32,000 nt of DNA, taken from an uncultured archaeon (GTDB lineage: Archaea; Asgardarchaeota; Thorarchaeia; Thorarchaeales; Thorarchaeaceae). The stretch covers positions 60,001-92,000 of the forward strand of contig CAZYLT010000003.1 in the NCBI GenBank assembly GCA_964648855.1, in the 5' to 3' direction. Below the pieces are notes generated by a model that was given only the letters and a program-made list of their open reading frames with translations, searched no databases and was not told the DNA's origin. Position numbers and translations under genes: made by a program. This document shows positions 1 to 32,000 of this stretch, one piece after another; position 1 is the stretch's first letter, and each line of letters starts with the position of its first letter.

Positions 1-2
1 CT

Positions 3-335
3 TTCGCTGAGCTGGGCGAACCCGATATTGAAACGGCAGAAGCAGTCCATACAGAAACCGACGAGGATGATATTGACGCCCTTGAATCGCATGTGCTTGG
101 GCTGATGGAGGAAGATGAACCCCTACCCAAACCAGTGTCACCTGATGGTGAAGTGTACTATGAAGAAGGTAGTAGCATTCCAGTCATTTTTGCTAGGACT
201 GCTGATAGAGGACCCTTACAACGAGCAGAAGATAATCTGTCCACAAATGGGAATGTGTCTCCAACTGATGAAACGTCAGCTCACGTGGTAGAGCGGATGA
301 TAAAGGGCAACAGCGGCAGCAAGAGAGGCGAATGA
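3..335 (+). CDS. 3' part of an ORF entering from the left edge; very acidic, low-complexity C-terminal tail; function unknown
   Basis: The frame is open from nt 3 (FAELGEPDIETAEAVHTETDEDDIDALESHVLGLMEEDE...) to TGA at 333-335. The next gene starts 1 nt later. Confidence 0.75.
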   Translation, partial: FAELGEPDIETAEAVHTETDEDDIDALESHVLGLMEEDEPLPKPVSPDGEVYYEEGSSIPVIFARTADRGPLQRAEDNLSTNGNVSPTDETSAHVVERMIKGNSGSKRGE

Positions 336-336
336 T

Positions 337-1014
337 TTGCTCGACAATCCACTGAACAAATTGACTCAAGAGAAAACGATTACCCATATCGGAGGAGCCA
401 GCGGATCAGGTAAGACCATTCTCGCCGCCGAGCTAGCAGCTCAGAAAAGCAGAACAAATTCAGTTGATTGGCTATGTGCTGATGGCAAAAGAGCCTTCAT
501 TGGATATCTGAAACGTGCTGTGAAATCCTCTGGCGGAGTTCAGAGCAATCTCATTCTAACTGTCGCTGATAATCATCAGGATGTCTTACAGTCAATTCTA
601 TCCACTCCCGATCGCCTAAGATCCAACACTGAATTCATCGTTGTTGATCCGATAACTAGGGTCTTGGATATGTCTCGTAAAGATGAGATTATGTGGGGCA
701 GAACTCTCTTCGAAGAAGCACTACCCACCCTTGTAGGTTTGAGCATTCAGAGGGACCTATCGCTTTTGATAACTAGCGAAGTGAGATTTAGGGGCGACAA
801 GACAACACCTGTATTCTGGGATACTCTCAGAACTTGGCTTGATGCTGACTTCTTAATCAAGAGACTACCCGATTCGAATATATCTGAAATCTATGACGTA
901 ACTGACCCGAATACTGAGAATTTCTTAACGAGTTTTACAGTGAATGAAGACGGGCTTCACTTTATTGAAGACGAATCCAAAAGGGGGACAAAGGAAAATT
1001 GCTCGGAGGAATAG
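337..1014 (+). CDS. RecA-superfamily ATPase, RadB / Rad51-paralog-like (core domain only)
   Basis: Walker A ITHIGGASGSGKT, strand ending WLCADG, Walker B FIVVDPIT, LLITSEVR strand and C-terminal FTVNEDGL hairpin typical of RadA/RadB. No N-terminal HhH domain. TTG start. Confidence 0.8.
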   Translation: MLDNPLNKLTQEKTITHIGGASGSGKTILAAELAAQKSRTNSVDWLCADGKRAFIGYLKRAVKSSGGVQSNLILTVADNHQDVLQSILSTPDRLRSNTEFIVVDPITRVLDMSRKDEIMWGRTLFEEALPTLVGLSIQRDLSLLITSEVRFRGDKTTPVFWDTLRTWLDADFLIKRLPDSNISEIYDVTDPNTENFLTSFTVNEDGLHFIEDESKRGTKENCSEE

Positions 1015-1952
1015 TATACCGCATAGTCAAATGGGCTATCATAGCTGCGGTTGCATTACTAATCGGCTCGCAGCTGATGTCCTCCGTGTATTCTATTGTG
1101 CTAGCGTTCAGATTGGGCAACTCAGTTCCCTTCATAGGAGTCTTACTTGTTGCTACAACTCTAGCCTGGCTATCAGGGAGAAATTACGATTGGAATCTGG
1201 CAGACCTTCTCATCAATGTCATTGCAGGTGTAGCTCTCACTCTTTCGATGCTCTCAGTCTTCTTTATACTTCTATCATATGGAGTTCTCATATCGATTAT
1301 CGGTAGCAGTGTTTATGTTGGACTTCTGACAATCATTCGTACACCGGAACTGGCTAAGCGAATGCATGAGAGCCAGATAGCAGGATCTCTTCAATATATG
1401 GATTGGATTTCTGGGACACAGAGCAAGGGTTTCTTGGTTCACAAGATGCTAGAAAGTCTGGACGTGTCGGTCTCCTTGCTGCCGACTGGGAGCATCAGCA
1501 GAATCCTGCCACTATTGAAAGATAGACCACGGCTTCCCATTGTCATTACCCATTTCTTGGATGCCGATGCTCTCTTTGTCAGAAACCCACACTCAGAAAA
1601 GATGAACAAAATCCTTGAGTTACTGAAAACCGTGGACGTGCTGCCGCTGAACACACCATCTAACTTTTTTTCGCGATTTATCCTGAGCCTTCCCATGTTG
1701 GACAATAGTGAATCCCATCATGATTACGTAGTTGTTCAAGATGCCTCTGCCGTCGAGAGGTTGCTATCAGAGGAGTTAGCAGAATTAACCCTCTACGCCT
1801 CTCCTATTGGGCCCGTAATGGTGGTCGCGAAAAGCGATGCCTTAGGGATGGATGCAGTTGACATCCCAAAACGCTATTTGCCAACTATCCTCGTCAAACG
1901 AGATATTGAGGGATTGTTATCTTCAATTGAGGTGGAGCCGGCTGCCAAGTAA
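999..1952 (+). CDS. Hypothetical membrane protein: about 4 N-terminal TM helices plus a soluble C-terminal domain of about 200 aa
   Basis: The first ~113 aa contain four hydrophobic stretches and the remainder is an alpha/beta-like soluble region. Overlaps both neighbours. Confidence 0.75.
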   Translation: MLGGIVYRIVKWAIIAAVALLIGSQLMSSVYSIVLAFRLGNSVPFIGVLLVATTLAWLSGRNYDWNLADLLINVIAGVALTLSMLSVFFILLSYGVLISIIGSSVYVGLLTIIRTPELAKRMHESQIAGSLQYMDWISGTQSKGFLVHKMLESLDVSVSLLPTGSISRILPLLKDRPRLPIVITHFLDADALFVRNPHSEKMNKILELLKTVDVLPLNTPSNFFSRFILSLPMLDNSESHHDYVVVQDASAVERLLSEELAELTLYASPIGPVMVVAKSDALGMDAVDIPKRYLPTILVKRDIEGLLSSIEVEPAAK

Positions 1953-2670
1953 GACTCTCACTCTAGACAACGCAGAGGAGAATGACCTATCAATAGTGGC
2001 TCTATCCCCCAAGAAATTACAGCAACTCTTGGGGAAAACATTGGTGCCAGGTGAAATATCCCTCCTGCATGGAAGGGAACGATCTCTCTTGACTCTGTTG
2101 ACTCATTTGATATGTACAAACATAGGAATTTCAGGTCAGAGTGCCCTCTATCTGGACTCGGGTCGTAATTTTTCCCCACTCATCATTAACAAGATGCTAA
2201 AAACTCTCTCCAAAAAAGAGAGTGCAGAAGTGCTCTCAAGAATATCGGTAGGAGAGGTCTATAATTTGGAAGATATTGAAACAATTTCTTCACAGATTGA
2301 CGCGGTTGATGGTCCATCACTAATTGTCCTTGACAATCTAACAGGATTGCTGAATTTATCAACCTCTCCAGGAAAGAAGGGCAGGCAGCGTCGGTTATTC
2401 GCTGCTCTAGACGAAACAAGACGCCTCGTGAACAGAAGAAATGTCCACGTACTAATAACCGACCATTCAACAGCTGATTGGCAATCTGGTAGCTTCAAGC
2501 CTATCGGCGGCAATGTGGTCGCGCACGCGGTGGACTCATTGAGCCTTGTAACAAAAGTAGAAACTGAAGATATTGTGAATATCAAGGTTGAACGTTCTCC
2601 CCATGTGAACGCCCCTGCAGGCATATTGGTTAGACTCAATCATCGGGGTGCCTTTGAACTGGAGGCTTAG
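1942..2670 (+). CDS. RecA/Rad51-fold protein with degenerate Walker A (probably ATPase-dead paralog)
   Basis: LQQLLGKTLVPGEISLLHG(RERSLLT) has no GKT lysine. ALYLDSGRNFSP, Walker B LIVLDNLT, VLITDH and PIGGNVVAHAVD match RadA/Rad51 motifs. The start is probably CTG 1942 (after GAGGTGGAG) or TTG 1927 rather than ATG 1852. Confidence 0.8.
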   Translation: MPSKTLTLDNAEENDLSIVALSPKKLQQLLGKTLVPGEISLLHGRERSLLTLLTHLICTNIGISGQSALYLDSGRNFSPLIINKMLKTLSKKESAEVLSRISVGEVYNLEDIETISSQIDAVDGPSLIVLDNLTGLLNLSTSPGKKGRQRRLFAALDETRRLVNRRNVHVLITDHSTADWQSGSFKPIGGNVVAHAVDSLSLVTKVETEDIVNIKVERSPHVNAPAGILVRLNHRGAFELEA

Positions 2671-2672
2671 GG

Positions 2673-3662
2673 GTGGGAGTCGGGCATTGGGATTTCATCC
2701 ATTTTCACTGGCATGATGTCGAAGAAATCTCTCCTCGAGTTATAGCCATTGACACCCCAAACTACATGATTCGCAGAATGCAAGCCTTCGAGTACCGGGC
2801 AAAAATAACGAGCGAACGTGTGCCTTCAGCTCATATCTATGTTGCACTCAGTATAATCCGCGCCTTCCTAAAATCCGACTTCATACCTATTTTTGTTTTT
2901 GATGGGCCACCAGAATCTCTTAAACGTCCTACGAACCCTCAGTTGGTCGCACTAGCCAGAGATGCCTATGAACGTTTTAGTGAACGACAAGACATTTACG
3001 ATACACATCTTGCCCATAATCTTTGGGAGAATCGGCCTCTACGCTGGTATTTTGCCGTGCTTCATATTAAGGACCTATGCAGTAGCATTGGAATTCCCTC
3101 TTTTACCGCCCCTTCTGAGGCTGAAATGATGGCCGCCTCAATATGCCGAAATGGTCTTAGCGGTTCAGTCTTGTCCAATGATGTCGATACATTGCTTTTT
3201 GGAAGCCCATATTTATCCCGTGCCGTTAAGATGAGTTGTGGCGAGGTGGAGTCAGCAACACTAGGTCGGATTATGCACGAGGTTGGAATCGACCTTGAGC
3301 TCCTTCGCGACTTGGCAATTGTGACAGGTTGTGATTTCCACAAGGGAATAAAGGGAATCGGCCCGCGAAAAGGTGTCGTGCTTCTACAGCGTTTCGGTGG
3401 ACTTGAGGGATTGCTAAAAGCGAGAGGGTTCGGAGTAAGCGACCGCGAGGAATTTCTCAGCGCTAGACAAGTGCTGGACGAGGCTGACTATTTGTCCGTG
3501 AATCGAGTTAATACTAGATTGAATGCTCCTATTGAGTCAAGAATTATTGAGATTCTTTCTCCTATAATGGCAAAAGAAAAAGCTGAAAAACAAGGCAGGG
3601 AACTCGTGAATTTCTGGAAGGATTTTGGCAAAAGCCAAGCCACTCTTGAGAGATGGACCTGA
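2673..3662 (+). CDS. FEN1/XPG (Rad2) family 5' structure-specific nuclease, divergent paralog, with C-terminal PCNA-interacting (PIP) box
   Basis: N-terminal MGV, IAID, PIFVFDG, APSEAE, SNDVDTLLFG and H3TH motif GCDFHKGIKGIGPRKG. C-terminal QATLERW. Confidence 0.9.
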   Translation: MGVGHWDFIHFHWHDVEEISPRVIAIDTPNYMIRRMQAFEYRAKITSERVPSAHIYVALSIIRAFLKSDFIPIFVFDGPPESLKRPTNPQLVALARDAYERFSERQDIYDTHLAHNLWENRPLRWYFAVLHIKDLCSSIGIPSFTAPSEAEMMAASICRNGLSGSVLSNDVDTLLFGSPYLSRAVKMSCGEVESATLGRIMHEVGIDLELLRDLAIVTGCDFHKGIKGIGPRKGVVLLQRFGGLEGLLKARGFGVSDREEFLSARQVLDEADYLSVNRVNTRLNAPIESRIIEILSPIMAKEKAEKQGRELVNFWKDFGKSQATLERWT

Positions 3663-3674
3663 CCAGACCCGAAT

Positions 3675-5435
3675 CTAAGTCCAAGGATTCTTGAAAGAAT
3701 TATCCCTGTTGTTCAATGATTTGTCAAGGACAGTAAGATAGTAATTTTTCTTCTCTTTTACAACACCGACTAGAATATCCATGTCTTCTAATCTGCTTTC
3801 TATAACACCTTTCACTACTCCAACTTTATGAAGTGGGATTCGAATATGAAGAACCGCATTTCGGCCAGTTTGACTCGACCGTGTTTGAACATATGGCATC
3901 CTGCAGTTTAGCCAACTACATATGCTATCAATGTCCTCGGGGTCACAATCTTTGATGACTATTAGAATCTCATCTGGCAGTGCATTATAGGATGGTTGTG
4001 GATGATAGAGCACAGAGAGTGCCTGCTGATTCAACAGTATTCGAAGATTCATTCGTGCGGTTGAAGGAGGATATCCCATCATGTCAAGGAAACCGTACTT
4101 GTCCTGTGGCCCTCCCTCATTTGCCAGCAGGATCATGATTAACTCTAGTTGGCTGGGCGTTAAGGCGAGTAGATCTGCGCCTCTCTTGCTTTCCGCATAG
4201 AGCCAACTGTCATGCTCCGCAGGTTTATCGTTACACTCGTACCTCCACGGTTCCACTTTCCACTCATTTGTGTCCAGATTGAATAAATCCAATCGGAATG
4301 AAACCGACTCGAGTTCCGTTCCAATGTGATATGCTATGGAACGCCCCGTCTTCGGCCCACCAGCATTCATGGGTTCAATATGTGTTTCAACCGCAGCGTA
4401 GTCGCCATCAATGAGAGTTCGCTTCTCTACGATACTGTCAGAAACAGGGTCGAGAGACGAGTCAGTGGTGAAAATGTATCGGTACCTCAAGCCAATCCGT
4501 TGCAGATTGGGAATGAATTGTTCTTCAAGTCCTCGCTCGAAGACCCGTCCCTTATACCGTGCACTGCGGTTGGAGACACTTAGTGCTTGCTGAACTAGTC
4601 TGCTAGTGATTTTGGGCTGTGGTTCTAGACCAGTCATCGATTGTATCACAGCGACCATTTCCCTGTTGAGTATGCAAGTTGAGGACGCTAACCGCTGCAA
4701 AACCTCTCTATACGATTTCCTCCTAGGATGGAGCAATGCCCCGTCAAATCTTGGGATAGTAGGGGAGATTGAAGTTAGCGGGAGAGCTAGGTCACTTGGG
4801 TTGTGCAGGGCAGTAATCCATTTCAGCTTTTTCATGCTACCTCGCGTAAGAACTAACAATGAGAAAAGAGCAGCTGTAAATGGGTCTAATACCTCGAATT
4901 CGTCAACCCATGAAGCTGTACGTGGGAGATACCCCATGATATGCCGCGACAATACATAGGCTAGACTGTATCTGATGTGTAATTCACTAAGAACCTCTTT
5001 TCTAATGAGCGGGTGATACTTGTTTGACTCTTTAATCCCCTTAGAATAAGCTGTCCTGTCTATGCTGAGTGAGTTAGTATATTGGGTGAGATCTTGCAGA
5101 ACTACCTCGGGGTGATGAAAGTCTCCAGACCCAACCTCTTTCGCAATGCGCTCGGGAAACTCACGTCCTATGAAGAACGTCGTTGGTAATAGGGATGATG
5201 CTTGCTGCCAAAGAGTATTCCCAATTGGAACAACTCCCGCCTCCTCTGCATCAGTCTTTCTATAGATAATTTGTTCATGAACTGGCTCTCCTGAAAGTGG
5301 GTCCAGACCAAGATTCTTTTCAAACTTAGCAAGATCCGGCTGGTCATTCATATCCCTGTTGAGATAGGTTTCAACAAGGAATCTGTCGGGATAGAAGCTC
5401 TGAGAATCACGAAGATAGCTTTTCAGCAGTTCCAT
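3675..5435 (-). CDS. Large putative transcriptional regulator with two Lrp/AsnC-like (wHTH + RAM) modules and an unknown N-terminal region
   Basis: First module: HTH-like ITSRLVQQALSVSNRSARY followed by FIPNLQRIGLRYRYIF. Second module: LTPSQLELIMILL...MMGYPPSTARMNLRILLNQQAL followed by PSYNALPDEILIVI. ORF of 586 aa. Confidence 0.55.
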   Translation of the reverse strand: MELLKSYLRDSQSFYPDRFLVETYLNRDMNDQPDLAKFEKNLGLDPLSGEPVHEQIIYRKTDAEEAGVVPIGNTLWQQASSLLPTTFFIGREFPERIAKEVGSGDFHHPEVVLQDLTQYTNSLSIDRTAYSKGIKESNKYHPLIRKEVLSELHIRYSLAYVLSRHIMGYLPRTASWVDEFEVLDPFTAALFSLLVLTRGSMKKLKWITALHNPSDLALPLTSISPTIPRFDGALLHPRRKSYREVLQRLASSTCILNREMVAVIQSMTGLEPQPKITSRLVQQALSVSNRSARYKGRVFERGLEEQFIPNLQRIGLRYRYIFTTDSSLDPVSDSIVEKRTLIDGDYAAVETHIEPMNAGGPKTGRSIAYHIGTELESVSFRLDLFNLDTNEWKVEPWRYECNDKPAEHDSWLYAESKRGADLLALTPSQLELIMILLANEGGPQDKYGFLDMMGYPPSTARMNLRILLNQQALSVLYHPQPSYNALPDEILIVIKDCDPEDIDSICSWLNCRMPYVQTRSSQTGRNAVLHIRIPLHKVGVVKGVIESRLEDMDILVGVVKEKKNYYLTVLDKSLNNRDNSFKNPWT

Positions 5436-5806
5436 AGAATTCTATTACTCCTTCGACCCACTCGTTTTTGATTTCCACGAAACTTGTCATGAAATTTTGT
5501 TAGCATCTATTCATCCCTATGTAGTGGTTTGCCTGTTTGGAGTCATTGTAGCTGCAATATCTTGCCTTCGCTTTCGATGATTGATTATTTCTCCAGAGCA
5601 GCAAAGTATGTAAAAGTAGATATTTGTTGTGCCGTTTGCGATGATGAAGAGTTACTATGGGGTCTATAATATCTTAATATGGTCATAAAACATCTCTAAA
5701 CACTTCAATTTGTTTCTTTAATAACAATATATGCGTATAAGTTAAATTGTGTGTTATCAACCTTTCTTTTGGACTAGCGTATATCTTTAGTATCTATCTT
5801 TCTAGC

Positions 5807-5826
5807 ATACTCTCAGACGAGAGTAT
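5807..5826. promoter_or_regulatory. Perfect 8-bp inverted repeat over the translation initiation region of the 5832 gene
   Basis: ATACTCTC-AGAC-GAGAGTAT, ending 5 nt before ATG 5832. Confidence 0.4.
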
Positions 5827-5831
5827 CACAA

Positions 5832-6431
5832 ATGGTTGAAATAGATCCAGTGACAATGGTGATTGCTAATTTGCTATTTGCGGTTCAAATCGCGCCTATA
5901 GTTGTTGTAGTGGTAACTATCATTCGTTCATTTGTTCTACTCCGAGGGCGAAAGAGGGAGTTCGAGGATTGGACAAGAAACCCACTGATGACTGGCCTTT
6001 CTATTGTGTTCCTTCCAGGCACGCTCATCTATACTGCAATAAGATATGTCATCACAAGTGTCCTACAGGTTGATGTGCGGCAAGTTGGGGGGTCCTCGAC
6101 CTATGGGGAGCTGAATCTGTTTTTAGTAGTAGGGCGTGTTCCGAGAGTAGGAGTGGTACTTCTTGCTCTTTTCTCGACAATCGTCCTCACAATCTTCGTG
6201 GCTCTAACCGTGGTTACAATTCCTTTCTTTCTGCTGCTGGACCTTTCCATCAATCTGGTCTGTTGGTACATAGCTGTTGCAGTCCTGTTCAATGCGTCAT
6301 TTCGCAGCGGAGATGCAGAACTTGTAACAAAGGCGCTGAGAGAACGTCCACGCTCGGGAGCTATCGAATTGGTGGCTTTTGTAACAGTGCTCGTATTCAT
6401 CTACTCACATTTTATCGGGGTGACCAATTGA
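5832..6431 (+). CDS. Polytopic membrane protein resembling M50B/DUF3267-like zinc metalloproteases but lacking HExxH
   Basis: About 5 TM segments. FLPGTLIYTAIRYVITSVLQVDVRQV aligns by eye with the family pattern PGxxxHExxH...xxV. WYIAVAVLFNASFRSGDA aligns with the late W...A(F)PSxxD motif. Confidence 0.55.
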   Translation: MVEIDPVTMVIANLLFAVQIAPIVVVVVTIIRSFVLLRGRKREFEDWTRNPLMTGLSIVFLPGTLIYTAIRYVITSVLQVDVRQVGGSSTYGELNLFLVVGRVPRVGVVLLALFSTIVLTIFVALTVVTIPFFLLLDLSINLVCWYIAVAVLFNASFRSGDAELVTKALRERPRSGAIELVAFVTVLVFIYSHFIGVTN

Positions 6432-9400
6432 GAAAGAAATTCATCCTTGTCTACCTAATTGGATTGCTCATATTACTGCCATCCAATACTACTGGAAATT
6501 CAAAGCAAAGACCTGCGTCAGCGCCCCTTATTTCTCCCAGTTTGTCAGAGCTCACAGGAGATTCAGCCAACATGGGCGACTATCTTCTCCTTGAAGCGTC
6601 TGGTCAGGTCATTCCTGAAAAGGGAATTGCTGTTTCTGAAAGGCTTTCAGCACGAGGTCTCTCAGTCCAGATAGTTGATATCGCTGATATTATGATGCAA
6701 CACGAATTGGTGAAGCACGCTCCTGTTCTTATTCTGGACTCAAGCCTTGGATCAGACCAGGGTACAGCAATCAGTGCTGATATTGTTTCTTTGCTCATCA
6801 AATACGACCGACCAGTCGTGTTGCTCGGAAATGCTTGCTGGTTGACTCATAGGTTTAGAGGTGACAATCAAACCGCAGAAACTGCTCCTGTCGAGGGCAA
6901 TCTTTACTTTGCGTCCTCTCAGGCTGGCTCAGTATACTTTTCGTCACCACACCCAATGGTTAATGGGTCCCCCCTTACAACGGAAACTCTGCACCTTCCT
7001 GTGGATCAACCGCAGACAGAGAGGTCAAGGCTTGTTAATTTAACACAAACTCAGAGTAACGATGCCTTAACTTCACTGAGATACGAGTCTTGGCCTCTCG
7101 ATTCTTTTTTGGTGGGAATGGAAGACCCCTCACAATGGTCAGCTGAAGGCACATCATTTCTAGTTAACATCATTGCATATGCGACTGCAATGTCTGAGTC
7201 GAGGCTATCATCCACTATAGCTGATTCACAGAGTGATGGCACCTTTGCAGGCGGATTCGCATATCCCCATACCCCTACAATGGATGCCACCTATCATGCC
7301 ATCAAGATTGCTCATAATTTGCTTAATGATTCTGAATGGACTGTCTGGGTCAACAATCATTCATCAGAGATCATCAATATCCTCGATTCTATGTTTTTCG
7401 ACTTCGGTGCTGAGGCTGGGTTTAGTGGGAATCCATGGAGTTCGACAGTGAGTCTTACAGACACAGCAAATGGACTATGGGCCGTGGAGGTCTGTAATCT
7501 TCAAGCGGAGTTTCCCACAAACGAGCTAGTATCCTATATTAGCACAAGACAAGAGGGTGACGGGGGTTTTGGCAACTCAGTCGATATCACTTTCTATGCA
7601 ACAGAGGCACTATTTGCAACTGATAGCTTATCAACCATAGATCTTCAAGAACTAGGATACTGGCTTGAAGACTGTGAGATAACCAGCGGTGACGCTCCTT
7701 CACAACCTGAGAAATGGGGTGGCATCGCAAAGAATCCCAGTAGTTCTATCCCAACGAATATGTACGCGATGTATGCCGTCTTAGCAAGGAATCTCATGTC
7801 AAATCCTCATAATGACCAAAAGCTGGTTGAATGGATTCTTGACACGTCTAATCCGGACGGATCCTTTTCCAACTCATTAAACTCAGGCGATTCACTGGTG
7901 AGAGGAACTGCCTCTGCGCTAACTAGTCTCAAAGTCAAGGGGCAGCTGTCATCAGCAAATCATACCAACGGACTGGCTTGGCTTGAGGCCAATCAGCTGG
8001 ACTCCGGTGGGTATGGCGTTGATAACAAGAGCTCTGATATCCTCGCAAAAACCAGCGAGACTTCTCTTGTATCATTGACATTGATGTGGTTAGAAGAACA
8101 AACGAATATTGTTGGCATGAATATTCTGGACTATCTTATATCCATTGACAGTGCTGCTGGATTTGAGCTAATGGAACCAGCCTCATCCCTTATGTGGAGC
8201 TCGTATATGAGCAGGTCTTCTCGTTATGCCCATGCTGGTGGGATTGTTGATGTAGATGGTATGAATTCGTATCGGGCAATGTTCTCCTCATTCAGCATTT
8301 ACCCTCCCTTTGGCAATTTCTCGACCGCACACGCTCCTGAATATATGATTAATCAATATTGGACGAATAGTGTTTGGACTCAGCTGTTTGGAGCAATAAT
8401 GTCTACTGAAATTGGTGCCCCCATATCCCCATCAGTTGAATCAGCGGTAGTGCAATACATTCAACAGTGTGAGAATGATGGGGATCACTACCAACAAAAG
8501 ACGATGTCATTTGACCGACGGATGCAATTCACTGTTGCAGCAATAGAAACTCTGTATCTTCTAGATCGCCTTGATGCAATCCAGTATCGTGCGTCCATAG
8601 AGAATCTCATCATGGCAGACTACAATGAAGGCACATGGGACTCGGCAGATTGGAGTCTTCGCCCCTTCGCAGGGACACAATCTGCAATCGACTACCTTAG
8701 TACACGAGCCGCCATGCGATTGGGTTTGGTCGATGAAACAATTGCGGCTGAAATAGAGTCAGTCGTGAACACAAGAATACAGTATTCTGACCTATGGGCA
8801 TTGAGTAGAGATGTGGCTCTCCTTTCTCTCCTCTCCACCGAATTCTCTGTGTCATTTGATGCCATTGATGCTTCTCAAATTCTCAATGCCTTGGGCCCCT
8901 CCCCCTTTGCTAACGGATGGTATAATTCCACAATCTCGTATCAACCAGTATTCACAGCAGATATCATGGAAATGATCTCTATCCTTGGCCTGAGAAACCC
9001 GGTGTTCGATGTTGCGGGAACTCAGCTGTCTGCATCTATGCCGACTCAGGCTCAATTAGGTGGAACGGTATCGATTGATGTTAGCCTAAATTCAAGTTCA
9101 GGGACAGCCACCATCTTTGTTAGCGCATTCGGTAAATGGACAAGATTCGATAATGTGACGAACGATGAGGTTCTAGTCTTAGATGTGTCTTCTAATGCAT
9201 CATCACTAGGTGCTCACGACATATTTCTGATGCTCTGGAACGAGGGAGAATCCCGATCTTTTCATCTCGGTATCATCGAAGTAGTGGGCACCCTAAATGG
9301 GTCTATGACCCTTGAAACACCTTTTGTGCTGACTGGGGATTGGGTTAACGCTACGGTAGAATGGTGGATTTGTTCTGGGGTCGATGCAGGAATAACAAAC

Positions 9401-12400
9401 ATCACTATTCGACTTGGCACATTAACCGAATACCAAGAGTGGTATGCTTCTGATTCCAGTCCGTATGCCCTTTCAATTCCAAGCGATGGTGTTTCATGCG
9501 GTGTTCACAACCTTACAGTGACACTGGAAAGAGAAGACTGTTCTAGTTTGATTCTCCAAGACCATGTAGAGGTTCATCCAGCTGACCTTACGTACATCTC
9601 CTCAATAGCAGACATTGACGGCAAAATGAATACAGAGTTGGTCATTCCAACATCTTTGCATTTTTCAGAAAATGGCACATTCATCGCAGACCAACAGGTA
9701 TCACTTGAAATCAAAGATGAGTTCGGAACAATTGTCTTCGCAGACTCGATTATTTCTCGGGATACAGTACAAGAGTTGTTATGGGCTCCACGCCAGATGG
9801 GTCATTATTCGTTTGGCTTATTCTTCGAGAGAAATGGCACATTGGAAGAATCAACTTTCACTGGATTCTTGCACATCTATCAAGATACTAATCTAACATG
9901 GACTGAAATCGGGACCGCCAACCAGTATTCAACAATTCAAGCATCTGTGGAGTTAACTGACCAATCGGGTGAGCCTTTGGCGGGACAGGCAGTTATTCTA
10001 TCAGTATTCAATCCAGATTCAGCTTTAATCGTCAATGAAACAGCGATTACGAATTCGACCGGATATGCAAGTGTTTCTGTTCAATTGGCAGAAAATGGTC
10101 ATTACACTATCTATGCCGAGTTTTCCGGATTTGAGCTTCTCTCCCCGTCTCTAGAGACAGCAACATTTGTTTCATATACAGACACATCTGTGTCAATTGA
10201 TGGCATCGAGTCAGGGTTAGTGAATACAACCTGGCTCATCCATGCTAGATTGGAGGACTCTGCAGGGTACCCTCTTGATGGACTACAGGTAACTCTCACA
10301 ATCACACTCTTGCCCTCAACTCTTATACTCGAACAAACTCTGACGACGAATGCAACTGGAGATATTATTCTCCAATGGACCGCAGATATCGCTGGTGGAT
10401 ACCTTGTGGAGGCAACATTCACTGGTTCTGTATCTAGGGGTTTTTCAGCTGACTCAGTGACGATAGACCTCAGAATCCCCATCATACATCACATTTCTTT
10501 ATCCGGCGGTTTCGAGGTCGGCCGGGAGGCTTGGGTCAGTGTTGCAGCCGAGGATCACACCCAAACACCGGTGAATAGTATCACGGTCCAGTTCGTCGTC
10601 AGAGACCCAGTTGGAGATATTATCTTTACTGACTCAGCCATCTTAGACAATGGACTTGCAAACTTCTCTTGGACACCTACTGTAAGAGGAGCAAACACAA
10701 TTACAATCTCCAATGGTAATGAACACTGGTATAATGCCTCGGAATCAATAGAAATAGTAGACGTATTTGAGCAACCTGAAATCTATTCGAGTCTGCAAAA
10801 TGTGGCGATTGCTCCCCTGACGAACTTGCTCTTAGTTCATGTAATGGACTCCTCAGGAACACCAGTCAATTCAGTCACACTTCATATATCCATTTGGCTA
10901 AACGAGATTCCCATACTTGACTCTACCAATATCACTGATAGCAATGGCAATACATCTGTGTTGATGTCGCTAGTAGAACCAGGCGAACTAGAAATATGCG
11001 TGTCTATGGCTCAGCAAGACCATCTCCTCGCAGCAGAGAGTAGCTTGATTTCATCCGTTCTTGCATCAACAACCATCGAAATCAACCTAAGTGGACTTCC
11101 AATCAGTCAGGGACAAGTGTTGCCAATATCGGTTTTACTCCTAGATTGGCTTGACGCTCCACTTTCAGGTGCGACCGTCTTGATATCAGTGGAGAATGCA
11201 ACTGGATATGTTGTCGAATCTGATACAAGGATAACAGGTAGCGATGGAACTTGCGTAATGGCGTATACCTGCTCTATTGTGGGGGACTTTGTGATTCGTG
11301 CAGAGTATGCAGGTTCCATGCTGAATGCCTCTTCTGAGGATTCACAATTACAACGGGTCACCGTTGTTCCCGACATTGTTCTTGAAAATGACCCAACCGC
11401 AGAAGTTGGGACCGCCTTCCAGTTTTCAGTTGGGATTCTTGATAATCTGGACGATTGGATTGCTGGAAGGAGCGTGACACTAACAATAGGGCAAGATGGA
11501 GCAACAATCTTCGAAAGTCAAAAGCTAACAGTTGATGGGTTGGTGATCTTTTCATGGACTCCTGTTGAACGAGGGCCATACGTTATCACTATCATCCATA
11601 ACGGAGACGGCTACCATTATCTTTACAGTGATACACAAACCGATCTCAATGCGCTAGAGCAGGTTGGTGGTAGTATTACATTATCTACCGATTCGATTGA
11701 CGTATTTGATGAGATCAGCCTTTCCTATGAGTTGACAGAATCTTCTCAGATACAGGGAGTTAGTATTCTATTCGAGGTCCTTGATATGGATTTGATTCCA
11801 CTATGGGATATGACCTGCAGCACAGATTCAAACGGGATTGCAGTTGTCAATTACACAGCAGAACACGCTCATGGTGATCTAGTAGTCAGAGCTGAACCTG
11901 TTGAGGGGCAATTCCTGTTGGGAGGATTTACACAGGACCAGTTCATCGCGAAGACATTCTGCCATCTCGGTTCAGAGATTTTACCCTCTCCTCCTGTGAT
12001 AAACCAAGAAACGACACTTCTTCTTTCTGGAAAAAGTGACCTCGGAACATCCCTGGGTGATGTGACTGTTCGTGTAGAAATCAAGAGGGGACAACAACAA
12101 ATCGTACTTGATTACGTTACTCTCGTGAATGGTACAGCAAATGTGCTCTTCACACCTTCAGAAAAGGGTCTGTACTCGGTCGAGGTGCGCATTAGTGAAT
12201 CTCCCTTGTATTATGCTCTCATTGATGAGTTTTATCACACGATATACTGTCCAACTACTTTGGAGATCGTAGATATCGACAGCATTCTCGAGATTGGAGA
12301 TACTCTAACAGTCACCGTTCAATTAACTAATGAATTGGATGGAACTATGGAGGGTCAGACTGTAACGCTATCTCTCGGGTCCATTCTGGGGCCGATTGAT

Positions 12401-14179
12401 TTAATTACAGACGAGGATGGACTCGTAACGTGGAAACCCACAGTCGATGTAGAAGGAGAATTCATTCTTACTGCTACATTCTCGACTTGGGAAACTTACC
12501 TCGCTTCATCCATTGAAGCAGAGGTTGATGTCAATTTTGGTACAATATTGCAGGTAGATGATTTATCCACCGATATTCTCGTTGCTGGAATCGCACCTTT
12601 GAACATGAGCTTCCTGTTGACTGATACGGATGGAAGTCCACTCGAAGGTCGCACGGTGAATGTTTCACTATATCACGATGAATTTGGAATCATGGAGCAG
12701 TTTTCTTACATTCAGCAGGGTTTCTCTGATGAACTCGTGCAGATTATGTTTGAAACGATGGGACACTACACAGTATTAGTTAGATTTGAGGGAACCGAGC
12801 ATTACCATCCCAGCAGTTCTGCGATAGACGTCTTTGTCTTTGGGACTACTTCATTGGTCATTGATGCACCAACATCAGTCGACCGAAGCAAGAATGAGAA
12901 TATCACTATCACTCTTGTAGATGAACTGGGTGAAACGCTGGACCCTTTGATGCTCTCATATTCAGTAACTCTCATCGGGGCATCCAACTCTCTGGAGAAT
13001 CGTCTAACTGTTGAAAACGGTGTCATAGCAATACACCTCTTAGGTTTGGAATGTGGAACTTACTCTCTCTCAGCTGTCGTCGATGATTCAAAAACAAGAT
13101 TGGGTTCCACCAGCAGTGCTACGTTCAATATCACGAGTCAGGCTCATTTCAATATCACATCTCAAAAAATCAACGGACTGATTCATAATGATCATTGGAT
13201 TAGGCTGAAGGTTGAGGACTCGTTGAACCAAATTATCAGTGATGCTACGATTGAAGTGAGCCTTTGGGCACCTGATGGTCGGGAAATCTATGGCTCTTTT
13301 CTGAGCACTGTCACATTACTTCAGACCGATGAGGGTTGGGCTGAGATTGCATGGATGCCAAACAGAATCGGGAATTACTCCCTAGTTGTTCGTTATCAGG
13401 GAACCAAACACGTTGAAAATGCCACATTACATAGGATAATCCTAACCCGCCACAAAACAAATTTTGCTACGGAGATTCCCGAGGCGATTTCTTATCCGGA
13501 AGACCTCAGGTTCACTATGGAGCTGCAATATGAAAATGGCCCTTTGGTGAATGCAAGTGTCCTTCTTTCGGTCGTCAGAGATAGCCAAATATTGCACACT
13601 GCATCACAGAAAACGAGTTTTGCAGGCATAATTGCCTTTGAGGTTGCAGGTCTTCAGAGTGGAAACTACACTGTTATCCTAGAATATGAGGGCTCGAGTG
13701 ATTTCTCCGACTGCACACTTGTTACTGATTTAGTTGTGCAACCCGATGTTAACCTGGAACTGTCAGTGCTCAGCATGCCATATGTCCAAGTGAAGGGTGA
13801 CCTTCAGCTATCACTAGTCATTAGGGGCATTGATTCTCTATGGACAGGTACACTCATCATGGAAATAGTGAGTGATGGAGGCTTCTCTGAGAGATTACTT
13901 GAAACTGTCGTAGGACCAAATGTCACCAAGAGTATCTCTGTCCTATTGGAGCAGGAGGGGAATTACACAATTAGATATGGTGTCACTCATGTTCCTCTAC
14001 TTGGAGATGTGTTCCTATCATCTAGCATAGTCATAACAGGTCCACCGCTGACCATTCCGATGGATGAGGCGAGCTTTCCCGTTGCAGTCAGTGGTATTGT
14101 CTTGGCTGTCATTGGAGTTATTCTAAAGAAGCGACTAGGTGTCGCTCTGGAATCACTTCCAGTAGATTGGGATTCCTGA
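6428..14179 (+). CDS. Giant cell-surface glycoprotein (2583 aa): signal peptide, small alpha/beta domain, prenyltransferase/squalene-cyclase-like alpha/alpha barrel repeats, about 15 Ig-like repeats, C-terminal TM anchor
   Basis: TTG 6428 gives the signal peptide MRKKFILVYLIGLLILLPS and overlaps the upstream TGA. QW-like repeats: RQEGDGGFG, NPDGSFS, NQLDSGGYG. Recurring ~100-aa units LxDxxGxP(L/V)xGxxV...TxxxG. Many NxS/T sequons. TM FPVAVSGIVLAVIGVIL followed by KKR. Confidence 0.85.
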   Translation: MRKKFILVYLIGLLILLPSNTTGNSKQRPASAPLISPSLSELTGDSANMGDYLLLEASGQVIPEKGIAVSERLSARGLSVQIVDIADIMMQHELVKHAPVLILDSSLGSDQGTAISADIVSLLIKYDRPVVLLGNACWLTHRFRGDNQTAETAPVEGNLYFASSQAGSVYFSSPHPMVNGSPLTTETLHLPVDQPQTERSRLVNLTQTQSNDALTSLRYESWPLDSFLVGMEDPSQWSAEGTSFLVNIIAYATAMSESRLSSTIADSQSDGTFAGGFAYPHTPTMDATYHAIKIAHNLLNDSEWTVWVNNHSSEIINILDSMFFDFGAEAGFSGNPWSSTVSLTDTANGLWAVEVCNLQAEFPTNELVSYISTRQEGDGGFGNSVDITFYATEALFATDSLSTIDLQELGYWLEDCEITSGDAPSQPEKWGGIAKNPSSSIPTNMYAMYAVLARNLMSNPHNDQKLVEWILDTSNPDGSFSNSLNSGDSLVRGTASALTSLKVKGQLSSANHTNGLAWLEANQLDSGGYGVDNKSSDILAKTSETSLVSLTLMWLEEQTNIVGMNILDYLISIDSAAGFELMEPASSLMWSSYMSRSSRYAHAGGIVDVDGMNSYRAMFSSFSIYPPFGNFSTAHAPEYMINQYWTNSVWTQLFGAIMSTEIGAPISPSVESAVVQYIQQCENDGDHYQQKTMSFDRRMQFTVAAIETLYLLDRLDAIQYRASIENLIMADYNEGTWDSADWSLRPFAGTQSAIDYLSTRAAMRLGLVDETIAAEIESVVNTRIQYSDLWALSRDVALLSLLSTEFSVSFDAIDASQILNALGPSPFANGWYNSTISYQPVFTADIMEMISILGLRNPVFDVAGTQLSASMPTQAQLGGTVSIDVSLNSSSGTATIFVSAFGKWTRFDNVTNDEVLVLDVSSNASSLGAHDIFLMLWNEGESRSFHLGIIEVVGTLNGSMTLETPFVLTGDWVNATVEWWICSGVDAGITNITIRLGTLTEYQEWYASDSSPYALSIPSDGVSCGVHNLTVTLEREDCSSLILQDHVEVHPADLTYISSIADIDGKMNTELVIPTSLHFSENGTFIADQQVSLEIKDEFGTIVFADSIISRDTVQELLWAPRQMGHYSFGLFFERNGTLEESTFTGFLHIYQDTNLTWTEIGTANQYSTIQASVELTDQSGEPLAGQAVILSVFNPDSALIVNETAITNSTGYASVSVQLAENGHYTIYAEFSGFELLSPSLETATFVSYTDTSVSIDGIESGLVNTTWLIHARLEDSAGYPLDGLQVTLTITLLPSTLILEQTLTTNATGDIILQWTADIAGGYLVEATFTGSVSRGFSADSVTIDLRIPIIHHISLSGGFEVGREAWVSVAAEDHTQTPVNSITVQFVVRDPVGDIIFTDSAILDNGLANFSWTPTVRGANTITISNGNEHWYNASESIEIVDVFEQPEIYSSLQNVAIAPLTNLLLVHVMDSSGTPVNSVTLHISIWLNEIPILDSTNITDSNGNTSVLMSLVEPGELEICVSMAQQDHLLAAESSLISSVLASTTIEINLSGLPISQGQVLPISVLLLDWLDAPLSGATVLISVENATGYVVESDTRITGSDGTCVMAYTCSIVGDFVIRAEYAGSMLNASSEDSQLQRVTVVPDIVLENDPTAEVGTAFQFSVGILDNLDDWIAGRSVTLTIGQDGATIFESQKLTVDGLVIFSWTPVERGPYVITIIHNGDGYHYLYSDTQTDLNALEQVGGSITLSTDSIDVFDEISLSYELTESSQIQGVSILFEVLDMDLIPLWDMTCSTDSNGIAVVNYTAEHAHGDLVVRAEPVEGQFLLGGFTQDQFIAKTFCHLGSEILPSPPVINQETTLLLSGKSDLGTSLGDVTVRVEIKRGQQQIVLDYVTLVNGTANVLFTPSEKGLYSVEVRISESPLYYALIDEFYHTIYCPTTLEIVDIDSILEIGDTLTVTVQLTNELDGTMEGQTVTLSLGSILGPIDLITDEDGLVTWKPTVDVEGEFILTATFSTWETYLASSIEAEVDVNFGTILQVDDLSTDILVAGIAPLNMSFLLTDTDGSPLEGRTVNVSLYHDEFGIMEQFSYIQQGFSDELVQIMFETMGHYTVLVRFEGTEHYHPSSSAIDVFVFGTTSLVIDAPTSVDRSKNENITITLVDELGETLDPLMLSYSVTLIGASNSLENRLTVENGVIAIHLLGLECGTYSLSAVVDDSKTRLGSTSSATFNITSQAHFNITSQKINGLIHNDHWIRLKVEDSLNQIISDATIEVSLWAPDGREIYGSFLSTVTLLQTDEGWAEIAWMPNRIGNYSLVVRYQGTKHVENATLHRIILTRHKTNFATEIPEAISYPEDLRFTMELQYENGPLVNASVLLSVVRDSQILHTASQKTSFAGIIAFEVAGLQSGNYTVILEYEGSSDFSDCTLVTDLVVQPDVNLELSVLSMPYVQVKGDLQLSLVIRGIDSLWTGTLIMEIVSDGGFSERLLETVVGPNVTKSISVLLEQEGNYTIRYGVTHVPLLGDVFLSSSIVITGPPLTIPMDEASFPVAVSGIVLAVIGVILKKRLGVALESLPVDWDS

Positions 14180-14486
14180 AGTGTCTGATAAAATCGACCA
14201 TCACAAATGGATTGCATGAGTGCATACCAAGTTCATCTCAGGGGCGCTTGCGTTGTTTGCTTCGATTGCATTTATCTTGGAATACAAAGGACCTTACATC
14301 GGTAGTTAGTAGACTGAAGGCACAGTTGCTGAGTCAAACCAGATATTCAAGATATTTAGGCAACTATAACTGCAGTGCTATACAGCAGAACCTCTAACCC
14401 TCTCGCTGGCAAACCGTTTCATCACCACAATGCTAAATAGAACATTTTGGGCAGTCACACTAACGTGAACAAAGGTGAGCTAAATT

Positions 14487-15521
14487 ATGGCATCCGAAGC
14501 ACAACCTACAGGCGCGGACACTTTCAAATGCCCGGTCTGTAATGGCAATGTTCGGACTGGCCCTGACGACGTGGTGATCACGTGCGGTTACTGCGGTAAC
14601 ACAACTACCATAGAAGGTAAAGATATCGGAGAACACTTGATGGAAACTGCAGTCGATAAAGACAAGCGGTTGAAACAATTCCGAGAATTTCTTGACAAAA
14701 ACAAGGGCATAAACAAAGGCCTTGTGGATGGCGCTCAGGTAGTTGAAAACTCCCTAATTTTTGTCCCAGTTTGGACGGCCAAAGTAAAAGCCGACAGCTG
14801 GTATAAGGGGTACAAGACGGTTCAGGTTCCAGTTCAACGAACTGAGCACTACACGGATAGTGAAGGAAACAGAAAGACTAGAACGGTGACAGAGTATGAA
14901 ACCGGATATGTTCCGGTTCAGGATGAGATTCATACAGACACCGACGAACGCTTATTGGCTCGAAAGGGAGCTCGTTTCTACGGTCTGGAGCAGTACCTTG
15001 AAGCGATTGACTTGGGGAAGACCCAGCAATACAACTTCGAACTGATTAAAGACATGAATCCCACTATGCTTAATGCAGAAATCGGTCAGGATGAGTTCGA
15101 AAACACTGTCCATGGACGCGTGGCTGACCGTCATCGAGCCAAGGCAAAGAGTGGACTGGCAGAGCTCTTCGATTGCAGAACCAAGACCAATGTTCGAGGA
15201 AGCACTTACCTGCAAGCACCCTTCTCGCTGATCAGGTACAAGTTCCAAGGTGACCTCTACAAGGCGGCCCTGAACGGAAGAACAGGCGATGTTGTGCTCG
15301 GCGAAATCCCCATAACAAAGGGACAGCGTATTATCTGGACTCTTGTTGGAATCATTGGAACAGTACTTGCTGGTACAGGAGCTGAGATCGCTCGATTGGG
15401 CTATTTCGCCGATATGATGACCTATATGGCTGGCGGTGCGATAGGCGCAGTTATTGGTGTAGTTTTGGCAGTCTTTGGATTCAGAACATTGCTGATGACT
15501 CAGCGGGAGAAGACGGGGTGA
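14487..15521 (+). CDS. Zn-ribbon protein with two C-terminal TM helices (YdjG-like), paralog 1
   Basis: CPVC...CGYC ribbon, FVPVW, YLQAPFSLIRYKFQGDLYKAALNGRTGDV..GEIP, then two hydrophobic helices. RBS AGGTGAG. Confidence 0.75.
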   Translation: MASEAQPTGADTFKCPVCNGNVRTGPDDVVITCGYCGNTTTIEGKDIGEHLMETAVDKDKRLKQFREFLDKNKGINKGLVDGAQVVENSLIFVPVWTAKVKADSWYKGYKTVQVPVQRTEHYTDSEGNRKTRTVTEYETGYVPVQDEIHTDTDERLLARKGARFYGLEQYLEAIDLGKTQQYNFELIKDMNPTMLNAEIGQDEFENTVHGRVADRHRAKAKSGLAELFDCRTKTNVRGSTYLQAPFSLIRYKFQGDLYKAALNGRTGDVVLGEIPITKGQRIIWTLVGIIGTVLAGTGAEIARLGYFADMMTYMAGGAIGAVIGVVLAVFGFRTLLMTQREKTG

Positions 15522-15526
15522 CATGA

Positions 15527-16495
15527 ATGGCAAGATGTAATTTTTGTGATGCTGATTTTGAGGCAGGAAAAGGAGACTTATTGTTGGTCTGTCCGTACTG
15601 TGGTACAGCTCAGACAAAGGAAGGAGCCAAATTTACCGACCATTATATGATTAGAGTGCATTTTCCACAACACGAAGCTCAGACAACCCTTCTTGACTGG
15701 GTATCCAAGCAGCTCGGGGTACCCGAAGACTTACCCACAAAGGCTCGATTCCTTGGATATGAGCAGGTCTGGTATCCGTTTTGGATATCACGAGTCGACG
15801 CCTCTACCAACTATGTTGGGCTTGGAAAGGACGCGAACTTCCATAATGAATGGCCGCAACGCCGAGGGGCATACAAGAACATCGATTTCTACTGGAAGAA
15901 GGAATCGGGCGAATTTACTCGGCGGCATGAAATCAAGATTCCTGCGGTTGATAATATTGACCCTGATGTTGCTGGTCATCCAATCCCAACGAGGTCAAAG
16001 GAATTCTTCAGCCACTCTCACGCTGAAGAATACAGCGGTAAGGTCCTGCACAGCAAGCTCGATCAGAGCCGTGCAAAGGAGAAGGCCAAAGAAGCGGCAT
16101 ACGAACGACAGACTGCTCTCGTCCTAGATGAGGTTGACAAAATCGAGTCACGAGATGATGATATTAACGTGGGCGAGACCTTTCTGATCCATGTTCCAGT
16201 TTGGGAGCTCCAATACAGGTATGGCAACCGGAAGTACAAAGCTTCTGTTGCGGCATCAACTGGCTATGTCATTGAGAGCAAGTATCCCCGGTCGATGGCA
16301 TTCCGTGCAATGGGCATAGGAATCGGATTGTTTCTCCTCCTTGCGGGTGCTGGATTAATCACCTTAGCTCTTGGTTTGTTGGGGTTGACTCTCTTCCCTG
16401 CTGGTGGTCTTGTATCTGGTGGCATTCTAGGCGCAATGGGGCTTGTGCTGATGTACAAGGGTGCATCACGTAAGGAAGCGAAAGAACGAGTATAG
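15527..16495 (+). CDS. Zn-ribbon protein with two C-terminal TM helices (YdjG-like), paralog 2
   Basis: CNFC...CPYC ribbon, WYPFW, HVPVWELQYRYGNRKYKASVAASTGYV...YP, then two TM helices. Starts 5 nt after paralog 1. Confidence 0.75.
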   Translation: MARCNFCDADFEAGKGDLLLVCPYCGTAQTKEGAKFTDHYMIRVHFPQHEAQTTLLDWVSKQLGVPEDLPTKARFLGYEQVWYPFWISRVDASTNYVGLGKDANFHNEWPQRRGAYKNIDFYWKKESGEFTRRHEIKIPAVDNIDPDVAGHPIPTRSKEFFSHSHAEEYSGKVLHSKLDQSRAKEKAKEAAYERQTALVLDEVDKIESRDDDINVGETFLIHVPVWELQYRYGNRKYKASVAASTGYVIESKYPRSMAFRAMGIGIGLFLLLAGAGLITLALGLLGLTLFPAGGLVSGGILGAMGLVLMYKGASRKEAKERV

Positions 16496-16500
16496 ACCCT

Positions 16501-16521
16501 GAGAGGAGTATAACTCCTCTC
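16501..16521. terminator. Hairpin between convergent genes; probable terminator
   Basis: GAGAGGAGT-ATA-ACTCCTCTC, starting 5 nt after the TAG at 16495 and followed by a T-rich tract. Confidence 0.6.
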
Positions 16522-16554
16522 CCACATATTTTATTCTTGCAATACTCGTGGAGA

Positions 16555-17694
16555 TTATGAATAGCTTAAGAGACCGCGAGTTGTCATCTTCTTTGTCTGC
16601 TGTAGGTCCTCCATCCAAACATCAAGTGAAGGTTCTAGTAGTGCATCTAGAACATTGCGTGTTTCGGCGTATGTACCTAATTCAGTATAGTCTCCCTGCA
16701 ATGCTGCTGAAACACCAGCTCTAGGAATCCAACCATTCAGGATTTTGTTTCTGCTGTTGTTTGAAAGATGAAAAACAGTGACTCTCATACCACTCCTTGT
16801 TTTCCACATATGTCGCATCGCAGAGAGCCTTGCGGAATTTGCATAGGAGTTAGTCCCAGCATCTGAAAATCCAATTGTCCTGTCCTCTGAGGAGAAGCCC
16901 CTTTTTGTCACACCCTGATAACGTTCGATTCTGAAATAATCAAGAGCGGGTCTTCCCGGACGGGTGACTACAACCATAAATTCACCGACTGGACGTGAAA
17001 TATGGATTCTATATGCATCCTCATTTTCCGTATTGGCAAACATATCCTCCACGTGGGCAAAAATGGTATCTGCTACAACTCTTGACGCATTGCTCGTTGG
17101 AAGAAGCCTTCGATTCTCGTGCCTACCAAGCAATCCAACTGATAAAAGACGTGTGACTTGTTCGATTGAATAATCGTAATCGATCAAGCGCAGGATCCCT
17201 TCGGAGGCTGGTATGTCCTTCTCACATATCTTCTCAGCTACCTTACTCACTTCCGGCTTAGAAACAATCTCTAGGAAATCGGTACGAATCTCAGGGCTAC
17301 TTGGAAGAGAACCCGAACGCATAGTAAGGTCACGTGGAGGCAGGGTGGTCGCCTCCACGTTCAAGGCAACAGGACTCACCGAGAGTGCAATCTTTTGTAT
17401 GGTATTAACGGTGTATCTTGGAGTCATTGTTCGCGCATCTACCGGGAGTGAAAAGTAGTATAGATTGCGACGCATAGAGAGGATTGCATCACGGTTGAGA
17501 CCCATCCATGCTTCGGGGTGGTCATAAATTGAGATGAACTCGGAAGGCTGTGGTGTGGCAAGAACTCCAGCCCTGAGCCTTGGATATTTCCCGGACTCGA
17601 TATATATTCCAGGCGGTGAGAAAACTGTGAGATCTTGTCTAAAGGAAACATCACTGAGTTGTAGTTGAGTCGTTGCTGTTTGACCTGATGACAA
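16555..17694 (-). CDS. Nre-family archaeal DNA repair protein, divergent
   Basis: SPPGIYIESGKYPRLRAGVL, YDHPEAW and RLLSVGLLGRHENRRLLPT match Nre motifs. No N-terminal Cys cluster. The C-terminus TRGLLSY is at best a degenerate PIP box. TTG start with RBS GAGGTG. Confidence 0.75.
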   Translation of the reverse strand: MSSGQTATTQLQLSDVSFRQDLTVFSPPGIYIESGKYPRLRAGVLATPQPSEFISIYDHPEAWMGLNRDAILSMRRNLYYFSLPVDARTMTPRYTVNTIQKIALSVSPVALNVEATTLPPRDLTMRSGSLPSSPEIRTDFLEIVSKPEVSKVAEKICEKDIPASEGILRLIDYDYSIEQVTRLLSVGLLGRHENRRLLPTSNASRVVADTIFAHVEDMFANTENEDAYRIHISRPVGEFMVVVTRPGRPALDYFRIERYQGVTKRGFSSEDRTIGFSDAGTNSYANSARLSAMRHMWKTRSGMRVTVFHLSNNSRNKILNGWIPRAGVSAALQGDYTELGTYAETRNVLDALLEPSLDVWMEDLQQTKKMTTRGLLSYS

Positions 17695-17711
17695 TGAAGG
17701 TCACACCTCTT

Positions 17712-17723
17712 TTGCTATAGCAA
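17712..17723. promoter_or_regulatory. 12-bp perfect palindrome immediately upstream of the nre-like RBS; candidate operator
   Basis: TTGCTATAGCAA. Confidence 0.35.
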
Positions 17724-17915
17724 GTATTAGTTCTAGTCTACTGCTAAGGAAATTTTGATAGGGCGTTGTCTGCCCTATCGAACAGACGCATGCTGGGGGG
17801 AGATACCCGAAAGTAATTCCATCGGGAAATGAGGGAAATCTTGCTGCTATGATGAGTGATTGTTCTCAATAATCTTAAATCGGAAACCTGATTCTACTTA
17901 ATCGACGGGATTCAG

Positions 17916-18368
17916 ATGGATATTCGTAGCCAACTAGAAGATTACTTCGATTTGCTGGATATGAAATATGAATGGAATGATGATGCTGAGGCATTCGAGC
18001 TCGTATTTCGAGAACGCAAAGATGAGTTACCTGCAAAAGCGGACATTGAAGAGGATGGCAAGTACTTCCGGTATTCAATTTGGGTCAAGCCAATGAGCAA
18101 ATGGATACAGGTCTGGTGTGATGTATATCCGGTCGAAGACATTCCATCTGACACGAAAGATGAGGTTTTTCTCAGTCTTCTGAAGAGCAATCGAGAATAT
18201 GCAGAAGTGTGTTTTGACTACGATAAGGAGCGGGACATGATCGGAACCTCTCAGGAGATGATGATTCAAGGTCTCAATTTCGATACATTTCGGGAGGAGT
18301 TTTTGGCTGTACCTTGGTCGGTCAAGAAGTTCTGGACAACAATCGCAAAGGATTATGATTTGAAGTAG
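17916..18368 (+). CDS. YbjN-like protein (type III secretion chaperone-like fold)
   Basis: Acidic 150-aa protein with a helix, beta-meander, helix LLKSNREYAEVCFDYD, hairpin, helix layout typical of YbjN. Confidence 0.6.
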   Translation: MDIRSQLEDYFDLLDMKYEWNDDAEAFELVFRERKDELPAKADIEEDGKYFRYSIWVKPMSKWIQVWCDVYPVEDIPSDTKDEVFLSLLKSNREYAEVCFDYDKERDMIGTSQEMMIQGLNFDTFREEFLAVPWSVKKFWTTIAKDYDLK

Positions 18369-19574
18369 TCAGGATAAAGCAATTCTCAAATTCTCCACCA
18401 ATTCATCATAGAGCTTCATTGGATCTGCAACATCAGTGAAGCCACCATTATACGCATCTCTGCTTCCGCCACCTTTCCCACCAAGGTTGGCTACAATTTC
18501 TTCAATATACTCAGAAGCTCCCTTTTCCAAGGAATGAGTCCAGAAGATGAGATTAGACTTGCTTCCGGGAGAGAAATACAGGATTGCTGTGGGTCTCTCA
18601 AAACTCATGGACATCAGAATCTCCCGCATCTGTTTTATTTCAAATCCTGGGAGAAACTCGTTTCTAAATTCAATACCATCTACCTCTTCGATATGTGGCC
18701 CTTTGGCAAGAAGCTTGCCTACTTTTTCTGTCATCTGTTCCATCTCTTCTGCAGTGCGCTTGGCCTTGTCTAGAACAGGTCCAATCTGATGCATTTGAAA
18801 GGGATAGGATTTCCTTCTCGGAAGAACCTGATTGTATATCTTTGATAGGGTACTTAGTGCATGTTCCCCAGTTCCGAACTCTACTCTAAGACCTGATTCA
18901 ACAGAGCTATAGTCCAGAATCTTGAAAGCGTGTATCTCTCCAGTATTGGACACATGCGTGCCTGAGCAAGCCGAATCATCAACTCCTTCGATTTGAAGAA
19001 TTCGAATTTGGCCATGTTTTTCAGTGACGCCTTCGCGTGCTCGTATTGATTGGTCCAAATCTGTGGATTCAATGTATCGAGTATTAACGGGTATCTCTCC
19101 AAGTATCCATCTCTGAACCAATTCCTCTGCAGTAAACAGATCGGATTCAGTAGGTGCTCCTTCAATCTCGATTGTTCCTTTCACACCGTCAATCCATAAG
19201 TATCCCAGTTCAGAGTCCGAATCTACTCTATTCATTGCACTCATGAAGAGATGTTCAGCTGTGTGATTTCTCATCATTGCTAGGCGCCAACCTTTGTCAA
19301 TATGAATCTCGCATTCTTGCTCGTCAATCGGCATTGAAGTGACGAGTGCTGTGCCATCATCAGCAGACACTGTGTTCGAGAAGGGGATTTCTTGACTATC
19401 TAATTTGATAATACCCCTATCTCCTGCTTGGCCTCCACCCTCAGGTCTTGCAACATCCTCGCTGATTCCTATTAGAAATTCGTCTTTCAGCTTGTTAGAG
19501 CTTACAATTCTTGCACCAAACACAAATTTGTACGGGTCTTCCCAATATTGGTATGTATCTTTCATGATAATCAC
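18369..19574 (-). CDS. alaX: Free-standing alanyl-tRNA editing protein AlaX-L with C-terminal DHHA1 domain
   Basis: PEGGGQAGDRG, Zn ligands MRNHTAEHL and ACSGTHV, C-terminal GGKGGGSR. Confidence 0.9.
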   Translation of the reverse strand: MIIMKDTYQYWEDPYKFVFGARIVSSNKLKDEFLIGISEDVARPEGGGQAGDRGIIKLDSQEIPFSNTVSADDGTALVTSMPIDEQECEIHIDKGWRLAMMRNHTAEHLFMSAMNRVDSDSELGYLWIDGVKGTIEIEGAPTESDLFTAEELVQRWILGEIPVNTRYIESTDLDQSIRAREGVTEKHGQIRILQIEGVDDSACSGTHVSNTGEIHAFKILDYSSVESGLRVEFGTGEHALSTLSKIYNQVLPRRKSYPFQMHQIGPVLDKAKRTAEEMEQMTEKVGKLLAKGPHIEEVDGIEFRNEFLPGFEIKQMREILMSMSFERPTAILYFSPGSKSNLIFWTHSLEKGASEYIEEIVANLGGKGGGSRDAYNGGFTDVADPMKLYDELVENLRIALS

Positions 19575-19743
19575 ATATTCTCAATTTAATGACGAATGTT
19601 TCTACTGCAATGGAAACAAATCCAAGATGACATGGATTGAAGCATTGAACCAGTCCTTTTCATCTATGAAGCTGAGCCGAAACCAATAAAGGATGTGCCT
19701 ATTTGCAATTACAAGTTCGTACATAACCATGAGGTAAGAAAAA

Positions 19744-20991
19744 ATGTTTGATTTCCTGAGAAGAGATCCAATCTCAAAAGCAAAAAAGCACGTGGAAAAG
19801 GCTTTGACAGAGGTTGAAGAAGATTATCCTGATTATGCCAGCGAGGAGTTTGAGAAGGCTGCTGATTTCTTCTTTGAGGGTGGCAGGTCAGATATGGCGA
19901 TTAAATACTTCCGAGAAGCTGCCTACTATGCACTTGTCCATGATGGTCACGTGAGAAGTGCACGGCTGAAGAGCAGGGCGGCAGAGATTCTCCTCATGGA
20001 TGCTAAGTTCAAAGAAGCAGGAAATATGTATGCTGAATCTTCAGACCATCTCTTTAGGGGGAAGAAGAACAAGGAATCTGTGCGAACCCTATCGCTTTCT
20101 GTGCTTTGTAATTTGGCTGCTAGAAACTTCGATACAGCTGTGAATCTAAGTAAGAAGACAGAAAAAAGGGCTACTGCAGGATCAGTTCGAAGTGAGTCTA
20201 TGTACGAGCTAGCGCGAATCTGCGTAGGGGTCTTAGTGGAAGGTTTTGATGTCGAATTAAAAGCTCTGAAAGAGGCAGTCGGCTCAGTAAAGGCAAAACA
20301 AGCCGAAACAGCACTGATTGATTTCTTAACCAAGTCTGTGAGTTTTGCTATGGAAACTGAGGTTGTAATTGAATGGGCGGGCAAGGATAGAGAGACTGTG
20401 AATGCAAAACAGCCCATTGAATTTGAACTCCGATACAACTCACCGGTTCCTGTTCGACCTGTGAACTACCGGTTTTCTCTTTCAAATAGCGTTGCCTTTT
20501 CAAAAGAACCAGAAATTGAACCAAAGCTAGCAAGCGAGGAGTCATGGCTTTTGGTTGTTAAACCGATCTTGAGTGGTACCGGTACTGTTGGGCCGTTCTA
20601 CTTGACTCTTGAGGGGAATGAGATGCTAGTGTACAAACACAGTAATCAAATTGAATTCGAAATCTCCCGTGCTCCCGCTGAATTGGAAATGGAACTGACT
20701 CCACAACGGATTACCTGTGATATTGGAGATGAGATTGTATTCGACGTAGGTTTGACGAACCGGGGGGAGGGAGCAGCGGAGAATGTCTGTGTGAATATCG
20801 AGTTGAGCGACGGGCTAGAGATTTCCCTTGGCAGTGATAAAAAGAATATTCAGTTCATAGGAAGTGGCGAGAAGATGCTCTTCCAGGTATATATCAGGGG
20901 TATTGATCTTGGTGATCAAATGGTACTGATTCGTGTGAATTGTACGGAATCAGAAGAGATCACTAAAGCTGCACAAGTAGATGTGGGCTGA
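19744..20991 (+). CDS. Alpha-SNAP/TPR-like helical repeats fused to two C-terminal Ig-like beta-sandwich domains; no signal peptide
   Basis: Helical repeats YASEEFEKAADFF, AIKYFREAA and EAGNMYAESS. The beta-rich C-half includes IGDEIVFDVGLTNRGEGAAENVCVNIELSDGL (CARDB/DUF11-like). Confidence 0.65.
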   Translation: MFDFLRRDPISKAKKHVEKALTEVEEDYPDYASEEFEKAADFFFEGGRSDMAIKYFREAAYYALVHDGHVRSARLKSRAAEILLMDAKFKEAGNMYAESSDHLFRGKKNKESVRTLSLSVLCNLAARNFDTAVNLSKKTEKRATAGSVRSESMYELARICVGVLVEGFDVELKALKEAVGSVKAKQAETALIDFLTKSVSFAMETEVVIEWAGKDRETVNAKQPIEFELRYNSPVPVRPVNYRFSLSNSVAFSKEPEIEPKLASEESWLLVVKPILSGTGTVGPFYLTLEGNEMLVYKHSNQIEFEISRAPAELEMELTPQRITCDIGDEIVFDVGLTNRGEGAAENVCVNIELSDGLEISLGSDKKNIQFIGSGEKMLFQVYIRGIDLGDQMVLIRVNCTESEEITKAAQVDVG

Positions 20992-20994
20992 AAC

Positions 20995-21750
20995 TTAATT
21001 GTTGCTACCCTCTCGTCGACGCTGTTTATGAATCTCTTCACGAATATCTAGACATGCTCCCATGACAGAACGAATTGTCTCTTCTTTATCGAAGCTCTTT
21101 AGCAGGTCATCCGCATCATCTAGTTTATCTTCTGCAAGTGCCTCGCTGAATGATAAGAGAGTAGTGAGCCACTCCCATCTTGTCTTATCTACAACTCTCT
21201 TTGCTTTCTCAATCAATTCTTTAGCTTTGTCCATTTTATCAATTGTAGCAAATCCCATGGCTGCTAGTGATAGGTCAATCACTGCTCTCTCTGCCTTTCC
21301 GGCATCCAGAGCCTTTTCTGACGCTTTTTCGTAAAGACTCCCCATATTCTTTGCTGCAGTCAAGAAATACTCGTCATTTCCTAGTTTATGACACGAAAAT
21401 GCAGCCCAGAGATAGGCTTGTGCTGCTGTTTCTGTCATTCGTTCGAGTAGAGCTTCCTTTGCAGCGTTTTCGTAGAGACTCAATGCTGTTCCAAAGTCAC
21501 TTATCTGCCGATATTGAGTTGCAGCTTCGAAATATGCCGTTGCTGCCGCTTTGTGGTCGTCTTTTTCTACACTGGCCTCGGCATACATGTGATAATATTC
21601 CGCAGCCTTTTTTGTCAAGTCAAAAACTCTGTCCAAGTAGCACGTGGATGCCTGCTTGAATCTGTTCGCTGCTTCATAATACTTCTCGGCCTCTGCAAAT
21701 TCACCTGCTAGACGTTCCCATTGTAGACATTCGTTTTCGGAATACATCAT
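20995..21750 (-). CDS. Alpha-SNAP (Sec17)-like / TPR-like helical repeat protein
   Basis: YYEAANRFKQASTCY, DDHKAAATAYFEAATQYRQ, ALSLYENAA, AAQAYLWAA. The start is probably ATG 21750 (GGAG upstream), giving 251 aa. Confidence 0.65.
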   Translation of the reverse strand: MMYSENECLQWERLAGEFAEAEKYYEAANRFKQASTCYLDRVFDLTKKAAEYYHMYAEASVEKDDHKAAATAYFEAATQYRQISDFGTALSLYENAAKEALLERMTETAAQAYLWAAFSCHKLGNDEYFLTAAKNMGSLYEKASEKALDAGKAERAVIDLSLAAMGFATIDKMDKAKELIEKAKRVVDKTRWEWLTTLLSFSEALAEDKLDDADDLLKSFDKEETIRSVMGACLDIREEIHKQRRREGSNN

Positions 21751-21776
21751 AATCTTGCTCCAACAACCACTAGATA

Positions 21777-21795
21777 TGGAGTATACTATACTCCA
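21777..21795. promoter_or_regulatory. 19-bp palindrome in the promoter region of the SNAP-like gene; candidate operator
   Basis: TGGAGTATA-C-TATACTCCA, 26 nt upstream of ATG 21750. Confidence 0.45.
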
Positions 21796-21877
21796 CCTGA
21801 TATGACATTGTGGCATAGAAATATGTTATGTGTCTGAATACATGTTAGGTTTCTGGAGAATAACATCCTATTTTGAG

Positions 21878-23146
21878 CTATTTTTTCAATTCAGCGATTA
21901 TCTCTTTTGCTCGCTCAACCTTGATTTTCTTCTCTTTTATCAGACGTTCGGCCACTCTTCCCACCAGCTCTCCTCTCGCTCCAGCTGTTGAAGCAACGTT
22001 CCGGGCATGAAGTGACATATGCCCCTTCTGAATTCCTTCAGATGCTAATGCTCGTAGTGCGGCTAGGTTCTGTGCAAGTCCGACACTCGCTATGACATGA
22101 GCTAATTCTATGGCTGTTTCAACGCCAAGAATTTCAACGCAAGCCCTCGCTACTGGATGGACCTTTGTAGCACCACCAACAAGTCCAACCGCCATTGGGA
22201 TCTCAATGGAACCAATCAGATGACCTTCATCATTCTTCTCGTATTTGCTCAAAGAGCTGTATCCGCCCAAAGATGCATACGAATGCGCACCCGCCTCGAT
22301 GGCTCTGAAATCGTTACCTGTTGCAACGACCACTGCATCAATTCCATTCATGATTCCTTTATTGTGAGTAGCACAACGATAGGGATCTGCCTCAGCAAAA
22401 GCCCAGGCAGCAATAATGCCATCAACAACTTCCTCTCCGCCAAGCATCTCCTTGTCAAACGTGGCTCTGACCCTAACCAGTCTCAAGTCGGCAAGATTTG
22501 AAAGAATTCGCAGGAGAACTCTACCTCCAGACAATTCCTCTATCATGGGCGCAAGTGCTTCGGCCATGGTATTGACTGCGTTGGCACCCATAGCGTCTCG
22601 AGTATCAACTATAAGTTCGGTGATTACCATAGGACCGACATGAGAGTCAATGACTTTGACTCGTACATCCTTTGCTCCGCCGCCAAACTTGACTAGGATT
22701 GGATCTTGCTCATTGGCTAGTTCAATAATTTTCTTTTTGTTCTCCAGAATCCTATTCTTGGCAAAGAAGGGGGCGGATACATCGACAGCTTGAATTTGAG
22801 CAATCATGACTGGTCCCGTGTCGGTAGCTTGGAAGCCGCCATGTTCTCTTGCCATTCGAGCAGCATTGCTGGCTGCTGCTACCACCGATGGTTCCTCTAT
22901 GGCCATCGGAATTAGGAAGTCCTTGTTATTCACAACGAAGTTGGTGGCGATTCCCAGAGGAAGTGGCATAGAGCCTATGACATTCTCAATCATATAATCA
23001 AGGATCTCCAAATCCACCTTACCCGGACTTATCAGCGGCTCAAGTGTTTCTGCATCGATGCCGGTTACCTCCTTGAGCTTTTCAATTCTATCTTCGCGAG
23101 TCAATTTGTAGAATCCTGATATTCGTGAATCTTTGACCATTTGCAA
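21878..23146 (-). CDS. mvaA: Hydroxymethylglutaryl-CoA reductase, class II
   Basis: IENVIG, EEPSVVAAAS, DAMGANAVN, RILSNL, ATHNKGIMNG, GNDFRAIEAGAH, EGIQKGHMSLH. Confidence 0.95.
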   Translation of the reverse strand: MQMVKDSRISGFYKLTREDRIEKLKEVTGIDAETLEPLISPGKVDLEILDYMIENVIGSMPLPLGIATNFVVNNKDFLIPMAIEEPSVVAAASNAARMAREHGGFQATDTGPVMIAQIQAVDVSAPFFAKNRILENKKKIIELANEQDPILVKFGGGAKDVRVKVIDSHVGPMVITELIVDTRDAMGANAVNTMAEALAPMIEELSGGRVLLRILSNLADLRLVRVRATFDKEMLGGEEVVDGIIAAWAFAEADPYRCATHNKGIMNGIDAVVVATGNDFRAIEAGAHSYASLGGYSSLSKYEKNDEGHLIGSIEIPMAVGLVGGATKVHPVARACVEILGVETAIELAHVIASVGLAQNLAALRALASEGIQKGHMSLHARNVASTAGARGELVGRVAERLIKEKKIKVERAKEIIAELKK

Positions 23147-23485
23147 TCCCTCTCAAAATCCCCTTTACAATGCTAATAAGAATGATGATTTTGATTCGAA
23201 GGCAGAGCCATATTCAAGCCACAAGAAACGAGCTCATGGGTGGATGAAAAATGGTGTATGATGGACCCGTTGCAGCTGATTATTGCCCTTGAATATTTGA
23301 AATATCAAATACTGAGGTACGATTATTTCGCGCTTTTGAATGAGCTCATAGCCTCTCATTGATTGTCTTCTGGGGACCTCGGTTATCCAGGAGATACGTA
23401 ATGACCGACACCAATAACCAACTAAGAGGACTTACCCACACTCAAGCCGCTATCGTCATGGCCACTGTGTGCTTTTTTGCATATC

Positions 23486-23797
23486 TTAGCCGCCTGTAAT
23501 AGGTACCATAATGATGAACTCGTCGGAATGCTCAACCGTGTCATATTCATCATCGACAAGTACAAAACCTGTTTTATCAAAATAGCCTACTTGGTCCCCA
23601 CCTTGTACCACAACACACCCATCCAATCTATCAATGCGGCGTCCGGCCATAGTAGAAAATCTGCCATGCATCTCGGCATCTGCCAATAGCATGTCCATTA
23701 ACTTGCTCAGAGTGGTTTCCCCCTCTTCAATCTCAAATTCTCTTTGGTATCGAATGAACGGATGGACTATTTCGATTTTCACCTTGGATTTTGACAT
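23486..23797 (-). CDS. Beta-grasp ubiquitin-like protein (MoaD/ThiS/SAMP family) with C-terminal GG
   Basis: VKIEI strand, TTLSKLMDML helix, C-terminal DEFIIMVPITGG-stop. Start at ATG 23797 or 23809. Confidence 0.8.
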   Translation of the reverse strand: MSKSKVKIEIVHPFIRYQREFEIEEGETTLSKLMDMLLADAEMHGRFSTMAGRRIDRLDGCVVVQGGDQVGYFDKTGFVLVDDEYDTVEHSDEFIIMVPITGG

Positions 23798-24051
23798 AGC
23801 AAAAGGCATCTCCGGCTTTTTTGGGCAAGTGTCATTCTTTTCTTGAGGTCTGTGGTCTCTGAATCAAGAAACTATGACCGTTTATGTTTATTTTGAAAGG
23901 ACTGTCATTCTTATTCTCTCTCTTGAGATTCCCAATATTGACTAGAGATTGAGAAGAATAGCAAGGCCATATGCTGTTGATTGGGTCTTGCAAATGTACA
24001 AGGCACTAGACTTAAGTTTGGCTCAGATGAGCGTAACTATGGTGTTGCACG

Positions 24052-25560
24052 ATGAGCACTGAGAATGATTTCAACGAGGTTATTACAGCCTTAGCCAAAA
24101 AGAGAGGTTTCTTCTGGGGCCCTTCTCCTGAGATATACGGTGGGGCTTCCGGATTTTATGATTTGGGCCCTCTGGGGAAGCTGTTAAAAAATAGACTAGA
24201 GAAAATCATTCGTTCATCATTCGTGAAATCCAGCTTCTGGGAAATCGAAGCGCCCACTGTTTCTCCTGAGATAGTCTGGGATGCTTCAGGTCACTTGGAG
24301 GGATTCATGGATCCGTTAGTTGCTTGCGAGAAGTGTGGGCAGACGTATCGTGCTGATACGCTGATTGAGGGACATCCAGAGGGTGAAGCCTTGAAAGGGC
24401 TCTCTTTGGAAGAGATGTCTGAGAAGATTCAGGAATTGGAAATCAAGTGCCCCTCTTGCGGAGGCCATTTTGGGCAAGTCAAAGAATACAATCTGATGCT
24501 CAAGACGCATTTGGGATTGGATCAAGTTGCCTACTTACGTCCTGAAACTGCAACAACTTCCTATCTATTGTTCAAGAGGCTTTTGACATTCTTTAGAAGA
24601 CAACTCCCCATTCAGATTTTTCAAATTGGAAAAGCCTATAGAAACGAGATTTCGCCTCGCCAAGGTATGCTGAGGCTCCGAGAATTTACTCAAGTGGAGG
24701 GTCAGATCTTCCTACTGGAGAACGAAAAGGATGATTGGTCTGATATCAAGGAGATTGAAGATCAGAAGCTACCGTTGCTACCATACCAAACACAGGAACA
24801 GGGCTCTGTTGATGTGTCGAGCATCTCAGTAAGGAAGGCTTTGGAGAAGGGATATTTCCAGAATCCAGCATATGCATGGTGTGTCTATCTTGCTTTCAAG
24901 ATGTTTGATGACATGGGATTCGATCCAAAACAAATCCGCCTACGACAGCATCTACTGAATGAGAGAGCCCATTATGCCGCTGATGCCTGGGATATTGAAG
25001 TAAAGACCCGAAGCTTCGGTTGGGTTGAATGTTGTGGCGTACACGATCGTGGGAGTTATGACCTTGCACGTCACAAAAAGTATTCAGGCGAGCGACTTCA
25101 CATTAAGGTGAACAAGAAACCTGTGGTTCCTCATGTGCTTGAGATTGCTTTTGGCGTTGAACGACCATTATTCTGTTTGATGGACAATGCATACGCCGAG
25201 GATGAGGAACGAGTCTGGCTGGAATTCGATCCTCGCGTGGCTCCAATTCAGGTTGCTGTCTTCCCTCTCCTTACCAAAGATAAGTTAGAAGAGCCAGCTC
25301 GAGAAATCTATGATGATATTCTTGAGAGTGGACTGATTACACAATACGACAATGGTGGCTCAATCGGACGCAGATATCGACGTCAAGACGAGGTGGGCAC
25401 TCCATTCTGCATCACAGTTGACTTCGATACGCTAGAAGATGGAACGGTAACGATAAGAGAACGTGATTCAATGGAGCAGGTCAGAGTCCATCGGGACAAT
25501 TTGGTTCCGACACTTAAAGAATTGATTCAGCATCTGATTGAATTCTCTGAGCTCGAGTAA
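24052..25560 (+). CDS. glyS: Glycine--tRNA ligase (alpha2, archaeal/eukaryotic type)
   Basis: YLRPETA, QIGKAYRNEISPRQGMLRLREFTQVE, ERAHYA, VLEIAFGVER and anticodon domain GSIGRRYRRQDEVGTPFCITVD. Confidence 0.97.
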   Translation: MSTENDFNEVITALAKKRGFFWGPSPEIYGGASGFYDLGPLGKLLKNRLEKIIRSSFVKSSFWEIEAPTVSPEIVWDASGHLEGFMDPLVACEKCGQTYRADTLIEGHPEGEALKGLSLEEMSEKIQELEIKCPSCGGHFGQVKEYNLMLKTHLGLDQVAYLRPETATTSYLLFKRLLTFFRRQLPIQIFQIGKAYRNEISPRQGMLRLREFTQVEGQIFLLENEKDDWSDIKEIEDQKLPLLPYQTQEQGSVDVSSISVRKALEKGYFQNPAYAWCVYLAFKMFDDMGFDPKQIRLRQHLLNERAHYAADAWDIEVKTRSFGWVECCGVHDRGSYDLARHKKYSGERLHIKVNKKPVVPHVLEIAFGVERPLFCLMDNAYAEDEERVWLEFDPRVAPIQVAVFPLLTKDKLEEPAREIYDDILESGLITQYDNGGSIGRRYRRQDEVGTPFCITVDFDTLEDGTVTIRERDSMEQVRVHRDNLVPTLKELIQHLIEFSELE

Positions 25561-25585
25561 CCATATGGGTATGACAATCCCTTGG

Positions 25586-25819
25586 CTATTTGAGAGGGCC
25601 ATGTCTGCGGGCGTTTGGAAAGAGGTCTTGAATCGTGGTTTGAAGATTATCCTTGTTAACTACGGTTCCCTTCATTTTCAGTGAATTCCAGACTTCATCT
25701 GTCATTTCGCGGACTGTCTTTCCAGTGTATTCAAATTTGTCAACCTGTCGACCTTGAAACGTGAGCTCCAATACATCCTGCTTTTTGCTGAGACTATACT
25801 GCGTTCCTGTGATTCTCAA
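25586..25819 (-). CDS. Small basic hypothetical protein (77 aa)
   Basis: Fills the gap between glyS and usp. TTG start with GGAG upstream. Globular-looking beta-beta-beta-alpha-alpha pattern. Confidence 0.65.
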   Translation of the reverse strand: MRITGTQYSLSKKQDVLELTFQGRQVDKFEYTGKTVREMTDEVWNSLKMKGTVVNKDNLQTTIQDLFPNARRHGPLK

Positions 25820-25949
25820 TTCTCTTCATCTCCAACTCTATACTCTCTTTTTGTTTGGGATTTTATGTATTTAACTGATTTTCTTCATCTCGATTTTTTG
25901 AGAAAGAAGTATAAGGTTGATAGTTGAAGCATAACTCAGAGGGTTGCTG

Positions 25950-26393
25950 ATGAGTGACGAAACCAAACCCGTTCAAGTAAAGACAATTCTTGTTGCAGTC
26001 GATGGCTCAGAGCATTCAGAGAAGGCGGTCAGATATGCCTGCGCGATGGGGCCTCCCTTGGAGGCTGAAGTCATTCTTCTTCATGTTGTGCCGATGCTTG
26101 TTTCAGCTACCCCTTATCATGACACGGTTTCTGACCAGCCTTTCTTGGCCCTCCAAAAAGTGGGAGAAGATATCCTTGCAAAGGCGAAGGAAATCGCAGA
26201 TAACTGTCCTGTGACCGATATGATTGACCATGGTGACCCCGCCCAACGGATTATGGAGATAGCAGAGGAAAAGAACGTTGATTTGATTGTTATGGGTTCT
26301 AGAGGTGTCAGCGGTATCAAGAGGCTTTTCGTGGGCTCAATCTCGGACAAGGTTGCGAACCAGGCACCATGTCCGGTTATGATCGTTCGCTGA
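25950..26393 (+). CDS. Universal stress protein (UspA family, ATP-binding type)
   Basis: ILVAVDGSEHS, GDPAQRI, DLIVMGSRG(x)9GS, APCPVMIVR. Confidence 0.95.
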   Translation: MSDETKPVQVKTILVAVDGSEHSEKAVRYACAMGPPLEAEVILLHVVPMLVSATPYHDTVSDQPFLALQKVGEDILAKAKEIADNCPVTDMIDHGDPAQRIMEIAEEKNVDLIVMGSRGVSGIKRLFVGSISDKVANQAPCPVMIVR

Positions 26394-26424
26394 CAAACAT
26401 GCAATTCCAGGCTCCTGCGAGAAG

Positions 26425-27678
26425 ATGTTCACATTGGAAGAATATGGCGCATCTATTGATGTAGGCACCTCGCATATTGCCATCAATCTTGTTTCATTGA
26501 ATGATTGCAAAGCAATAGATTACTCAGTTGAATCAAACCCACAATCCGTAGTTGGCGCGGATGTGGTGACTCGCCTCAAATATCATGCCAGCAGAAGCAC
26601 CTCCGTTGTGGACCTCTGCAAGTTGGTTAGGAATCATATTGATGGCCAACTATACGAAATGTTTGATTCTCTCTCCCTACCCTTGGACGGTATCGACAAG
26701 ATCGTCATTGTAGGTAACTCTGCCATGCATCATATTCTGTTTGATAAGGATATTACCCCTCTTCTCAATGAACCCTTTGTTGGAATCGATACACACGAGA
26801 TCTCCTGTAATGGACAAGAAATCGATATCATAACACTGAAGCGTACAAGGGTATACTCGCCTCCTCTAGTGGGTGGCTTTATTGGAAATGATGCTATCGC
26901 TGTTGCTGTTGAGTCTGGCGTAACTAAAAAGCAAGAAAAAGCTCTGCTCGTGGACATTGGTGTCAATACAGAAGTTGGGCTCTATGACAGTGAAACACTT
27001 CATTTTGCATCCGCAGCATCGGGCCCCGCTTTTGAGGAGATGTCCATTGAATATGGTATGAGTGCGAAAGAAGGAGCCATATCCGGATTCGAATTGGGGA
27101 ATGAATCTACCTCTTCGAACACCGAAACGATTAGTGATACACCTGCTCAAGGCATATGCGGTAGTGGCAGCATATCTATTCTAGCAGCGCTTGTTGAGAA
27201 TGGATTAGTTGATAGATCTGGTACCTTCGTTTCTCCCAAGGAATCATCGCATATTGAACAGAGAGGAGATAGCAGAATATTCAAGGTGATTCGAGGAAGA
27301 GATGATTGGATTGTACTAACACAAAGGGATATCCGTATGATTCAGCAATCAAAGGCTGCAATACGCGCCGCAATTGAAGTGTTGCTTCAGGAAACTGGTA
27401 TTCTTCCAGAAGATATTGAAGATTTTTACATTACGGGCGAATTTGGAGCAAGCCTGAATCCTCAGGAAGCATTCAAAATTAGCATGTTTCCTCAACTACC
27501 GAATGCAGAAATACGTCAGCAAGCCAATGGAGCTATTAAGGGGGCTAACAAGATTCTCTGCTCGGCTAGCGGTGAGGAACTATGCCACTCAATTTCAGAG
27601 CAGGTAAGATATGTTAATCTTACATCGAACCCACTCTTCGATAAGCAGTACGCCATTCATAGACTCTTTCAATGTTGA
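26425..27678 (+). CDS. ASKHA-fold ATPase of the RACo/RamA (DUF4445) corrinoid-activation family, without an Fe-S domain
   Basis: IDVGTS, NPQSVVGADVVTR, VGNSAMHHIL, GGFIGND, VDIGVNTE, SGPAFE, GICGSG, LTQRDIRMIQQSKAAI. Confidence 0.85.
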   Translation: MFTLEEYGASIDVGTSHIAINLVSLNDCKAIDYSVESNPQSVVGADVVTRLKYHASRSTSVVDLCKLVRNHIDGQLYEMFDSLSLPLDGIDKIVIVGNSAMHHILFDKDITPLLNEPFVGIDTHEISCNGQEIDIITLKRTRVYSPPLVGGFIGNDAIAVAVESGVTKKQEKALLVDIGVNTEVGLYDSETLHFASAASGPAFEEMSIEYGMSAKEGAISGFELGNESTSSNTETISDTPAQGICGSGSISILAALVENGLVDRSGTFVSPKESSHIEQRGDSRIFKVIRGRDDWIVLTQRDIRMIQQSKAAIRAAIEVLLQETGILPEDIEDFYITGEFGASLNPQEAFKISMFPQLPNAEIRQQANGAIKGANKILCSASGEELCHSISEQVRYVNLTSNPLFDKQYAIHRLFQC

Positions 27679-27679
27679 A

Positions 27680-28165
27680 CTAGTAAGTCAATTCTTTATC
27701 TTCGTACTTCTCGCCATCACGTAGCCTTGATGAAGAGAGTGGTCGTCCGTCACTTGTTCTGACACGTGGGACAACTATGATGTGGAATCGATTCAGACCA
27801 TTCTCAAATCGCATTTCATTTATTCTGAATGCATTGTCAACTACTGATATTTCGTCTGAAACAATAAGCGCATCCAATTTTTCCATTTCGTCAGCACCCC
27901 CAGCAACAGTTTCAATACGGAAAATGCTGCATCGATGCCACTCCGATTCATCTTTGAGAAAATCGACTAGAGATGTTTTCCTCTCATCATAGGTTTGAAT
28001 CTTCTCGAAATCCTCTTTGTCCTCAATCATCGAGTCAGCAGTAAGACCGATTCCAACTTCCTTTCCAAGCCTGAGGGCTGTTCGTAAGAGATGCTTATGT
28101 CCAGGGTGCAGACGGTCAAAGGTGCCTGCGAACACTACTCTCTCATAAGGGGCATCATGAGGCAT
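27680..28165 (-). CDS. coaD: Phosphopantetheine adenylyltransferase, archaeal/eukaryotic type
   Basis: AGTFDRLHPGH (HxGH), IGLTAD, DALIVSDE, INEMRFENGL, PLSSSRLR. Confidence 0.9.
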   Translation of the reverse strand: MPHDAPYERVVFAGTFDRLHPGHKHLLRTALRLGKEVGIGLTADSMIEDKEDFEKIQTYDERKTSLVDFLKDESEWHRCSIFRIETVAGGADEMEKLDALIVSDEISVVDNAFRINEMRFENGLNRFHIIVVPRVRTSDGRPLSSSRLRDGEKYEDKELTY

Positions 28166-28170
28166 TTTTC

Positions 28171-30162
28171 TCAGTCATCTCTCACCTGAACAACATCGAG
28201 TTTCTGCAAGTCTTGTACGACATCCATGACTCGCTTCAACTCAATCTTCCCGAACTGGAATGAGAGCTTGTCCCATATCTCCTCAATTTGGGTCCATTCG
28301 CTCGAGAGATTTAGCAATTCATCGACCCATCTGAACATGTGAGAATCTTCCTGCAGAATCTCGAAATACCGCTCTCTTCGTTGTGGAGGTAGGTCATAAA
28401 TTGCTGATGGGGGAAGCGCATACTTGAGGTTCCTCTTAGTTTCCACCGACAGATTATATGACTCTAAGTCAAACTCGTCTTTCCCTTTTGCTTCGACCCC
28501 GACCTCTGCACAAGCACCTAGATATGCCTTGCGCGCGACTACCATCTCTGTGGCATATGACATCTCAATACTAGCCTTTAGTGCCTCAAGAAGGTCTTTT
28601 TCTTCGGATATCAGGTACCATTCTTCGCCGGCTCTGTCAAGAGTGTTCATTGCCAGCTTCTGAGCATATGTCAGCCATCTCATGGTTCGCGGGTATATCT
28701 TTTCTGGGTCATCTAGGCATTGTCCAAGAATAGACATAGCCTCGTTGATTACTCTATTTGAAATCTCTCTCATTTCATTTCTACAATGAGTCAGCAATGT
28801 TTCCTTGCAGACAAATCTTGGATATATGATGGTGAGTGCAGATAGAGTGATGGCACCACTCACGAAGCGCATTTGTTGGGGGTCCAGTTTATCAGCCGAG
28901 TCTTCTGACGTATGATAGAACTTGTCAGGGAATTGGTTGAGCATAACTGCAGGAATCCCTACCGTTGAGTCGGTGAACATGAAATGATCGCTTCCCGCTG
29001 AGTATACTTTTTTCTTCCACGGCAAGGGAACAATTGTGCCCCCTGTGCTTGCGTCGTAATCCCTATCGGCCTCTTGCTCAAGCCAGTATGAAACAACGTT
29101 ATTCAGTGTACTTGGCAATGAGTAAGGCGTGCGGAAGAAGTTTAGCATAGAGCCCGTCTTACAGGGGTCTGCTCCAACCATGTCGGCATTGATCACAAAC
29201 GTGCATCTCTTAAGCATCTCCTTCTCGTTATGAATCAACTTGATTGTCCCATGCCACTCGGGCATCCAAATGAAGCGGATTGAGATCTCAGGCTTTTTCA
29301 ATGTGCCATCTTCTATAAGACTGGATACAGTTCTGAATACTTCCAGAATTGCTCCACTTCCCGATGCATTATCATTGGCTCCCGGTTGTGGGTGACAAAT
29401 ATGAGCCACAAGCCACAGTTCCTTCGAAGTGTCTTCTCCTTCTATTAAGGCTGATAGAATCCGGTGCTTTCCTTCGTCAAGCTTTGCATCAACTTTAGCA
29501 CGAACTATTACATTCTTGCCATCCTCAAGCCATCTCTTAATTTGAAGCCCATCTACCCTCGTGAGAGAGAATCCAAATCTAGTATCTTCTTTTTCTTCTG
29601 GTTCTGGCCATAGTCCTTCATACGGTCTTAGCTGTGATGAATCATTCTTCCCGGTAGAACGTCGATATGATAAAATTCCTGCCGCCCCTCTTCCAATACA
29701 GGCAATACGATGAACCTGTGATTGCTTTGAGTAGGTAAGCACCACTTTGCCCTTGATGTCTAGATTCTGATAGTCTTCTTCCAAAAGACCCCGGCCCACA
29801 TTAACAACCTCGAACTCATCATCTATTGATGTGGAGTGAGCAGCGAGAGATATTGGTTGCTCATTGAAGTCGCAGAGTACTCTTTCTTCTGGCTCCACAA
29901 CTGATAATGTTGCTGATTTTGGAGTCCAGCCATGAAGATTCTGCCAAAGACCGATTTTTCCTTTCCCATCTGCGGGATATTCAAACCGCTCTAATTTGGC
30001 TTCTGAAAATTGTTCAATCTCTGATTGAATATAGTCTAACGCCAGGCCCAGCTCATCAGTTCCCTGTATTCTGTGATACTGAGAAATCCCTGTGGCATAG
30101 TATTTGGCTTTGATTCCTGACACTGTCCGATGAACTGATTCTACAAAGTCCTCTGGAAGCAC
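28171..30162 (-). CDS. M28-family zinc aminopeptidase-like protein (DUF4910 type) with PA insert
   Basis: SQYHRIQG, PA domain (VGRG...DIKGKVVL), AHICHPQPGANDNASG, WMPE, NADMVG, GSDH, YHTSED. Confidence 0.85.
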   Translation of the reverse strand: MLPEDFVESVHRTVSGIKAKYYATGISQYHRIQGTDELGLALDYIQSEIEQFSEAKLERFEYPADGKGKIGLWQNLHGWTPKSATLSVVEPEERVLCDFNEQPISLAAHSTSIDDEFEVVNVGRGLLEEDYQNLDIKGKVVLTYSKQSQVHRIACIGRGAAGILSYRRSTGKNDSSQLRPYEGLWPEPEEKEDTRFGFSLTRVDGLQIKRWLEDGKNVIVRAKVDAKLDEGKHRILSALIEGEDTSKELWLVAHICHPQPGANDNASGSGAILEVFRTVSSLIEDGTLKKPEISIRFIWMPEWHGTIKLIHNEKEMLKRCTFVINADMVGADPCKTGSMLNFFRTPYSLPSTLNNVVSYWLEQEADRDYDASTGGTIVPLPWKKKVYSAGSDHFMFTDSTVGIPAVMLNQFPDKFYHTSEDSADKLDPQQMRFVSGAITLSALTIIYPRFVCKETLLTHCRNEMREISNRVINEAMSILGQCLDDPEKIYPRTMRWLTYAQKLAMNTLDRAGEEWYLISEEKDLLEALKASIEMSYATEMVVARKAYLGACAEVGVEAKGKDEFDLESYNLSVETKRNLKYALPPSAIYDLPPQRRERYFEILQEDSHMFRWVDELLNLSSEWTQIEEIWDKLSFQFGKIELKRVMDVVQDLQKLDVVQVRDD

Positions 30163-30237
30163 ATTCTTTTCCTCAGTCCTGATTGAATCCTTACTGGCAT
30201 AAGTAAGCTACGGCTGGCACTAAGCAATCATACTATA

Positions 30238-30288
30238 TAAAAAACGAGCAAAAAATGAAAGATGTGGCGCAGAATGAAAATCTACGCC
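30238..30288 (-). terminator. Probable terminator of the ferritin gene
   Basis: Minus-strand hairpin GGCGTAGA-7 nt-TCTGCGCC (one G-U pair) followed by two T6 tracts, about 30 nt after the ferritin stop. Confidence 0.55.
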
Positions 30289-30316
30289 TTGTTATCTAGT
30301 TTCTTAGAAGACTGGA

Positions 30317-30814
30317 TTACCTGTCTTCTCGTTGTCGAAGTCGCGAATCCAACATGAATAGTGCATTAGTGGAATCACCAATCTTCTTCAGGAGGTCTCT
30401 GACTGCCATAGTCTGCTCTTCCTCCTCGACCTGCTCATCATAGAACCAGTTGAGCATCGGAATTGCGGACTTGTCGTTCTCGCCCTCCGCAAGTTCACCA
30501 ATCTTGAAAATGCGTTCAGTCACAATCTTTTCGTGATTATAGGCATCTTCCCAAGCCTCCAATGGTGAATCCCATTCGGTCTTGGGAGCTTTTATTGCCT
30601 TCATGACGGCACGTCCACCACGATTGACGATGTGAGCCCAGAACCTCAATGCGTGCTCATACTCCTCTTTGGCTTGGATTTTCATCCAGTGCGCCATTCC
30701 GTCGAGATTTTGTTCCTCAAACCATGATGCCATAGAGAGGTAGATATACCCACTATAGAGCTCGAAGTTGAGCTGGTCGTTAATCGCTTCAGCTAATTCT
30801 TTACTTATCTCCAA
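30317..30814 (-). CDS. ftnA: Non-heme ferritin
   Basis: QLNFELYSGYIYLSM, EEYEHA, HEKIVT and WFYDEQVEEE carry ferroxidase-centre residues. TTG start with RBS AGGTGA. Confidence 0.95.
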   Translation of the reverse strand: MEISKELAEAINDQLNFELYSGYIYLSMASWFEEQNLDGMAHWMKIQAKEEYEHALRFWAHIVNRGGRAVMKAIKAPKTEWDSPLEAWEDAYNHEKIVTERIFKIGELAEGENDKSAIPMLNWFYDEQVEEEEQTMAVRDLLKKIGDSTNALFMLDSRLRQREDR

Positions 30815-30899
30815 TTTTATTTCACCTTGTTAAGTTAGTGAAGAACCTACACTTATCTATAGTAAAGTGCATTGCAATTATAGCTTCCGATATGACCTT

Positions 30900-30916
30900 T
30901 ATACAGAAACTGTATA
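30900..30916. promoter_or_regulatory. Perfect 7-3-7 inverted repeat between the divergent ferritin and membrane-protein genes
   Basis: TATACAG-AAA-CTGTATA. Confidence 0.35.
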
Positions 30917-31000
30917 GTAACTCCTTTTGGTCCACCCAACGAACCTTTTTTACTTAGAACACGATTCTGTTTCTTTCAGAAAGAGAAGGAGCTCTACAAT

Positions 31001-32000
31001 ATGGCTGATTTGACCCTTTTTACAATTCTCCTCGAATTTGTTCCAGCAATTGCAATCGCGGCTGTTTATCTGGCTCTATTTGGCAAGCGAAGAAACAGAT
31101 TCATAGAAGCCTTCATAATCCTGATGTTCATAAAGAGCATCACGTTTTTCCTCTACGCACTAACTCTATATCCGATAGGTCTGCCTATGACTTTCGATCC
31201 CGCTGTCGATGGTTCTACATTTCTGGACCTACTTTGGACCGATTTCTTATTTCACGTTTCCTTTGCAGTTCAAGACTACTTCACATGGATCATGTTGTCT
31301 TTCGTTGCGGTTCTTTTCGGTCAGTTGGTTCTGGGATTAAAGCTTGCATTACAAGATCCGCTCAAAATGAAGTTCAAGAATCTGATAAAAAGCATTGTCG
31401 GACGCGAACCAGAAACGGATGGATTCTCAGGATTTCGGGACCGTGTAGACAATGTTCGATTTGAACGGATTGAGTTACAGCCATTGGACCCTAAAGTCGT
31501 TGACAAAGCATGGCGCGAATCATGGAAGGATTACCTAGTAATTGGCTTGGCAACATTGCTCCCCTCTATCGATGTGTATACCGCCAGTTATCCAAATCCA
31601 TACTTCTATGCCGTAGTGGTGTTCGTGACTTGGATTTACAGATTTGCTTATCCTGCATCAAATCGTATTGCTAAAGGTGCAGGGCTCAAACTTGGTGACA
31701 GGGATATCGGTGGTGAGATGATGAGGGGTGTTCTTGGTTGGTTCTTTCGATTGAATATTCTTTTGTCGTTGGGAACAATAGCAATCCGCGTCATAAGTGC
31801 TATCTCTGCGGGGAATCTTGGCGGGTTATTTAGCTTCTATCTCAGTGGGTTAGCGCTTGCTTTTCCACCAATCATCTTTGCTATTTTGCTATTGCCAGTA
31901 TCAGAAGATTTCGCAATTCTGCTCTACAGCAAAGTATTCCATGGATTAGCGAACCTCAGGAGAAATCTCGGCTCAATAAACTCGGTTGGGCTGCTCAAGA
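31001..32000 (+). CDS. Polytopic membrane protein, truncated by the window edge (absent from the ORF track)
   Basis: ATG 31001 preceded by AAGGAG. The frame MADLTLFTILLEFVPAIAIAAVYLALFGKRRN... is open to nt 32000 with about 7 hydrophobic segments. Confidence 0.85.
   Translation, partial: MADLTLFTILLEFVPAIAIAAVYLALFGKRRNRFIEAFIILMFIKSITFFLYALTLYPIGLPMTFDPAVDGSTFLDLLWTDFLFHVSFAVQDYFTWIMLSFVAVLFGQLVLGLKLALQDPLKMKFKNLIKSIVGREPETDGFSGFRDRVDNVRFERIELQPLDPKVVDKAWRESWKDYLVIGLATLLPSIDVYTASYPNPYFYAVVVFVTWIYRFAYPASNRIAKGAGLKLGDRDIGGEMMRGVLGWFFRLNILLSLGTIAIRVISAISAGNLGGLFSFYLSGLALAFPPIIFAILLLPVSEDFAILLYSKVFHGLANLRRNLGSINSVGLLK

Follow-up and report, generated by a model that had tools for sequence, protein, structure and literature searches.

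Why should genes for homologous recombination be interleaved with genes for membrane proteins on an archaeal chromosome, and what might their products do together? The question is raised by the window analysed here, a 32,000-nucleotide stretch from an uncultured member of the Thorarchaeaceae, which opens with five ORFs on the + strand: 3–335 (5′-open), 337–1014 (225 aa), 999–1952 (317 aa), 1942–2670 (242 aa) and 2673–3662 (329 aa). An initial annotation had placed all five correctly and had read the last four as a module. They proved to make up only the 3′ part of an operon of 14 genes and 15 kb, which starts ~11.6 kb before the window; the operon has 14–15 genes across Thorarchaeota, and the unit to be explained is a system of 14–17 genes rather than four. 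Nine coupled genes outside the window precede the truncated one and encode, 5′ to 3′, u237, a RadA paralog (346 aa), a Zn-ribbon/wHTH protein (141 aa), u197, an XPD/Rad3 helicase (653 aa), a ~200-aa TM protein (TM200), a 94-aa protein, an ATP-dead VirB4-fold protein (770 aa) and a Hel308-SWIM helicase (732 aa), whose SWIM motif is present in 20/22 rows. No description of the operon was found in the mainly open-access literature searched. One public contig is identical across window positions 1–6600 and may be the source sample.

The expectation that gene order would be conserved in relatives was borne out at 20 loci from 13 Thorarchaeota genera. The block TM566-RadB1-4TM-RadB2 was found at all 20, and the FEN gene comes next after RadB2 at 19, the remaining locus stopping at a contig end. 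Chance does not account for this order. At least seven further Asgard families have the operon in rearranged form. Within its own family the operon is single-copy and near-universal (31/39 genomes, each ≥90% complete); an apparent loss in a congener was an assembly break, as the contig begins inside the giant gene described below. Operon GC is 46%, against 45% for the genome, no tRNA lies next to the operon, and no integrase-like ORF was seen among the annotated operon and flanking genes. Single copy, an order fixed in 13 genera, genome-like GC and the lack of an adjoining tRNA argue, at the level of sequence, that the operon is chromosomal and not borne by a mobile element. Its proteins evolve fast, with identities within one family of 21–30% for TM317 and 29–42% for RadB1. 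Separate housekeeping RadA, RadB, FEN1, Hel308-like and XPD genes stand elsewhere in the same genome, which marks the operon enzymes as a dedicated spare set. A scan for sigma-70 promoters and terminators, which is unsuited to archaea, gave hits at chance level.

The presence of a HerA/VirB4/CedB-like ATPase in the upstream partial gene had been suggested as a sign of DNA transfer. A VirB4/HerA-fold protein is indeed encoded in the operon, two genes upstream; the partial gene itself is the membrane protein TM566, and the ATPase has lost its Walker A motif. The top Foldseek match for the model of the 770-aa protein was full-length R388 VirB4 (E 4.5e-13); T. pseudethanolicus VirB4 gave a TM score of 0.69–0.71 by target, and many fold and profile matches were to HerA, including anti-phage HerA. 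Its tail is a PadR/MarR-like winged helix. Walker A (G-x4-GK[ST]) was absent from 17/17 Thorarchaeota proteins and from 16/16 other homologs inspected. These homologs adjoin the same Hel308 subfamily in families f2, f7, f8, f9, f12, f15 and f19, adjoin a RadA paralog in f2, f7, f10 and f19, and share a cluster with a FEN1 paralog in f2, f7 and f19, so that the linkage survives rearrangement. In other families, small genes for TM proteins stand before the VirB4 module. A match in f22 (L065) looked like an ordinary HerA and was left out of the counts. A word-based search for the dead ATPase, aimed beyond Asgard and run with a Jordarchaeaceae-type query, recovered only 13 close relatives of that query.

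An intact VirB4/CedD-like paralog of the same architecture is encoded on another contig (hhalign E 4.4e-4 against the operon protein). Its best NCBIfam matches were CedD (2e-13) and CedB (4.5e-9), both below cut-off, and its neighbours are a TadA/VirB11-type ATPase, a Flp-like pilin and a TFB paralog. It may supply the motor for the operon system. It is present in 37/39 family genomes; co-occurrence with the operon is uninformative, as both are near-universal in the family.

Two RecA folds, one with and one without Walker A, had been recognised in the window, and homologs confirm the distinction. RadB1 (337–1014, + strand) is a core-only RecA fold with Walker A intact in 21/21 homologs. It matched TIGR02237 RadB with E 1.5e-7, below cut-off, and PDB RadB 2cvf with E 1.4e-5. 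At the catalytic-Glu position of the RecA family it has Asp (D49; aligned by eye), conserved in 18/19, and because of this substitution RadB1 probably binds ATP and hydrolyses it weakly, as judged from sequence. RadB2 (1942–2670, + strand) matched Pfam Rad51 with E 2.2e-11, and none of its 21 homologs has Walker A. It starts at a CTG that follows a strong GAGGTGG ribosome-binding site and with which homolog starts align; a mechanically called ATG at 1852 is probably wrong. In the sister family RadB2 retains Walker A, and the loss therefore looks lineage-specific. RadB2 also keeps the PxGG...H segment of RadA/Rad51 that caps a neighbour's ATP site (P187, G189, G190 and H195 are invariant).

The annotation had further proposed a heterodimer, and complex prediction favoured one: RadB1 and RadB2 were placed head-to-tail with a score of 0.74, against 0.00 for the best control, on a measure whose mark was reached by 58/80 solved pairs and 2/110 mismatched pairs. 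Contact agreement between runs was ≥80% and partner pLDDT ≥83. The N-terminal strand of RadB2 is predicted to dock on RadB1, which has no N-terminal polymerisation strand of its own. The predicted pairing may reflect likeness to solved RecA-family dimers. The label "Rad51 paralog" in its eukaryotic sense gained no clear support: in PDB profile rankings the best matches were RadB for ORF 337 and RadA/DMC1 for ORF 1942, with RAD51D lower. On TIGR02237 the two proteins scored 31.5 and 46.7 bits against a cut-off of 172.4, and a RecA-paralog tree, which included no eukaryotic rows, left deep nodes open with bootstrap unsettled.

The nuclease (2673–3662, + strand), previously described as GEN1-like, is on sequence criteria a FEN1 paralog and not GEN1. 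Its profile scored 178 bits on archaeal FEN1 and 92 on human GEN1, no chromodomain-length extension follows its PIP motif, and its arch region is FEN1-length in Thorarchaeota, being lost only in f7 orthologs. The genome has three genes of the FEN1 family, and this one is the most divergent, scoring 102 bits where the others score 431 and 337. The acidic residues D27, D77, E149, E151, D170, D172 and D221 are invariant in 20/20 rows, and a C-terminal PIP-like motif is present in 19/21 Thorarchaeota homologs, with Q322 and L325 invariant. The beta-hairpin of canonical archaeal FEN1 is missing. At the gateway for flap threading (human K93/R100), K84 is kept, and 18/18 Thorarchaeota rows have Leu at position +7, in place of the second Arg; R85, almost invariant, may take over its role.

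TM317 (999–1952, + strand) lies between the two RecA-fold genes at 20/20 loci, as had been noted for this one. Its model has four N-terminal hydrophobic helices of membrane length (mean pLDDT 83.6), in keeping with the four TM segments originally called, followed by a soluble duplicated ferredoxin-like domain that is probably cytoplasmic. Fold matches were all below Z 8. They included 7o42, the VirB4 N-terminal domain (Z 6.8, rmsd 4.1, 160 residues aligned), and type VII EccE-region chains (Z 6.4–7.2), both level with flavoprotein ferredoxin-like domains. An origin as a VirB4-N paralog drew no profile support, TM317 failing to match the VirB4-N modules encoded in the operon itself. A match to the four-TM protein of 404 aa that takes its place in the sister family (prob 63, E 7e-5) vanished without the TM part. 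Atlas fold searches gave TM scores <0.45 and Foldseek on PDB gave nothing with E <0.001, results that do not imply a new fold. Among 1.84 billion proteins 85 matched TM317, and two of the weakest near-full-length matches lay inside the same operon. By these searches TM317 is seen only in this operon and belongs to no known family, which fits the proposed tie between the membrane protein and the repair genes.

TM566, whose acidic, poorly conserved C-terminus is encoded at 3–335 (+ strand; full gene G000:C3:58635-60335), has 566 aa and two central TM helices. Profile searches against PDB gave no significant match; a likeness to a degenerate restriction-nuclease fold was seen by eye only. The ESM Atlas gave no usable match for TM317 or TM566, and TM317, TM566, TM200 and the 199-aa protein described next had no Pfam or NCBIfam match.

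Downstream of the FEN1 paralog, a 586-aa protein without known family is encoded on the − strand (3675–5435), convergent with the operon and divergent from the gene that follows. It occupies the same place at 17/20 loci and is possibly a regulator, though this is a guess. The following gene (5832–6431, + strand) encodes a 199-aa polytopic membrane protein that resembles M50-type intramembrane proteases without HExxH, a link drawn from inspection and from a weak Pfam match of a similar protein in another family. In 20 genomes it lies 3–6 kb downstream of TM317 on the same strand, and in the sister family within the operon, between TM566 and RadB1; this pseudo-protease probably belongs to the system. 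Its stop is overlapped by the start of a gene for a 2583-aa surface protein (6428–14179, + strand; Pfam Big_1, Big_3_5 and Prenyltrans) with an alpha/alpha-toroid head, many Ig-like repeats and a C-terminal TM anchor. The gene has the same position in other Thorarchaeota and, in the sister family, is part of the operon. In four more families the VirB4-like gene has neighbours that encode large proteins with TM helices at their ends. The 2583-aa protein is a candidate adhesin of the system.

Taken together, these data suggest that the operon encodes a domesticated derivative of a T4SS, through which DNA from a contacted cell would enter and be recombined, at the membrane, into the chromosome, a reading to which we give about an even chance. 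The giant Ig-stalked protein would make the contact, and the membrane proteins, TM317 among them as one subunit, would form a platform around the VirB4-fold protein. The latter has lost the motif for ATP binding, and its C-terminal winged helix might hold the DNA. The force could be supplied by the two operon helicases, which are of opposite polarity, or by the intact VirB4/CedD-like paralog encoded elsewhere. RadB1, RadB2 and the FEN1 paralog would serve the last two steps. RadB2 is predicted to dock head-to-tail on RadB1 and complete its ATP site, and the pair could act on the operon's RadA paralog as RAD51C-XRCC3 acts on RAD51, nucleating or capping its filament; the FEN1 paralog, with its conserved active site, would then work on PCNA and trim branched ends after strand invasion. 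The direction of transfer cannot be read from sequence.

For import speak the 14 coupled genes on one strand, with an order conserved across 13 genera, the spare set of recombination enzymes, the VirB4 fold, the linkage that survives rearrangement, the intact CedD-like paralog, the predicted RadB1-RadB2 pairing and the precedent of Ced and Ted as domesticated T4SS. Against it, no DNA channel was identified, the membrane proteins tested have no family match, the operon ATPase is dead in all homologs inspected, the active paralog is tied to the operon by shared ancestry alone, and HerA-type proteins also serve repair and defence. The operon could instead encode a membrane-anchored hub for repair or chromosome handling, in which no DNA crosses the membrane: a pseudo-VirB4 ring and TM proteins would tether stalled forks or late recombination intermediates, for example at division, and the helicases, RadA paralog, RadB pair and FEN1 paralog would process them there. 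Every enzyme whose motifs are intact is of cytoplasmic repair type, the transport ATPase is dead in all homologs inspected, no channel or pilin was found in the operon, and a single copy near-universal in the family is housekeeping-like. This hub would leave unexplained, however, both a giant extracellular protein, which the sister family encodes within the operon and other families next to the VirB4-like gene, and a full duplicate set of housekeeping enzymes, and we regard it as somewhat unlikely, if a serious contender.

A donor-side or two-way mating apparatus, in which helicases and nuclease make ssDNA for export through cell junctions, as in distributive conjugal transfer, and the RadA set protects or pairs that DNA, strikes us as improbable. 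The VirB4 fold and the weak resemblance of TM317 to EccE-region chains would suit it, and the two helicases and nuclease could stand in for a relaxosome, as proposed for HerA-NurA (PMC9905601). The EccE likeness falls under Z 8, however, and integration in a recipient is the more natural task for a recombinase, its two mediator-like partners and a flap nuclease that binds PCNA. Many anti-phage HerA matches and fast protein evolution speak for a defence system or a relic of an integrated mobile element made of a HerA-like protein, helicases and a nuclease, but single copy, fixed order, presence in 31/39 genomes, genome-like GC and the lack of a tRNA or integrase-like ORF make this a very small chance. 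Smallest of all is the likelihood that the genes are merely co-regulated and serve two unrelated functions, envelope and spare repair, without forming one machine. Some f9 loci do keep the helicase alone beside membrane genes, yet membrane genes alternate with recombination genes, stops overlapping starts, and this mixing persists after reshuffling in f2, f7, f8 and f19.

The operon bears on two open questions, gene exchange in Asgard archaea, which are the closest relatives of eukaryotes, and the forerunner of eukaryotic sex. A second Asgard RadA clade (PMC12722695) and extra Asgard Fen1 copies (PMC12680538) have been reported without genomic context or function; here, in many Asgard families, such spare copies are found in a conserved operon together with genes for membrane, surface and VirB4-derived proteins. 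Speculatively, and against our own expectation, the operon might be a branch of an ancestral, Asgard-wide system of chromosome exchange between cells, with its own specialised recombinase and mediator dimer, an archaeal "proto-sex" in the eukaryote-founding lineage, which would explain both. The predicted RadB heterodimer, RadA, SWIM-helicase and pseudo-ATPase scaffold can be assayed without a Thorarchaeota culture. If the repair hub is the true reading, a membrane-tethered recombination complex on a dead secretion motor would be without described counterpart in the literature searched.

In being chromosomal, with a VirB4/HerA-family membrane core and a link to recombination, the operon resembles Ced (Sulfolobales) and Ted (Thermoproteales). 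These are domesticated T4SS that import chromosomal DNA upon damage; they have membrane-bound VirB4/HerA-family proteins and are tied to recombination between homologous sequences (PMC9905601, PMC11823120). Ted loci carry herA and rad50, and HerA-NurA has been proposed as a relaxosome replacement in both systems (PMC9905601); in crosses, recombinants arose only among cedD-positive cells (PMC11823120). CedB and TedB are active, whereas the VirB4-fold protein of the operon is ATP-dead; it also has a winged helix. Unlike Ced and Ted, the operon clusters its own RadA, two RadB-like proteins, two helicases, a FEN1 paralog and a giant Ig protein. No CedA/VirB6-like channel was recognised in it by NCBIfam or Pfam, a weak miss given that CedA and TedA share only 13% identity (PMC9905601), and no CedA1/VirB2-like gene for a small two-TM pilin was recognised. 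With no such channel or pilin recognised and with a dead ATPase, the system is probably not a member of Ced; should it import DNA, its mode of action would resemble that of Ced, and its novelty lies in its composition.

VirB6/TrbL, ComEC and DprA were not found in the 94.6%-complete genome, the search controls for ComEC and DprA being positive. A search for fusexins gave no match, and none in its controls. Competence in Gram-positive bacteria (ComEC, ComFA, DprA, RecA) couples uptake at the membrane to recombinase loading, and its motor, an SF2 helicase-like protein, is a precedent for helicase-driven import. The present system differs in having no ComEC or DprA in the genome and in a membrane core that is VirB4-derived.

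The nuclease shares with FEN1 and Asgard Fen1-2 the fold, acidic active site and PIP motif, and the beta-hairpin is also missing in divergent Asgard Fen1-2 and eukaryotic FEN1 (PMC12680538); it differs in the replaced second gateway Arg. The GEN1 arch has 12 residues (PMC4695337), whereas that of the Thorarchaeota nuclease is FEN1-length, and the C-terminal chromodomain of GEN1/Yen1 is lacking. The two RecA folds, in a predicted polar dimer with one ATP-dead partner, recall RAD51C-XRCC3, Rad55-Rad57 and Shu, and the predicted contacts, an N-terminal strand and the ATP-sandwich face, resemble those of CX3 (PMC10366140). A SWIM motif is found near the pair as with RAD51 paralogs, here fused to Hel308; the profile matches, however, favour RadB and RadA/DMC1. 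RadB is a recombination mediator for RadA (PMC5480776) and is likewise a core-only RecA fold without an N-terminal HhH domain, although the operon proteins score far under the RadB cut-off and flank a membrane gene as two paralogs. A more typical RadB is encoded elsewhere in the genome.

The five same-strand ORFs of the initial annotation were all found where it had placed them. They form the tail of a longer operon that spans C3:48413-63662 of genome G000 (completeness 94.6%), in which the window is G000:C3:60001-92000. On the 5′ side, the operon continues in the same orientation with nine further genes that are complete, plus the main part of the partial gene; neighbouring genes overlap or are separated by only a few bases. 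In order, these genes encode an unassigned 237-aa protein, a full-length RadA paralog with an HhH domain, a Zn-ribbon/winged-helix protein, an unassigned 197-aa protein, an XPD/Rad3 helicase, a TM protein of ~200 aa, a 94-aa protein, a 770-aa TM protein, a Hel308-like helicase and a 566-aa two-TM protein (TM566; tail at window 3-335). RadB1 (337-1014), the four-TM protein TM317 (999-1952), RadB2 (1942-2670) and a nuclease (2673-3662) follow.

As expected of the module that had been proposed, gene order was constant in 20 loci from 13 genera, chosen by their TM317 match; the 197-aa gene is absent from one of these, and most carry an extra gene of ~155 aa that G000 does not have. Among the families searched, only its own yielded TM317, in 35 of 43 genomes, and a RadB1 ortholog is present in 31/39 family genomes of at least 90% completeness. 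True loss of RadB1 was considered for one gap that we inspected and was rejected, as the gap is an assembly break. TM317 homologs carry the NCBI name Candidatus Thorarchaeota, and the sequencing runs containing window DNA are microbial mat metagenomes. In genome G131, the operon head has a second RadA-like ORF (L052:16856-17968, L-numbers denoting DNA read around loci; 370 aa, 28% identity) where others have the 237-aa gene. Two large proteins without an assigned family are encoded on the opposite strand, one on each side of the operon (window:3675-5435 and L032:16204-18192), and only the downstream one, window:3675-5435, is conserved in position.

The operon enzymes are a spare set: elsewhere in G000, RadA occurs in canonical form and RadB in a more typical one, alongside two FEN1 genes besides the operon copy and further Hel308-like and XPD genes. 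Walker A is kept in the operon RadA, with the F-x-x-G polymerisation motif in most aligned rows; a SWIM motif is present in the Hel308 copy (20/22 rows) and DEAH in the XPD protein (17/18). Another Rad51-fold gene without Walker A (L076:574-1344; G000:C5:72574-73344; 256 aa) is convergent with a gene for a 5058-aa surface protein.

The pairing of one intact with one dead Walker A held across homologs, with the motif intact in 21/21 for RadB1 and 0/21 for RadB2. This loss looks recent, because the gene at the RadB2 position in a sister family has Walker A intact. RadB2 starts at a non-canonical CTG (window 1942-1944) downstream of a strong ribosome-binding site, in agreement with homolog starts, and its PxGG...H segment is invariant. 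In RadA/RAD51 filaments, this segment caps the ATP of the neighbour. An interface between the two RecA folds, which had been suggested, was predicted at 0.74 compared with 0.00 for the best control, a mark reached by 58 of 80 solved pairs and 2 of 110 mismatched pairs. Between runs, at least 80% of contacts were the same, and partner pLDDT was at least 83. In the predicted complex, RadB2 residues 4-13 rest on RadB1 55-75 and the RadB2 capping segment points toward the RadB1 P-loop. This polar geometry is that of RAD51C-XRCC3 (PMC10366140), and the pass may therefore stem from resemblance to solved dimers. On this model, RadB1 would sit at a filament end, with RadB2 as a bridge to the operon RadA. 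The best database hits were to RadB for RadB1 and to RadA/DMC1 for RadB2, rather than to eukaryotic RAD51 paralogs.

The nuclease, previously called GEN1-like, is a FEN1 paralog, scoring 178 bits against archaeal FEN1, ~156 against human FEN1 and 92 against GEN1. Neither its acidic residues nor its PIP motif vary, and the second gateway Arg is replaced by Leu. The beta-hairpin of canonical archaeal FEN1 is missing here and in the genome's second FEN1 copy (L078:908-1879; G000:C14:48908-49879), which is also without a PIP motif. Loss of the hairpin has been reported for Asgard Fen1-2 (PMC12680538), which the second copy may represent. Loss of the helical arch is a GEN1-like trait (PMC4695337), but it was seen only in orthologs from f7, another Asgard family (L058:5757-6572 and L059:11418-12224), which retain the acidic active site, and not in the operon protein of the window. 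A related strain (run X4) has a dense substitution cluster at window:3541-3647, the 3′ end of the FEN1 paralog gene, and a 12-base insertion after window 6504.

Membership of TM317 in an unrelated known family would have spoken against the module; TM317 received no family assignment. Its model places four membrane helices ahead of a soluble part (residues 140-317) built of a duplicated ferredoxin-like domain. In fold comparisons, neither the VirB4 N-terminal domain nor type VII secretion chains reached Z 8, and both were level with unrelated flavoprotein domains. A full profile search returned only 85 proteins, two of the weakest near-full-length ones lying inside the same operon. Four- or five-TM proteins also adjoin a RadB-like gene in families f2, f7, f8 and f19, with weak or undetected homology to TM317.

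The 770-aa protein has a VirB4-like fold with a C-terminal winged helix, and Walker A is missing in every homolog inspected. Roughly ten further Asgard families, one named Jordarchaeaceae in the sources, have homologs of it, at loci with shuffled order that include the Hel308 subfamily (seven families), a RadA paralog (four), a FEN1 paralog (three), RadB-like genes and large surface proteins. In 20 Thorarchaeota genomes, a 199-aa pseudo-protease-like gene and a giant surface gene lie a few kb downstream of the operon. We count this segment (window 5832-14179) in the system on comparative grounds, because the sister family has both genes within the operon, immediately 5′ of RadB1.

The operon departs from the Ced system (PMC9905601) in having no active ATPase. 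Searches of its membrane proteins with NCBIfam and Pfam profiles gave no match to a VirB6-like channel, a weak negative given that CedA and TedA are only 13% identical (PMC9905601), and no small two-TM gene of pilin type was recognised in the operon. A possible motor in trans is a 1249-aa two-TM VirB4/HerA ATPase with intact motifs (G000:C4:59920-63669), whose ATPase-winged-helix layout is that of the 770-aa protein and whose best NCBIfam matches, CedD and CedB, are both under cut-off. Its gene is present in 37/39 family genomes and, in 7/7 family loci read, lies beside genes for an Ig surface protein, a TadA/VirB11-type ATPase and a TFB paralog. In G000, this second conserved locus (L073:4920-14288; G000:C4:59920-69288) comprises the TFB paralog, the TadA/VirB11-type ATPase, a pilin, the 659-aa Ig surface protein and the 1249-aa ATPase; the Flp-like pilin ORF (L073:11218-11418, minus strand, 66 aa) lies between the TadA-type ATPase, Ig protein and TFB genes. 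The arrangement recalls TFB3-Ups-Ced, and the locus is a candidate partner and regulator of the operon. Separately, G000 has eight DUF87 matches in all and three HerA-like clusters (C9:8919-15336, C29:8627-15310 and C10:59102-65614), with Mre11-like, Rad50-like and NurA-like neighbours by inspection.

The observed gene content, order, motif states and folds are best read as a system in which contact-dependent uptake of DNA is coupled, at the membrane, to a recombination line of its own. We give this reading an even chance; we infer all of its DNA transport steps, and its RadB dimer is a predicted one. A hub for repair at the membrane is a distinctly less probable account, and export from the donor side would be unlikely. 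That the operon is a defence system or the relic of a mobile element is more doubtful again, and mere co-regulation of its genes is marginally the least credible. No description of an operon of such make-up was found in the literature searched.

The head domain of the large surface protein appears exchangeable. In the f19 cluster this protein (L054:6308-8974) has an M28 peptidase-like head where others have an alpha/alpha toroid. In f9 and f19, the proteins that take the place of TM566 (L064:4914-6725 and L054:2030-3928) have two TM helices after a domain that by eye resembles a degenerate restriction-nuclease fold; the f9 protein starts with an HhH domain, a hint of a membrane DNA-binding subunit. 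In f10 (L071:9543-11476), two M50-like membrane genes, one with HExxH kept, precede the VirB4-like gene. The f19 and f7 clusters (L094:11285-15353 and L059:2039-4173) carry an MglB/roadblock-like gene, an MglA-like small GTPase gene and a conserved gene of ~240 aa, with a TPR-like gene in addition in f19; this set could possibly be a polarity switch that positions the machine.
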